Assembly (NCBI GenBank): GCA_963701295.1
Contig: OY969585.1
Span: forward strand, 288,001 to 352,000
DNA length: 64,000 nucleotides
Direction of reading: 5' to 3'
Source: Ignavibacteriota bacterium
GTDB lineage: Bacteria; Bacteroidota; Ignavibacteria; UBA10030
The notes beneath the pieces were generated by a model. It was not told where the DNA came from. It saw only the letters and a program-made list of their open reading frames with translations, and did not search any database. Shown here piece after piece: positions 1 to 64,000 of this stretch. A program made the translations under genes and the position numbers. How positions within the stretch are numbered: position 1 is the first letter of the stretch; each line of letters opens with the position of its first letter.

Positions 1-4
1 GGGA

Positions 5-949
5 ATGAATATCTTTTTAACAGGCGGAACAGGTTTTATAGGGTCGTATGTTGCCATGGAGCTCATAAAACAAGGACACCAAGTAACTACATTGGCACGT
101 AATCAGAATAAAGTACCCGCATTAAAAAAAATAGAACAACTCGAAATCGTAGAGGGTGATATCACCGACTTGAAATTACTAGAGAAATTGATCGTTGGTA
201 AAGATGCATGCATTCTTGTCGCCTTGAATTACACGAAGCAGATCGGATGGGAAGTTCTGAAGGATGATACGCTGCCGACGGTATTTCTCTCTGATGTCGC
301 AGCAAAAGCAAATGTAAAACATTTCATATATACATCCTCTACGGCAGCGAATGATAGTCTTTATATGGTGCCTGAGAGTGAAAAAGATAAAACAATTAAA
401 ATTGTTACTGTTCGCACCAAACAGCATCCTGCAACATTTTACGGCGCCACAAAAGCCGCAAGCGAGAACTATCTGATGGCACAATCCTATTATTCACCGA
501 TGCGGGTAAACATCATCCGGCCCGGATACACTTTTGGAAATCCAGTGATTGAGGGAGCCAGTATCCAAGGCGACACAAGATTCCATAATATGGTCAAGGA
601 TGCATTGGCTCATAAACCTATCACAGTCATTAAAAATGACGGCACACAATTCATCTGGGCAGGAAATTTGGCTAAATTGTACATAAAAGTTTTACATAGC
701 GACGTAAGCAGGAAGACATATTTTGGTCTTTCCAAAAATTTTACTTCCTGGTATGCAATTGCGAAAGAAACGGTAAAGAAATGCAACTCAAAGAGCCCAA
801 TAATATTAGAGGATAAAGGGTGGAGTGATGATGGGGTGACTTGGGACGTTTCCGACATGAAAAATGACTTTAATCTTGAGTTTGACCCTTGGGATAAAAT
901 CACAGAACATCTGGATTATTACATCCACCTGGAGAGCAAAGGCCGATAG
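5..949 (+). CDS. NAD-dependent epimerase/dehydratase (extended SDR)
   Basis: N-terminal TGGTGFIG Rossmann motif, YTSS, catalytic YGATK (YxxxK). Confidence 0.85.
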   Translation: MNIFLTGGTGFIGSYVAMELIKQGHQVTTLARNQNKVPALKKIEQLEIVEGDITDLKLLEKLIVGKDACILVALNYTKQIGWEVLKDDTLPTVFLSDVAAKANVKHFIYTSSTAANDSLYMVPESEKDKTIKIVTVRTKQHPATFYGATKAASENYLMAQSYYSPMRVNIIRPGYTFGNPVIEGASIQGDTRFHNMVKDALAHKPITVIKNDGTQFIWAGNLAKLYIKVLHSDVSRKTYFGLSKNFTSWYAIAKETVKKCNSKSPIILEDKGWSDDGVTWDVSDMKNDFNLEFDPWDKITEHLDYYIHLESKGR

Positions 950-1014
950 TATTCCTCTGCCAAATACACAAGTATGATCATAGTTGACAATCCTTTAAAA
1001 AGGAAGGAAAGCAT

Positions 1015-1377
1015 ATGAGTGAAATGCTTTCTTATTGCGGATTGGTTTGCAATACATGTCCAATCTATTTAGTTACAAGAGAAATAAACAGAGAAGAGCA
1101 GGCGAGGAAGAGAGCTGAAATCGCTCGACTGTGTAGAGAACAATATGGAATGAAGTATGAGATAGCAGATATTACCGATTGCGACGGTTGCCGAATAGAA
1201 AATGGAAAATTATTCTCGGGCTGCAAGGATTGTGCCATCAGAAATTGTGCACAACAGAAAAAAATAGAGAATTGCGCTTATTGTATTGAATATCCATGCG
1301 AAAAACTTGAAAATTTTTTTATAAAGGATCCAGAGACTAGGACACGACTGGATGAGGTGAGAAGTAGCATCCCATAA
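1015..1377 (+). CDS. Cys-rich DUF3795-type protein
   Basis: YCGLVCNTCP...CDGC...CAIRNC...CAYC..YPC pattern; SD aaggaagg upstream. Confidence 0.75.
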   Translation: MSEMLSYCGLVCNTCPIYLVTREINREEQARKRAEIARLCREQYGMKYEIADITDCDGCRIENGKLFSGCKDCAIRNCAQQKKIENCAYCIEYPCEKLENFFIKDPETRTRLDEVRSSIP

Positions 1378-1507
1378 ATAGCCGTTAGATGACCGCAGTA
1401 TAATTAAGCCTTATCGCCTATCCTCTTTCTCGTTTCTACTTGCCTTTCATTCAAGTCTGAATTACTTTACTCTTAGATAAAAATACATCGAACGACTGAA
1501 GGAGTAC

Positions 1508-2140
1508 ATGATAACTCGCTTACAATATCTTCTTCATAAAAAAGAATTGAAAGTTTTTTTACAACTTACTTCGCCGATCAAGATACAGAATTTTCTCGAT
1601 TCTCTTCCCTATAGTGACGAGACACGATATCGATGTCCGCGAAGCGTTTTACAGGATCATAAAGCCCATTGTTACGATGGCGCTGTCCTTGCTGCTGCCG
1701 CTTTGCAAATGATAGGGTATCCGCCGCTCCTTGTTGAAATGCTCCCCAATGACCGCGATGACGACCATATTCTTGCCGTCTTTCGACAAGGAAAAAGCTG
1801 GGGTGCTGTTGCAAAATCCAATTTTGTCGGGCTTCGATATCGTGAACCGGTGTACCAAAGTCTGCGTGAACTGGTTATGTCATACTTCGAATCATATTTT
1901 AACATTGCTGGAGAAAGAACACTCCTCGGTTACACAGCTCCATTGAACATCAACCGTTTTAACAAACTTGACTGGCTTATTCATGACAGCGTTATGGATG
2001 TTATTGGCGACGCATTGAATGGTATACGGAAATATCGTATTATGACACCGGCAATGACACGGAAACTTACATGTGTCGATGAGCGTTCATATAAGGCAGG
2101 CCTCCTTGGTTCAAAACAATCAGGCCTTTTTAAACCATAA
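1508..2140 (+). CDS. conserved hypothetical protein, possible transglutaminase/papain-like fold
   Basis: SD aaggag; AHCYDGA and DDDHILAVF motifs give candidate catalytic Cys/His. Confidence 0.55.
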   Translation: MITRLQYLLHKKELKVFLQLTSPIKIQNFLDSLPYSDETRYRCPRSVLQDHKAHCYDGAVLAAAALQMIGYPPLLVEMLPNDRDDDHILAVFRQGKSWGAVAKSNFVGLRYREPVYQSLRELVMSYFESYFNIAGERTLLGYTAPLNINRFNKLDWLIHDSVMDVIGDALNGIRKYRIMTPAMTRKLTCVDERSYKAGLLGSKQSGLFKP

Positions 2141-2156
2141 CAGCATCAACATCCAG

Positions 2157-2912
2157 ATGAAGAATGAGAAGCAACAACAATCAAAAATCCTTTTAGAAAA
2201 ACTGAGAGAGAGAGAGAGATTTCGTACATCCGGTGAAGAAGCAGCTCAACGTTATCAAATAATTCACCATAACCGTTTTCACAAAACTCTCAAAATCTGC
2301 AAAGAACTAATCCAAGATTCTCACGCACGCGTGCTCGATGTGGGTCCGTCATACTTCACAACACTCTTGGCACAAGAATACAAATACGTTTCTACACTTG
2401 GACTCGATATGATGACGGATGATGGGGGTCAGCGTAATGATTTTGCTCTTGCCCTGGCACTTCCCCATGTGAAGTTTGAATTAAATAAATCAGGAAATAT
2501 CAGACACTGGCCAAAGGTTGCACGACCATTTGATTTGATCGTGTTCGCTGAGACGCTCGAACATCTGTATACTGCTCCGGAATATTCATTGGCGTTTCTT
2601 GGAAGCCTTCTGACCGAGAAGGGAATTCTTCTCGTCACAACACCCAATGCTGCAATGATCATGAAGCGTCTCATTTTATTGCTCAAGGGAAAAAATCCTT
2701 ACGAGAAAATTCGATTAATTGCAGAGAACCCGGGACATTACAGGGAATATACGATGAAGGAGTTGGTCGACATTGGTGCACAGTGTCGACTTAATTCCGT
2801 CTATGCCGAATACATTAATTTTTATGCTTCTACAAATTTTATTTATGGATTTCTGAAACGTTTGAAGTCCACATTCAAGGATAGCTTTGTGGTTGCATTT
2901 CGGAGAATGTAA
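2157..2912 (+). CDS. class I SAM-dependent methyltransferase
   Basis: VLDVG motif I, FDLIVFAETLEHL, GILLVTTPN, HYREYT; start moved to ATG 2157 to avoid overlap. Confidence 0.8.
   Translation: MKNEKQQQSKILLEKLRERERFRTSGEEAAQRYQIIHHNRFHKTLKICKELIQDSHARVLDVGPSYFTTLLAQEYKYVSTLGLDMMTDDGGQRNDFALALALPHVKFELNKSGNIRHWPKVARPFDLIVFAETLEHLYTAPEYSLAFLGSLLTEKGILLVTTPNAAMIMKRLILLLKGKNPYEKIRLIAENPGHYREYTMKELVDIGAQCRLNSVYAEYINFYASTNFIYGFLKRLKSTFKDSFVVAFRRM
2204..2219. repeat. (GA)8 microsatellite inside the methyltransferase 5' region
   Basis: gagagagagagagaga, encoding LRERER. Confidence 0.9.
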
Positions 2913-2949
2913 CTCTGCATGTATTATTTATATGGAAAGGAACAGCTTT

Positions 2950-3420
2950 ATGATAGAACATAAAAATTTTATTGATGCTATTGAGCGACTTCCCGATGCT
3001 CTTGGTGCCGCTATACATGGGTTGTCTGATAAGCAGCTCGATACGCCTGTCGGCGAGGGCAAATGGACCATCCGGCAAATTACGCATCATATTGCCGATG
3101 CCAATATGAACGCGTGCATTCGGATGAAGCTCATTGTCACTGAAGAAAAGCCAATCCTGAAACCTTATAACCAAGATCAATGGGCAATTCTTGCAGATTG
3201 CAGAAGCAGTCCGATTGAATCAACCCTGACGCTTCTTAAAGGATTGCACGAACGATGGGTTCTTTTCTTGCAATCGCTGCCGGAACCAAGTTGGACGAGA
3301 GAAGGAATTCATCTGGAAAACGGCAAGGTGGCACTTTTTGATGTACTAAAATTATATTCAAGACACGGTGAATCTCACATGCAGCAGATCATTACATTCC
3401 GTGAAAAAATGAAATGGTAG
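2950..3420 (+). CDS. YfiT/DinB-family putative thiol transferase
   Basis: WTIRQITHHIAD, KPYNQDQWA, LHERWV, HGESHMQQI. Confidence 0.8.
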   Translation: MIEHKNFIDAIERLPDALGAAIHGLSDKQLDTPVGEGKWTIRQITHHIADANMNACIRMKLIVTEEKPILKPYNQDQWAILADCRSSPIESTLTLLKGLHERWVLFLQSLPEPSWTREGIHLENGKVALFDVLKLYSRHGESHMQQIITFREKMKW

Positions 3421-3429
3421 ACAGAATCC

Positions 3430-3771
3430 ATGATGAATCATGAATGGATTAAATCATTCCCTGGCGCGATTACTGTTTGCGATGTCCAAGGGATCATTCT
3501 TGAGATGAACGATAAGGCAATCGATGTCTTCAAAGAAGATGGCGGTGAAAAGCTGCTCGGAAAGAACCTGCTTGATTGCCACCCGGAGCATGCCCGTTTG
3601 CGAGTTGAAGAAATACTTCAAACTCAAAAACCAAATTATTACACCATCGAAAAGCGTGGTGTAAAAAAGTTGATTTATCAGGTACCGTGGTATCAAGATG
3701 GAACGTATGCCGGTTTTATTGAACTCAGCCTTCCCATTCCATCCGAAATACCGCATTTTATTCGATCGTAA
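3430..3771 (+). CDS. stand-alone PAS-domain protein
   Basis: AITVCDVQGIILEMN...LLGKNLLDCHP...YTIEKRGVKKLIYQVPWY. Confidence 0.75.
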   Translation: MMNHEWIKSFPGAITVCDVQGIILEMNDKAIDVFKEDGGEKLLGKNLLDCHPEHARLRVEEILQTQKPNYYTIEKRGVKKLIYQVPWYQDGTYAGFIELSLPIPSEIPHFIRS

Positions 3772-3790
3772 GAGAAAGAGATAAACACTT

Positions 3791-4198
3791 ATGCAATTCC
3801 TCGAATGGGAAGATTCATATAATATCGGTGTGAAAGAGATCGATATTCAACATCGTGGATTATTCGACATTATTAGCAAACTCTCCGCAACACGGCGATT
3901 CGAGACTGAAGGACGATATTTCTACGCTACATTGGATAAAATTGTCGAGTATGCGAAGATTCACTTCGCTACCGAGGAACGTTATATGCGGGAAGCCCAA
4001 TATCCAAAATTAGCTGAACATCAGGAAGAACATAGGTCATTCTTTCCGGAAGTGGAGAAGCTTATGAAAGATCTTGAAAACAAACAACCGAACATTCAAC
4101 AAAAGATTCTTGATTTTCTTAAAGATTGGTACATGTCCCATATTTTGGGATCAGATCGCGATTATCAAAAAACGCTCAAGGATAAAGGATTTACATAA
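3791..4198 (+). CDS. bacteriohemerythrin
   Basis: W..SYNIGVKEIDIQH, HFATEE, HQEEH, WYMSHILGSD di-iron ligands. Confidence 0.9.
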   Translation: MQFLEWEDSYNIGVKEIDIQHRGLFDIISKLSATRRFETEGRYFYATLDKIVEYAKIHFATEERYMREAQYPKLAEHQEEHRSFFPEVEKLMKDLENKQPNIQQKILDFLKDWYMSHILGSDRDYQKTLKDKGFT

Positions 4199-4217
4199 AA
4201 GCAATGAGACGCAGGCA

Positions 4218-4524
4218 ATGACCATAGAATAGCAAGGCGATTATATCGTTGGTGTAAAAGAACTTGATGACCTACACCGAAGTCTGCTCAACCCGATTAA
4301 CACACTGCTTGAAGAGCAGAGAGATAAATACGAAGCAGCGCAAATTGGAGCATATTGACTTTATTATGGAAACGGTTAGTCTTGCTTTAAGAATAGAAAG
4401 CAGCAGGGATGAATCGTGAATAGAACTTCTCCGATTTCTCGAAGAGCGGTATTCTTTCCATGTGCTTGGAACCGACAGACATTACATTCCATTCCTTGCG
4501 TCGATAAAGAGCACAGAAACATGA
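4218..4524 (+). pseudogene. second hemerythrin gene, degraded
   Basis: Manual translation: MTIE*QGDYIVGVKELDDLHRSLL...; then, in a shifted frame, EHIDF...DES*IELLRFLEERYSFHVLGTDRHY. Two nonsense codons, and the HFxxEE helix is missing. Confidence 0.75.
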
Positions 4525-4573
4525 CAAGCCAGATTTTAGCATCAACAAACAAGAGGATTTCTGAGGATAAACT

Positions 4574-4936
4574 ATGTCGACAAGACTTGACGAGTTCCGT
4601 AATTACCGCGCAAATATGAACGACCGTATTGGTCAAATCGGTCATCTTGGTATCAAACGTTTTTTAAATTTAGATGGTGCTGCCTACAAAGAAGGAGCGC
4701 TTGATTCCAAGACAAAAGAATTGCTGGGCTTGGTAGCTTCGGCCGTTCTCCGGTGCAACGATTGCATAGACTATCATCTCATTCAATGTATCGATGCAGG
4801 TTGGAAAGACGAGGAATTATTTGACGCATTGAACGTGGCGCTCATTGTCGGTGGAAGCATTTTTCTTCCACACTTGCGCCACGCCGTGGAAACAATCGAC
4901 GCACTTCGTGCCGAACGGAAACCTTTGGAAGTCTGA
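4574..4936 (+). CDS. carboxymuconolactone decarboxylase/AhpD-family protein
   Basis: GALDSKTKELLGLVASAVLRCNDCIDYH (CxxC). Confidence 0.85.
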   Translation: MSTRLDEFRNYRANMNDRIGQIGHLGIKRFLNLDGAAYKEGALDSKTKELLGLVASAVLRCNDCIDYHLIQCIDAGWKDEELFDALNVALIVGGSIFLPHLRHAVETIDALRAERKPLEV

Positions 4937-4989
4937 GCCCAAACAGTGAAACTTTTCCCACATAATGGAATAATTCCGAGGAGTAATTC

Positions 4990-7083
4990 ATGTCATACCT
5001 GTATCGTTTTGCATTCCTTCTTATCTGCATATTATTCTTGACTCTCTCTCTGGAAACACAAATGAAAGCACAGAAAGTACCGCTCGCATGGATGAAAGAC
5101 TCCCAAGCGAAGCTGAAGAAAGAACTTACTGATCGCTATGGCGAGTCGCAGCAAACACGTATCCAACAAGGATTGAGCCAAATTGCCAACTTTTGGTGTA
5201 CTGAAGACGGCAGCGAAGCGGTGTATGAGGATTTTGTTCGCACAAACTTCGCCGGTGATCAAGCAACACTTGATGTTATGTTCAATCGCTTCGAGAATCT
5301 GCTCGAACAACTCAACGGCCATATGAATGAAATCGGCCTTGCGTTTCGTCAGCAATCAGAGCTTGATCTTGGACCGATTTATTCGTTCGACGAAACCTTT
5401 GCTGCATATTCTCCGGACGCGCACATCACGGATGATTTTTTCAAGAACAAACTCGCATTCATAGTACTGTTGAATTTTCCGCTTACGACACTCAACGAAC
5501 GGTTGACGAGCGGTGAACAATGGTCGCGCCGCCAATGGGCAGAAGTGCGGCTGGCACAGCGTTTTTCTAAACGTATTCCGGCAGAAGTCAACCAGGCTGT
5601 TGCGGAAGCTGCTTCTATCACCGATCAATATATATCTGAGTACAACATTTATATGCATCACATCATCGATGCAAAAGGCAACCGTCTCTTCCCTCCAAAG
5701 ATGCGCCTGCTCTCACATTGGAATCTGCGCGATGAATTGAAAGCCGATTACAATGATAAAGAACATGGAATTGCCAAACAGAAAATGATTCAACAGGTGA
5801 TGGAACGGATTGTTACACAAACTATTCCGGAAGTCGTCGTGAATAATCCGAATGTGGATTGGAATCCATTTACAAATGAGGTGCAGTCGGCGGGTGTCTC
5901 AGATATCGATGCACAGACCAGAGCAAACCTTAAAGTCAGCAATTCACCAGAACCTGATACACGGTATGCAACTTTATTAAAAGCCTTCCTCGCTTCGAAG
6001 AAAGTGGACCCATATTCTCCCACTGCCCCAACATTAATCGCACGCAAATTTGATGAGGAGCGTGAAATTCCAGAAGCTCGTGTGAAAGAAATGCTCGAAT
6101 CGGTGTTGCGTTCGCCGCTCGTGCCGCAAGTGGCAAAGATCATTGAAGAGAGACTAGGCAGATCCCTTGAATCGTACGACATTTGGTACAACGGTTTTCG
6201 TGTAAAGGGAAAATATTCCGAAGCACAGCTTGATGAAATAGTGAAGAAACGATATCCGACAGCCGATGCTTATAAAGCAGACATGCCGAATATGCTAATG
6301 AAGCTTGGTTTCAGCAAGGAGCGTGCGGAATATCTTGCCGACAATATTTTGGTCGATCCGGCTCGCGGTTCGGGGCATGCTGCGGGTGCAGGAATGCGTT
6401 CAGCGAAAGCACACTTACGTACTCGTGTCGGGAAAGATGGCATGGATTACAAGGGGTTCAACATTGCCGTTCACGAGATGGGACACAATGTAGAACAAAC
6501 GCTGTCACTGAATAAGATTGATCATTACTTTCTCAGTGGTGTCCCAAATACCGCATTTACCGAAGCTATCGCGTTCGTTTTTCAGGCACACGACCTTGAC
6601 TTGCTCGGGTTGTCCACTCCCGATCCGCAAAGCGATGCGCTTAAGACACTGGATGATTATTGGATGACCTACGAAATCGCAGGTGTTTCACTTGTGGACA
6701 TGGGAATCTGGCATTGGATGTATGATCACTCCGACGCAACGCCTGCAGAACTGAAAGCCGCTATGCTTCAGATTGCAAAGGATATCTGGAACACATATTA
6801 TGCACCTGTCTTCAAGAAAAGGGATATCGTACTCCTTGCAATTTATTCACACATCATCCATTCATTTCTCTACATCCCAGATTATGCGATTGGTTATCTG
6901 ATCTCCCATCAGATTGAAGAGCAGGTGAAGAAGAGCGGTAGTGTGGGCACTGAAGTGGAACGTATGGTCAAAGTAGGGAGTATCGCACCGGATTTGTGGA
7001 TGAAGAACGCGACCGGTGTCCCAGTCGGAAGTGAAGCGATGCTGAATGCAACAGAACGGGCATTGAAAGAGTACAAAAAGTAA
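4990..7083 (+). CDS. secreted gluzincin-like (M3/M2-like) metallopeptidase, uncharacterised
   Basis: signal peptide; HEMGH (HExxH) followed by NTAFTEA third ligand; late YIPDY. Confidence 0.6.
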   Translation: MSYLYRFAFLLICILFLTLSLETQMKAQKVPLAWMKDSQAKLKKELTDRYGESQQTRIQQGLSQIANFWCTEDGSEAVYEDFVRTNFAGDQATLDVMFNRFENLLEQLNGHMNEIGLAFRQQSELDLGPIYSFDETFAAYSPDAHITDDFFKNKLAFIVLLNFPLTTLNERLTSGEQWSRRQWAEVRLAQRFSKRIPAEVNQAVAEAASITDQYISEYNIYMHHIIDAKGNRLFPPKMRLLSHWNLRDELKADYNDKEHGIAKQKMIQQVMERIVTQTIPEVVVNNPNVDWNPFTNEVQSAGVSDIDAQTRANLKVSNSPEPDTRYATLLKAFLASKKVDPYSPTAPTLIARKFDEEREIPEARVKEMLESVLRSPLVPQVAKIIEERLGRSLESYDIWYNGFRVKGKYSEAQLDEIVKKRYPTADAYKADMPNMLMKLGFSKERAEYLADNILVDPARGSGHAAGAGMRSAKAHLRTRVGKDGMDYKGFNIAVHEMGHNVEQTLSLNKIDHYFLSGVPNTAFTEAIAFVFQAHDLDLLGLSTPDPQSDALKTLDDYWMTYEIAGVSLVDMGIWHWMYDHSDATPAELKAAMLQIAKDIWNTYYAPVFKKRDIVLLAIYSHIIHSFLYIPDYAIGYLISHQIEEQVKKSGSVGTEVERMVKVGSIAPDLWMKNATGVPVGSEAMLNATERALKEYKK

Positions 7084-7093
7084 CAATCAAAGA

Positions 7094-7137
7094 ACCTTCC
7101 GAAGGTCAAAATAAGGCTGGCGAAACCTTCGGAAAGT
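7094..7137. terminator. inverted repeat between convergent genes (terminator or REP-like)
   Basis: ttccgaaggt (7097-7106) / accttcggaa (7125-7134). Confidence 0.55.
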
Positions 7138-7142
7138 ATCTC

Positions 7143-9800
7143 CTATCCACCGATCCAGTAGGTCAGCTTTAGCATGAAAATATTGTCAGGCTTTGAACTG
7201 ACAAGACGGTCGAACGAGCCGTTTAATACAAATGTCCCGTCTACTATATTATCGGAACGGCTCTGTGTCCACACTAAAAAGAGTGTAGAACCGGGCATAT
7301 ATTCCCATCGCAGCACAGCATTGCCTCGAAGAGACACAAAATTGAAATTTGGATTTGAAATGTTCATTACTGGAGTAGGCCCGCTGCCATCTGGATCAAA
7401 ATCATAGCTGCCGATTGAACCATCAGAATTAAAATTTTTCATTATTGTAGAACCATCCTTCCCGAACACCAGGAAATCAAACGATCGCGGACGCGCAAAT
7501 TCTTTGAAATTGGTAAAATTCCCCGACGAAAGTAATGGCTGAACAAAGAGTTGGAAGCTCAGCGTTGGTGTGAGTGTCCAGTCAACACGTAATTGAGCCG
7601 AGAGTTCCTTATATATCAAATCTGCAAAGATATATCGCTTGCCATATGTTCCCGTAGCAAGTGGGTCATCAAAATTGTCAATCCAGTGTGCACGATCTGA
7701 GTTGAACACATATGCCGGACCGAATGATACTGAAACACTGGAGACAGGACGCATCGTAACGGACAAGTTGATACTATGATAAAACCCATTGTGTCCTTCA
7801 TATGCATACCAGTAAGCTCCGAAAACATACTTGTTGCGGCTATCGGAAGAATAATTGAAATTCCACTCGTAGCATACAGGATTGAGCATTTTCGGGCCGC
7901 CGCGCGTACGGTAGTCGTCGAAGGATTCAAATCCATAATCATAAGTCAAACCGAAGTAATCATAGCTTGGTAATTGGTAATCAATGCCACACCACACGCC
8001 TCGGCATGTTGCATTCCCGCCGAAGTCGCACGTGCCGAAAACTGAACCGTAAATATTCACATAACGATAATATGGCGTCGGGTCATTCCACTTGTATCCA
8101 GTACCCAAATGATAATTGATTACATCGGTCCGCGACAGAAATCCGAGATCCCCTGATTCAAAACCTGGGCTGATAAATCCGAGTGCCGCATTGAGCATCG
8201 TATTGCCTTTTTGTTTGTTCAAGGTAAACCGACCGGCATAACCGCTTAACGATGTTGCAGAACTGTCTAAAAATAAATAGTGTGCATCGGGCCGCTGAAA
8301 ATAATGGGAAGAACTTTGTTGTAAATTGATCATCCGTTCACGAGTGCCTTGAACGTTCGAGACTGCGGTCCAACCGGAAATCATATACGTTTTGTCTGCA
8401 TCGAATGCTGTCCAACCATCAAGAGCAGCGACATAGGCATTTTCATTGACATCTGTCTTAATACCAGTGTCATCGAAAAATCTGTTAACAGATGTAAAAA
8501 GAATTCCTGCACCCTGCCGACCGTCGTTAAAATCCCGTTGAACGCGTGCGACCGTATATGATGTCATCGGTTCGACTTCTAACGGCCAATGTGTTCCAGC
8601 AGTATCCAATTGCGCATACTCACGTTTCGTAAAAGCTTCAATCACTCCGACATTCCATCCATCAACAACTTTACCTGTGATTTTTGCGGCACCAAGGATA
8701 TGTGTGCCGAGCGGAACATCGGCATAATCGTAATCCGGCAGTCCACGCTGCGGTGGGCGACCGATGCGGCGACTGTAAAACAAACTCGGTGATGACCAGT
8801 TAAAAGACCAATAGTTACTCACACCTCCCTGCCCGAATGAAAAGATATTCATTCCTTCGAGAAAAAAAGGGCGTTTCTCATTGAAGTATGTTTCCACATC
8901 GCTTAAATTTACGACAGCAGGATCGACTTCCACTTGCCCGAAATCCGGATTGATTGTTCCTTCGAGTACTACGTTGGTGCCTAAACCCCATTTCAAATCC
9001 GCTCCAATAGATGGAGTATATTTTGATCCTGTGTTAAACGGATCGCCGGCATCGTGTGGTGCATATTCAGCTCGTTCGGTAATGTATGGAGTAACTTCCA
9101 ATCGGGTTGGAGTTGTAATATGTTCGATACCGATAAGATCAGGAAACCGAGAAACAAATCCGCTTTCGTTCCGTGGTGTGTAAACAAGGAAGGCTTGTTC
9201 TTTTTTCCTGCCAATAATGCGGTAGAAATTGATTCCCCAAACATATTGATCATGTTGTTCGAACCGCAATTGGGAAAACGGAATCTTCATCTCAACGCAC
9301 CATCCATCAGAAGTGATACGTGGTTTTGCTTCCCATATTCCATCCCAGCTTCCATCGCTCCAATCGTCGTTATAAAGAATCCCGTCCCGCAATACGCCTG
9401 CTGCCGATACGATAAAGTAAAAAGCATTCCGTTTGTCGTGGTATGAATCGATGCCCACAGCAAATTCATCGGAACTGGCATCGTTATCACGCCGTGCGAG
9501 TCGGGCAATAATGGAATCAGGATGTATATCTTTCATTCGAGCAGCAATGTATAATGCTTCGTCATCATATGCTACCCACACTTCTGTCGATTCAGATACT
9601 GCTTGCCCCTGGTTTGGCTCTTGCTGAAAAAATGCTGTTGTACCTGCACGCTGCCAGACCGATTCAGATAATATACCGTCAATGTGCATTCGTTCATTCA
9701 CACGAATTGCATGAATTTGTTTGACGAATTCCGGTGTTTGCGCATTGAGATGTAAGAAACCCACGAAGACGATGAATAGAAAGCAGCCGACAGAATGCAT
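7143..9800 (-). CDS. CBM9-like + DUF5916 outer-membrane protein
   Basis: signal peptide; IDGILSESVW, TEVWVAYDDEALYI, INPDFGQVEVD, YFNEKRPFFLEG, LFYSRRIGR; C-terminal LKLTYW. Confidence 0.8.
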   Translation of the reverse strand: MHSVGCFLFIVFVGFLHLNAQTPEFVKQIHAIRVNERMHIDGILSESVWQRAGTTAFFQQEPNQGQAVSESTEVWVAYDDEALYIAARMKDIHPDSIIARLARRDNDASSDEFAVGIDSYHDKRNAFYFIVSAAGVLRDGILYNDDWSDGSWDGIWEAKPRITSDGWCVEMKIPFSQLRFEQHDQYVWGINFYRIIGRKKEQAFLVYTPRNESGFVSRFPDLIGIEHITTPTRLEVTPYITERAEYAPHDAGDPFNTGSKYTPSIGADLKWGLGTNVVLEGTINPDFGQVEVDPAVVNLSDVETYFNEKRPFFLEGMNIFSFGQGGVSNYWSFNWSSPSLFYSRRIGRPPQRGLPDYDYADVPLGTHILGAAKITGKVVDGWNVGVIEAFTKREYAQLDTAGTHWPLEVEPMTSYTVARVQRDFNDGRQGAGILFTSVNRFFDDTGIKTDVNENAYVAALDGWTAFDADKTYMISGWTAVSNVQGTRERMINLQQSSSHYFQRPDAHYLFLDSSATSLSGYAGRFTLNKQKGNTMLNAALGFISPGFESGDLGFLSRTDVINYHLGTGYKWNDPTPYYRYVNIYGSVFGTCDFGGNATCRGVWCGIDYQLPSYDYFGLTYDYGFESFDDYRTRGGPKMLNPVCYEWNFNYSSDSRNKYVFGAYWYAYEGHNGFYHSINLSVTMRPVSSVSVSFGPAYVFNSDRAHWIDNFDDPLATGTYGKRYIFADLIYKELSAQLRVDWTLTPTLSFQLFVQPLLSSGNFTNFKEFARPRSFDFLVFGKDGSTIMKNFNSDGSIGSYDFDPDGSGPTPVMNISNPNFNFVSLRGNAVLRWEYMPGSTLFLVWTQSRSDNIVDGTFVLNGSFDRLVSSKPDNIFMLKLTYWIGG

Positions 9801-10008
9801 TGGTACCTCGCTTAAAAATCATTTTTACATATTACGTTAGACTTTCTATGATACGAGAAGGTTGTGGAAACAAAAAAACAATTTTGACCTTTCTGATGAT
9901 ACTTTAAGTAATAAATACGGGTTTTCTATCTTCGATGTTACAGCATTGAGTAATTAAAATAGTAACTTACGATTATACTTCAACGTTGTTTATAACAACG
10001 AAAAATTG

Positions 10009-10037
10009 TTGAAACTCCAAGGCGATATTTGTATATT
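10009..10037 (+). promoter_or_regulatory. sigma70-like promoter of tRNA-Leu
   Basis: TTGAAA-17 bp-TATATT, with TG immediately 5' of the -10 box, ending 16 bp before the tRNA. Confidence 0.5.
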
Positions 10038-10053
10038 GTATATGTCATAATTA

Positions 10054-10137
10054 GCCCGGATGGCGAAATTGGCAGACGCGCTAGCTTCAGGAGCTAGTGA
10101 CCGCAAGGTCTTGGGGGTTCAAGTCCCCCTTCGGGCA
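10054..10137 (+). tRNA. tRNA-Leu(CAG)
   Basis: acceptor gcccgga/ttcgggc+A; D-arm ggcgaaattggcagacgc; anticodon stem ctagc-ttCAGga-gctag; long variable arm gacc-gcaa-ggtc; T-loop ttcaagt; CCA not encoded. Confidence 0.95.
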
Positions 10138-10141
10138 CAGA

Positions 10142-10169
10142 AAGACCTCGCAGTGTGGGATCTTTTTTT
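10142..10169 (+). terminator. intrinsic terminator after tRNA
   Basis: aagacctcgc-agt-gtgggatctt imperfect hairpin followed by T-run. Confidence 0.55.
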
Positions 10170-10219
10170 ATCTTAAACCCAATTGAAGATTCTAACCGTC
10201 ACAACTCATTGCGCAGCAC

Positions 10220-11182
10220 ATGGACGTTTATTTCTACGAAGCGTTTGAAGAAGAGGCATGGTCCCTCAAATCTTTTCTCGGCAATCAACTCATCTATGAG
10301 ATGACGGATAAGACGATTCAAGAAACGGATTATCTCAATCCACCAGCTCGACTGATCAGTATCCGCACACAATCGATCATTCCAACGGAATGGGCAGATA
10401 AGCTTAGTGGTGTATTGAGCCGAAGCACAGGGTATGACCATCTGAAGAAATACTTGGACAATATCCGAAAACCATTGCCATGCGGTTATCTGGAAGAGTA
10501 CGCAACACGAGCCGTCGCAGAACATGCAATCCTGCTCATGATGTCGCTGATGCGCCGTCTGCCGCAGCAAATGATCCAATTCAAAAACTTTAACCGGGAT
10601 GGACTCACAGGCGGAGAATGTGCAGGGAAGAACCTTTTAGTCGTAGGCGTGGGGCGGATTGGCATTGAGATTGTAAAGATCGGTTCAGCACTCGGTATGA
10701 ATGTCCGCGGCGTGGATATTGTCCAGCGCCACAAGGATGTGCAGTACATTGGGAAAGAAGAAGGAATCGCCTGGGCTGATGCCATTATCTGCTCCATGAA
10801 TTTGACAAACGAAAACCATGGTTATTTTTCCTACAACCTCTTAAAACAAGCCAAACTCGGTGTTCTTTTCGTCAATATCGCACGCGGGGAACATACACCT
10901 ATTGCCGATATGCTGAGATTAGTGCAGGAACGGCACGTGGGCGGACTCGGACTTGATGTGTTTGAAAACGAGCCAAACGTTGCTGTCGCTCTTCGAAACA
11001 AGCACACGAATATATTTCCAGCGGCGATAGTAATAAAAGAATTGCTTCAGCATCCGAATGTTCTCTGTACTCCGCACAACGCATTCAACACAATGGAAGC
11101 CGTCCAACGAAAATCCCGATTCTGTGTCGATGAAGTATTATATTTTCTTGAGAACAAAGACTTCCGGTATCGTGTGCGTTAG
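10220..11182 (+). CDS. D-isomer-specific 2-hydroxyacid dehydrogenase
   Basis: RSTGYDH, AVAEHA, GVGRIG, VNIARG, GLDVFENEP, TPHNAF. Confidence 0.88.
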   Translation: MDVYFYEAFEEEAWSLKSFLGNQLIYEMTDKTIQETDYLNPPARLISIRTQSIIPTEWADKLSGVLSRSTGYDHLKKYLDNIRKPLPCGYLEEYATRAVAEHAILLMMSLMRRLPQQMIQFKNFNRDGLTGGECAGKNLLVVGVGRIGIEIVKIGSALGMNVRGVDIVQRHKDVQYIGKEEGIAWADAIICSMNLTNENHGYFSYNLLKQAKLGVLFVNIARGEHTPIADMLRLVQERHVGGLGLDVFENEPNVAVALRNKHTNIFPAAIVIKELLQHPNVLCTPHNAFNTMEAVQRKSRFCVDEVLYFLENKDFRYRVR

Positions 11183-11377
11183 ATAGGGTGTTGCATTTCT
11201 TATGATGATTTTTTCCTGTGCAGTACAACCTGTTCGATTATTTGAAGAATCGTTTCTTTGGGCCGAAATTTACTTGCCACAAAGATAGGTTTATACCTCT
11301 GCTCTTCTGAACTATCAAGAAGAACTTGCATATACTTTTCTCAGGGTTTGCAACACACAAAACACGCTGAGACATTC

Positions 11378-12985
11378 TTATTGAAAAACTTCTTTCTGGA
11401 TATCCTCTTTCATTACGGAAGCTGCCGACAGAAACATTTTAAATATCGAACCTTTTCCTTCTACGCTCTCTACCGTCATAAATCCTTTATGTCCCTTGAC
11501 AATGCCGAGGCAAATCGAAAGACCAAGCCCTGTACCTTTCCCTATTTCCTTCGTCGTATAGAACGGCTCAAAGATCTTATGGATTTCGACAGCCGGTATT
11601 CCGACGCCTGTATCGCTGACACTAAACACTACATACGCTCCTTCGACTGCATCAGTATGTTCTTCGGCCATCTCTTTCGATACCAAAACATCACCTACAG
11701 AAAATGTTAATTCACCGCCTTGCGGCATAGCATCGCATGCGTTGGTGCAAAGATTGATTAACACTTGATGGAGCTGGGTTCTATCCCCGATCACCGGTGA
11801 AACAATATCCGATATACGAGTGCGGACTGAAACGCTGTCAGGTACAATTTGACCTAATAAACCTGTAATATCTTTTACAATCTTCAAAGGATTGAGTTTT
11901 ACATGCTTACCCTCCACTCCTTTCACAAAGGAAAGAACTTGATAGACCATTTCAGAGCCATGCTTCGCACTTGACTCGATGGCTTTTAAAAGCCGCTGAC
12001 TTTGGGTATCCAACAACTTCCGTTTAAGTACTTCCACACCGACCAGGACCGGCGCTAGTGTATTGCTCAAGTCATGCGCGATACCACTTGCGAAAATGCC
12101 GATACTTTCCACTCGCTGTGCTCGGAGAAAGCGTGTTTCCAATCGTTTTCGCTCTGTCACATCCGTGCAAACTTGAAGAATGCCAGCGGGCTCGCCGCCT
12201 GGATTGTGAACAAGAGTCCATCGACAATCTGCGATGATGGCCGTTCCATCTCTTTTTTTTTGGCACAGTTCGCCCGACCATGCCGAATGCTGTACCGTCA
12301 ACGTGTATGCGCGATCAAATCCTTCCGTTCCATCCGACCCATAGATGTACTTCACTACATCTCTTCCTACCACTTCTAACGGCTCGTAGCCATACATTCG
12401 TTCAGCACCTTTGTTCCAGTATCGTACCGTTTTGTTAAGGTCAAGAACGAGGATGGCATCCTGCGCCTGATCCAGCAGCAACGCTTGTTCACGAATTTTA
12501 TCTTCCGCAAGCCGGCGTGTGGTGATGTCGATAATAACTGCTTCGGTAAAACTTTTGAGAGAATGGATAGAAGCAGAGAAAGAAATCCAAAATTCCGATC
12601 CGTTTTTACGGCGCAAAAGGGTCTTATAATCCTCCACTGACTGACCTGCTGATAAACGTTCAATAAGATATTCCCGATCTTGAAGAGACATTGAAAAGAG
12701 CACTCCTTTTACTTCATCGAATGTCTCGACTGCAAACATACGAAGGAGTGCGTGATTTGCATCGACAACATTCCAATGATCGGTCGTTATGCGAAGCATA
12801 CCGGCAGGTGACTGCTCAAAAAGATTACGGTACTTTCGTTCGCTGATTGTCAATTCTTCCAGTTGACGCTTCTTGGTCGTAAGCTCCTTTTGTTTGCCTG
12901 TCATAACTGCGGCCACAAATCCAACAGTAATCGTTAAGAGTGCAATGGTTCCAAGTGCAACTGTCCACCAAATATTAAATGTCAC
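11378..12985 (-). CDS. single-TM PAS-PAS sensor histidine kinase (no receiver)
   Basis: likely GTG start at 12985 overlapping the upstream TGA (GTGA); one N-terminal TM, two PAS domains, H-box GIAHDLSN, QVLINLCTNA, DTGVG, FYTTK, GTGLGL. Confidence 0.88.
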   Translation of the reverse strand: MTFNIWWTVALGTIALLTITVGFVAAVMTGKQKELTTKKRQLEELTISERKYRNLFEQSPAGMLRITTDHWNVVDANHALLRMFAVETFDEVKGVLFSMSLQDREYLIERLSAGQSVEDYKTLLRRKNGSEFWISFSASIHSLKSFTEAVIIDITTRRLAEDKIREQALLLDQAQDAILVLDLNKTVRYWNKGAERMYGYEPLEVVGRDVVKYIYGSDGTEGFDRAYTLTVQHSAWSGELCQKKRDGTAIIADCRWTLVHNPGGEPAGILQVCTDVTERKRLETRFLRAQRVESIGIFASGIAHDLSNTLAPVLVGVEVLKRKLLDTQSQRLLKAIESSAKHGSEMVYQVLSFVKGVEGKHVKLNPLKIVKDITGLLGQIVPDSVSVRTRISDIVSPVIGDRTQLHQVLINLCTNACDAMPQGGELTFSVGDVLVSKEMAEEHTDAVEGAYVVFSVSDTGVGIPAVEIHKIFEPFYTTKEIGKGTGLGLSICLGIVKGHKGFMTVESVEGKGSIFKMFLSAASVMKEDIQKEVFQ

Positions 12986-13605
12986 TTCTTGCACAAAAAG
13001 CCCCGCATATAGAGCAGATAAGAGATGATTATAAAAACCCAGTTCAAAGGCCATATCATCAGAAAGCGTTCAGTCGAAATCTGAAGCATCTTGTTAAACA
13101 AAGCGAACAAGAACAGACTTCCCGCTGAATAGATGATCGTACCAGCAGCAACCCAAAAGCGTGGATCGTTTATCCATACGATGTCGCTTTCCTTCACAAC
13201 ATCTAACAATAAGTAGGCTGAAAATGCTATTTGTAATACTTTTGAGATCGTTGCTGTCCAGTCATCAGCAAGCGAGAGTGGTTCAAATGAAAACTTACTG
13301 ACGATCCAGAAGAAGAGAAACACAACAAGACATATCAGGAGAACCCTTTTTTTCCCATGCTGCTTCATCCATAATGAATATATAAAAACTATGGCTGTCA
13401 ATTCAATCATCGTAGAAAAATGCGATATCCAGAGGTTGTAGATATGAAGAGAGGTAAGAGTCCATTCTACGCAAGTCATTCCGACATTGAATAGAATGAG
13501 CCATTCAAGAATTCGTAAAGGATGTGGGAGACTCCGATAACGGAAGCCTCCCACCAACATCGCCCCTATCTCAACAAAGAAAGCGATATAAAAAAGAACT
13601 GGCAT
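12982..13605 (-). CDS. uncharacterised 7-TM membrane protein
   Basis: seven hydrophobic segments (approx. aa 1-21, 30-53, 57-80, 88-105, 116-137, 148-170, 181-204); NLWISHFSTMIE and PRFWVAAG motifs; no soluble domain. Confidence 0.75.
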   Translation of the reverse strand: MPVLFYIAFFVEIGAMLVGGFRYRSLPHPLRILEWLILFNVGMTCVEWTLTSLHIYNLWISHFSTMIELTAIVFIYSLWMKQHGKKRVLLICLVVFLFFWIVSKFSFEPLSLADDWTATISKVLQIAFSAYLLLDVVKESDIVWINDPRFWVAAGTIIYSAGSLFLFALFNKMLQISTERFLMIWPLNWVFIIISYLLYMRGFLCKK

Positions 13606-13619
13606 GAGGATATAAAGAA

Positions 13620-14039
13620 CTACCGCGCGAGTTCACTGACAACATCACAATATGGAGGACATGGAGACATTCTCTCCATAATGAGACCTGTTTGTATGTC
13701 CTGCCCTTTTGCGTCAACGCCGACAAGTACCAAAGTCGGTGAGCCATCATCCATCTGCGCATAATAATAACGGATGCCTATAACTCCCGGCTGCGCGAGT
13801 ATCTTATCAAAGGCATTGCGACCAAAGAAGCCGCCCTTTATGGAAGGAGCTTTGAGATTCGAACGATGATTTTTTACGAGACGAAGTGCCGTCATAAGAT
13901 CAACTTGATGATTCTCATTACCTGTGAGTTGTTGATTTTGAGAAGTCGAAGCGCTCTTCGCGGGACCATGAAATGCCCAAAGCAATCCAAAACACAGAAC
14001 AACAAGAATGCCTAGGATAAGTGTTCCTGTGGTTTTCAT
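13620..14039 (-). CDS. secreted/membrane-anchored small protein with C-terminal PCPPxC motif
   Basis: SD aggagga; N-terminal hydrophobic signal; core ILAQPGVIGIRYYY...LVLVGVD..GQD; ends ERMSPCPPYCDVVSELAR. Confidence 0.8.
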   Translation of the reverse strand: MKTTGTLILGILVVLCFGLLWAFHGPAKSASTSQNQQLTGNENHQVDLMTALRLVKNHRSNLKAPSIKGGFFGRNAFDKILAQPGVIGIRYYYAQMDDGSPTLVLVGVDAKGQDIQTGLIMERMSPCPPYCDVVSELAR

Positions 14040-14429
14040 ACATCCTCCTATTATATAAGAAATGATTGGTTACTCATTCTCGTGTCCTGGCGTTATTGTA
14101 GAACACGAAACGATGCGATTTTTGATTAGTCTGGCGTCGCACACTTAGAAGATACTCCAATTCATGAAGAAAGCAAGTCCTTCTTAGAGGAACTCTTGAA
14201 ATGATACGCATCTTGAATTGCGTTTCTCGAAAGACATTCTTACATTCTAATAGAATGGAACCACGATAAGGTTTCTCGTGTAGAGAATGTCGCGATTCGT
14301 TTATCCACCTTCCGAAAATCGTAAACGTTCCAAACAAGAGAGGCTTCTGCGAGTTGAGGGCTACCGCAAGAAGACCTATGACAACAGATAGGAGAATCTT
14401 ACTTGGATTCGGCACGGATCATAGAGACA

Positions 14430-15515
14430 ATGAAATCTTCTCGGGAAATACTCAAGCGCGTTGATCAACTTGTTAAGGCTAATAATTTAGAAAAAGCTCT
14501 TCATGAAGTTAGGAAAGCGCGTGAGATAGATCCAAAGAATTTATATGCATTTGCTTACGAAGAACGCATTCAAGAACTTTTCGCTCAACGGCAGCATCAA
14601 GAAGCATTAACTCACCAAAAACTCAAGAGTTCAGATACACCGAGTGAAGATCTGAAACCCTACAACATGGGAGACCAGTTGCTCGGTGAACGCACCGATA
14701 TAACTGAAACGAAAGTACCGGCGTTGTATGAAGAATTTAAAAAAGCCGGATTGCGGAAATCTGACCAAACAGAATCCACTCGGACAAAGCGAGCATCCAA
14801 AGAGGCGTTAGAGATTTTCAGACAGGCGCTGCTGCTTGCATGGTCAGATGGCCAGAAAACAGATGAAGAAGTGAACGAACTTCAATATCTCAAACAATCA
14901 CTCTTCATCACTGACGAGGAGCAGGAACTATTAGATCGGCAAGCGAAACTGGAATGCTACATCCTCTTGCTCAAACATTTGCTCCAGTCCCATGCACCGA
15001 AGGGAGAGGTCGCAAGTACTCTTGCTGAGCTTCGTAGAAGTTTTGATGTTTCCAGCTCCGATCAAGTCGTTATCGAAGCAAATCTGGTTGTTCACAAGGA
15101 AGGGAAAGGGAAAAAGCAAACAATCGCCGTCATTGACGACGAAAAGCAAATACTCACACTGATGAAAGAAATACTAACGCAAGCACATTATCAAGTGATG
15201 GATTTTAGCACATCGGACAATGCATATGATTTTTTAAGAAAAGAGAAAGCTGACTGTATTCTCTGCGATATCAGCTTAGAAACTTCCACGATGAATGGTT
15301 TTTTATTCTATGAGAAAGTCAGAGAATTGCGTCACCTCCAACAAGTGCCATTTATCTTCATAACAGGATTGAATGATGTTGTGTTGATGCGTGCCGGCAA
15401 AGAAATGGGTGTTGATGACTTCCTTGTTAAACCTATCCATCGCGAAAATCTCCTTGCTACAATTCGGGGAAGAATCAAGAGGTATGAGCAAATGAAACTT
15501 CTATCGGGACTATAG
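14430..15515 (+). CDS. response regulator with N-terminal helical (TPR/TerB-like) region and C-terminal receiver
   Basis: C-terminal VIDDE...ILCDI...FIFITG...DDFLVKP; N-terminal AWSDG..TDEE helical repeat. Confidence 0.75.
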   Translation: MKSSREILKRVDQLVKANNLEKALHEVRKAREIDPKNLYAFAYEERIQELFAQRQHQEALTHQKLKSSDTPSEDLKPYNMGDQLLGERTDITETKVPALYEEFKKAGLRKSDQTESTRTKRASKEALEIFRQALLLAWSDGQKTDEEVNELQYLKQSLFITDEEQELLDRQAKLECYILLLKHLLQSHAPKGEVASTLAELRRSFDVSSSDQVVIEANLVVHKEGKGKKQTIAVIDDEKQILTLMKEILTQAHYQVMDFSTSDNAYDFLRKEKADCILCDISLETSTMNGFLFYEKVRELRHLQQVPFIFITGLNDVVLMRAGKEMGVDDFLVKPIHRENLLATIRGRIKRYEQMKLLSGL

Positions 15516-15557
15516 AATTCACACGGGAAGTGAACGATTCTCTAAAATCTAAGATAT

Positions 15558-18098
15558 CTAATTTCTCTTAAAGACATTTCTCAAGATTTCCCCAAAAACG
15601 CTTTTCTTGAATGGTTTCAGAAGAACGGTATGTATGCCAAGAGATTTGAGTTTATCCGGACCATCCATTTGATCATACCCTGTCATTAATATAACCGGTA
15701 AGTCTTTACGTACCTGAAGGATTTTACTCGTGAGAATGAGACCCGTCATCTGCGGCATTGTATGATCGGTAATAAGAAGATCATAGCCATGGGGATCATT
15801 TTCAAATGCTTTCAGTGCGTCCAAAGGCTTTGTAAATGGAAACGCCCGATATCCTAGTCCTTTTAATAACTCTGTGAGTGCATCAAGCAATTGCGGCTCA
15901 TCATCTACTATCATAATGCGTTCGGAACTTCCAAGGCTCTCTTTAATTTCTTCAAGCTTCACACTCTGTTCTTCACCTTCGTAGATCGGAAGATACACAT
16001 CAACTTGCGTACCTTTCCCCACTTGACTTTGAACTTTTGTCACACCGCCATGATTTTTCACAATAGCATGAACAATTGCTAGTCCTAATCCAGTCCCCTT
16101 CCCTGGTCCTTTCGTCGTAAAAAATGGTTCAAAAATTCTTTTCAACGTGACTGCATCCATACCGGTTCCCGAATCCTGAACAGTAAACACCGCATATCGT
16201 CCTTTTTTCAGATCAGGGTGAAACAACATTGCCCGGTCATCATATTCTATACTCTTCTGGCGTAAAATAAGTTTCCCATCAGTTCCATTCATTGCTTGAG
16301 CTGCATTAGTACAAAGATTCATGACAACCTGATGGATCTGCGTTGCATCGGCTAAGACAAGAGGTCCTTTTATTGGTAAATCTAGTTTAATCTCGACGGT
16401 TGTAGGAATTGATGCACGGAGGAGTTTCATACCCTCACGTAAGATATAGTGCAATCGAACCGGCCGATAGTTTGAATCTTGCTTCCGACTAAATGCCAAT
16501 ATTTGTTGAACAAGTTCTTGTGCCCGATCCGAAGCATGAATCACTTCATCGATATGTTTCATTGCGCGGTGGTTCCTGCTCAGTTTTAATTTTACTAACT
16601 CTGAGTTGCCAATAATAACCGAGAGAATATTGTTGAAATCATGCGCTATACCGCCGGCAAGAGAACCGACAGCTTCCATTTTTTGCGATTGAAGTAATTG
16701 TGCTTGCAAATTTCTTTGCGTTTCTTCTGCTTTCACTCGTTCCGTAATATCGCGGAGAATAAGTGTGTAGAGCTCCTCTTTTCCCACCTTCACTTTCGAA
16801 ATAGAAGCTTCAATAGGAAAGTTCTCTCCGTTGACACGAACACCATTAATTGTTCTCATTGTTCCTTCGATCAAGCCTGCAACCGAATTTTGATCGGGCT
16901 CATATGAATGACTCTGATCTTTAACCTTCTGAGACAGGGCGATGAAACGATCTATAGATTGTCCGAGAGCCTCGGCTTCTGAGCAACGGAACATTTGTTC
17001 CGAAGCAGGATTAAATGATTGGATCCGTAGATGCTTATCTAATGTAATAATAGCTTCCATTGCCGACGTTATGATGCTTGAAAGGCGGCTTTGATTTTCG
17101 CGAATGACTTCTTGAGTTCTTTTCAACTCTGTCAGATCGGTCACAATACCAAGTACAGATGGCTCTCCTTCATAGCGAATCAATTTTGACATTTTGAGAC
17201 ATTCAATTTTTTTATTCGCTTTATCGACGAGCGTACATTCATATGGTTCAACTTTGATTCCTGCCAAATGTTGTCTAATTTTTTGAAGGACCATGTACCG
17301 ATGTTCAGGTGCAATAATCGAAAGAAAGTCAAACTCTGGAGCATAGATTTCTTCACGCGAATAGCCGATCAATTCTTTACATTTTTCATTCACATAAATA
17401 ATTTTCCCATTCTTGTGAATGTAGACCATGTTCGGCAGTTCTTCTGTCAGCGTTCTGAATTTCTCTTCAGATTCTCGTAATTCTTCGGCTTGCTTTCGAA
17501 TTGCTTTTTCGCTTGTTCGAGCTTTGTTAATACTTCGTAAAAGACGATCCGCCAGGATACGAACAGCAATTGCTGTTATTAAGAGGATAACCGCTATATC
17601 AACGATATCAAGATAATCAGTGTACTGGTGGTATTGCTTAACAATCACTCTCGCAATTTCGAGGAATCCAATGACGATAACGGTGAAAATCGTCCAGAAT
17701 GTGAATGCATAAAAAAAGGGTGGCTTAAAAGCAATTCCTGCAAACATAAGACATATTGGGATACCAAGAAGGACGATGTTGTGAAGACCTCCAGATGCAT
17801 AAAGGAGGTACGTGATAAAACCCATAACTGTCCAAAGAAGAAGACTTTTTGCCCATTGCAAACGACCTATCCTCAGAAAGACTATTGACAGAATAATCAA
17901 TACACCAACCAAAAGTGTTTGAAGAACGAACAGATACCGTCCGGCGACTTCTCTCTGGAAAACGAGTGTAGCAAATCCAGCAAGAATACTTAGTGCGATG
18001 ACATTGAGGATTTCTGCAACGCGGTTTTTTTCTTCATCACCAAAATCCGGTGGTTTAAGGAGTGAGTGGACCTTTTGATACATTTCTTTTATTCGCAT
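15558..18098 (-). CDS. membrane hybrid sensor kinase (multi-TM, PAS x2, HisKA, HATPase, REC)
   Basis: [32 protein letters not shown], receiver VDDE...ITDHTMP...KP. Confidence 0.92.
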
Positions 18099-18305
18099 AT
18101 ACCTCCTGCGTTCAGTAGAATGAACTTCACATGAAGAAGGTTAACAGATTGCGGTAAATCATTTTCCCTCGTTAGAAAATGACCGATTCAATATACGAAG
18201 GGCAGAGTGGGAATTCAAGTGTTGGCATGTTTTTTTTTAATTCATGTCATATATGGCGAGGCGTACTTTGATAAGTAAAATATTTGACAACTGTAATTTT
18301 CTTAA

Positions 18306-19479
18306 CTACGATATAAACACCTTCGCCACTTCAATCAGCATGGAAGGCTGGTTCCATAACGCCGCGCGGAAGATTCCACCAAGTGTCCGCTTTTCCTCAG
18401 GAAGTTTGAGAGCACTTTCGGCAATATTGTTCAATGTGTCATCCGAGAAATTTGAGATAGCTTCCTTAATATTGTAAAACACCTCGTGCCTCCCGCCGAG
18501 ACGTTTGTGCCAGCGTTTCTCGTACTCCATCAAATGCGAAAGGTCGTTCTGCTTTACTGTTTCTGCAACGACTTGTCCGGCAATCATCCCGCCGATCATT
18601 CCGCTAATGATGCCCCCACCGGAAGTAGGATTGACCTGATGACCTGCATCGCCAACAAGCATCACTCTATTCTTTACCAACGTGTTACAGGTCTTGGCGC
18701 AAGGCACACCACCGGCAATGTGTGTCAGCATTGCTGCGTTTGGATACTTGTGTTCTACAAATTCTTGCAAATATCGAATTGCCGATTTTTTCTTTGCTTC
18801 CTCAACATTGATTCCAATCCCGACATTTGCTGTACCTTTTCCTTTCGGAAAAACCCAAAGATAACCGCCAGGCGCGATTGCATCACCGAAATAAAAATCG
18901 AGACAATCTTGCTCTGCGTCAATTCCCGAAATCGTCATTTGTGCGCAACTTTCCATATCGTGAATGTGGCACGTTGTATCAATACCAGCCCATTTACCGA
19001 CGCGACTCTCAACTCCGTCGGCGCCAACAACGACGCGTGAACGAATTTCTACCACGGTATCTTTGATGAGCGCTTTTACGCCCACTGCTTTTCCATTACT
19101 ATCCTTGAGAAGGTCATAGACATACGCTTTAGTGATAACCTTCTGTACCCTCATGTGCTGCTAATTTTGCTAATTCATAATCAAAGATACGGCGTTCGAG
19201 TACATATCCTATTCCGTCAAGTTTTGGAATAATAGATTTTCCATTGGGCGCAACCAATTTAAAGTGAGTAACTGTCGCCGCAATCCATTTTGGATCTGGC
19301 TGGATAAATTGCACAACTCCTTCGTGACTGACCGCTTCCCCACACCGCACAGGGTAACCGACATCGCGGTCTTTTTCCAATATCAACACTGAAGCGCCGC
19401 CAGCAGCAGCAAACCGTGCAGCCGTTGAACCCGCAGGCCCTGCACCGACCACTACAACGTCATATTGATTTTTAAGCAT
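18306..19479 (-). CDS. geranylgeranyl reductase family (DGGGPL-reductase-like), split by one +1 frameshift near 19140
   Basis: GAGPAG, PVRCGEAVS and ERRIFD in ORF 19129-19479; GADG, GGYLWVFPK and LVGDA..VNP.SGGGI in ORF 18306-19154; removing one base of cc at 19139-40 joins them (AAHEGTEVITKAY). Confidence 0.85.
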
Positions 19480-19489
19480 AAGTTATAAA

Positions 19490-19594
19490 ATTGGCTAATT
19501 TTGTGATTGATAGATTATGAGATTTTAAATCTGGGATTTTGGATTTAAAAGTTGTTGATTTGTTTGAATTTTATTGTTTGGTATTTGAGATTTC
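19490..19594. repeat. low-complexity tttgRatt-type degenerate heptamer tract
   Basis: gagattttaaatctgggattttggatttaa...gtttgaatt...tttggtatttgagatttc. Confidence 0.45.
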
Positions 19595-19600
19595 ATTGAT

Positions 19601-19849
19601 TTACTTGTTCAAAAACATCGGTTGAGTTTTGGGCAACTCCACTACTCCTTCCCGATGAAATTGGATTACTTCCCACGGACATGCCCATACACATTTTTTG
19701 CAGTTTGTGCATCGTTCCTCTATGATAGAAATGCGCGATTCCATCAGCTCGATGGCATCTTCCGGACAAACACCGACACAGCAGCCGCAGTAATCGCACT
19801 TACCAGGTATAATGTGAATCATCAGTGGAGTTTTTCTCGGCATCTTCAT
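19601..19849 (-). CDS. 2x[4Fe-4S] ferredoxin
   Basis: CDYCGCCVGVCP and CTNCKKCVWACP; exact start uncertain (19843-19864). Confidence 0.88.
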   Translation of the reverse strand: MKMPRKTPLMIHIIPGKCDYCGCCVGVCPEDAIELMESRISIIEERCTNCKKCVWACPWEVIQFHREGVVELPKTQPMFLNK

Positions 19850-19860
19850 CCCATCGTTCC

Positions 19861-21732
19861 TCAAGTTCGTATCACGTCGAGCTGTTTGAGCAAATTGTAC
19901 AGTTCCATTTCGCGTTGTTGATATGACTTCACCTCAAGTCCTTGTATCTTTGCTTTCTCGAGCAACTGTAAATTTTCTTCTCTCTCTTTTTGAATACTTT
20001 TACGATGGATAGTAACAACAGCGTCCTTCGCAATCCTCATTGGCTCCGCCTCGTCGATTTCCTTCTCCATCTCTTGCCAGCCGCGGCTCAATTCATAATG
20101 GCTCAGCACGAGATCGCTAATAAGGTCTTTGAACTCCGATTCTTGCACTTCATTTATGATCGCGGTTGCATCAATGGTTCCACGTTCGTCATACAAATCC
20201 AGAACAAACTGAGCGAGTCTCCGCATGCGTTCATCGCTGAATTGGACCAATGAGATATTCGAGAGCAAATAGCGAATAACATCGGAATCGCCTTCGAGAA
20301 TCAACTTCAAGATGTCGTGTTCCTCGGGTGGAATTGGTTTCAGCTCAGGTGCGAGAGGTTTATTAGCTTCCGACTGGCGCTGAACGAATGTTGACTTCGG
20401 AATACTGTCTGCTCGCGTAATGCGTTTTTCCTGAACGAGCGTGCGTTCAAGTTCGCGATAGAGCAGACTCTCATAGACCTCATACTTCTCTGCTACATCC
20501 TTTATATAAAAATTGCGCTTTAACTCATCTTTCATTTTAGCAATGGATTGAACGAGCGAACGTACAGCCTGTGTTTTTCCTTCGGTTGTCGTAAATGCTC
20601 CTGATCGCTGAAATTGTTTCGCCTTGAAATCGATGAAAGAAACTGCATTAGCAAGTCGTTCTCTGAATTCAATGCCGCCATGTTTCAACACAAACGAGTC
20701 CGGATCTTCTCCTTCAGGGAGTTCTACAATGCGAACATTCAAGTCGTGTTCAAGCGCAAGGTCGATTCCCCGCACGGTAGCACTGGAACCGGCGGAATCT
20801 GCATCATATATCAGAGTGAGGTTTTTTGAGTAACGCGCGATAAGCTTGAGCTGTGCTTCGGTAAGTGCGGTACCACTTGATGCGACAACATTTTGGATTC
20901 CTGCTTGGTACAGTGAAATTAAATCCGCATATCCTTCCACCATCAATGCATTATCTTCCTGACGAATAAAATCTTTCGAATGAAACAATCCATACAACAC
21001 GCGGCTTTTATCATAGAGGGGAGATTCCGGTGAGTTGATATACTTGCCGGCAATGGCATCATCCTCACGCATCTTGCGTGCGCCAAAACCGATAACGCGT
21101 CCTTGCGTTGAAAGAATCGGAAACATCGCTCGCCCGCGGAAATAATCATACAGTGAACCATCCTCCCGCACACGTGCCAGTCCGACTTTGGCAATATCTT
21201 CTATCTTAAATCCTTCCGCCTGTGCTTTAATCACAAACGCATCCCACGAGTTCATCGCATAACCAAGTCCAAAAGTGCGGATGGTTTCATCTGTAAATCC
21301 ACGCTTGTAGAAATAGTTGAAGCGCTTCTTTACCTTCTTCCGACTCCGTTAAGATTGCGAAAGAAGTGCATTCCTGCAAACCGGCAAACCGCATAATAAT
21401 TTTCAAACTCTGTCTGCTCTTCGGTCACCGGCTTGTTTTCTTCCGGAATGTTAATACCGGACTTTCGAAGCAAGAGATCGAACAGCCTCCACAAACGAAA
21501 TTTTATCCATCTCCATCAGAAATGTAAATATATTTCCGCCTTTGCCGCATCCGAAACAATGATACATTTGCTTCTCGGCACTGACCGTGAACGACGGCGT
21601 CTTTTCCGTGTGAAACGGACACAGTCCAAGATAATTCTTGCCGCGCTTTTTTAGGTGGACATATCCGGAAATGACTTCTACAATGTCTGTGGCATTTCGG
21701 ACTTCATCAATTTTATCATCAGCAATGCGCAT
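19861..21732 (-). CDS. dnaG: DNA primase, interrupted by three +1 indels (probably sequencing errors)
   Basis: zinc ribbon CPFH...CFGC in 21451-21732; [39 protein letters not shown] (TOPRIM) in 19861-21255; the linker is restored by deleting single bases near 21464, 21350 and 21321. Confidence 0.93.
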
Positions 21733-21741
21733 GACAGAAGA

Positions 21742-21770
21742 AATCTACCCAAATATGTGTGTACAAGCAA
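21742..21770 (-). promoter_or_regulatory. sigma70-like promoter directly before dnaG
   Basis: minus strand TTGCTT-17 bp-TAGATT ending 9 bp upstream of the ATG; no SD. Confidence 0.4.
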
Positions 21771-21839
21771 GATTGCGGCAGTGTCTCAGTTTAGTGCGGT
21801 CAGGACTTACGTCTTGACCAATAGTTTATAGAACAAAGT

Positions 21840-21970
21840 ACACCACCCCTTCTAATAGTATGTCCGCGTCGTTATTGAAATACGCTTACGCGTATGGTTT
21901 TTACGCTCCTCCTCATTTGAGGAAGGGAAATCCCGACACGATGCAAAATCGGGTCGGGAAGGGGAGGTGG
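21840..21970. repeat. REP-like nested palindromic element
   Basis: outer caccaccccttc / gaaggggaggtg; inner hairpins tcctca-tt-tgagga and tcccgac...gtcggga. Confidence 0.55.
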
Positions 21971-22060
21971 ACAACTTTAAAGAATATACGGTGCGTAACA
22001 TTAGTTACTAACTTATATTGTGTCATTTCCGGATTTTTGTACAAAAGCATACTGTCCGAA

Positions 22061-22098
22061 AAACAATAAGGCTCAGAACATTCTGAGCCTTATGTTTG
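22061..22098 (-). terminator. intrinsic terminator of the glnA-like gene
   Basis: perfect IR ataaggctcagaa/ttctgagccttat followed by a T-run on the minus strand. Confidence 0.75.
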
Positions 22099-22134
22099 TA
22101 CTTTGTTATTGAACTGAATGAGTTACGGTACAGG

Positions 22135-23484
22135 TTAATACGTCGGAAGATATTTTTCCAATTCCCAGGGAGTCACTTCCAGACGGTAATCTTCCCACTC
22201 TAAGCGCTTTGCACTGATGAACCGTTCGAATATATGTGCTCCTAACGCTTCCCGAATAACGGTGTCTTTTTCAAATTCTGAGATTGCTTCATCAAGCGAG
22301 CCAGGCAATATATACAAGGAGGATTTCTTTTTAGGGTCATTGGAAAGGTAAATATTTTCCTCAGAGGCTTCGGGAACTTCCAATTGACGACGAATACCAT
22401 CTAACCCGGAAGCAAGCATCACAGTAAAGGCAAGATACGGATTGCAACTCGGGTCGGGACAGCGCAATTCAATGCGGGTTGATTCCGGTGTATGGGCACG
22501 CGGAATTCGAATCAATGCAGATTGGTTTATACGCCCCCAGCTAATATTGACCGGTGCTTCATACCCGACGACAAGACGTTTGTAGGAATTCACCAGTGGT
22601 GCAAGCACAGCACACATCCCGCGGGCATGGGCCAGCTGACCAGCCATAAAGTGTTTGGCAATTTTCGATAGGCCATGCGAATCTCCGGGATCTGAAAGTG
22701 CATTCCCGCCATTGGCTTTATAATTAAGCCCTTGATGTACGTGCATACCGCTGCCAGCAAGTCCGCGCAACGGTTTAGGCATGAAGGAAGCATACAAACC
22801 CTTCTGCTGGGCGAGTCGTTTCATTACCACACGGAAGGTAACTGCATCATCTGCAGTCTTTAATGAATTTGCATAACGCAGGTCCATTTCATACTGGCCT
22901 TTTGCAACTTCATGGTGCATTGCTTCAGCTTCAATTCCAAACGCTGAAAGAGTTTCTGCTGCTTGCCGCCAGAGGTCGGTCGCAATCATATCAGTTGGCA
23001 TATCAAAATAACTGGCACTATCATGTGGCTGAGGAGGAATAACCCCGCCTTGCGCATTTGGCTTCAAGAGAAAGAATTCCAACTCCGGCCCTGTATTATA
23101 GACAAACCCCATCTTTTCTGCTTCGCTCATCATCCGCGCCAATACTGCTCTTGGGTCGCCCAAAAAGGGCTGGCCATCCGGAGTATAGACATTACAAATC
23201 AATCGGGCCGTCATTTCATTATCTTTCAACCAGGGAAGGACAGCAAAGGTCGATGTATCCGGGACCAGATACATATCGCTCTCGGCGGTTCGCGCATATC
23301 CTTCGATGCAGGAACCATCAAACCAGATACCATGGCTGAGTGTAGTCTCCAATTCTTTAGTCGGGATGGTAACATTCTTCACAGCCCCGCCGACATCGGT
23401 AAATTGAAGGTCGATGAATTGAATCTTGCGCTCAGCAACCAGCGCCAGAAGTTCTTTATTTGAATATGGGAGGATTGTGGGCAT
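22135..23484 (-). CDS. glnA: type I glutamine synthetase family protein (atypical active-site residues)
   Basis: LQFTD, FDGSCIEG, GPELEFFL, HHEVAKGQYE, FMPKP..AGSGMH, NSYKRL..GYEAP, RIELRCPD..NPYL. Confidence 0.85.
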   Translation of the reverse strand: MPTILPYSNKELLALVAERKIQFIDLQFTDVGGAVKNVTIPTKELETTLSHGIWFDGSCIEGYARTAESDMYLVPDTSTFAVLPWLKDNEMTARLICNVYTPDGQPFLGDPRAVLARMMSEAEKMGFVYNTGPELEFFLLKPNAQGGVIPPQPHDSASYFDMPTDMIATDLWRQAAETLSAFGIEAEAMHHEVAKGQYEMDLRYANSLKTADDAVTFRVVMKRLAQQKGLYASFMPKPLRGLAGSGMHVHQGLNYKANGGNALSDPGDSHGLSKIAKHFMAGQLAHARGMCAVLAPLVNSYKRLVVGYEAPVNISWGRINQSALIRIPRAHTPESTRIELRCPDPSCNPYLAFTVMLASGLDGIRRQLEVPEASEENIYLSNDPKKKSSLYILPGSLDEAISEFEKDTVIREALGAHIFERFISAKRLEWEDYRLEVTPWELEKYLPTY

Positions 23485-24455
23485 TAGCGTATCGCCTGTA
23501 ATAGTAAACCGAGTAGTGCAAGAAATATCAATATTCCCAATCCCGCTGCAACAGAAAGAACAATCGGTGATTTATAGAACGGAACTGGTTTGGATTCTTC
23601 ATACAACTTATCAAGAATGGAAAGATCAACAGACTCTAAATGATCCAGATCGTATAACAATGCCTTCATGTCCGGATACCGATCATTCGGATTTTTCATC
23701 AAGCATTTTGCAACTACTGCGGCAAGCTGCGGAGTGATCTCTGGGCGTTCTTTATCCAGCCGCGGAATCGTTCCATGCATTTGTTGTGCCATCACTGCAA
23801 GATTATTATCTCCGCTAAATGGTGTTCGTCCAGAAAGAAGTTCAAAAAATATAACACCGAGAGCATACAAATCTGTCCGTTTATCGCCACGCTTTCCTTC
23901 CACTTGTTCAGGGGCCATATAATCCGGCGTTCCGGCTGTGCCGCTGAGGTTCGCATAGGTAACTCTGTATGCTCCTTTTGTGAGAGCAAGTCCAAAATCT
24001 AAAATTATCGGCTGCTGGTTATCTGTAAAGAGAATATTTTCCGGCTTCATATCCCGGTGTATAATATTATGGTCATGGCAATGAGCAAGTCCATCCGCAA
24101 TTTTCCGAATGAGCGCAACAGCTTCATCTACAGGCATTGGCGCCGACCGACGGATCAATTCCCGCATCGATTCTCCAGTGACCAATTCCGTGACGAGATA
24201 CGGAGTACTGTTATATTTTCCGGAACCTAATCCTTTTTGGATAGAAGGATGATTTAACGTGTGCATCACTTCCAGTTCTCGTTGAAATCGCTCAAACTGC
24301 GCAGGGTCTCCTATCGTCATTCGATCTGGGACTTTTAACACTACATCCTTTCCGCTGATAAGATCGTACGCGCGGTAAATATCGCTCATTCCACCTTGGG
24401 CTATGTGCCCGCGGATTTGGAAATGGTCAAACTGATCACCTATCTGCAACATCAT
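23484..24455 (-). CDS. Hanks-type Ser/Thr protein kinase with C-terminal TM anchor
   Basis: GGMS loop, VLK, HRDMKPEN, DFG, GTPDYMAPE; C-terminal hydrophobic helix; stop overlaps the GS start (TAATG). Confidence 0.92.
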   Translation of the reverse strand: MMLQIGDQFDHFQIRGHIAQGGMSDIYRAYDLISGKDVVLKVPDRMTIGDPAQFERFQRELEVMHTLNHPSIQKGLGSGKYNSTPYLVTELVTGESMRELIRRSAPMPVDEAVALIRKIADGLAHCHDHNIIHRDMKPENILFTDNQQPIILDFGLALTKGAYRVTYANLSGTAGTPDYMAPEQVEGKRGDKRTDLYALGVIFFELLSGRTPFSGDNNLAVMAQQMHGTIPRLDKERPEITPQLAAVVAKCLMKNPNDRYPDMKALLYDLDHLESVDLSILDKLYEESKPVPFYKSPIVLSVAAGLGILIFLALLGLLLQAIR

Positions 24456-24562
24456 ATTCTTTCTTATTTCCTTGTGCGATTACACCTCGCACAAAAATAT
24501 ACTATTGTTTCTTCTGAAAAGCGAATATCGCTTTTTTCTTCATTTTTCCGATACTTCAATAC

Positions 24563-25390
24563 TTATAAACGACCTCTAAATCGTTTTATGATCTTTGAAA
24601 ACCGTGAGCCATACTTCGTTTGCTGCGCTACTAATTTATGCAGCATAATTGTTACAGCCGAAACATTATCATCACTCCCCCTCTTCATCGCCAGATCGAC
24701 GATCGTCTGGTTTAGCTTTTCTGCTGATACTGCCTTTGAAGCTAACATTCCAAACTCGTCATCGTCGATCACCGACCACACTCCATCCGAACAAAAGATG
24801 AGTATATCGCCATCCTGCACTTGGACTTCAAAGACATCCGGCTGCACAAAGAGATCTAAGCCGAGACATTTGCTGAGCACAGATCGCTGGCTATGGGTCC
24901 GTACTTTTTCTGGTGACAGTACCTTCATCCGCACGAGCTCACCAACACGCGTATGGTCCTTCGTCAGACATGTGGAGGTTTTTCCCCGGATCAAATACAC
25001 GCGACTGTCGCCCACGTGTGCAATGTGGAATGTGTTTTCTTTGAGTAACCCCGCAGTCAACGTCGTTCCCATTCTACCGACGCCAAGTTCTCGCGCTTTC
25101 TGATAGACATTCAGATTTGCACTCTGCACTGCCTTTTTCATTTTTTGGGGGATCGATAATCCATTACTGGAATATACAATTTCAAATAAGGTAACTAATG
25201 CTAATGTGCTCGCCACACCTCCATGAGCATACCCGCCCATGCCATCCGCCACACCAAAGAGATGCCCGTAGGCTGCCGTCAAATCATCGTGCTGATCGAT
25301 AATGCGTACAGAATCCTGATTATCCTGACGCACATTCCCGATATGCGTCAAACAGTGGGATTCTATGTCAGGCAATTCAATATGCGTCAT
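24563..25390 (-). CDS. PP2C-family Ser/Thr phosphatase
   Basis: RQDNQD, VADGMGG, HVGDSR, CSDG, SDDN. Confidence 0.92.
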   Translation of the reverse strand: MTHIELPDIESHCLTHIGNVRQDNQDSVRIIDQHDDLTAAYGHLFGVADGMGGYAHGGVASTLALVTLFEIVYSSNGLSIPQKMKKAVQSANLNVYQKARELGVGRMGTTLTAGLLKENTFHIAHVGDSRVYLIRGKTSTCLTKDHTRVGELVRMKVLSPEKVRTHSQRSVLSKCLGLDLFVQPDVFEVQVQDGDILIFCSDGVWSVIDDDEFGMLASKAVSAEKLNQTIVDLAMKRGSDDNVSAVTIMLHKLVAQQTKYGSRFSKIIKRFRGRL

Positions 25391-25416
25391 GCAGTTTCCA
25401 AAGTTTATAATAACAC

Positions 25417-25446
25417 AGGAAGAAACCGCTTGTACGGCTTCCTCCT
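25417..25446 (-). terminator. hairpin between APC permease and PP2C genes
   Basis: aggaagaaaccg-cttgta-cggcttcctcct imperfect IR; weak U-tract. Confidence 0.4.
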
Positions 25447-25534
25447 CGTGCTTCTTGAATCATTGTCATTCACCAAGTGTTTCTGAGTCCTCTCAGCTTT
25501 CTTATCGACATTAAAGGAAGGGACGAGAAATTCT

Positions 25535-27064
25535 TTATTTCGACACGGGGCTCACCCTGGGAATAATCGCCCTTCCCGATTTTTTGCTGTTCCAGACTAA
25601 ATAAACAATGCTGATCGCTCCCCAGCCTGCGGTGATCCATAATGCCATCTGAGTTGCATCTGCCGAAACTCCGGGCGTCGTTAGTCCAATGACCACAATG
25701 CCAATCAACATTCCAATGTTTCCGATAAGTCCTAAAAATGGAATGACCGCATGTTTAATGCTATGGAATTCCTTTCGCCCGACAAATGTAACGAATGTCA
25801 GGAAACAAATGAGCGCGTAAAGGGCAAACGTTCCTATGTTCGAAGCCAGCGTTACACCGGTCAAAGCTGTAACATTGAGAACTCCAACTGCGCCGATAAT
25901 CGCAGACACGACAACCAGAACCCATACACCCTTATGCGGTGTTGCATGTCTTTCGTGCAACGCACCGAGCAGGCCAGGCATTTCATTATCCTGTGCCATG
26001 GCAAAACTAATGCGCACTGCCGTATTGATGGCCGCGAGAGTGGTGCCCAGAACAGCAAGCCCAACCGTAAATGCGATAACGATCATCAGTGCAAAACCGT
26101 TCCCGCCGAGAAGAGCGTTACCGATCATAATTGTCATATCGCCGATAGGCGCGCCCGATGCGGCGGCAGCGTCTATACCGGTAAGGATCGAACCGTCAGG
26201 GTTTGTGAATGTCAGTTTCTCACATATGGCATAATTTGCTGCAAAATATTCAAGCAAGTATGCGAACAAACCTTGGATGATGAGCGAGAGAATAATCCCT
26301 CGCGGAATATCCCGTTTCGGATTGATCGATTCTCCGGCAAGTGATGTGGACGATTCAAATCCCACCAAAATGAGTATCGCTATAGTGGATTGGAAAAGCA
26401 TCGCCGCTAAGCTATGCGGAAATACTATCGACGATGAAGCAGCATGTATCCATTGTGTCGCATGAAGTGGATTCGTAAACCGAAAAGCAATTGCAAGCGC
26501 ACTGAATCCGATCAATGAAACCAGCTGGATAACGTTGATCACAATTGCGACATTTGTCGAACCGCTGATACCACGAACGGCAATAAAGCCAACGATGACA
26601 GCAAAAATTACAGCAACCAATATTTGATATGAAACGCTAAGATTGATACCGAACTGTCCACAAATATAAGTTACTAAGATAGACATAAAGGCTACCATCA
26701 CACCAGGGTATACCCAGTAGAAGAGATGTGCTGCCCAGCCCGTGAGAAATTTCGAGATCCGCGCAAATTTCTGATGATGGGCTTTGTCACGATCAAGAAA
26801 TGCCCTTTCTGCGAAATAGTATGAGCCTCCCGCTCCTGCTTCGGGATAACGCCGAGCCATTTCGGAGAACGAAATTGCCGTCAAAAATGCCACGATAAGT
26901 GCGGCAACTATTCCGGTCCACATATCGGACGCTCCACCGGTATTTGCTGCTTGGATCTGAAATGTAATCCATAAAAATGCGCCCGGGGCAATGAGCGCCA
27001 TTGCATTAACCGTCACTCCGGTCAAACCGAGAGTTTTTTTCATGCCTGTGTCTGTACTAGCCAT
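25535..27064 (-). CDS. APC-family amino acid/amine permease
   Basis: SD ggaggt; about 12 TMs; SFSEMARRYPEAGAGGSY, GFES, GESINPKRDIPR, RISFAMA, HATP. Confidence 0.88.
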   Translation of the reverse strand: MASTDTGMKKTLGLTGVTVNAMALIAPGAFLWITFQIQAANTGGASDMWTGIVAALIVAFLTAISFSEMARRYPEAGAGGSYYFAERAFLDRDKAHHQKFARISKFLTGWAAHLFYWVYPGVMVAFMSILVTYICGQFGINLSVSYQILVAVIFAVIVGFIAVRGISGSTNVAIVINVIQLVSLIGFSALAIAFRFTNPLHATQWIHAASSSIVFPHSLAAMLFQSTIAILILVGFESSTSLAGESINPKRDIPRGIILSLIIQGLFAYLLEYFAANYAICEKLTFTNPDGSILTGIDAAAASGAPIGDMTIMIGNALLGGNGFALMIVIAFTVGLAVLGTTLAAINTAVRISFAMAQDNEMPGLLGALHERHATPHKGVWVLVVVSAIIGAVGVLNVTALTGVTLASNIGTFALYALICFLTFVTFVGRKEFHSIKHAVIPFLGLIGNIGMLIGIVVIGLTTPGVSADATQMALWITAGWGAISIVYLVWNSKKSGRAIIPRVSPVSK

Positions 27065-27135
27065 TGAATACCTCCATGAATTTAATGATGATACTATTGA
27101 TTTCCTTTTTGTACTTTCAGTGAAAGCCAATCCGA

Positions 27136-27867
27136 CTAAATATTAATATCCAATTGCATCGTAAAGGTGCTCGGGATATCAGCATTGAAAACGTCCCGTG
27201 CAAAGATAACGCTCACGTTTTTTGAGAACGACCATGCAAAGCCGTAGCTCAATGCACCAAAGCTGCTTTTGCTGCCTTGGTAATCGACTGCAAGCCAGAG
27301 ATTCTCGCTAATTTCGGGGATCATTCTGTCCCATGAAAGCAAGACCCCGGAGTTATCAGCTTTACCGGTTGAAAGATCGACCAACAGTTTCTTGTTCCCA
27401 GAAAAGTACCCTACTTCAAGTCGTCCTATGACCGGAAATGTTCTCCCGATTATTCCATAGGCAATATTAAAGTCCGTTACATTTTTTAGAAACCCGAAAT
27501 CAAATCCTCCGACGGCGATCGCGGGGGACCAGTCGACGAGTACTCCCTCCGGAACACCAACCTTCGCATTCACAAGGAATGGCGATAATTGCGGTGTAAA
27601 ATAATCGACGCCGATTTCCGCTTGCACAATGGAATCGGGCAACACTCCGACTGTTAAATTGAGATCCGTCGGGAATGCTGTACCGCTGAATGATTTTCCA
27701 CTTCTAAAATCGTATGCATAATTATCGATGCCAAGATGAAACGATTTATATCCTTGGAAATCCACAGAAGGAATCCAAATAATCGTAGATGGTGTAGCAT
27801 AAGTAAATGAGCTTGACAACACCAAAATCGCAAGTATGACGAGGGCAGCCTTTTGAATTGATTTCAT
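27136..27867 (-). CDS. secreted, probable outer-membrane beta-barrel protein
   Basis: signal peptide ...FTYA/TPST; amphipathic beta-strands; ends TMQLDINI; an in-frame upstream start at 27960 comes from a duplicated leader. Confidence 0.65.
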   Translation of the reverse strand: MKSIQKAALVILAILVLSSSFTYATPSTIIWIPSVDFQGYKSFHLGIDNYAYDFRSGKSFSGTAFPTDLNLTVGVLPDSIVQAEIGVDYFTPQLSPFLVNAKVGVPEGVLVDWSPAIAVGGFDFGFLKNVTDFNIAYGIIGRTFPVIGRLEVGYFSGNKKLLVDLSTGKADNSGVLLSWDRMIPEISENLWLAVDYQGSKSSFGALSYGFAWSFSKNVSVIFARDVFNADIPSTFTMQLDINI

Positions 27868-27970
27868 ATTGTTTCTCTTCTTGTATAAAACATAGATAAA
27901 TGAGCTTGTCATCATGAAGATCGCAACCATTGTAAGTATAGTTTTTTGAATCGATTTCATATTGTTTCTC
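27785..27970. repeat. diverged 93-bp tandem duplication of RBS + signal-peptide region
   Basis: ttttgaatYgatttcatattgtttctc at 27851 and 27944; taaatgagcttg at about 27803 and 27897; MKSIQK...SSF occurs twice. Confidence 0.8.
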
Positions 27971-28204
27971 CTTAATTAGGTTATAAAATATTATTTGCCT
28001 TATTGATTTTAATGAAAAACATGTATTCGTCCGGTTGATAACCGGGATACATCGGCATTGATGATATGGTTCAGCAGGTTGGGCCGCACGAATCCCGGTA
28101 GAAAAACTGATAGCAAAAAATGACACCATAATGGTTAATAAAATCTTCATGAATAACCTTTCCTTATGCGAGTTTGTTGATTTTTTATTTACACTCTTGA
28201 TCCT

Positions 28205-28540
28205 TCAAACGGATTTCCCCGTTCCGTTTGGATAGACCTGGCTGACATCATTGACGGATGAAACATAGATTTTATCGTGTTCCTTTTTCCCTGATTGCCC
28301 ACTTTTTACAATAATCGAAACTGCTTTGGGTACCAAATGTTGCGGAACTATCGCTTCCAACTTGAATCTTATAAGGTACGAGACATCATATTCACTGCCG
28401 CGATAAATCTCTTTATGTTCCTTTTGTTTATCAAAATCACATACCTCTGTTACCGTTATTCCCTGGATTCCAGCACTCGACAGCGCCTCACGAACATCTT
28501 CCAGCTTACCGGGACTGATTATTGCTTCGATTTTTTCCAT
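28205..28540 (-). CDS. P-II family nitrogen regulator, divergent
   Basis: colinear with GlnB/GlnK (KIEAII.P.KL.DV.EAL..AGI.G.TVTEV...YRGSEY) but lacking nucleotide-binding residues. Confidence 0.85.
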   Translation of the reverse strand: MEKIEAIISPGKLEDVREALSSAGIQGITVTEVCDFDKQKEHKEIYRGSEYDVSYLIRFKLEAIVPQHLVPKAVSIIVKSGQSGKKEHDKIYVSSVNDVSQVYPNGTGKSV

Positions 28541-28948
28541 GGTCCACCTAACGAATACTTTATTATATATCGTTGCTTAATGCAACTACCTTAGAATATA
28601 AGGTATAATTATTAATAGTCAATAGTTTGTTAATTAATTTCTTCTAATGACCTTATTATAGTAAACTATTATTTACGAAACATCGGAACTTTTACATGCT
28701 TATTCCTGTTTAGAGTGGGCCGGCAAATCAGCAAACATTTTATTAATTCCACCCGTTAGATAATCCTCGAACAATGTATTTCTTTTGGCTAATATATTAT
28801 GGTATGTGCAAGTCATTTATTTTTCAATGCTTTCCCCTATTCGTCTGTTGCCTTCATTCTTTTCAAAACGTACATTGTAACCAATGAACATTGCTCAACG
28901 TAATTGAGATCGTAAATCCAAATGTATCGCTCAAGTCAATGTGAGGTT

Positions 28949-30835
28949 ATGAACCCATTCGCAAAATTCGCATTGCCACCTCTTAGTGTAGCATTTTTGG
29001 CACCAGATACATCTCTGGCACAAGAACGCGATCGCAGTAAAATTGCCGACCAATATAAATGGAATCTTGCCGATATCTATCCATCCGATGCAGCATGGAA
29101 AGAAGCTAAACAGAAGCTAATCGAAGAACTGCCAGTGGTCAAAAAATATCAGGGCACACTCAGTTCATCCACACAGCAGTTATTGGGATGCCTCGATCTC
29201 GTTACAAATCTCAATAAAGAATTTACTCGGCTCTACACGTATGCGAGTTTGAGTTTGGACCAAGACACGCGCGTGCAATCATATCTGGGATTGCAGCAAG
29301 AGATGAGCCAGCTCGGTGCTACCTTTGGCGCGAAGACTGCATTCATCGAACCAGAGATTCTGAAGATCGATCAAGTACAAGTACAGGAATTCTTGAAGAG
29401 TGAAAAGAAGCTTGAAATTTATCGCCATTATTTGGATGACATACTTCGCCGCAAAGCTCACACAGGCACCGAGGGTGAAGAGAAAATTATCGCAGATGCC
29501 GGATTAATGTCGGATGCACCATCCAGCATTCACGACATTTTCACTAATGCAGATTTCCCCTATCCAGAAATAACACTGAGCGATGGGAAAACGGTGAAGT
29601 TAGATCAAGCCGGATTCAGCCTTCAACGCACTTCTACAATTCGAAAGGATAGAAAAGAGGTTTTCGCTGCGTTTATGGGTAAGCTGAATGATTACCGGCG
29701 AACATACGGTACAGAGTTGAATGCGCAAGTGAAGAAAGACCTCTTCTATAAGAATGCAAGGAAATACAATTCGTGTCTTGAAAGTGCACTCGATGGAAGT
29801 AATATTCCTACGCAGGTGTATCACAGTCTGGTAGATAACGTCAATAAGAACCTTGGCACCTTCCATCGCTATTTGAAACTGCGACAAAGAATTCTTGGTG
29901 TAGATCAATTGCATTATTATGACCTCTATGCACCTTTACTTGCCAACGTTGATTTGAAATACAACATTGAGGAATCACAGAAATATATCCTGGCTGCGCT
30001 TAAACCACTTGGTAATGATTATGTTGCTGTTATCAAGAGAGCATTCAACGAACGATGGCTTGACGTATATCCGACCGAAGGGAAACGCTCTGGCGCATAT
30101 TCTAACGGTTCGGCATACGACGTACATCCATACATCCTGCTCAATTACAATGGCAAGTATGATGACATGAGCACAATTGTGCACGAACTGGGACACACGA
30201 TGCACAGCTATCTGTCGAACACGCATCAGCCGTATGCGACTTCAGATTATCCTATATTTGTAGCGGAAGTTGCTTCCACATTTAACGAAGCGTTATTGAT
30301 TGATTACATGCTGAAGCAAATCAAAGACGACAATGTCAGACTCTCGCTACTTGGCAGTTATCTCGAGGGCATCAAGGGGACTGTCTTTAGACAAACGCAG
30401 TTCGCAGAATTTGAACTACGTATTCATGAAATGGCAGAAAAGGGCGAACCACTCACTGGCGATGTAATGAATAATGTTTATGACGAAATTGTTAAGAAGT
30501 ATTATGGGCACGACAAGAACGTATGCATTGTAGACGACGAGATCAAAGCAGAATGGATGTATATTCCGCATTTCTATTATAATTTTTACGTTTACCAATA
30601 CGCAACAGCATTTACCGCATCAGCGGCATTGTCCGAGCGAACATTAGCAGGTGACCACGATGCCACGAAGAAATATATCAAATTTCTTTCTTCCGGCGGA
30701 TCGGATTACCCCATCAACTTGCTGAAAACAGCTGGTGTTGACATGACAACCTCCGAGCCTTTTGAACTAACGATGAAGAGGATGAATCGCGTCATGGATG
30801 AGATGGAAAAGATTCTGAATACGATGAAGAAATAA
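28949..30835 (+). CDS. pepF: oligoendopeptidase F (M3B), with signal-like N-terminus
   Basis: YKWNLADIY, GKRSGAYS, HPYILLNY, HELGHTMHS, FVAEVAST, RQTQFAEFE, HFYYNFYVYQY. Confidence 0.93.
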   Translation: MNPFAKFALPPLSVAFLAPDTSLAQERDRSKIADQYKWNLADIYPSDAAWKEAKQKLIEELPVVKKYQGTLSSSTQQLLGCLDLVTNLNKEFTRLYTYASLSLDQDTRVQSYLGLQQEMSQLGATFGAKTAFIEPEILKIDQVQVQEFLKSEKKLEIYRHYLDDILRRKAHTGTEGEEKIIADAGLMSDAPSSIHDIFTNADFPYPEITLSDGKTVKLDQAGFSLQRTSTIRKDRKEVFAAFMGKLNDYRRTYGTELNAQVKKDLFYKNARKYNSCLESALDGSNIPTQVYHSLVDNVNKNLGTFHRYLKLRQRILGVDQLHYYDLYAPLLANVDLKYNIEESQKYILAALKPLGNDYVAVIKRAFNERWLDVYPTEGKRSGAYSNGSAYDVHPYILLNYNGKYDDMSTIVHELGHTMHSYLSNTHQPYATSDYPIFVAEVASTFNEALLIDYMLKQIKDDNVRLSLLGSYLEGIKGTVFRQTQFAEFELRIHEMAEKGEPLTGDVMNNVYDEIVKKYYGHDKNVCIVDDEIKAEWMYIPHFYYNFYVYQYATAFTASAALSERTLAGDHDATKKYIKFLSSGGSDYPINLLKTAGVDMTTSEPFELTMKRMNRVMDEMEKILNTMKK

Positions 30836-31156
30836 GTTGTCAACGAACAAATGGCGCAAAGAACGTGGAACAATCTTAATGCTTGTTTGCTATGGTGTCC
30901 TTTTGTTTTCAATGAACATTTTCCACAAAATACTAGTTACCAAAAAGCCTTTTTTAACTCAACGAGTCATAAAAACAAACTAATACATTCTTAAAAAATA
31001 TTGTTGATTTCCCAGAATGAGAGAATGATATTTATGCTGTGAGAAGTTAAAAAAGAAGAGAGGATGACGTCCGCTTAAGAGAAAGAACTGTGCATTTACA
31101 TAGATGCAGTACAAAACCGTTCTTAAAAACAATACCACTCATGAAGGAGAAATGAA

Positions 31157-31807
31157 TTGTTTATCAGTCATGTTGCCGTTGGATTTGGCACAAAGAAACT
31201 TGCCCCGGAAGTAAAACTGGGAACTCTCCTCCTCGCGTCGCAATGGCTCGACCTTATTTTCCCGATTTTCGTATTGCTGGGATTGGAGCATGTCAAACCT
31301 GATCCCGGTAATACAGCATTCACACCCTATAATTTCTATGATTATCCTTTTTCACATAGTTTGCTGACGACGATGGGGTGGGCAATCCTAATTGGCGGTT
31401 CGTACTTCCTCATCAGACGACAATGGAAGGGAACTCTTGTGCTTGCCTGTGGAGTTCTCAGCCATTGGTTGCTCGATTTCATCGCACATCGCCCCGATAT
31501 GCCGATTGCACCAGGTCTGAAGACATATGTCGGACTTGGATTGTGGAATTCGATTCCTGCTACAGTAGTGATCGAGACTTGTTTATTCACTCTTGGTATA
31601 GTTTTTTATCTCCTCACAACCTCCGCGCGTGATCGTCTAGGACATATAGCACTTTGGTCGTTCGTCGGTATTCATGTTTTTCTTTTCATCGGCAATATTT
31701 TAAGTCGATTGCCAGTGGAAGAGACTGCAATGGCAATCGGTGGTCTTACGCAATGGCTCATTATTCCTTGGGCATATTGGATCGATCGACATCGACAAAC
31801 TCGATAA
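31157..31807 (+). CDS. membrane-bound metal-dependent hydrolase-like protein
   Basis: MFISH, WLD, PFSHSL, SHWLLDFIAH, GLGLWN; TTG start with SD aaggag. Confidence 0.75.
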   Translation: MFISHVAVGFGTKKLAPEVKLGTLLLASQWLDLIFPIFVLLGLEHVKPDPGNTAFTPYNFYDYPFSHSLLTTMGWAILIGGSYFLIRRQWKGTLVLACGVLSHWLLDFIAHRPDMPIAPGLKTYVGLGLWNSIPATVVIETCLFTLGIVFYLLTTSARDRLGHIALWSFVGIHVFLFIGNILSRLPVEETAMAIGGLTQWLIIPWAYWIDRHRQTR

Positions 31808-31880
31808 ATCCATCCGATGATTCACTTGATAAATATCACGGAAGTCTTTAAAAATTTATCCATCCATAAGGAGAATTAAC

Positions 31881-32381
31881 ATGTATCATACAATTCAAGA
31901 TTTTATTAATGATTGGAAGAACGAGAACGAAACAACATTGAAAGTGTTCAAGAATCTCACTGATGCTTCTCTCAATCAGAAAACCGCACTGGACGGCCGC
32001 TCGCTCGGTTTCCTCGGATGGCACATTGTTATTTCACTTGGTGAAATGGGTGAAAAGGCCGGCTTAAAGGTGATCGCTCCGCCGGAACATTCCTCAGCTC
32101 CAATGAACGCTTCAGACATTTTTGCGGCGTACGAAAAAGCAGGAGCTTCCGTTGCATCCGAAGTGAAAGAAAAATGGAACGATGCAATGCTCCAAGAACT
32201 GATCGACATGTATGGCGAAAAATGGACGCGCGCTGCAACACTTGATTCACTTGTTAAACACCAGATCCACCATCGTGCACAAATGACTGTGCTTATGCGA
32301 CAAGCTGGATTGAAAGTTCCCGGAGTCTACGGGCCATCTCGCGAAGAATGGTCGCAATTTGGAATGCCCGCTCCTCAATAA
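31881..32381 (+). CDS. DinB-family protein
   Basis: RSLGFLGWHI, HQIHHRAQMTVLMRQAG..VPGVYGP. Confidence 0.88.
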   Translation: MYHTIQDFINDWKNENETTLKVFKNLTDASLNQKTALDGRSLGFLGWHIVISLGEMGEKAGLKVIAPPEHSSAPMNASDIFAAYEKAGASVASEVKEKWNDAMLQELIDMYGEKWTRAATLDSLVKHQIHHRAQMTVLMRQAGLKVPGVYGPSREEWSQFGMPAPQ

Positions 32382-32500
32382 AATATTTAAAGAACTTGTT
32401 CCTCTCACTTACATTTTTAGTACTATAGGTGCATCTTCATTTCCAATAGAGCACAATGATTTTACATTTTGCTAAATCATTACAACTTAAAGGAACCACT

Positions 32501-32953
32501 ATGATAAAAAGAATACTCTTTTTCAGTACACTTATAGTTCTTCTTGCACATATAAGCCTTGCACAAAGCCATGGACTTGGTCTTGGACTGATGATCGGCG
32601 AACCAACCGGTATTAGCTGCAAAGGTTGGGTTACCAACTCAGGTGCCATTCAATTAGATATCGGATACTCATCGCTCTCATCGACACAAGGAACTGCACT
32701 GAGTGCAGAGTATGTTTGGCATTCACACGTATTTCGATCGCATGAATATTTTCCGTTATTCTATGGACTCGGCGGCATTTTTGGAGTCAGCAGCGGTACG
32801 AATATTATGGGAGCACGCGGTATTTTAGGGATAGCTTGGTGGCCGCACAGATCCTCTCTCGATGTATTTTTTCAGCTCGTGCCGACGTATTACTTTAAAC
32901 CGGCCTCACAATTTGAATTTGATTTCGGATTTGGCGTACGATATTTCTTCTAA
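32501..32953 (+). CDS. small outer-membrane beta-barrel protein
   Basis: signal peptide; GLGLMIGEPTGIS; terminal GVRYFF. Confidence 0.65.
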   Translation: MIKRILFFSTLIVLLAHISLAQSHGLGLGLMIGEPTGISCKGWVTNSGAIQLDIGYSSLSSTQGTALSAEYVWHSHVFRSHEYFPLFYGLGGIFGVSSGTNIMGARGILGIAWWPHRSSLDVFFQLVPTYYFKPASQFEFDFGFGVRYFF

Positions 32954-32960
32954 CAATTCT

Positions 32961-32998
32961 GAGACCTCACAGATTACTATGACCTGTGAGGTCTTTTA
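32961..32998 (+). terminator. intrinsic terminator / REP-like hairpin
   Basis: agacctcacag...ctgtgaggtct followed by ttt. Confidence 0.65.
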
Positions 32999-33002
32999 CA
33001 CG

Positions 33003-33034
33003 CCACTCGCCGATTTCATCTCACCATTCGCCGA
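33003..33034 (+). promoter_or_regulatory. candidate LytTR operator
   Basis: direct repeat ccaYtcgccga at 33003 and 33024 (21-bp period) upstream of an operon ending in a LytTR regulator. Confidence 0.65.
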
Positions 33035-33103
33035 AATCGCTGTAACTTTCATAAGATTCTCGTGTATCATTGCATAGAACATATTTACATAAGGAGAATT
33101 ATT

Positions 33104-33475
33104 ATGGAACATGATAAACGACATTCCTATGGCCATCTTGGTGTCGGACTTTTCTTATTAATCGCAGGTATTGCATTGATGCTGGATAAGTTCGATATTT
33201 TTAATGCCGGACCAGTTTGGCATTACTGGCCAATAATTATTATTGCCATCGGATTGGGGAAGTTGCTGGATGCACAGTTTACGTGGGAATATCGAAAAGC
33301 TTGTTCAACGCTTTTTATTGGAGCTTGGTTATTCATAGCAGAATTACATATATTCGGGTTAGATTATCATAACTCATGGCCGATTCTGCTCATCGGTGTT
33401 GGAATAGGCATGTTGTGGAAATCTGCCTGCCCTTCACATTTTAGATTTGCAAAGGATCACTGCAATGGAAACTAG
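33104..33475 (+). CDS. LiaF/LiaI-like TM (DUF5668-type) protein
   Basis: SD aaggag; WHYWPIIIIAIG and SWPILLIGVG repeats. Confidence 0.75.
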   Translation: MEHDKRHSYGHLGVGLFLLIAGIALMLDKFDIFNAGPVWHYWPIIIIAIGLGKLLDAQFTWEYRKACSTLFIGAWLFIAELHIFGLDYHNSWPILLIGVGIGMLWKSACPSHFRFAKDHCNGN

Positions 33476-34208
33476 GCATAATTCTTTTTTCGCGCCTCGA
33501 TTAATACTGGGATTGGGAATCATTATCATCGGTGTTCTCTTCCTCCTGGGAAATATGGACATTATAGACCCGCATGAGTATCTACGTTTATGGCCTGCAA
33601 TTCTTATCGTTATCGGAATTGCTTACCTCATTCAATGTCAACACGGTTCCGGACGAGTGTGGGGAATCATCCTCACGTTTGTCGGCACCGCTATGCTCCT
33701 AGACCGCCTTTACTTTATTCATTTTAGTTTATGGGATTACTGGCCGCTGATTCTTATCTTTATCGGAATTATGATGATCGTTAAGAGTCTGTTTTCCCCC
33801 AGAGGGATAACTCCTCCGTTTGGTGAGAATTCGTTCCTCCGGAAAGGGATAACTCCTCCATTCGCTGAGAGCAGCGGCGCAAACAACTACATCAAAGGCA
33901 TTGCCATCTTGAGCGGTTTTAAACGTATTAATAATTCGAAAAATTTTAAAGGCGCAGAATTGACTGCAATTATGGGCGGACTTGAAATCGATTTGCGGGA
34001 TGCATCTATAGAGGGAGAGGCTGTTATCGACATTTTCGCGCTCATGGGTGGTGTGGAATTACGTATACCGGAAGACTGGCTTGTTATTATTGAAGGATTT
34101 CCATTCATGGGCGGATTCGAAGATAAGACACGTCCTCCAAAGGAAAGCACGAAACATCTCGTCATTAAAGGGACAGCAGTAATGGGCGGCGTCGAAATAA
34201 AGAACTAA
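33465..34208 (+). CDS. LiaF-like protein (TM domain + DUF2154-like C-terminus)
   Basis: LWPAILIVIG, YWPLILIFIG, AIMGGLEIDLR, LMGGVELRIP, MGGVEIKN. Confidence 0.8.
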   Translation: METRHNSFFAPRLILGLGIIIIGVLFLLGNMDIIDPHEYLRLWPAILIVIGIAYLIQCQHGSGRVWGIILTFVGTAMLLDRLYFIHFSLWDYWPLILIFIGIMMIVKSLFSPRGITPPFGENSFLRKGITPPFAESSGANNYIKGIAILSGFKRINNSKNFKGAELTAIMGGLEIDLRDASIEGEAVIDIFALMGGVELRIPEDWLVIIEGFPFMGGFEDKTRPPKESTKHLVIKGTAVMGGVEIKN

Positions 34209-34210
34209 CC

Positions 34211-35275
34211 GTGCATCCTATTCTTTCAAATAGAAGAACGCTTTCTCTCTATCTCGCTATCTGGTTGTTCGTCGGTTTACTCATTGAAATTCCATTTGTT
34301 TATTCTTATAGAAATCAATGGGGAGCGTTCCTGTTATCCGACATACCGCTGAATATTTTCTATGCCTTCATTTGCCTCTCTTCTTATTACTTATGTCGAA
34401 TTTTTCCCATTAGAACTACACAATGGTATAACCTTCTTTCGATGTTTCTCGTTGCTGCTTGTATTGCTGCCGGTATTGAACTACTTGCGGGGTACGGTTG
34501 GGTAAAGGTAATAGATTCATTACAAATTGCACTTTCCATAGCGCCTCTGTATGAGACATGGATCGCAGGGATATACAGTTTGCTTGCCTTAATCTTTCTT
34601 CTTATCGCATCAATGCATTACGTCATCATCGGATTCGAACGTTCCAATGAATCTGAGCGACAAACCTTTGAACTGAAACTGCTGGCACAAGACGCAGAGT
34701 TGCGGGCATTACGAGCACAAATTGATCCGCATTTTCTTTTTAACAGTCTTAACTCCATCAGTGCGTTAACAACAAGCGATCCGACAAAGGCACGTACCAT
34801 GGTTATTCTGCTGGCTGAATTTTTCAGGAACAGCTTGGATTTGGGAACGAAGAACCGGATTTCATTAACCGAAGAATTATCTCTGATCGACAAATTTCTG
34901 ACAATTGAACAAGTACGGTTTGGGTCACGATTACAAGTACAACAAGACATCGAACAGAAAACGTTGGAATGCAAGATTCCGCCACTCATTTTACAGCCGT
35001 TGATTGAAAATGCAGTGCGCCACGGTATCTCGCAGCTCCTCGAAGGCGGTACCATTACTCTTCGGACACAATTACATAATGACAGATTGAACATTACTGT
35101 TGCGAACCCTTTTGACCAGGACTATATACCGAAAAAGGGAACTGGACTCGGCGTTAAGAATGTTCGCTCCCGCATCCAGACACTGTACGGAAACGAAGGA
35201 AGAATAGATATTGAAAAAAAAGACAATATATTTACAGTTGAATTTTCTTTTCCTGTACAAAATTCTGACACATAG
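34211..35275 (+). CDS. LytS-family sensor histidine kinase
   Basis: LRAQIDPHFLFNSLNSI, LQPLIENAVRHG, GTGLGVKNV. Confidence 0.92.
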   Translation: MHPILSNRRTLSLYLAIWLFVGLLIEIPFVYSYRNQWGAFLLSDIPLNIFYAFICLSSYYLCRIFPIRTTQWYNLLSMFLVAACIAAGIELLAGYGWVKVIDSLQIALSIAPLYETWIAGIYSLLALIFLLIASMHYVIIGFERSNESERQTFELKLLAQDAELRALRAQIDPHFLFNSLNSISALTTSDPTKARTMVILLAEFFRNSLDLGTKNRISLTEELSLIDKFLTIEQVRFGSRLQVQQDIEQKTLECKIPPLILQPLIENAVRHGISQLLEGGTITLRTQLHNDRLNITVANPFDQDYIPKKGTGLGVKNVRSRIQTLYGNEGRIDIEKKDNIFTVEFSFPVQNSDT

Positions 35276-35281
35276 GACCGG

Positions 35282-36040
35282 ATGATACCCATGACTTCCC
35301 AATCTGTTATTCAAACTATTATCGTTGATGATGAAGAACCGGCGCGTGTTCTTCTACGTGAATATCTCACGAAGCGTGATGATATAAACATTGCTGCGGA
35401 ATGTTCCAACGGATTTGAAGCAGTGAAAGCTCTCACGGAGTTAAAACCCGATCTAGCCATTCTGGATATCCAGATGCCCAAGCTGAATGGTTTTGAAGTG
35501 CTAGAACTTGCCGAAAATCCGCCCGCAGTTATTTTTGCCACTGCCTACGATCAATATGCCGTCAAAGCATTTGAACTACATGCCGTCGATTATTTGCTGA
35601 AACCGTTCAGTAAGGAACGGTTAGACGAAGCACTTGACCATGTAGCGAAACGACTGAAGACAAAAAAAACATTACCCATCGAAGCTCTTGCTGCTGCCGC
35701 AGGAATGAAACCGGCAATTCTCGAGCGTGTGCTTGTGAAGGATGGATCAAAAGTGCATGTTATTCCTGCAGATAAAATAGACTATATTGAGGCAGAAGAT
35801 GATTATGTGGCAATTAAAGCGGAGGGAAAGTCCCATCTAAAGCAGCAGCGAATGGCAGAATTAGAGAAGATGTTAGATCCGGCAAAATTTGTTCGCGTCC
35901 ACCGTTCTTCCATTATCAATCTCGAACGCATTGCCCGCATTGAGCTTTATGCAAAAGACAGCCGCATGGCAATACTCAAGGACGGAACAAAACTCCTCAT
36001 CAGCCGTGCCGGATATGATAAATTAAAAAAACTATTATGA
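35282..36040 (+). CDS. LytTR response regulator
   Basis: VDDEEPAR, LDIQMP, ATAYDQYA, FVRVHRSSIIN. Confidence 0.93.
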   Translation: MIPMTSQSVIQTIIVDDEEPARVLLREYLTKRDDINIAAECSNGFEAVKALTELKPDLAILDIQMPKLNGFEVLELAENPPAVIFATAYDQYAVKAFELHAVDYLLKPFSKERLDEALDHVAKRLKTKKTLPIEALAAAAGMKPAILERVLVKDGSKVHVIPADKIDYIEAEDDYVAIKAEGKSHLKQQRMAELEKMLDPAKFVRVHRSSIINLERIARIELYAKDSRMAILKDGTKLLISRAGYDKLKKLL

Positions 36041-36084
36041 GACTACAGACTTGTGATTGAACGCTTTACGTAAAGCCTGTACAG

Positions 36085-36519
36085 CTATGATATTTTTTCC
36101 ACAATCTTCACTGCTTCCTGCACACAGCGTTCGCAGACCTTTTGTGTCAGGTTATTTTCTGCAGCATACTTCTTTCCTTCCTCCGTGTTCAAATCGCACT
36201 GAAGCAGTTCTCTGCAAGACGTTGTTGAAAATATTTTTCTAAATTCTGCATCAAAAGTCTTTACCAGACTGTATGTCTTCTCTTTTTTTTCGTCTCCCTT
36301 GTCACCGAGAGACTTGCCATGCTTTACACCGATTGCCATGTAAGCGCCTGTTACGGCTCCGCACGTCGCTTGCAGTCTTCCCATTCCTCCTCCAAAACCG
36401 CCTGCAATTTTTAAAGCGTGCGATTCCAAAATACCGTTTTCTTTTGCGAACGGTGTAAAGACTGCTTGCGCACAATTAAAACCATTTTTAAAGTAATCCA
36501 AAGATTCTTTTTCTTTCAT
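36085..36519 (-). CDS. C-GCAxxG-C-C family protein
   Basis: FNCAQAV, GFGGGMG, TCGAVTG, SCRELL, CERCV. Confidence 0.88.
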   Translation of the reverse strand: MKEKESLDYFKNGFNCAQAVFTPFAKENGILESHALKIAGGFGGGMGRLQATCGAVTGAYMAIGVKHGKSLGDKGDEKKEKTYSLVKTFDAEFRKIFSTTSCRELLQCDLNTEEGKKYAAENNLTQKVCERCVQEAVKIVEKIS

Positions 36520-36672
36520 ACGATCTCCTTGAGCTTTATGGATAAAATGTTTGACATATACTAAATACTTTATTATTTAAACAATTTCAAGGACTTGCAC
36601 TTCGTATAGTTTTTAGACAGATTTCTTCATTCGGAATTAAGATTCGTCACTGATAATCATAAGGAACCCATC

Positions 36673-37150
36673 ATGCTCAGTTCTCTCTTACGCTTTACCT
36701 CCGGTGTTCTCTTGTTGAGTGCAGCAACATTTGCGCAGAACACTCCGGATGAGGCATCGCTTCTCATGCAACTCGACCGCGATTTCGATAAAGCCACGAC
36801 CGAGAAGGGTGTTGATGGCTGGGTCGCTTACTTTGCACCTAACGGTTCAATGCTTGGTGACACAAGCAAACCAATTACAGGTGCAGACGAAATTCGTAAA
36901 GCAATGGAACCTGCTTTTAGAGATTCAAGTTTCTCACTCCGTTGGCATCCTGTGAAAGCTGAGATGTTGATTCCAGGTGTTCTTGGATACACCATTGGTA
37001 GATGGGAGAGTCTTTGGAAAAACAAAGAAGGCAAAATAATGAAATCCACCGGCAGTTATACTTCTCTCTGGAAGAAACAACCTGATGGTTCATGGAAAAT
37101 TGTTACTTGATACCGGAAATTCGGATGGCGAGCCGGTGGAGATAAAATAA
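36673..37150 (+). CDS. secreted NTF2-like/DUF4440 protein; +1 indel near the C-terminus
   Basis: signal peptide; LRWHP, LGYT.G, GSYTSLWKKQPDGSWKI; deleting one t at 37103-4 gives the expected ...WKIVLDTGNSDGEPVEIK*. Confidence 0.75.
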
Positions 37151-37178
37151 TTTCAGAATAATACAACGAGACTTAATA

Positions 37179-38633
37179 ATGAGCAATGAGATAAGTATTG
37201 GAATGGACCCTGAAGAATTTCGAAAGCACGGCAAAGAAGTGGTCGATTGGATTGCGGACTATCTCAAGAATGCCGAGAAGTATCCTGTGTTCTCGCGTGT
37301 CAAACCTGGTGAAATTAAAAGTCAACTACCGGCGAGGCCACCAGCAACTTCTGAAAAAATGGAACTGATACTAACCGATTTCCATCGCATTATTCTTCCT
37401 GGCATTACCCATTGGAATCATCCCAGTTTCTTTGCGTATTTTGCTAACAGCGCTTCTGCACCAGGAATTCTCGGAGAGATGTTAGCCACTACGCTGAATG
37501 TGAATGGAATGTTATGGCGAACTTCTCCCTCTGCTACAGAATTGGAAGAAGTTGTGACCGACTGGCTGAGGCAAATGCTCGGACTACCATCGGAATTCCA
37601 GGGCGTCATCATCGATACTGCCTCTGTGTCCACACTCGTTGCATTAACAGCGGCGCGCGAAGTTATGCACAAGCGGATACGCGAAGAAGGACTATCTGGC
37701 CGAACCGACTTGCCGCGCCTACGTTTGTACTGTTCCGATCATACGCATTCGTCAATTGAGAAAGCTGCCATTATCCTTGGCGTGGGTCAGGAAGGAGTAC
37801 GGAAAATTCCTACTGATGCCGAGTTCAGAATGAAACCTGATCTACTCGCTGCCGCAATCACAGAAGACAAGAAGAACGGATGGCTTCCTTTTGCGGTGGT
37901 AGCAACGGTGGGAACAACCTCAACCACAAGCATCGATCCGGTGCCGGCAATTGCCGACATCTGCCAAAGGGAAAAATTGTGGCTACACGTCGATGGAGCA
38001 TACGGCGGCATGGCAGCTATCGTTCCAGAAATGCGCTCGGTGCTTGATGGCTGCAACCGAGCCGATTCATTCGTTACGAATCCGCATAAGTGGCTTTTCA
38101 CACCAATGGATTGCAGTGTACTCTTCGCGCGTCGCGTTGATACGCTGAAACAAGCATTCAGTCTTGTACCAGAATATCTCAAAACTACCGATGGCAAAGT
38201 GAATAATTATATGGATTGGGGTGTGCAACTTGGCCGCCGATTCCGCGCATTGAAACTCTGGTTCATTATCCGCTCATTTGGTGTAGAAGGAATCATCAGT
38301 CGATTGCGTGAACATTGCCGACTTGCCCGCGAGCTTGCATCATGGATCGACGCTAATAATGATTTTGAGCGACTTGCACCGGTTCCATTGAGCGTCGTCT
38401 GCTTTCGTTATCATCCGAAAGAAATTTTAAATGAATTAAAGCTAGAGCAACTCAATACGCTGATTATTGAGCGCATGAATGCTACTGGTGAAGTGTTTTT
38501 ATCTCATACTAAATTAAACGGAAAATATACGATCCGTTGTGCAATTGGGAATCTGGCCACAACAGAGAAGCATGTTGTACATATGTGGAAATTATTAAAA
38601 GAAAAAGTTCAACAAATACATAAAGGAGATTGA
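37179..38633 (+). CDS. PLP-dependent group II (aromatic L-amino acid-type) decarboxylase
   Basis: THWNHPSFFAYF, SPSATELE, HSSIEKA, GTTST, HVDGAYGG, NPHKW, LGRRFRALKLW. Confidence 0.9.
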   Translation: MSNEISIGMDPEEFRKHGKEVVDWIADYLKNAEKYPVFSRVKPGEIKSQLPARPPATSEKMELILTDFHRIILPGITHWNHPSFFAYFANSASAPGILGEMLATTLNVNGMLWRTSPSATELEEVVTDWLRQMLGLPSEFQGVIIDTASVSTLVALTAAREVMHKRIREEGLSGRTDLPRLRLYCSDHTHSSIEKAAIILGVGQEGVRKIPTDAEFRMKPDLLAAAITEDKKNGWLPFAVVATVGTTSTTSIDPVPAIADICQREKLWLHVDGAYGGMAAIVPEMRSVLDGCNRADSFVTNPHKWLFTPMDCSVLFARRVDTLKQAFSLVPEYLKTTDGKVNNYMDWGVQLGRRFRALKLWFIIRSFGVEGIISRLREHCRLARELASWIDANNDFERLAPVPLSVVCFRYHPKEILNELKLEQLNTLIIERMNATGEVFLSHTKLNGKYTIRCAIGNLATTEKHVVHMWKLLKEKVQQIHKGD

Positions 38634-38637
38634 CACA

Positions 38638-38940
38638 ATGATCAAACATATTGTTCTCTGGAAACTAAAAGACTTTGCCGAAGGGGCTACGAAACAGCAA
38701 AACGCATTAAGGATCAAAGCGTTGTTAGAAGAAATGCAGGGGAAAATTCCCGGTATGCTTAAACTGGAGGTTGGGCTCAATTCTGAAAAAAGCGGCGATG
38801 CTGCAGATATCTCCCTGTACACGGAATTCGAATCACGTGAGGCATTAGATGCGTACCAAATACATCCCGCTCACATGCCTGTAAAAAAATTCATTCCGCT
38901 TGTTCGCACGGAACGCCGTGTAGCAGACTATGAAGTATAA
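38638..38940 (+). CDS. Dabb family protein
   Basis: MIKHIVLWKLK, FESREALDAYQIHPAH, ADYE. Confidence 0.88.
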   Translation: MIKHIVLWKLKDFAEGATKQQNALRIKALLEEMQGKIPGMLKLEVGLNSEKSGDAADISLYTEFESREALDAYQIHPAHMPVKKFIPLVRTERRVADYEV

Positions 38941-39093
38941 GGAAAATGCAAATTTTCAATGCCCTGTGAGGGCTTACTCTTCATCAATCCTCTGCTTAGA
39001 TTTGTTCCCAAAAGGAACCTCGCGAAAGCGATCGAGAGTGTAGTTCCATGATTTTCGGATTGCTCTATTTCACCACTATTGACAGGAGTCTCT

Positions 39094-40770
39094 ATGAAAT
39101 CCCTCATTCTTCTTCTCTCCCTTCTCATTGCATTCGTAATGATGTCCTGTTCCGTGCGAAACGATGAAAAGGACTTTCGGGCCTTCGTCGACAACCACGT
39201 CAAGATCTATGAACCGAAGTTCAAGGCGATGAACCTTGCCGATTGGAATGCCAACGCCACAGGCGAAAAAAAGTATTACGATGAAAAAGCATCTCTCGAA
39301 CTGGAGATTCGAAAAATCTATTCTAACAAACAAGAATTTGAACAATTGAAGAAATGGAAAGACACCGGTACTGTCAAAGATTCATTGCTTCAGCGGCAGC
39401 TTGTTATTCTTTACAACAGTTATCTGACAAATCAAATCGATACAACGCTCATGCGGAAGATTGTGGAAAAGAGTGCAGAGATCGCCAGCAGGTTTAACAC
39501 GTTCCGTCCAATTCTTGACGGCAAAGAAGTGGATGACAATGCTATCAACAATATCCTGAAAAACGAAGCCAATTCCGCAAAGCGGCAGAAGGCATGGGAA
39601 GCAAGCAAAGAAGTCGGAAAAGCGGTTGCACCAATGGTGGTGGAGTTAGTAAAACTTCGCAACGAAGCCGCGCGGCAACTCGGCTTCGCAAATTTCTACG
39701 AAATGTCCTTAGCCACCAGTGAGCAGACCGTGAGCGAAATCGTCGCAATCTTCGACGAATTGAAAACTCTCACGGATGAGCCGTTCAAAAAACTCAAAGC
39801 CGAGATCGATGCAACTCTTGCAAAGAAGTACGGCGTCAAGCCGGACCACATGATGCCATGGCATTATCAAGACCGCTTCTTCCAAGAGGCGCCTCAGATT
39901 GGCTCGGTGGACCTCGATAAATACTTCAAAGGGAAAAAAATCGATGAACTTGGCAGAACATTTTACGCAAATATCGGTTTACCTGTAGACGACATTTTGA
40001 AGAATAGCGACATTTATGGACACAAAGGGAAATACCAGCATGCGTTCGAGAATGATATCGATCGATCTGGTGATATCCGAGTTATGTTGAGTGTCGTTGA
40101 TAATCAGGACTGGATGAGTACCATGCTGCACGAATTAGGACACGCCGCGTACAGCAAGAACATTTCACGCAGCCTCCCGTTCCTCCTTCGCATCGAAACA
40201 CATACATTCGTCACAGAAGCCATTGCGATGCTCATGGAACGGCAGCCAAGCAATGCCGACTGGCTGCAGACGATGATGGGTATCAGCAATAAAGACAAAG
40301 AAATGATCCGCGCTGTGGGACAGGAGAACTTGCGTATGCATGCGCTTATCTTCTGCAGATGGACACAGGTGATGATGAGATTTGAGAAGGCTCTGTATGA
40401 GAATCCCGATCAAGATTTGAACACGCTTTGGTGGAATTTAGTAAAAGAGTACCAGATGATCACACCTCCCGAAGGACGCAATGCACCGGATTGGGCGGCA
40501 AAAATTCACTTGGTGCAATACCCGGCATATTATCATAACTACCAGCTTGGCGAGCTGACGGCATCACAATTGCAGCATTATATTGCAAAGAATGTACTGA
40601 AGCAATCACAGGACAAAGATGTTTGCTTCGTGAACAAGCCAGAAGTCGGAAAATATTTAGCAACGAAAGTTTTTGCTCCCGGAGCCAGTTTGAGATGGGA
40701 TGCTCTCATAAAAGCAGCGACCGGTGAACCACTCACTGCGAAGTATTTTGCGGAAGAATATGTGAAGTGA
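39094..40770 (+). CDS. M2/M3-family metallopeptidase lipoprotein
   Basis: lipobox-like MMSC; PWHY, HELGH, TEAIA, KIH..YPAYYHNY, ATGEPL. Confidence 0.85.
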   Translation: MKSLILLLSLLIAFVMMSCSVRNDEKDFRAFVDNHVKIYEPKFKAMNLADWNANATGEKKYYDEKASLELEIRKIYSNKQEFEQLKKWKDTGTVKDSLLQRQLVILYNSYLTNQIDTTLMRKIVEKSAEIASRFNTFRPILDGKEVDDNAINNILKNEANSAKRQKAWEASKEVGKAVAPMVVELVKLRNEAARQLGFANFYEMSLATSEQTVSEIVAIFDELKTLTDEPFKKLKAEIDATLAKKYGVKPDHMMPWHYQDRFFQEAPQIGSVDLDKYFKGKKIDELGRTFYANIGLPVDDILKNSDIYGHKGKYQHAFENDIDRSGDIRVMLSVVDNQDWMSTMLHELGHAAYSKNISRSLPFLLRIETHTFVTEAIAMLMERQPSNADWLQTMMGISNKDKEMIRAVGQENLRMHALIFCRWTQVMMRFEKALYENPDQDLNTLWWNLVKEYQMITPPEGRNAPDWAAKIHLVQYPAYYHNYQLGELTASQLQHYIAKNVLKQSQDKDVCFVNKPEVGKYLATKVFAPGASLRWDALIKAATGEPLTAKYFAEEYVK

Positions 40771-40869
40771 ATTCATTGATGCAATCAAACAAGATCGCGC
40801 GATCTAGTCTGATGAACTTGAAATAATGTATTGTACAACTAATGTTTAATTACTTATAAGGAGACTACC

Positions 40870-41736
40870 ATGGAAGGGTTGTATGTCATTGGAGGCATCT
40901 TTTTCATATTTTTGTTTTTTTTTGGAATAAGAATTATTCGTCCAACGCATCGCGGATTAGTAGAACGGCTTGGAAAATATAGTCACTTTGCTCATCCCGG
41001 ATTTAACTGGATCATTCCCGGTATCGACAAAATGTATCAGGTTAACATTACGGAACAAATGGTTGACGCCGAACCTCAGGAGATCATTACTAACGACAAT
41101 CTGAATGCTGTCGTCGATGCGCAAGTATATTTTAAGGTGAAAGATGACGAGGCAAATGTTAAAAACTCGCAATATAAAGTCAGTAATGTCAACTTTCAGA
41201 TTGTGAATCTTGCACGTACAACATTGAGAAATATAATCGGCACAATGACACTAAAATCTGCCAACAGTGAACGGGGACGCATCAACGAAGATCTCCATAA
41301 GATTCTTATCCAGGAAACGACCAACTGGGGCATCGACATTGTAAGAGCAGAGTTGAAGCAGATTGACCCGCCAAAAGATGTACAGGAAACAATGAACAAG
41401 ATTGTAAAAGCGGAGAATGAAAAGTTAGCTGCCGTCGATTTTGCAACAGCAGCAGAAACCGCTGCTGACGGTAAGAAACGAGCCGCAATTAAAGAAGCCG
41501 AAGGAATTCGTCAGGCACGAATCCTCGCAGCGGAAGGCGAAGCAGAAGCAATCCGTTTAGTTAATGATGCAGCAAATAAATTCTTTGTCGGAAATGCTCA
41601 ACTTTTAAAACGTCTTGAAACTGTGCAACGATCGCTTGAAAAGAATTCAAAAATTGTTGTTCCCGCTAATACTGAGCTCGTGAATGTCATTGGTGAATTG
41701 GCAGGCGGAATAATACCACTGAATAAAGAGAAGTAG
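40870..41736 (+). CDS. SPFH/Band 7 domain protein
   Basis: N-terminal TM; LVERLGKY, QEIITNDN, ARTTLRNIIG, IDPPKDVQ, AEGEAEAI. Confidence 0.9.
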   Translation: MEGLYVIGGIFFIFLFFFGIRIIRPTHRGLVERLGKYSHFAHPGFNWIIPGIDKMYQVNITEQMVDAEPQEIITNDNLNAVVDAQVYFKVKDDEANVKNSQYKVSNVNFQIVNLARTTLRNIIGTMTLKSANSERGRINEDLHKILIQETTNWGIDIVRAELKQIDPPKDVQETMNKIVKAENEKLAAVDFATAAETAADGKKRAAIKEAEGIRQARILAAEGEAEAIRLVNDAANKFFVGNAQLLKRLETVQRSLEKNSKIVVPANTELVNVIGELAGGIIPLNKEK

Positions 41737-41796
41737 CAGATTCTGATCTCCGGCACTCTTCCAAAATGCGCCGGAGAGGTAGGTCGAGGCAAACAC

Positions 41797-42267
41797 ATGA
41801 AGGTTAACATACGAAATACTCAATTAGAGGATGCTGAAGCTATCACCTGTATCATCCGAGAAGTTGACTGGTTCGAACATTTAAAATCGGAATCCATTGA
41901 GATGACAGAAGAACGTGTAAGACAACATATTGCACTCTGCCTTGTGGACGACAGCCATTCTACTTTTGTTGCAGAGACCGAAGACGGCAAAGTTGTTGGA
42001 TACTCTTCTGTGCACTATCTTCCATACTTCTTTCTCCTGGGACCTGAAGGATATGTTTCTGAACTTTTTATTTCTGCGAAAGTTCGCGGACAAGGTATTG
42101 GCACTGCCCTGCTGGAACAAATTATAACGCAAGCCCGAAGACGCGGTTGTGCACGCCTGTCACTCATTAATAGCCGAACCCGCGAATCATACAAACGTAA
42201 GTTTTATGAACAGCACGGCTGGAAAGAACGCACTGAAGTGGCAGCGTTTGTATTGCCGCTAATGTAA
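41797..42267 (+). CDS. GNAT N-acetyltransferase
   Basis: VSELFI...RGQGIGTALL, FYEQHGW. Confidence 0.88.
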   Translation: MKVNIRNTQLEDAEAITCIIREVDWFEHLKSESIEMTEERVRQHIALCLVDDSHSTFVAETEDGKVVGYSSVHYLPYFFLLGPEGYVSELFISAKVRGQGIGTALLEQIITQARRRGCARLSLINSRTRESYKRKFYEQHGWKERTEVAAFVLPLM

Positions 42268-42379
42268 TTTTAGCATAGAACCCCTGATATAATTGCGATT
42301 CAACGGGCAAATTGTTAGCTTGTTCCAGTTCCTTTTGTTCTTTATTTCATGGAATCTGAACTGAGAGGGATTCATTGTA

Positions 42380-43033
42380 ATGCTAAATACTTTACTTCTT
42401 ATCGATGACGATGCCGATTTCATAACCACTCTGCAAATTGGTCTGGAGTTACAGGGATACATTGTCATATCCTCGCAGAATCCCATTACGGGCTGGAAAG
42501 AAATGGAACGATGTCAACCGAGTATTATGCTCATTGACTGGGAAATGCCTGGTATGAGTGGAATTGAGTTCGCTAAACTCGTAAAAGAGGACCCCGCACA
42601 TCGCAATCGTTATATCATTATGCTCACAGGACGAACCGGCACTGAAAATGTCGTCCAAGGCCTTGATGCTGGCGCTGACGATTATCTTGTCAAGCCATTT
42701 CACATGGAAGAGTTGTTAGCACGGATTCGCTCCGGGCTACGTTTCCGGGCTCTGGAAGAACGAATTGCAGAGGAGGCGAAGCGGTTGACTGTTTTGGAAA
42801 TGGCGCTTTCGGTCGCCGATAAGATTGGTAATCCGATTGCCGCTGCAAAGTTATATCAGCAAATTCTTTTAGAAAATCCAAGTCTCTCGAAATCCAAAGA
42901 TGTCATTAGTTCGCTGAATTCAATCGGAGAGCTTCTCAACGAAGCCCTCAAACTTATCGACCAATTTCAATCCATTAAAACACCACGATCAATTCCAGCA
43001 CCGGGCGGTAAAACCATGATTGCACCTGAATAG
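42380..43033 (+). CDS. response regulator with C-terminal HisKA-like helix lacking His
   Basis: IDDD, IDWEMP, IIMLTG, GADDYLVKPF; then SVADKIGNPI. Confidence 0.85.
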   Translation: MLNTLLLIDDDADFITTLQIGLELQGYIVISSQNPITGWKEMERCQPSIMLIDWEMPGMSGIEFAKLVKEDPAHRNRYIIMLTGRTGTENVVQGLDAGADDYLVKPFHMEELLARIRSGLRFRALEERIAEEAKRLTVLEMALSVADKIGNPIAAAKLYQQILLENPSLSKSKDVISSLNSIGELLNEALKLIDQFQSIKTPRSIPAPGGKTMIAPE

Positions 43034-43063
43034 GATACTAGAAATCGTTATGAAGGAGAATCT

Positions 43064-43267
43064 ATGAGTTCCTCAAAATCTGGACTGCACTGTTTGAATT
43101 GCGAACAATCGGAACGCGAGATCCCGCTTCTACACTTGCACTACAACGGAGATGAGCTATGGATTTGTTCACAGTGTCTGCCTACTTTGATTCATGCACC
43201 GCAGAAACTGATCGGCAAATTAGAGAACGCTGAACAGATAAGACCTACGGCGCAACACAAAAACTGA
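43064..43267 (+). CDS. small CxxC...CxxC (zinc-binding) protein
   Basis: SD aaggag; CLNC...WICSQCLPTLIHAP. Confidence 0.65.
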   Translation: MSSSKSGLHCLNCEQSEREIPLLHLHYNGDELWICSQCLPTLIHAPQKLIGKLENAEQIRPTAQHKN

Positions 43268-43284
43268 ATTTCTTCGGAGATTCT

Positions 43285-44310
43285 ATGTCAATCAAAACCA
43301 TCCTCGTTACAGGAGCAAACGGTGAAATCGGTCATGGACTGATCGAGCATCTTTCCGAATACGGTGGCATGCATATTATCGCAATGGACATTACACCCAT
43401 CGATGAGTCTGTGAAAGCACGATGTCATCGTCTTGTCACCGGGGATATTCTCGATACGCATCTCCTCGAGACACTCTCCACCGAACATAATTTCGATACC
43501 ATCTACCATCTTGCAGCGCTGCTTTCCACGCGGGCAGAACGCCAGCCAACACTTGCGCACCGCGTAAACGTTGATGGAACGTTGAACCTTTTGGAAATTG
43601 CCATCACACAATCGCGCTTGCAAGGTCGTGAAATCAAGTTCATCTATCCAAGTTCTATTGCCGTGTACGGCCTTCCCGATCTAGAGGCAAAGCGGAAAGC
43701 GGGCAAAGTAAAAGAAGATCAGTGGCTAGTACCACGAACTATGTACGGCATTAATAAATTATACAACGAACAGCTTGGCAGATATTATGCCAATTATTAT
43801 CGTCAACTAGATGCCGAGCCGCCAAAAGGACAAATTGATTTCCGCGGTGTACGATTTCCCGGTCTGATCAGCGCAGTAACTCTGCCTACCGGCGGAACCA
43901 GCGACTTCGCTCCCGAAATGCTGCATATGGCCGCAAAAAACAAACATTATGAATGTTTCGTGCGTGAAGATACACGTATTCCGTTTATGGCAATGCCAGA
44001 TGCAATTACCGCTCTGCTGAAACTTCAAGCTGCTCCTCACGAAAAGCTTTCACAGACCATATATAACGTCGGTGCGTTCAATCCTTCGGCGGTGGAAGTG
44101 TTTCAGATCCTTCAAAAAGCATTTCCAGATACCAACGTCAAGTTTGCATCGGATTACCGGCGGCAAGCAATCATTGACAGCTGGCCTGCGGACGTGGATG
44201 ATACAGCAGCGCGATGCGACTGGGATTGGAAGTCAGAATATTCTTTGGATCGAGCATTTTCCGAATATTTGATTCCTGCTGTACGGAGACGATATCCATC
44301 AAAAGCCTGA
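43285..44310 (+). CDS. SDR-type L-threonine 3-dehydrogenase-like epimerase family protein
   Basis: TGANGEIG, HLAALLS, PSSIAVYG, YGINK, RFPGLIS, GGTSDF, RQAIIDSWP. Confidence 0.8.
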   Translation: MSIKTILVTGANGEIGHGLIEHLSEYGGMHIIAMDITPIDESVKARCHRLVTGDILDTHLLETLSTEHNFDTIYHLAALLSTRAERQPTLAHRVNVDGTLNLLEIAITQSRLQGREIKFIYPSSIAVYGLPDLEAKRKAGKVKEDQWLVPRTMYGINKLYNEQLGRYYANYYRQLDAEPPKGQIDFRGVRFPGLISAVTLPTGGTSDFAPEMLHMAAKNKHYECFVREDTRIPFMAMPDAITALLKLQAAPHEKLSQTIYNVGAFNPSAVEVFQILQKAFPDTNVKFASDYRRQAIIDSWPADVDDTAARCDWDWKSEYSLDRAFSEYLIPAVRRRYPSKA

Positions 44311-44374
44311 GATAAGCTTCATAAAACGATCACCTGAACACCGATCTTTCACTACCGATGTTTTTTAATTCCTG

Positions 44375-44416
44375 TCTGGATTTTTGTACAATTGTTGATT
44401 TAATTAGATACAGTGA
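44375..44416 (+). promoter_or_regulatory. 42-bp element upstream of pfkA (copy 1)
   Basis: tctggatttttgtacaattgttgatttaattagatacagtga; 39/42 identical to 50141-50182. Confidence 0.75.
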
Positions 44417-44471
44417 TATTGTCAAATACGGACGAAATTAATTTTCTGTTACTTTGAAGGGATAAAAAACA

Positions 44472-45629
44472 ATGCGTTTAGGTATTTTAACTGGAGGAGG
44501 AGATGTTCCAGGATTGAATGCGTGTATGAAAGCAGCATCAATGCGGATTCTTGAAGAAGGACATGAAATGTTCGGGTTGAAGCGCGGCTGGGCCGGATTG
44601 CTTCAATACAATCCGGACGACCCAAAGACTCAAGGAGAACTTATTCTTCCACTGACAAAAACTGTTGTTCGCACCATCGATCGTACCGGCGGAACATTCT
44701 TACACACGTCACGAACAAATCCAGGCAAAGTACGTCCTAAAGACATGCCGGATTTTCTGAAGGGGAAATTTGAGTACAAAGACGGTACAGAATCAGCTGA
44801 CTGCACTGCTCATGCTCTCCGTGTTATAGAACACATGAAGCTGGATGGACTCATCGCTATCGGCGGTGATGATACACTCAGCTACGCTGTACGTCTGCAT
44901 AAAGAAGGTGTTCCAATGGTCTGCATTCCAAAAACAATGGATAACGATGTCTACGGCACCGATTATTGCATTGGCTTCTCAACAGCTGTTACACGCAGTA
45001 TTGAATTTATTAATTCCATGCGAACGCCAGTCGGTTCTCACGAACGTATTGCGGTTGTGGAATTATTCGGACGCTATTCCGGAGAAACCTCTCTCATTTC
45101 GGCTTATCTTGCCGGTGTTGATCGGGCAATTATCTCAGAAGTCGACTTTGACATAGATAAACTCGTCAAGTTTTTAATCGAAGATCGCAAAGGAAATCCC
45201 AGCAACTATGCTATTATGACTGTCTCGGAAGGCGCCAAACCTCTCGGCGGCTCAATGTCTCTTACCGGCGAAGCTGATGCTTTTGGACATAAAAAGCTCG
45301 GAGGCATTGGACAATATATCGGAAGTGAAATTGAAAAACGTTCCGGCATAGGTGTGATGGTTCAACAACTTGGATATCTGATGCGCGGCGGTGCGCCTGA
45401 TGCACTTGATCGTATGGTTGCTACAACGTATGGTTATCTCGCTGCCGATCTTTTAATTCAGAGGAAATCCGGCCGAATGGTTGCGTTACGCGACGGCAAG
45501 TACACAACTATTTCTGCCAGTATGATTACTGAAGGCAAGAAATGTGTTGATGTGGATGAGTTATACGATATTGAAAAATATCGGCCTAAAGTAGCACATT
45601 TACTTGGCAAGCCGATGTTCCTGTACTAA
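44472..45629 (+). CDS. pfkA: 6-phosphofructokinase (short PfkA-type, PPi-type signature)
   Basis: [48 protein letters not shown]. Confidence 0.88.
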
Positions 45630-45710
45630 GCTGTAGGGAATATAGTATTTCCTTCTTTCGTGGTTACATTCTTAGGCACTTTCAGTTATAGAAAGTATAA
45701 GGGTGTAACC

Positions 45711-46730
45711 ATGTTTTTATCTAAACATACCAACAGTATTTAGTACCTGTTCTATACCAACACATCCGGCAACTGGGCTAAAGTTTCTTCCCGGTGCACT
45801 CATAAAACCGATGCACTTAAGTTCCTTCAAGGATTCAAGCAAGATGAACACCCACGAGGACAGAACGCCAAGTGGAAACTTTGTAGCGAGTTCTGGAAAG
45901 AGTTTCTAACCTATACAGAATTTAACTTTTCTCAAGCAACGGTAGTTTTATATAAGAACACAACAAGATTGTTCTTTGAGATAGTTGGAGATAAACCCCT
46001 CGTTGATTACACGCCAAGAGATTTTGACCTCTACAAAACGGTAAGACAGAAATATGTTAAGGCTCCAACTGTCAACATTGACTTGCGAACGATACGCGCT
46101 TTCTTCAACGTTGCTGTACGTTGAAGACTATTAGACAAATCCCCTTTTGACATTGAACTTGTTCCCATCCCGGAGTCAAGCCCAGTGTATCTTACAAAGC
46201 AGGACTTTGAGAGATTGCTTGCAGTAATCAAAGAGAACTGGCTTAAAGAAATCATCGTCTTTGCGGTATCCACAGGGTTACGAAGAGGTGAACTACTCAA
46301 CTTGAAATGGAGCAACGTAGATATGCAACGGAAGCTATTGTATATCGAATCTTCTCCAACGTTTCGGACTAAAGCGGGCAAGCGAAGAACTATCCCGCTT
46401 TCAGACACAGCATTGTTAATTCTTCAGGCACGGCAAAGAAAAGGATTATCTGGATGTGTATTTACTTGGGATGGAAAAATTATTTCCGGTTGTTTCCTAT
46501 CTCACTTATTCAAGCGGTATGTAAGGCAGGTGAAACTCAGCAATCAGGATATACACTTTCACAGCCTCCGGCACTCGTTTGCCTCTTGGCTTGCTTAGGA
46601 CGGCACTTCTGTATATGTGATAAAAGACTTACTTGAATACTCAGACGTAAAAACAATCCAGATATACAGCCATTTACAGCCGGAGAATTTGCGTACTGAG
46701 GTGAATAAGATTTCGGTACCTTTGAACTGA
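45711..46730 (+). pseudogene. tyrosine recombinase/integrase pseudogene
   Basis: single frame with stops at 45741 (TAG), 46122 (TGA) and 46596 (TAG); TGLRRGEL, HFHSLRHSFAS, LLEYS (canonical LGH lost), IQIY. Confidence 0.88.
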
Positions 46731-47326
46731 GAAAGTAGTCTCTAACGCGCTCTTGCTTTTGCGGGGATGTTGGATTATATTCGCGCGATAGTAAAATAGA
46801 TAGGAACAGTGAATAGGGTGATAGGTTCACTCATTCTGAAGAGACTTGTCCTCTATCAAGCTGTAATAAAATCAACTAAACGCCTCGGAGGTAATCATGA
46901 AGATACGTGTAAGAGCTTTTGGGTTAGCAGTCGGTATTGTGTGTGGATTGGGAGTATTTGTGCCAACACTTTTGGCTGCCGTTTGGGGAACCGGTAAAAC
47001 ACTTATATTGCTTAGAGCGTTTTTCTTTGGATACAGCATAAGCTTCGGTGGGGCTATTGTGGGATTGATTTGGGGTTTCGTTTTGGGATTCATTTGTGGG
47101 GCATTGGTTGCGTGGATATACAATATACTCCATAAGGCGCTCTACAAATCATAGGGGACGGGGTATAAATGATACTCGGCTGTTGAGAGGTCTTTAGATA
47201 GGATGAACTATGAGCCCCAACAGACTCCATTGGAGCTTTGTGTTTATTCTAGCCTGAGACCATCTGAATATTACTGTGAATAAGATTTCGGTGTCTTTGA
47301 ATTGAAAAAGGTGTAGCCTATAACGC
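46701..47326 (+). repeat. direct repeat of the integrase 3' end (46701-46730 and 47276-47305)
   Basis: gtgaataagatttcggtNNctttgaaYtga, 27/30 identical; both copies followed by gtagYctMtaacgc. Confidence 0.8.
46897..47154 (+). CDS. small membrane protein of the family often annotated 'bacteriophage holin'
   Basis: SD ggaggt; AFGLAVG...GYSISFGGAIVGLIWGFV.GFI.GAL.AWIYN. Confidence 0.65.
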   Translation: MKIRVRAFGLAVGIVCGLGVFVPTLLAAVWGTGKTLILLRAFFFGYSISFGGAIVGLIWGFVLGFICGALVAWIYNILHKALYKS

Positions 47327-47378
47327 AAATATGAACAAGAGCACTCATTTTACAAGTTTGCTTTGCTGGTTAGTATTG

Positions 47379-47715
47379 TCAAGCGGCAGCATCGACAGCG
47401 TCTTGAATAGATGACTCCACATCGCCAACTGACGTCCTAACTTTATATACCGAATAGCGCCAGTCACCATTATTCAATCCATCAACATCAGTTGAAAGGT
47501 CATCGGCCTTTGATTTTACATTGTCAAATTCTGACTGAACATTTTCCAGTTTATTCTTCAGATTTTCAATTTTCTGATTGGCCTTTTCAAGCTCACTATT
47601 AATTTGATTGACTTGTTTCTCTAATTCCTCTGTTCTTGCCCCCATTGCAACCACGAAAAGGAAACACGACCACGAAGAAGGCTATAGAGAATATATTCAG
47701 TTTTGTAATGTTCAT
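47379..47715 (-). CDS. coiled-coil lipoprotein-like protein with a +1 shift in a G5 run
   Basis: SD ggag + MNITKLNIFSIAFFVVVFPFRGC joins heptad-rich ARTEELEKQVNQIN... if one G (C5 at 47639-43) is removed. Confidence 0.5.
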
Positions 47716-47880
47716 GTTATCTCCACAAGCTTATTCCTTTACGAATAGGTGGAGTGCACATCCGTACTCAATCGACATTAATTGAGTTGTTGGTTAATGG
47801 GTGGCAATTAAGCTACTATAATCTGATTAACTTTTAATAAATGTAATAATAAGCGGAAAAAGCTATTTTGTTTCTGCTTT

Positions 47881-48257
47881 TTAAAGAATCTTAATTTGTT
47901 TAGGTGATTTGAGAATAATTTCAGACTTGTCTTGATAGAGCTTAATCTTGCCTATATTTCGACAGTCGGACCTTCATATTGATTCACATTAGAGAAAATT
48001 TTAACATCACTTATTAAAAATAACTGCTGCAAATGCATTGTTTGGATATTTGCCTTCTCTGCCAAGGAAGACGGTACCTTCCCTTGAGATATATACTTCA
48101 CGAACCAAACCCTTGATTGTTGCATATTCACCTACATGATTTATTGCTTCCTCGAGAGAATACTTCGGAATTTTTACTTAGCCAATCCTTCATTAAGTGT
48201 GAAAAAGAAAATAAAAATAGATGCACACGACATGAAAGATTTGATGAATTGTTTCAT
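47881..48257 (-). pseudogene. secreted OB-fold-like protein pseudogene
   Basis: SD ggagg; signal peptide, stop, then EEAINHVGEYATIKGLVREVYISREGTVFL..GKYP..FAAVIF...YEG..GKIKLYQDKSEIILKSPKQIKIL across several frameshifts. Confidence 0.6.
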
Positions 48258-48574
48258 ACGTCCTCCGTTCTTGAAAGGTTCAACTTCTAATAATCTATTT
48301 GGTTGAAGGAATTATTCTAATTTTAGCAATTTATTAGTTTCAGCGAGAATATGGTTCTTCCTTGTACTAAAATCAAGTTATTGAAATTCATTTTTCTAAT
48401 CTTGTGAATGAGTATAAATAAGGATAGTTTTAAGTTCTGGCAGGAATTCGCCAACACAACAATAGAGACACTTGTTTGTTGCCTAATTGCATACATCGGG
48501 ATATTTCACTTCATTAAATATTATATCTTTTATTTATGATCGGAAACAAACCTGACCACATGAAAGACAAGACA

Positions 48575-49288
48575 ATGACCACTGTCAGCAGCATAGCGAA
48601 GATGATCGATCACTCAATCCTTCATCCTACTTTTACCGATGACGATTTAAAGACCAACTGTGAAATCGCAAAAAAATATCATGTCGCCACCGTATGTGTA
48701 AAACCATATCACACAAAGATGGCGGCGGATATACTCGAAGGCTCCGATGTCGCAGTGTGCGCAGTCATTGGTTTTCCCCATGGTAACAGTACTATCGATA
48801 TAAAAGCTGCAGAAGCCCTTCAGGTTATTAAAGACGGCGCGAGCGAAGTAGACGTAGTTGTCAATATCGGTAAAGTGCTGCAAGCCGATTGGAATTATAT
48901 CGATCAAGAACTAAAAACAATCCATGACATCTGTCTCAATAATAAAGTGCTTTTAAAAGTAATTTTCGAAACAGATTATTTATCGCGCGATGAAGACAAA
49001 ATAAAACTATGCAAACTTTGCAGTAAACATACGATCGATTTTGTAAAGACCTCTACCGGTTATGGCTTCGTTAAGGATAGCGATGGAAAGTATTCGTATG
49101 CAGGAGCAACCGAACATGACATAAAACTCATGCGCAATCATTGTGCTCCTGGTGTACATATTAAAGCAGCAGGCGGTATTCGAACTCTTGACCATGTCCT
49201 AAAAATGCGCGAGCTTGGAGCCACGAGGATCGGCGCTACCGCGACAGCAGACATTTTGGAAGAAGCAAAAAAGCGTTTTAAACTATAA
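48575..49288 (+). CDS. deoC: deoxyribose-phosphate aldolase
   Basis: IDHSIL, VCVKP, VIGFPHG, EVDVVVNIG, KVIFET, FVKTSTG, KAAGGIR, RIGAT; start may be 48536-48575. Confidence 0.93.
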   Translation: MTTVSSIAKMIDHSILHPTFTDDDLKTNCEIAKKYHVATVCVKPYHTKMAADILEGSDVAVCAVIGFPHGNSTIDIKAAEALQVIKDGASEVDVVVNIGKVLQADWNYIDQELKTIHDICLNNKVLLKVIFETDYLSRDEDKIKLCKLCSKHTIDFVKTSTGYGFVKDSDGKYSYAGATEHDIKLMRNHCAPGVHIKAAGGIRTLDHVLKMRELGATRIGATATADILEEAKKRFKL

Positions 49289-49460
49289 TCGTACTAGAAT
49301 AAAAACTTGCAGCTGAATTTGTTAAGTTAAAAATAGTTTCCTACATCTACCCTAGCAACACAGCAAAATACAGCCAAATCGCTTGTATCTGCTTACAATC
49401 ATGCTTATTTTCCTAATGTTATTTTTTTAGTCGGCTTGCTTCTCACAAAAAGGATTCAAC

Positions 49461-50093
49461 ATGCTAGAAAATAAATATTTAGAAGAACATGTTTTAGTAT
49501 TTAAGACTCAATTACTCGAACACATAGGCATGTTTCAAGGTCTTTGCTTTGAGCTGGGTAAATATAGAGATATTATATATAATTCAAAGAATCACATTTT
49601 CCTCAAAAGAAAAGATGCGGAATCCAATCCTGCCTACAAGCAGTTGATCCCTTATGCCCTCTTGCAATTCAAAAACACATTTTTTGTCTATCGCCGCGGT
49701 AAACTTCTGGCGGAGAAAAGACTTCTTGGAAATTATTCATTAGGTGTAGGCGGACATATTTCTGTTACTGACCCGGGATTATTTGGTACAACCTATGAAG
49801 ATGGTCTGAGACGTGAAATACATGAAGAAGTTATTCTTGAATCTCCTTATACGCAGCGGATTGTCGCCCTGCTGAATGACGATTCTGACGATGTCGGAAA
49901 AGTTCACTTCGGCATTGTTCACGTTCTTGCACTAGAAAAACCGTTAGTCAAACCAAGAGAAAAATCGATTAATGAAACGAAATTCCTGGACACCGAAGAA
50001 CTTAGTAACAAAATAATTACATTTGAAAATTGGTCGAAAATATGTATTCACCATATTGATCGCATTATCGATCGCAAAGAACAGAACTTTTGA
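49461..50093 (+). CDS. NUDIX-like phosphoesterase (YmaB-like)
   Basis: E.NPAYKQLIPY, EKRL, SLGVGGHI, REIHEEV, VGKVHFG. Confidence 0.78.
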   Translation: MLENKYLEEHVLVFKTQLLEHIGMFQGLCFELGKYRDIIYNSKNHIFLKRKDAESNPAYKQLIPYALLQFKNTFFVYRRGKLLAEKRLLGNYSLGVGGHISVTDPGLFGTTYEDGLRREIHEEVILESPYTQRIVALLNDDSDDVGKVHFGIVHVLALEKPLVKPREKSINETKFLDTEELSNKIITFENWSKICIHHIDRIIDRKEQNF

Positions 50094-50140
50094 GGAAACA
50101 ATAATCCTATCAATGCATAAATGTCCATGATATTTATTTA

Positions 50141-50182
50141 TCTGGATTTTTATCCAATTGTTGATTTAATTAAATACAGTGA
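50141..50182 (+). promoter_or_regulatory. 42-bp element upstream of pfp (copy 2)
   Basis: tctggatttttatccaattgttgatttaattaaatacagtga. Confidence 0.75.
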
Positions 50183-50257
50183 AACTATTCTAATATATTT
50201 TCATATGTACAGTTCAAATTAATAAAATAATTTAAACAATCTCCATTAAAGTAAAAT

Positions 50258-51919
50258 ATGAAATTCAATCCTATTACAAAAAGTTCTTTACAACTAGCAA
50301 GAGCTGACTATAAACCAAAATTACCGACTGCTTTAACCGGCAATATATTGGTTAAAGAAGGTGCTGCGACTCAATCTGTCGCACATCAAGAAGAAATTAA
50401 TAAGATGTTTCCAATTACCCATGGTTTACCTGTTTTAAATATCGAATCCGGCTCAAAACCCTTGGAATCATCTGTTCTAAATGTTGGGGTTATCCTTTCT
50501 GGAGGCCAGGCTCCTGGCGGACATAATGTAATTGCGGGGATATTTGATGGTCTAAAAGCAATGAATAGTAATAGTAAATTATATGGTTTCTTAGGTGGAC
50601 CATCAGGATTAGTAGATGGAAAAAATATTGAACTGACTGCTCAACTGATTGAGGAATACAGAAATACGGGAGGATTTGATATAATAGGCAGCGGTAGAAC
50701 GAAATTGGAAGAACAATCACAGTTTGATAAAGGTCTCGAGAATTGCAAAAACCTTGGCATAAATGCTATTGTTATCATTGGAGGAGACGACTCAAATACA
50801 AATGCTTGCGTATTGGCTGAGTATTACAAGTCAATGAATGCCGGTGTCCAGGTAATAGGTTGCCCCAAAACTATTGATGGAGATTTAAAAAATGAAATGA
50901 TAGAAACATCCTTCGGATTTGATACAGCCTGCAAGGTGTATAGTGAGCTTATTGGTAATATTGAACGTGACGCTTTATCTGCAAAAAAATATTGGCATTT
51001 CATAAAGTTGATGGGGCGTTCAGCTTCACATATAGCACTTGAATGTGTCCTTCAGACCCATCCAAACTATGCTATTATTTCTGAAGAAGTGCAGGAGAAG
51101 AGATTGACCATGGACCAGATTGTTGAAGATATTGCCAGGGTTATTAAAACACGCTCTGACAATAATGAAAACTTTGGTGTTTGCTTGATACCAGAAGGCT
51201 TAATTGAATTTGTGCCCGAGATTAAAAAACTAATTTCTGAAATTAATGACTTACTAGCTGACAAAGCCGTAATTTTTAATGTATTGGAAACTGACGATGA
51301 AAAATTCCAATTCGTTAACAGTCACATAAGCGCTGATTCAACAAAAGCATTTAACTCATTGCCAAAAGAAATACAGATTCAGCTATTAATGGATCGCGAT
51401 CCGCATGGGAATGTACAGGTTTCACATATTGAAACTGAAAAATTACTGATTGAGATGGTTGAAGAAAAGCTTAAAGAATGGAAGACAGAAGGTAAATTCA
51501 AAGGAAATTTTACGGCATTGGCAAATTTCTTTGGATACGAAGGCCGGTGTGCAGCACCGTCTAATTTTGACGCCAACTATACTTACTCATTGGGCTATGT
51601 AGCTGCTGTTATAATTGGATCAGGAAAGACCGGGTATATGTCGTCGGTTCGAAATCTTATCGCTCCGGCTGATAAATGGATCGCGGGAGGTGTGCCAATT
51701 ACTATGATGATGAACATAGAAAAAAGACACGGTCTTATGAAACCTGTCATTCAGAAAGCACTGGTGAAATTAGATGGCAAACCGTTTAAAGAGTTTGCGA
51801 AAAACAGGGCCGAATGGTCTATTAAAACATCCTATGTTTTCCCTGGACCAATACAATACTTTGGACCAAGCGAAGTATGCGACGCAACAACCAAAACATT
51901 ACAATTGGAAAGAGGTTAA
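50258..51919 (+). CDS. pfp: diphosphate--fructose-6-phosphate 1-phosphotransferase (long PPi-PFK)
   Basis: [60 protein letters not shown]. Confidence 0.94.
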
Positions 51920-51960
51920 TAGAGATAGTTCATAATAATTGAGATAGTGTATGTGTCGAT

Positions 51961-51994
51961 AAAAAACCCCTCCGTTTAGAGGGGATTTTTATTT
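51961..51994. terminator. bidirectional intrinsic terminator
   Basis: aaaaaa-cccctc-cgttta-gagggg-attttt between convergent genes. Confidence 0.75.
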
Positions 51995-52033
51995 ACCAGC
52001 AAATTTTTCTAGATGAATTTCTTCATCTACTCG

Positions 52034-52858
52034 CTATTCCGGAGGATTCCAGCCTTTATGGTTCCATTGCTTTAATTCAATCTTGACAGTGCCGAGAATG
52101 ACTTTCATTTCAGCGGTAATCGGAATTGCCTCAGTATCATTGCTGAACCATCCTTTGAAATCGCCTGTGAGACCCAATATCCCCTCAAGTTTCATTTTGC
52201 CTGATAACTCCACCACTTGAATGGGTTTTTCCCATGCTTTGATATTCACTTTCGAATGGGGATGGAGAGGATAGAACAACGTTTCCCCCAATTTTTCATT
52301 CGAGACAGTCGGATATGAAAACGAATCTTGGACTTGCAATAGATCGCGCGCTAAAAAGATAAGCGATATCCCGTCTTGAATGGGAGTTTTTACGATACGA
52401 AGAGTATCACAAACAACAGAATGCTGAGGTGAAGAGTCTAAGGTTTCTTGAGATGCTTCTTCGACGATGATAATTTTTTCCAATAAATGATAACGATAGA
52501 GTACCTTTTGCCACTCGCCATCCTGTTTCTCATAAGAATAGGAACTAAGTGAATTAAAAGAGGAATCCATTTCCGTATAAGCGACCAAATGAATATCCAC
52601 AAACGGCAAGCCTGAACGAGAATCAATATATGCTACAGCTTTATGCTTCCTTGATTCTGAAATTTCCGGCACAGACAATGTTTTCAATCGAATGGTTCCT
52701 AAATTGATTCCAGACCAACTGACTTCATACAATAATTCCTCACCCTGAACATAGAAGGATGTGTTTGCCGGTTGTGCATGATCAGCGGAGAATGTTATTG
52801 ACCGTACAAGCATTGTCATTGGTATTGCGAGGATAAATATTATAATAGGTGATTTCAT
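52034..52858 (-). CDS. DUF3108-like secreted protein
   Basis: signal peptide; GEELLYEVSW.GINLG; WFSND...IP....VILGTVKIEL. Confidence 0.7.
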   Translation of the reverse strand: MKSPIIIFILAIPMTMLVRSITFSADHAQPANTSFYVQGEELLYEVSWSGINLGTIRLKTLSVPEISESRKHKAVAYIDSRSGLPFVDIHLVAYTEMDSSFNSLSSYSYEKQDGEWQKVLYRYHLLEKIIIVEEASQETLDSSPQHSVVCDTLRIVKTPIQDGISLIFLARDLLQVQDSFSYPTVSNEKLGETLFYPLHPHSKVNIKAWEKPIQVVELSGKMKLEGILGLTGDFKGWFSNDTEAIPITAEMKVILGTVKIELKQWNHKGWNPPE

Positions 52859-52872
52859 CGCTACTGCATTTT

Positions 52873-53988
52873 CTAAATAAATAAAATACTTTCCACATAA
52901 CGTGCAATAGCCGGCGAGGATGTCAATCCTGGCGATTCGATTCCAATCAGGTTGACAAATCCGGACAAGCCGCGATCTTTCTCGTGGACGATAACAAAGT
53001 CGCGCGAGGGTCGTCCTTTTCTTTGAAGTTTTGGACGAATGCCACTCATATCAGGTGTAATATCTTCATCGTTGATCGCAGGCAAAATACGTCGGATGGA
53101 TTCTGCAAATGCATGCTGCTTCTCTTCTGCCACCTTATAGTCGAGTAAGCGGCCTTCGAGATATTCAATATCAGGTCCGAATTTCAGCCGTCCCCCCCAA
53201 TCTATTAACGCATGAACTCCAAGTCCCTCATTGACTGGGACAGGATACACGAGCCGGGACACAAGATTTGCCTTCGAAGGTGTGATAGCAAAGTACGATC
53301 CCTTGACAAAATTGAGGCGTAAGTCCTCTTTATCGATGTTGATACCCATCATCTGCGCGATGAGATCGGAACCGAGACCGGCCGCATTGATGACAATCTC
53401 ACTGCTTACGCTCGATTGAGTTCCAACATCGACAACGGTTAAATCATATTCACCATTGTTTTTTTGAATATCCATCACTTGACAGCGATGCTGAACTAAT
53501 CCTCTATTGGACTGAATTGTTTGGAAAAAGAAATCCATCAGATCATGAACACTGATGATGCCTGTCAGCGGAGAAAATAATGCTCCTACCGTTTTGATAT
53601 TGGGCTCTAATTTCAATGCGGCGGCTTTATCCAACAGTTGAAGCTCTACGCCATTGTCAGCCGCGTTTCTTTGGATACTTTCAAGCTTTTCTAATTCTGC
53701 CGGTATTGTCGCTGTAATCAGTTTTGTCAGCGGTTTATAGATAATGTCGTGTTCTTTGCATAACGCATATAATTCGTCTCTTCCTTCCACACAGAGACTC
53801 GCTTTGAGAGAGCCCGGTTCATAGTAGATCCCTGCGTGAATCACTTCGCTGTTACGGCTCGATGTCTCCATTCCGTACTTTTCATTCTTTTCGAGCACTA
53901 CAAGACGTGGATGTTTTTCAGAAAGACGTGCCGCAATGGCAAGTCCTACCACACCCGCGCCTATTACTGCAATCTCGAAATCTGCCAT
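52873..53988 (-). CDS. FAD-dependent oxidoreductase, L-2-hydroxyglutarate oxidase-like
   Basis: GAGVVG, ETSSRNSEVIHAGIYY, INAAGL, KGSYF, GLGVH, FGPD, GIRPK, GIESPGLTSS. Confidence 0.85.
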   Translation of the reverse strand: MADFEIAVIGAGVVGLAIAARLSEKHPRLVVLEKNEKYGMETSSRNSEVIHAGIYYEPGSLKASLCVEGRDELYALCKEHDIIYKPLTKLITATIPAELEKLESIQRNAADNGVELQLLDKAAALKLEPNIKTVGALFSPLTGIISVHDLMDFFFQTIQSNRGLVQHRCQVMDIQKNNGEYDLTVVDVGTQSSVSSEIVINAAGLGSDLIAQMMGINIDKEDLRLNFVKGSYFAITPSKANLVSRLVYPVPVNEGLGVHALIDWGGRLKFGPDIEYLEGRLLDYKVAEEKQHAFAESIRRILPAINDEDITPDMSGIRPKLQRKGRPSRDFVIVHEKDRGLSGFVNLIGIESPGLTSSPAIARYVESILFI

Positions 53989-54066
53989 ATTAGGAAAATA
54001 CTAAATCGTTCTTTAAAGGACACGTACAATCTTGATTGACTCCTTTTTGCTTCGTATGTTATACAT

Positions 54067-54552
54067 ATGAAAAAAGCAAAAAACCAAACCCAGATGTTTC
54101 TCCAACTTATCGATGAAGCATATAAAAGCAAGGCCTGGCATGGAACGAGTCTGCACGGCTCAATTCGTGGTTTATCTGCACAACAAGCAGCGTGGCGTCC
54201 TTTATCGACACGGCACAATATTTGGGAGATTATGGTACATGCAGCTTATTGGAAGCACATCGTCCGACGGCGTTTGCGTGGAGAGAAAAAAGGCTCATTT
54301 CCATTAAAAGGAAGTAATTGGATCAAACGTCCAATTGTTTTGAGCGAGAACGCTTGGCATGAAGACATTCGCCTGCTTGATGAAATGCATCGCTCAATGC
54401 GTGAAGCGATTGCTCTGATCAAACCATCCGATCTCGACCGAAAACCTGCCGGCAGTAAGGTTTCCAATGCATCCATCATTTCAGGAATTGCCTGCCACGA
54501 TGTTTATCATACTGGACAGATACAATTGCTTAAACGATTGATGAAACAGTGA
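54067..54552 (+). CDS. DinB-family protein
   Basis: AWHG.S, HNIWEIMVH..YW, HDVYHTGQI. Confidence 0.85.
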   Translation: MKKAKNQTQMFLQLIDEAYKSKAWHGTSLHGSIRGLSAQQAAWRPLSTRHNIWEIMVHAAYWKHIVRRRLRGEKKGSFPLKGSNWIKRPIVLSENAWHEDIRLLDEMHRSMREAIALIKPSDLDRKPAGSKVSNASIISGIACHDVYHTGQIQLLKRLMKQ

Positions 54553-55790
54553 CCAGCGACTCACCTTCTCAAAAACCAAGCTGGCGAAAAACCTTCGCAG
54601 CACTCAAACATCGCAACTATCGTCTGTGGTTTTATGGACAAATGGTATCGTTATTTGGCACGTGGATGCAGACTACTGCCCAAGGATTTCTCATTTATCA
54701 ATTAACACATTCTTCAGCATATCTTGGGTATGTGGGATTTGCTTCCGGCATTCCTTCGTGGCTTTTTATGATGTATGGTGGAGTTATTGCAGATCGCGTC
54801 TCAAAACGCAAGGTCCTTATCGTTACACAATCCATCATGATGATCCTCGCGTTTATTCTTGCAACACTTGTATTCACAGACACTGTTCAAGCGTGGCATA
54901 TTCTTTTGTTGGCATTCGGTCTAGGATCTGCCAATGCTTTTGATGCACCGGCGCGCCAAGCATTTGTCTCAGAAATGGTGGATCGTGAAGATTTAACGAA
55001 TGCCGTCGCGCTCAATGCAACAATGTTTAATACCGCTCTTATCATCGGTCCGGCAATTGCCGGCATAATTTATGCCGCATTCGGACCCGGGTGGTGTTTT
55101 GCTGTCAACGGGGTCTCATTCATTGCTGTCATCATCGCACTAGCATCGATGCATTTTCTACCACGCACAGAAATTTCACAACATGGTTCCACACTCTCTG
55201 CATTAACGGAAGGGATTAATTATGTACGTCAGCAGCCGACCATTCGTGCACTCATCGGGCTGGTTGCAACAACTAGTTTATTCGGAATGTCTTTAGGAAC
55301 ATTACTCCCTGCTTGGTCAGTGAAAATACTTCACGGTAACGCAGCGACAAACGGACTTCTCTTTTCTGCTCGCGGCGTCGGTTCTCTTTTTGGAGCATTG
55401 ACTATAGCCACCTTCGCGAGATCCCATGTCCGTGGTAAATTTATAACAGCCGGTTCCATCTGCTTTCCCATTTTTATTGCTCTCTTTGCAATGACATATT
55501 GGCTGCCGCTCTCGCTACTATTTATGGTTTTTCTTGGCATAGCTACAATATTTGTTGTTAATTTTTCTAATGCTACCATACAATCGATTGTGCCCGATTC
55601 ACTGAGAGGACGTGTTATGGGTGTATACACCACGATCTTTATGGGATCAATGCCGCTTGGTGCACTTCTGCTAGGAACCATCGCAGAACATGCCGGAGAA
55701 GCAGAAGCGGCATTGTTAAGCTCTGCCTTTGCGTTTTGTATTGCTGGTCTTGTAATGGTCTTCGTACCAAAAATACGTACGTTAGAATAA
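54549..55790 (+). CDS. MFS transporter
   Basis: NYRLWFYGQMVSLFGTWMQ, GGVIADR, AFDAPARQA, LRGRVMG; GTGA coupling to the DinB gene. Confidence 0.9.
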   Translation: MTSDSPSQKPSWRKTFAALKHRNYRLWFYGQMVSLFGTWMQTTAQGFLIYQLTHSSAYLGYVGFASGIPSWLFMMYGGVIADRVSKRKVLIVTQSIMMILAFILATLVFTDTVQAWHILLLAFGLGSANAFDAPARQAFVSEMVDREDLTNAVALNATMFNTALIIGPAIAGIIYAAFGPGWCFAVNGVSFIAVIIALASMHFLPRTEISQHGSTLSALTEGINYVRQQPTIRALIGLVATTSLFGMSLGTLLPAWSVKILHGNAATNGLLFSARGVGSLFGALTIATFARSHVRGKFITAGSICFPIFIALFAMTYWLPLSLLFMVFLGIATIFVVNFSNATIQSIVPDSLRGRVMGVYTTIFMGSMPLGALLLGTIAEHAGEAEAALLSSAFAFCIAGLVMVFVPKIRTLE

Positions 55791-55857
55791 TTTATGAAAT
55801 GGAAAAAGGGTGAAACACTCGCTCCACCCTTGCAAACCCATCGTATATGATTCTCCT

Positions 55858-57135
55858 CTACTGGGTTCCCAACGCGTTCACAAGCCACAAACTTAACTCG
55901 GGAATATACGTAATGACCATCAAAGCGATCGCCTCAAACAGGACAAACATGATTACTGCCTTCGAAAGATGGAAGATCGACTTTTCGAATCGAAGGCTGG
56001 AAAGAAACAAATTGAGTCCCATGGGCGGCATGAGGTAGCCGAGTTCAAGATTTGTCAGGAAGATAATGCCAAGATGCACCGGATCAATGTTGAAATGTGC
56101 CGCAATAGGTAAAATGATTGGAACGGAAACGATCGCCGAAAATATCTCCATCATCATACCAATGATGATGAGAAATGCATTTAAAATAAGAAGAAACATA
56201 ATTTTACTGGACACATGCGCTTGAACGATTTCGAATAATCTCTGCGGCACTTGTTGATCGATCAGGAAGTTCATCAATCCTAAAGCACATCCAAGGATCA
56301 TCATAATAGCACCGACTAAAAGCATACTGCGCTTCATAACACGCGGGATATCCCGGAAGATATGAAGATCGCGATAGATAAATACTTCGACCACAAATGC
56401 ATAAAATGCCGTAATCGCTGCTGCTTCCGTTGCAGTGAAGAATCCGCCGTAAATTCCACCGATAACTACAAACGGTAATGGTATTTCCCAAATTGCCGCA
56501 CGCATGGAACTCCATACATTTTTCCATAAGAATGGAATTTTCGGAACATGGAATTTTATGCTCACTCTCAAACTATACGCGCATAAGAACAAAATGAGAA
56601 TGATTCCCGGAACGAGTCCGGCTACAAACAACTTGTTAATACTCACTCCCGCAACAAAACCAAAGAGAATGATGGGAAGACTCGGAGGAAAAAGTAATCC
56701 GATACTTCCCGATGCCGTTACTAATCCAAGCGAAAATTTTTCAGGATATTTTTGTTTTAGGAGAATCGGATATAGAAGTCCACCGAGCGCGACAATGGTT
56801 ACACCGGATGCACCTGTAAATGCAGTAAAGATTGCACAAGTGAACAATGAAACAATCGCTAATCCAGCAGGCATCCATCCGAATAATGCTTCTGCAAGAT
56901 CCACCATTCGCTTAGGAGCTTTGCTTTCTGCAAGCAAATAGCCCGCAAAGGTAAACAAAGGCACAGCGATGAGTGTCGGCTGATCAGCAATTTTACTGTA
57001 TAAATCGATGATGAGGGCAGAAGTATCGATATCAGCAGAGCTGAACGCATACAATCCCACCGCTCCAATGATCGTAAACAACGGTGCACCAAAGAACGCA
57101 ATAAGAAGTAATCCCAAGATTAACCAGATACTCAT
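55858..57135 (-). CDS. dctM: TRAP transporter large permease
   Basis: AVPLFTFAG, TGASG, GLLFPPS, TATEAA, DPVHLG, PPMGLNLF; start ATG 57135 overlaps the dctQ stop. Confidence 0.9.
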   Translation of the reverse strand: MSIWLILGLLLIAFFGAPLFTIIGAVGLYAFSSADIDTSALIIDLYSKIADQPTLIAVPLFTFAGYLLAESKAPKRMVDLAEALFGWMPAGLAIVSLFTCAIFTAFTGASGVTIVALGGLLYPILLKQKYPEKFSLGLVTASGSIGLLFPPSLPIILFGFVAGVSINKLFVAGLVPGIILILFLCAYSLRVSIKFHVPKIPFLWKNVWSSMRAAIWEIPLPFVVIGGIYGGFFTATEAAAITAFYAFVVEVFIYRDLHIFRDIPRVMKRSMLLVGAIMMILGCALGLMNFLIDQQVPQRLFEIVQAHVSSKIMFLLILNAFLIIIGMMMEIFSAIVSVPIILPIAAHFNIDPVHLGIIFLTNLELGYLMPPMGLNLFLSSLRFEKSIFHLSKAVIMFVLFEAIALMVITYIPELSLWLVNALGTQ

Positions 57136-57629
57136 GCGCTGCCGCCTTTCGTTACAGCGGCGTGAGCACGGAGAATTGCTCGAATTGTAAAATGCACGAC
57201 GAGCAGTCCAAAACCAATGGGAATGATACATTGGACACACCACGAAGGAATACCTTGGAACACCATACGTTTATCTGTCATTTCTGATTCAACAAAAACG
57301 CGAGCGGCATTCATTAAAAAGTAACAGACGACCGCGGCAAAGAGATCTGTAAGAACATCGACAGCAGAGCGAATGCGAGGAGGAAGGAATCGCCGCAGGG
57401 CATCAATGTTAATATGCCGTTCTTCACTCGTTGCAATGGCGGCTCCTAGAAATCCAATCCAGAGAACAAGATGTCGCAATAAAATATCTGCACCAAGGAT
57501 TCCTGTATGGAAAACATTCCGCAGCATCACCTGACTAAATGCAACCAGCACCATGGTAGAGAGCATTAGAATGAGTAATGCGCCTTCAGCTTTGTTGAGG
57601 GCAAGGTCTATCGTCTTAAGTATCTTCAT
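57132..57629 (-). CDS. dctQ: TRAP transporter small permease
   Basis: 4 TMs; QVMLR, LVLWIGFLGA, HINID. Confidence 0.88.
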   Translation of the reverse strand: MKILKTIDLALNKAEGALLILMLSTMVLVAFSQVMLRNVFHTGILGADILLRHLVLWIGFLGAAIATSEERHINIDALRRFLPPRIRSAVDVLTDLFAAVVCYFLMNAARVFVESEMTDKRMVFQGIPSWCVQCIIPIGFGLLVVHFTIRAILRAHAAVTKGGSA

Positions 57630-58645
57630 TTGGATTTTCGGCTCTTTCTATAATCATCAACTTCTTTTTCAACCCGCTTCAGAAAACCTTCATCATACAA
57701 TTTGCCTAAAAGCATTCTGCGCGCTCGTGTTCCAGTTTCAACATATTCCTTTATCCCCTTATCATCTGCCTTTGTAAATATGATCCCGCGCTTCTTTAAC
57801 TCGGTCAATGAACTCTGGTTATCTTTACGTCCTAATTCTGAGAGCTTCTTCATATACGTCTTTCCATTGCGGAGAAGTATTTCCTTAAGGTCTGCAGGGA
57901 GGTTGTCATAATATTTTTTCGAGATCACGATTGCCCCTGTTGAACAGGTAAGCGGAAAATCAACCATATATTTCGCTTGCGTATACCATTGAATGGAAAC
58001 ACATGCATACGGTGTCGTATAGAATGCGTTGATGAGGCCGGTTTGTAGAGAAGTATAGACGTTATCGATAGAAAGGGGAATTGGCTTAAGGCCTATTGCA
58101 GCAAACGCGGTTTCAGCAACCGGATCACCTTCCCATACCCACATTTTCTGCTGCTTAATATCAGAAGGTTGACTAATAGGAGCTTTACTGAATACGTATA
58201 CAAATCCGATTTCGACGAGGCCAAGTAATTCGTATCCGTGATTTTCGAACGCCTCGCGAATTTCGTTGTCAAATTTATCATATAGATTATCGGCTTCATC
58301 GCTGGTTTGAATAAGGAAAGGTGCATCCAAAAGCCGGATCTTCGGCGCTATCTCACCAAGCCCAACGCCAGTGAAACCCGCGGCATGCAATTGGCCAACG
58401 GAAATTTTTCGCACCACAGTTTTTTCATCACCCTGCACCATGCCAGGATACATTTTGAATCCAAGGCGTCCGCCGCTTTCCTTCCGGATTGTATTATCAA
58501 ACTCATGCATCACATTCATCCATGTAGCGCCTTCCGGTGCAATGGAAGCAAATTTGATAGTGTACTGCTGACTTAAAGCAAAAGAGAATACTACAGAAAT
58601 GAGTAGTTGAGTAAAAAAATTGATTTTCATAAATCGTTTTGTCAT
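57626..58645 (-). CDS. dctP: TRAP substrate-binding protein (TatP/DctP)
   Basis: IKFASIAPEGATW, YPG.VQGDE, KMWVWEGD, SLQTGLI. Confidence 0.88.
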   Translation of the reverse strand: MTKRFMKINFFTQLLISVVFSFALSQQYTIKFASIAPEGATWMNVMHEFDNTIRKESGGRLGFKMYPGMVQGDEKTVVRKISVGQLHAAGFTGVGLGEIAPKIRLLDAPFLIQTSDEADNLYDKFDNEIREAFENHGYELLGLVEIGFVYVFSKAPISQPSDIKQQKMWVWEGDPVAETAFAAIGLKPIPLSIDNVYTSLQTGLINAFYTTPYACVSIQWYTQAKYMVDFPLTCSTGAIVISKKYYDNLPADLKEILLRNGKTYMKKLSELGRKDNQSSLTELKKRGIIFTKADDKGIKEYVETGTRARRMLLGKLYDEGFLKRVEKEVDDYRKSRKSK

Positions 58646-58658
58646 TTCTATGGTCCTT

Positions 58659-59516
58659 TTAGAATAATTCGTTTGATTGCGCCAGCAGTTTCTGCGCTTT
58701 CTTTTTTGCGATGATATTGGCAAGACGCGCTTCCGGTAAAATATCAGGGGAAGCTTCTACCACCTGTTTCAGTAATGATTCAAACAATGGCTGGTCTTGT
58801 ATCGCCACAGCGTATGTTCGGGCATAATACAATTGTGTCATTAAAAATTTTCCACTATTGAGCGCAAGACATTTTTCAAAATACTCTTTTGATTTATCAG
58901 GATTTCCGCCAAGTGCCTTCGGTGTACTGCCTTCTATCGTACCAAGGAATAAATACGCACTGCCATGATAGAAAGACGGATCTGTCTTCGCAACAAACTC
59001 TATCAGAGCATTCACTTTGCTCAAATCAGCAAGGCCTGCTACATCTGTGCGCGTGATATTGATATAGCTCCCCCAGCTGAAAGCAGTCCAGAAAATGGCA
59101 GGGACATCATCCTTATCAAATGTATTTACTGCTTCACGGAATGCCGTAATATTGCTATCCAAAGCCTCCTTAAATTTTTTATTTTTCACGAGAACTCGCA
59201 TTCCATATTCCTTTGCGCGCAAATAAAAAACGCGTGCCCGCTCCACACTGTCATCCTCGCAAAAAGCCAATGCATAGGCATTGTACCCTTGGGCTGCAAA
59301 TATAAGGAACTGTTCATTCTCCGGGTCGCTCTTGATCATTGCCTCAACGAGTTTGAGGTTACTCCCAAGCGCTTCGTGCGCAAGTTGTAGATCGGATTCC
59401 TCGTTGAATGATGCCAATCCATTATCGAGAATGCCGCCCATCGAACGCAACGCAATGGTTTGGATACAGCCTTCAAAGAGAAATGCTGCCACAATTAAAA
59501 GTATTGTTCTCTGCAT
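58659..59516 (-). CDS. tatT: TRAP-associated TatT lipoprotein (TPAT system)
   Basis: lipobox FEGC; ESDLQLA, YALAF, LYYARTYA, GGNPDKSKEYF, ANIIAKKKA; directly upstream of dctP. Confidence 0.8.
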   Translation of the reverse strand: MQRTILLIVAAFLFEGCIQTIALRSMGGILDNGLASFNEESDLQLAHEALGSNLKLVEAMIKSDPENEQFLIFAAQGYNAYALAFCEDDSVERARVFYLRAKEYGMRVLVKNKKFKEALDSNITAFREAVNTFDKDDVPAIFWTAFSWGSYINITRTDVAGLADLSKVNALIEFVAKTDPSFYHGSAYLFLGTIEGSTPKALGGNPDKSKEYFEKCLALNSGKFLMTQLYYARTYAVAIQDQPLFESLLKQVVEASPDILPEARLANIIAKKKAQKLLAQSNELF

Positions 59517-59791
59517 AGGTTTTATCTCTATGGTTATACCACTCTAAATATAGACGTGCACTTAAAGAGAAAATATTCTCTGCTTAATAAAAAATATATG
59601 GAAAAATGTGTGGGATTCAAAGATAACCAGATGAAGAGTTTTTCATTTACACAGGATCTTTATGATATTTTTTCTCTTTTGTGCACGTACACAGGATTCA
59701 GTCATTCGATTGTTTCCTTAAAGCAGAATCTACAACTTGAATCTATTACTCCTTCAGTAATCCAAGCATTCCGCTCTTTTTCTCTTCCCAT

Positions 59792-59820
59792 TTGACACTT
59801 TTCCGATAAACGAGTAACTT
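59792..59820 (+). promoter_or_regulatory. sigma70-like promoter
   Basis: TTGACA-17 bp-TAACTT, 45 bp upstream of the response regulator. Confidence 0.5.
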
Positions 59821-59865
59821 CTCCCTGCAAGAAAAAATTAACAACTTCACCAAAACAGGATCATT

Positions 59866-60552
59866 ATGCGCATCCTCGTGATTGAGGACGAACAGAAGGT
59901 TGCCCGTTTTCTAAAAAAGGGCTTAGAGGCGGAAGGTTATGAAGTTGAAACCGCCGCCGATGGAAAGACTGGCGAGAAGTGCGCTCGAACAGAAGTGTAC
60001 GATCTCATCCTGCTTGATGTCTTGCTTCCCAAGAAAAATGGTTTTGAAATCCTGCGCGATTTGCGGAAAGATGAAATTCGAATTCCGATTTTGATGCTGA
60101 CAGCTCGCAGTGCGACGGAGGATATCGTGGGCGGGCTTGATCAGGGCGCAGATGATTACCTGACGAAACCATTTGCCTTTAACGTATTGTTAGCACGTAT
60201 TCGCTCATTGATGCGCCGAGGTACAGCCAGGACAAAACTCAAATATGCCGATCTTATTTTGGACACCGTTGCACATACAGCCAGCCGTTCCGGTATTCCC
60301 ATTGAGTTGACTGTACGCGAGTATGCTCTCATCGAATATTTTTTACGTCACCGCGGTAAATTAATTTCGCGCCAGGAGCTTTCAAGGGATATTTGGGGAT
60401 ACAATTTTGACCCAGGCACAAATGTCGTAGATGTGTATGTCAACCACCTGCGAAAAAAAATCGATGCCGATTTCTCGATGAAGCTTCTTCAGACCGAACG
60501 TGGTAAAGGGTACTATCTTTCTGACAAGAAGTTGTCATTCAAGCCATCATGA
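59866..60552 (+). CDS. OmpR/CusR-family response regulator
   Basis: IEDE, LDVLLP, GADDYLTKPF, TNVVDVYVNHLRKKID, RGKGY. Confidence 0.93.
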   Translation: MRILVIEDEQKVARFLKKGLEAEGYEVETAADGKTGEKCARTEVYDLILLDVLLPKKNGFEILRDLRKDEIRIPILMLTARSATEDIVGGLDQGADDYLTKPFAFNVLLARIRSLMRRGTARTKLKYADLILDTVAHTASRSGIPIELTVREYALIEYFLRHRGKLISRQELSRDIWGYNFDPGTNVVDVYVNHLRKKIDADFSMKLLQTERGKGYYLSDKKLSFKPS

Positions 60553-62036
60553 CTATACTTCATTCTATCCGCACAAAACTTTCATTGTGGTATGCCGCAA
60601 TTCTTGGCGTCACACTTCTCGGCTCAGGTGTTATTGCATATGTTGCATCGCGATCCTCGCTGCTCAATAATCTGGACTATTCCTTAAAGAACGAAGTAGA
60701 ATGGGTAAACGAATTCATCGGCCCGCAAGCGAAGAGAGTAAAGATTAAACGGGCCGCACTCAAAGAACTACAGGAACTCAAGCGCAGCGCTGCACAACAG
60801 GAAGAACAACCGGAAGTAATTGACACAAGCGCCGGTAAGCGTGCTGAAATTGACGAGATGTGGAACCAGATTTACCAGCATACCTTGCTGAGTCCGAGGC
60901 GCCATTATATTCAGATTCTTGACCGCAACGGCGACTTGTTGTATCGATCTCAAAGCCTGCGCGGACATACGATTAGCTACAACGATATTCCGTATCAATG
61001 GATCAATGTTGTCAGTACGAAAGGTCCGGATAACCAGGAAATTCGCCTCGCGTTGACGCAAAACGACTATGTCAAGATTTTTGTGGCGTACCCCCTGGAA
61101 CCGATCTATGAAGTCACGGACAGTGTCTTCTACAACTTTCTCTTCACGACACCATTAGCGCTGTTGATCTCTGTAATTGGCGGTTGGTTTCTGGCGCATA
61201 AATCACTCAAACCCGTTGATGAACTGACGAAGACCGCAAAAGAAATTACTGCGCAAAATCTTAGCCGTCGACTTCCAACGCAACGTGTCAACGATGAACT
61301 TGGACGGCTCACAGAACAATTTAACGATATGATCAGCCGCCTGCAGGCATCATTCGTGCAAATTCAGCAATTCTCATCCGATGCGTCGCACGAGTTACGG
61401 ACGCCGCTCACGATTATGCGCGGTGAAATTGAAGTCGCGCTGCGCAACCAACGGATGTCCAAACAAGCACGCGAACTTTTCATGAGCATGAACGATGAAT
61501 TGGTCCGGCTCTCCTCGATCGTTGAAAGTCTGATGATTCTGGTAAAATCGGATACCGGGCGATTAGTATTTAACATGCAGCCGGTCGCGTTGGATGAATT
61601 CATCCACCAACTCTTTGAAGAGGCACAAGTACTTGCTGAAGCAAAAAAGATCAAGGTAAAGTTAGAGCACTCCGAGGAGCTATACATCAAAGGCGATGCC
61701 GCTCGTTTGAAGCAGCTTTTCTTGAATGTTGTCGATAACGCTATCAAATACACACATCCGCACGGGCTTGTGACACTCTCGCTAAAAAAGGATGCGGAGA
61801 ATGCAGTTATCATGATCAAGGATAACGGTATCGGTATTCCACGAAAGGATCAAAGCAAAATATTTGAACGATTTTACCGGGTAGAGCGAAGCTCCGGAAA
61901 CATTGAAAACACCTCCGGCAGCGGCCTCGGCCTCCCCATCGCCAAGTGGATCGCAGAAGCGCATAATGGCTCAATCGAAGTAAAGAGCAAAGAAGGCAAG
62001 GGAAGCACCTTCACCATCCAGTTACCGATTCTATAG
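60549..62036 (+). CDS. HAMP sensor histidine kinase (CusS-like)
   Basis: 2 TMs, HAMP DELGRL, DASHELRTPL, NAIKY, DNGIGI, GSGLGL; ATGA coupling. Confidence 0.92.
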   Translation: MTILHSIRTKLSLWYAAILGVTLLGSGVIAYVASRSSLLNNLDYSLKNEVEWVNEFIGPQAKRVKIKRAALKELQELKRSAAQQEEQPEVIDTSAGKRAEIDEMWNQIYQHTLLSPRRHYIQILDRNGDLLYRSQSLRGHTISYNDIPYQWINVVSTKGPDNQEIRLALTQNDYVKIFVAYPLEPIYEVTDSVFYNFLFTTPLALLISVIGGWFLAHKSLKPVDELTKTAKEITAQNLSRRLPTQRVNDELGRLTEQFNDMISRLQASFVQIQQFSSDASHELRTPLTIMRGEIEVALRNQRMSKQARELFMSMNDELVRLSSIVESLMILVKSDTGRLVFNMQPVALDEFIHQLFEEAQVLAEAKKIKVKLEHSEELYIKGDAARLKQLFLNVVDNAIKYTHPHGLVTLSLKKDAENAVIMIKDNGIGIPRKDQSKIFERFYRVERSSGNIENTSGSGLGLPIAKWIAEAHNGSIEVKSKEGKGSTFTIQLPIL

Positions 62037-62076
62037 AACACTTGTTAGAAAAGTAAAAAGAACTAACTCAGTGTCA

Positions 62077-62550
62077 TCATTTTTTTTGTCGAAGTGCTTG
62101 AAGAACTATTGGTGGCACAAACTTGCTTACATCACCGCCGAGCCGCGCAATTTCTCGAACGACATTAGAACTGAGATAGGTGTACTTTTCGGTCGGCATA
62201 AGAAAGACGGTCTCCATCTTTTCATCTAACTTCCGATTCATCAGCGCCATCTGTAATTCAAACTCAAAATCCGTCATTGCTCGAAGCCCGCGTACGACAG
62301 CAGTGGCTTTCTTTTGCCGTACGTAATCCACGAGAAGTCCTTGAAAAGAATCGACCTCTACATTCTTGTAACGCTTCGTTACTTGTCGGAGAAGCTTAAT
62401 GCGCTCTTCTTCCGTGAAGAACGGATTCTTGGTCGTGTTCCGCGCAATAGTGATAATGACTTTGTCGAACAGCTTGAGCGCGCGTTCAAGAATATCCAGG
62501 TGCCCATTTGTTACGGGATCGAATGATCCGGGGTAGATAGCAATTTTCAT
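62077..62550 (-). CDS. coaD: pantetheine-phosphate adenylyltransferase
   Basis: YPGSFDPVTNGHLDI, VRGLRA..DFEFELQMA, LSS..VRE. Confidence 0.95.
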   Translation of the reverse strand: MKIAIYPGSFDPVTNGHLDILERALKLFDKVIITIARNTTKNPFFTEEERIKLLRQVTKRYKNVEVDSFQGLLVDYVRQKKATAVVRGLRAMTDFEFELQMALMNRKLDEKMETVFLMPTEKYTYLSSNVVREIARLGGDVSKFVPPIVLQALRQKK

Positions 62551-62551
62551 C

Positions 62552-63121
62552 TCACGTCCTTGGATGTGTGGGTGGAACAATAGCTGTCAGAATCAACACC
62601 GTCGTTTGACCGAACGGTTTTTTGAGAATCTCATACTTTTGTTCATCTAATTCTATTATAGATTCGCGGCTGTGTTCCATCACGACGTAGGAAGCATGAC
62701 GTACCGCGCCGGAATCATAAATAGCATTCGGCAGCAATCTGATGTTTTCCAATTTATACGGTGGATCCACAAAGACGAGATCATACGCCCGCTTCATATT
62801 CTTCAGATACCAAAACACATCCGCTTGATATACTGAACATTGAGACTTGCATCCGAGCGATGCAGCATTTTTTTCAAGCACCTCCAGCGACTTTCTTGAT
62901 TTGTCGATGAACGTGACACTCTTAGCACCGCGGCTAATCGCTTCCAAACCGAGGCTGCCGCTGCCGGCAAATAAATCAAGCACTTCTAGGCCATCAAAAA
63001 CGATACGGTTGGTGAGAATGTCAAAGATCGTTTGCTTTGCGCGATCCATTGTCGGACGAACTGATAAATCCTCTACCGACTCAAGTAAGCGGCCGCGAAA
63101 GTCACCAGCGATAATTCTCAT
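62552..63121 (-). CDS. rsmD: 16S rRNA m2G966 methyltransferase
   Basis: MRIIAG..RGR, RPTMDR, LDLFAGSGSLGLEAISRGA, DPPY. Confidence 0.93.
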   Translation of the reverse strand: MRIIAGDFRGRLLESVEDLSVRPTMDRAKQTIFDILTNRIVFDGLEVLDLFAGSGSLGLEAISRGAKSVTFIDKSRKSLEVLEKNAASLGCKSQCSVYQADVFWYLKNMKRAYDLVFVDPPYKLENIRLLPNAIYDSGAVRHASYVVMEHSRESIIELDEQKYEILKKPFGQTTVLILTAIVPPTHPRT

Positions 63122-64000
63122 TTCGTGCGCAGCGCCAGGCCAATCGCCGCAGAGAATCGGTACCCATCTTTTATGAACGAAGGATTGAGATTTTTTATGG
63201 CAACAAGTTTGCGAAATGGATTAAGGGCCAATGTTTGTTTAATACCTGTTGTCGTCCGGAGCGACACGACTAAACTTTTTGTAACATCGACCCCATGCAA
63301 AAGCAAGGCTTCTGGTATGCAATTATCTTTTTGCTTCAGATATTTTAAGTATTCCAAAATGTATTTATCCGGATATGGTTCACCGTTATAAAGGAGCGAT
63401 CGATAATCTGTCATCTGCCCGTTATGAATGAGGCTTGCCTCAATACCGTTTTTACAAAGCCCAATGAGTGCAATATCGTGTTCAAGTATTTCAGGGTAGT
63501 TTGTGATGAGAGTCTTTTCCGTGCTGAATTGATCAATATCGATAATGTTCAGTTTCATCTTCAGTCCGACCACTGTTTTCTGCAAGAAAGCAACCAATCC
63601 GCGCCGGACTGCAACCATAAATGTTTGCTGAGCTTCGGTGTTTTCGAGCGGCAATCCATGTGAGTCGATAATAAATTCTCTTGGTGATGTATGCGGAAAA
63701 TATTGATCAACTTCCCACTGTAGATATTGAGAGAGATCCTTGCCGGTCAGGCCGGGTTCCACAGGAATGATATTAATAAAAAGCGGATCAGGCGGCAGCG
63801 CAAACGAAATATATTCCGTCGAGACCTTATGCTGCTTCATCATTTCTCTCAACTCTCTCACAAACATACTCAATTGCGGGTGATCTGCCGAAATGGTTGT
63901 ACCTGTGTTTGCAAAATCTATGGTCGTATCGCGTTCAGCCAATACGGTGACGATTGATTTTTTCTTTTTATGCTCAACCTCGGCTAATTGGATTTTTCCT
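63118..64000 (-). CDS. PilM-like actin-fold protein, 5' end outside window
   Basis: frame open to the window edge (GKIQLAEVE...); LQWEVDQYFP, MVAV, IIDIDQFS, NPF, AAIGLALR. Confidence 0.7.
   Translation of the reverse strand, partial: GKIQLAEVEHKKKKSIVTVLAERDTTIDFANTGTTISADHPQLSMFVRELREMMKQHKVSTEYISFALPPDPLFINIIPVEPGLTGKDLSQYLQWEVDQYFPHTSPREFIIDSHGLPLENTEAQQTFMVAVRRGLVAFLQKTVVGLKMKLNIIDIDQFSTEKTLITNYPEILEHDIALIGLCKNGIEASLIHNGQMTDYRSLLYNGEPYPDKYILEYLKYLKQKDNCIPEALLLHGVDVTKSLVVSLRTTTGIKQTLALNPFRKLVAIKNLNPSFIKDGYRFSAAIGLALRTK

Follow-up and report, generated by a model that had tools for sequence, protein, structure and literature searches.

Three genes lie between positions 11,378 and 14,039 of the window, by which we mean the whole 64,000-nucleotide stretch of Ignavibacteriota DNA that was analysed. 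They encode a small protein with a C-terminal CPxxC motif (ORF1), a protein of seven predicted transmembrane helices (the 7-TM protein) and a histidine kinase (Table 1). The first-pass annotation had described three co-oriented, tightly packed genes headed by a strong Shine-Dalgarno sequence, and this layout was confirmed: all three ORFs were found on the minus strand, AGGAGG lies 4 nt ahead of the ORF1 ATG, the 7-TM gene starts 14 nt past the ORF1 stop codon, and the GTG at 12985 that had been proposed as the kinase start overlaps the 7-TM TGA (12984-12982). However, orthologues of the kinase begin at M/V/L-QEVTF, and therefore the in-frame GTG at 12994, which gives a 13-nt overlap with the 7-TM gene, is the likelier start; the longest kinase ORF runs from an ATG at 13054 (558 aa).

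The 3' neighbour of the kinase is a convergent 2-hydroxyacid dehydrogenase gene, identified with Pfam, and the ORF listing of the window contained no REC-GerE response regulator beside the kinase. Upstream of ORF1, the region from about 14190 to 14040 is 84 to 90% identical in nucleotide sequence to the corresponding regions of four related loci (L035, L038, L039 and L040). Synteny with relatives stops upstream of about 14230, and nucleotide identity falls below 55% beyond about 14240. A sigma-70 scan returned 3 promoter-like sites against 6.7 expected, and the promoter and terminator scans together were at or below the shuffled expectation; the sigma-70 promoter model is probably wrong for this phylum. 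In a search for expression data, no RNA run was listed as a carrier, and all 20 runs contained only 5 to 7% of the sequence words.

Table 1. Features of the three-gene locus and the basis on which each was assigned (window positions, or residues of ORF1 where indicated)
Feature	Position	Strand	Basis or remark
Conserved upstream region	14040..14230	-	AGGAGG Shine-Dalgarno at 14049-14044
ORF1, 139 aa	13620..14039	-	ORF call, homologues, AlphaFold2 model
ORF1 N-terminal signal peptide or anchor	residues 1-24	-	Hydrophobic stretch
ORF1 variable linker	residues 25-43	-	Segment comparison
ORF1 conserved alpha/beta core, GIRYYYAQMDDGSPTLVLVGVDAKGQD	residues 44-112	-	Homologue alignment
ORF1 variable stretch	residues 113-126	-	Segment identity
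ORF1 invariant CPPYC, in C-terminal ERMSPCPPYC	residues 127-131	-	Followed by a variable tail
Stand-alone 7-TM protein, 207 aa, uncatalogued family	12982..13605	-	Homologues, seven helices, positive-inside bias
Single-pass histidine kinase, likelier start GTG 12994 (538 aa)	11378..12994	-	Pfam, NCBIfam, orthologue starts
Kinase TM helix	about 12973-12902	-	Only about 8 residues precede
Kinase PAS, two stretches	second at about 12478-12158	-	Pfam
Kinase HisKA	about 12097-11921	-	Pfam
Kinase HATPase_c	about 11788-11426	-	Pfam
Hypervariable allele island	13040..13990	-	Nucleotide identity, dS, tree conflict

Analysis of the kinase with Pfam, together with the prediction of one transmembrane helix, bore out the earlier description of a single-pass PAS-PAS-HisKA-HATPase protein without an extracytoplasmic sensor. 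The protein belongs to the HisKA class of sensor kinases, with scores of 30.0 bits for HisKA (cut-off, 26.9) and 81.5 bits for HATPase_c (cut-off, 26.4).

AlphaFold2 modelled the 7-TM protein as seven helices (pLDDT 87.6, pTM 0.85). A homologue search recovered 88 homologues, no sequence match was found in Pfam, NCBIfam or the PDB, and the family profile matched 2588 clusters at E ≤ 1e-3. The best 150 of these 2588 clusters were all 83 to 250 aa in length, consistent with the previous description of the protein as stand-alone. No fused relatives of at least 409 aa were found, which is weak evidence, and lengths of 364 to 408 aa lay outside the search; one fused form of 350 aa (P0167) enters the kinase frame as a frameshift would. 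The positive-inside bias suggests that the N terminus is outside and the C terminus inside. The mean number of Lys and Arg residues per loop was 1.7 to 2.3 on the cytoplasmic side versus 0.1 to 1.1 on the outer side, and the same orientation was kept in 12 of 14 distant members. Mean column entropy was 1.26 in the outer versus 1.19 in the inner halves of the helices, giving no support to the idea that variation faces one side of the membrane. A hybrid kinase is encoded nearby (15558-18098), and comparison of its N-terminal membrane region with the 7-TM family showed no relation (probability, 1.4%).

The bacterial 7TMR-DISM receptors, reportedly described by Anantharaman and Aravind in 2003 (Pfam PF07695, 7TMR-DISM_7TM), likewise join a seven-helix membrane module to output through a histidine kinase. 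Sub-threshold matches to PF07695 were obtained for 4 of 26 members of the 7-TM family (best E = 3.6e-4). The window protein gave no match even at E ≤ 10 (gathering score, 29 bits), and no match above the cut-off was found in its own genome or in 20 relatives. Alignment with hhalign of 67 sequences of the 7-TM family against 25 true PF07695 members from the same phylum gave a probability of 1.6%, with 69 columns aligned out of register, and thus did not support homology of the two families. In contrast to the window protein, which has no DISMED extracellular domain, true 7TMR-DISM members are fused to output domains, in open frames of 468 to 980 aa (107 of 108 among the matches listed).

For ORF1, 195 homologues were recovered, and the AlphaFold2 model had a pLDDT of 69.6, falling below 50 in the cysteine-bearing tail. 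Here too, Pfam, NCBIfam and the PDB gave no sequence match, and Foldseek comparison of the model with the PDB returned nothing at E ≤ 1e-3. A wide VIA structure search aligned the N-terminal helix alone and did not really cover the core fold. Profile searches of PDB sequences with both the ORF1 and the 7-TM families yielded rows at chance level only, and in the ESM Atlas the nearest clusters to either protein were labelled "hypothetical protein" and carried no Pfam family.

The cysteine motif of ORF1 is conserved, as the first-pass annotation had supposed: CPPxC is present in 46 of 53 ORF1 domain matches, and C, P and C are invariant in the phylum-wide alignment. The most variable segments of the protein flank this motif. 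Among nine orthologous loci, segment identity was 87% in the motif, 38% in residues 113 to 126 and 24% in residues 132 to 139. A metal site formed by His44 and the two cysteines was discarded as a general feature of ORF1, since His44 is invariant in the close set of homologues but not conserved across the phylum. The description of ORF1 as secreted holds for the order to which the window belongs, where the N terminus is hydrophobic, and does not hold in general. Outside this order the hydrophobic N terminus is absent: within the class, homologues from families f9 and f17 begin directly at the conserved domain, as do those from most other classes, and the signal peptide is missing in 8 of 10 out-of-class members of the phylum-wide alignment.

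The first-pass annotation had stated that similar gene sets recur in Bacteroidota, and the three genes proved to be syntenic across both class and phylum. Among 301 genomes of the class, the 7-TM profile matched in 54 and the ORF1 profile in 56, with 53 genomes in common. An ORF1 match lay upstream of the 7-TM gene, on the same strand and within 3.5 kb, for 69 of 74 7-TM matches, and 100 of 113 ORF1 matches adjoined a 7-TM gene. A kinase, confirmed with Pfam, followed the 7-TM gene in 26 of 30 loci checked within the class and in 13 of 15 from elsewhere in the phylum. The two families occurred in 63 of 301 sampled Bacteroidota genomes, or about a fifth. No further conserved gene was found between or beside the three in 13 ten-kb loci and 15 distant loci. 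A full-text literature search, judged from titles and the beginnings of abstracts, found no paper on the cassette.

All confirmed cassette kinases start with one hydrophobic helix after a short N terminus. Behind this helix the kinase type varies (PAS-PAS-HisKA, PAS-HisKA-HATPase-REC, PAS-HisKA_3 or bare HisKA_3); therefore, the constant parts are the 7-TM protein and the single helix and not the kinase class. Most cassettes across the phylum combine a HisKA_3 kinase of 247 to 281 aa, consisting of one helix, HisKA_3 and HATPase_c with no sensor domain, with a REC-GerE regulator. A second full cassette of this kind, with its own ORF1, 7-TM protein, HisKA_3 kinase (271 aa) and REC-GerE regulator, is present elsewhere in the same genome. 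By its gene order of CPxxC protein, 7-TM protein and single-pass kinase, the window locus is the Ignavibacteria form of a Bacteroidota-wide cassette of CPxxC protein, 7-TM protein, sensor-less kinase and, usually, a NarL-type regulator. It differs from the phylum-wide form in the two PAS domains and HisKA domain of its kinase, in having no adjacent response regulator and in the Sec-type N terminus of its ORF1.

Comparison of the window with four near relatives revealed a hypervariable island within this otherwise conserved locus. The island takes in ORF1, except for the codons of the signal peptide, and almost the whole 7-TM gene. Nucleotide identity within it was 54 to 72%, versus 84 to 99% in the flanks and 84 to 98% over the kinase and dehydrogenase genes in the comparison with the four relatives; its edges are sharp, and the same island was seen between relatives. 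Synonymous divergence (dS) was 0.87 to 2.3 in the island versus 0.12 to 0.36 in the flanks (ratio, 3.5 to 10). High dS with a dN/dS of 0.14 to 0.32 indicates old alleles and not fast recent change. Over the nine orthologous loci, mean pairwise identity was 56% for ORF1 and 57% for the 7-TM protein, versus 73% for the kinase, 79% for the dehydrogenase and 77% for the ABC-F protein. L038 and L039, for instance, are 95, 94 and 92% identical in ABC-F, kinase and dehydrogenase, respectively, versus 63% in ORF1 and 50% in the 7-TM protein.

Phylogenies of the island and its flanks were in conflict. The ORF1 and 7-TM trees both grouped L038 with L042 and L039 with L040 with starred support, whereas the flank tree grouped L038 with L039 (support, 88/92). 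Approximately unbiased (AU) tests rejected the L038-L039 group for the 7-TM data (p = 2e-5) and the ORF1 data (p = 1e-9) and rejected the L038-L042 group for the flank data (p = 0.0165); the groups were named after the trees had been seen, and the nine loci are all kin. The divergence and the tree conflict therefore suggest that ORF1 and the 7-TM protein form a matched pair, old and subject to recombination, whose input goes to a conserved kinase. That the two genes are polymorphic in the way that agr and com specificity loci are is supported by these comparisons.

The reading that we favour, with moderate confidence, is that the three genes form one operon for a split sensor kinase in which the ORF1/7-TM pair supplies membrane input and specificity. 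With one membrane helix, two cytoplasmic PAS domains and a catalytic core, the kinase would act as transmitter only and would receive its membrane-level input from the separately encoded seven-helix protein. The overlap of the 7-TM gene with the start of the kinase makes translational coupling of the two probable, and the proteins, made together, may associate through their membrane helices. ORF1, with its CPxxC tail, would be matched to the 7-TM protein as its partner; the N terminus that it has in this lineage suggests Sec export to the periplasmic side, where it may serve as a cell-bound co-sensor or ligand with the two cysteines as a redox- or metal-sensitive switch. Together, ORF1 and the 7-TM protein would set the specificity of the system, with old and very different alleles of the two genes exchanged among strains by recombination, within flanks and beside a kinase that remain conserved. 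The suggestion in the first-pass annotation of a receptor split between 7-TM protein and kinase thus gains from the synteny, the stand-alone 7-TM protein, the sensor-less kinase and the polymorphic inputs, all of which is support from genomes only.

Several observations count against a split sensor. The transmembrane helix of the kinase is 73% identical among orthologues, like the rest of the protein, and does not co-vary with the 7-TM alleles. Window ORF1 is 76 to 78% identical to its counterparts in L039 and L040, whereas the 7-TM proteins are only 52 to 55% identical, indicating that the two are not always co-inherited. The cysteine motif is missing from 7 of the 53 ORF1 domains, and the lack of phylum-wide conservation of His44 also counts against this reading, as does the lack of a response regulator next to this copy. 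Finally, since ORF1 has no signal peptide in most lineages and the 7-TM protein is N-out/C-in, the side of the membrane on which the partner lies would differ between lineages, and a single conserved binding face is difficult to reconcile with this. A complex prediction of the 7-TM protein with ORF1 residues 40 to 139 scored 0.00, was run without controls and counts neither for nor against binding.

We also considered whether ORF1 and the 7-TM protein might be an autonomous pair, for example in exclusion or immunity, that inserts beside kinase genes, with the kinase sensing through its PAS domains alone. The pair does move as a recombining unit, locus L090 carries it without a kinase, and the two PAS domains of the window kinase could sense on their own. 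However, the kinase has no sensor domain of any kind in most cassettes of the phylum. The 7-TM stop and kinase start overlap or lie no more than 10 nt apart in the window and the other loci read, an arrangement kept across kinase classes, and the island stops precisely where the kinase begins, within an operon that is collinear in all other respects. In addition, no phage copies of the pair were found in INPHARED (tblastn) or in IMG/VR (close-family profile). We regard an autonomous pair as very improbable.

Like agr and ComQXPA, the locus encodes a small cysteine-bearing product and a membrane protein immediately ahead of a histidine kinase. A pheromone circuit of this kind, in which ORF1 or a disulfide-closed CPxxC peptide leaves the cell and is recognised by the 7-TM protein and kinase of sister cells, with the alleles as pherotypes, seems rather unlikely to us, yet it draws on several features of the locus. 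Hypervariable and anciently diverged input genes beside a conserved transmitter are the pattern of agrBDC and comQXP, and a hypervariable block over ORF1 and the 7-TM gene is what the window shows. The invariant motif of ORF1 is bordered by its most variable segments, and ORF1 occurs in 2 to 5 tandem copies in one family. Most cassettes of the phylum pair a HisKA_3 kinase with a NarL/LuxR-type regulator, the classes to which ComP and ComA belong. Such systems routinely have precursors that lack a signal peptide, which also counts in favour of a pheromone.

Against this, ORF1 has a conserved domain of about 90 residues that is predicted to fold, and the protein is 96 to 253 aa long, unlike short pheromone precursors. 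The tail past the cysteine motif is 0 to 12 residues long and often absent; with the folded domain, this speaks against the earlier proposal that a peptide cut from the C terminus is the signal. The cassette has no conserved gene for a protease, a modifying enzyme or an exporter, and in the 13 ten-kb and 15 distant loci there was no ComQ-like isoprenyl-transferase gene. As ORF1 and the 7-TM protein match no Pfam family, they match neither AgrB nor AgrD. In this diderm lineage, Sec export of a protein of about 11 kDa would leave it in the periplasm unless it were processed, and the dN/dS of the island did not point to positive selection at the resolution of the analysis. The cassette differs further from agr and ComQXPA in that its receptor candidate is a separate polypeptide and not the N terminus of the kinase, and the window kinase is of the HisKA type with PAS domains and no regulator beside it.

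Dependence of a kinase on accessory proteins is known from LiaF-LiaS-LiaR and VraT-VraS-VraR, UhpC-UhpB-UhpA, NreA-NreB-NreC and HbpS-SenS-SenR. As in those systems, the cassette kinase would be unable to sense alone and would take its input from one or two separate proteins, most cassettes have a HisKA_3/NarL pair, and the kinase is single-pass or intramembrane. In contrast to those systems, the accessory proteins of the cassette come from other, uncatalogued families, and the 7-TM protein matches no Pfam or NCBIfam model, that of the LiaF type included. We know of no accessory-dependent system reported to have its accessory genes in a recombining hypervariable island.

Another candidate is a module for envelope stress or for redox or metal cues, comparable to LiaF-LiaS or CpxP/ZraP. 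There, the 7-TM protein would regulate the kinase constitutively and report membrane perturbation, ORF1 would be a thiol- or metal-binding modulator, and the hypervariability would stem from an arms race with phages or toxins that exploit the two proteins and not from signal specificity. The kinase, single-pass and sensor-less, resembles the intramembrane-sensing kinases, which need accessory proteins. The invariance of C-P-x-x-C fits such a role, and the ability of ORF1 to lie on either side of the membrane is easier to reconcile with a permeant redox or metal cue than with a receptor ligand. In one cassette subfamily (L044, by Pfam; L045 and L047 with the same gene order in their ORF listings) the cassette directly follows genes for SufS, a NifU-like protein and an Fe/Mn superoxide dismutase. 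However, that neighbourhood is confined to these three related loci, and neither Pfam nor NCBIfam gave a match to LiaF, CpxP or another accessory family. ORF1 and the 7-TM protein have their discordant tree pairings in common, which argues for a matched pair and not for independent targets, and in diderms most phages do not reach proteins of the inner membrane. We judge a stress module decidedly unlikely.

Under the split sensor that we favour, two families without a Pfam entry, an NCBIfam entry or a PDB relative appear to supply the input to a common class of sensor-less kinases. Should the 7-TM protein prove to be the receptor, this would close a long-standing gap, namely how the single-helix kinases of this phylum sense. 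A wider proposal, in which the CPxxC protein or a disulfide-closed piece of it is the ligand of a GPCR-shaped receptor that drives a sensor-less kinase in trans, with the alleles as pherotypes in strain-specific recognition across the phylum, strikes us as doubtful. If true, it would represent the first protein- or peptide-based kin signalling in the phylum and the first bacterial seven-helix receptor to act through a separate kinase. The allele island provides a direct experimental handle on whether the pair sets specificity and whether this amounts to cell-cell recognition.

The three co-oriented genes described in the first-pass annotation were borne out by open reading frame coordinates and sequence: ORF1 (a small protein with a CPxxC tail), a stand-alone 7-TM protein and a single-pass kinase all lie on the minus strand, with an AGGAGG 4 nt 5' of the ORF1 ATG. 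The second protein, predicted to consist of seven TM helices only, did so in its AlphaFold2 model (pLDDT 87.6, pTM 0.85). The kinase frame overlaps the 7-TM stop codon. The GTG at 12985 that had been proposed as its start is in frame but is less likely than GTG 12994 (538 aa, 13-nt overlap), because kinase orthologues begin at M/V/L-QEVTF. Pfam and the N-terminal sequence agreed with the kinase architecture previously read, namely, one short TM and no extracytoplasmic domain, followed by two PAS stretches, HisKA, and HATPase_c; ahead of these domains the protein has one helix and about eight residues, and therefore no part of the kinase lies outside the cell. A nine-A run in the second PAS region was flagged on the opposite strand as a terminator-like hairpin plus T-run in a terminator scan. 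Several orthologous kinases are longer at the C terminus by ~110 to 130 aa (667 to 687 aa vs 538 to 558 aa for the window); this extension had no Pfam match and is absent via an indel in the window and in three relatives (L035, L040, and L042).

Coordinates of cassette genes, neighboring features, and variant loci (window positions unless a locus of a relative [L] or a genome and contig [G:C; G000 is the window's own genome] is named)
Feature	Position	Strand	Description
ORF1	13620-14039	-	139 aa, hydrophobic N terminus, core GIRYYYAQMDDGSPTLVLVGVDAKGQD, C-terminal ERMSPCPPYC
7-TM gene	12982-13605	-	207 aa, start 14 nt past ORF1 stop
Kinase gene	11378-12994	-	PAS-PAS-HisKA-HATPase_c
Nine-A run	12253-12261		Within kinase second PAS region, reads CQKKRDG
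Kinase C-terminal extension	L038:7200-7615, L039:7180-7597		Compared with window 11378-11440
Secreted protein gene	7143-9800	-	885 aa, DUF5916 + CBM9-like domain, downstream of dehydrogenase gene
Upstream synteny break	14230-18098		Just upstream of ORF1
Receiver protein gene	14403-15515	+	370 aa, C-terminal receiver domain, at the break
Hybrid kinase gene	15558-18098	-	Multi-TM, at the break
Second cassette	G000:C1:1052898-1055560 (L003:5899-8560)		ORF1' with CPPYC, 7-TM', 271-aa single-pass bare HisKA_3 kinase, REC-GerE (NarL-type) regulator
Tandem ORF1 array (example)	G079:C1:3395201-3397469		2-5 copies before one 7-TM gene
Tandem 7-TM paralogues	G184:C7:162414-164861, G111:C1:111079-112402, L099:1477-2893		Two or three after a single ORF1
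Short single-pass protein	L016:1016-1744, L018:1016-1510, L021:1013-1567		164-243 aa, 3' of 7-TM gene
SUF/SOD-linked cassettes	L044:718-4131, L045:887-4188, L047:1-3173		Directly after SufS, NifU-like scaffold, and Fe/Mn superoxide dismutase genes

Neither ORF1 nor the 7-TM protein matched a family in Pfam or NCBIfam, the sole NCBIfam row for ORF1 being at chance level (TypA, E = 0.049, 11.6 bits vs a cutoff of 1260). Their profiles gave chance-level rows only against PDB sequences, and their nearest ESM Atlas clusters were unnamed. The predicted ORF1 model, of mediocre confidence (pLDDT 69.6), comprised two helices and a three-stranded sheet, and its Cys tail was disordered; fold searches with it gave little information, Foldseek against PDB returning no match at E of ≤1e-3. 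Sub-threshold 7TMR-DISM_7TM matches were seen in 4 of 26 relatives of the 7-TM protein; profile-profile comparison with 25 true 7TMR-DISM_7TM members from the same phylum did not bear out this lead (probability, 1.6%). The sole "fused" 7-TM-helix-PAS protein encountered (P0167, a 350-aa metagenome protein) has a junction that runs into the kinase's upstream frame, like a one-base frameshift or assembly error, and its eighth helix would place the PAS domains outside the cell.

Profile searches and neighboring genes upheld the proposal that the three genes recur in synteny across Bacteroidota. A word-indexed search returned 195 homologues of ORF1 and 88 of the 7-TM protein, and an exhaustive profile search placed the latter in a family of 2588 clusters, the best 150 of which are all 83 to 250 aa. 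Among 301 genomes of the class Ignavibacteria, the 7-TM profile matched in 54, ORF1 in 56, and both in 53. ORF1 lay directly upstream on the same strand for 69 of 74 7-TM matches (of the other five, one lies at the edge of a contig, and two matched weakly or only in part), and a 7-TM gene adjoined 100 of 113 ORF1 matches. Pfam kinase domains followed the 7-TM gene in 26 of 30 class loci; two others end inside a single-pass PAS-GAF-PAS protein, and in the last two only a short single-pass protein is encoded there. In family f3, a short single-pass protein resembles a copy of the kinase N-terminal helix and first PAS region, and in L021 it sits between the 7-TM gene and a full kinase. A broader profile detected the 7-TM gene in 63 of 301 phylum genomes, 45 of them outside the class, and 13 of the 15 best out-of-class loci carried an adjacent kinase. 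These kinases (247 to 340 aa, mostly about 250 to 280) lack a sensor domain and consist of one helix joined to HisKA_3/HATPase_c; wherever the gene after the kinase was scanned, it encoded a REC-GerE regulator. The ORF1 profile matched 7 of 14 out-of-class upstream proteins at E of ≤1e-5 (out to 2e-6), and most of the rest retain C-P-x-x-C. Kinase class thus varies across the cassette family, the constants being the 7-TM protein, the single kinase helix, and the overlapping stop/start. The window's genome itself carries a second complete cassette, outside the window. Tandem 7-TM paralogues occur at three loci, preceding a single kinase in L099, the only one for which the downstream gene was read. 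A search of literature listings returned no publication on the cassette.

We compared nine orthologous loci, the window and eight from metagenome-assembled genomes. ORF1 and the 7-TM protein had mean pairwise identities of 56% and 57%, respectively; the values for the kinase, the downstream dehydrogenase, and the upstream ABC-F protein were 73%, 79%, and 77%. In two genomes with 92 to 95% identical flanking proteins, ORF1 and the 7-TM protein were 63% and 50% identical. Sliding DNA identity revealed a sharp island (about 13990 to 13040 in the window), from the post-signal-peptide codons of ORF1 to the end of the 7-TM gene, with 54 to 72% identity inside vs 84 to 99% outside. Since synonymous divergence is 0.87 to 2.3 in the island (flanks, 0.12 to 0.36) and dN/dS is 0.14 to 0.32, the alleles are old and under purifying selection, without recent acceleration. 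Two starred pairs of loci common to the ORF1 and 7-TM trees conflict with the flank tree. AU tests rejected the flank pairing with 7-TM (p = 2e-5) and ORF1 (p = 1e-9) data and the island pairing with flank data (p = 0.0165), for groups chosen after the trees were seen and among nine loci that are all kin. The two genes are not always coinherited, the window ORF1 being close to those of L039 and L040 and its 7-TM protein not, and the kinase membrane helix does not covary with their alleles. Such polymorphism of the input genes agrees with a diffusible pheromone circuit like agr or ComQXPA, a reading that loses weight because ORF1 has a large folded domain and the cassette contains no processing or export genes. 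Around the cassette, synteny with relatives ends just upstream of ORF1, where they carry a divergent ABC-F ATPase gene; the window's genome has a 93% identical orthologue of it 1.3 Mb away. L038, L039, and L040 likewise have the DUF5916/CBM9-like gene beyond their dehydrogenase gene.

The claimed conservation of CPPxC stood for its core: C, P, and C, with one Tyr, are the only invariant positions in the phylum-wide ORF1 alignment. CPPxC occurs in 46 of 53 ORF1 domains of the examined loci. Of the seven without it, six are second copies from the tandem arrays of one family, with SRFHEE at this place, and one is the first of two L032 domains, with RPAWC. ORF1 varies most in the two segments that flank the motif. 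Tandem ORF1 copies occur in family f9 (L019, L022, L024 to L027, and L029 to L031); in the arrays that were checked, the Cys motif has been lost from the copy next to the 7-TM gene, and ALP(I/V)SRFHEE replaces PCPPFC in L022, L024, L025, L026, L030, and L031.

Secretion of ORF1, also proposed earlier, fits the window's order, in which it has a Sec-type signal peptide or anchor and relatives show canonical AxA-Q cleavage sites or lipobox-like ends. It does not extend to two other families of the class or to 8 of 10 aligned out-of-class members, where the conserved domain comes first in ORF1 and no hydrophobic stretch precedes it. ORF1 is therefore probably exported in the window's lineage and cytoplasmic in most lineages, judging from these N termini. 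The positive-inside pattern places the 7-TM N terminus outside and C terminus inside, in the window's family and in 12 of 14 distant members. A two-sided ORF1 weakens any model requiring one fixed binding face. It agrees with an envelope or redox stress module, as does the SUF/SOD neighborhood of three loci (Pfam domains from L044 only), which may point to a redox or iron-sulfur connection and, because these loci are related, counts as about one observation; such a module fits in part, leaving the matched alleles unaccounted for.

The evidence best supports a split-sensor-kinase model, in which ORF1 and the 7-TM protein would form a matched input pair that sets specificity and the kinase would act as a conserved transmitter; we infer the contact among the three proteins, what the cysteines do, and what kind of signal is sensed. 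The two-sided location of ORF1 is the main point that this model does not explain. Thus, the observation in the first-pass annotation was confirmed, and its interpretation of a 7-TM receptor and kinase with the CPPxC protein or a cut peptide as signal is supported in part, by synteny and allele data, though not for general secretion or for a cut peptide. These sequence comparisons suggest that the cassette may represent a new form of accessory-protein-dependent two-component signaling, built from two uncatalogued families, and the allele island offers a testable handle on the specificity of the input pair.
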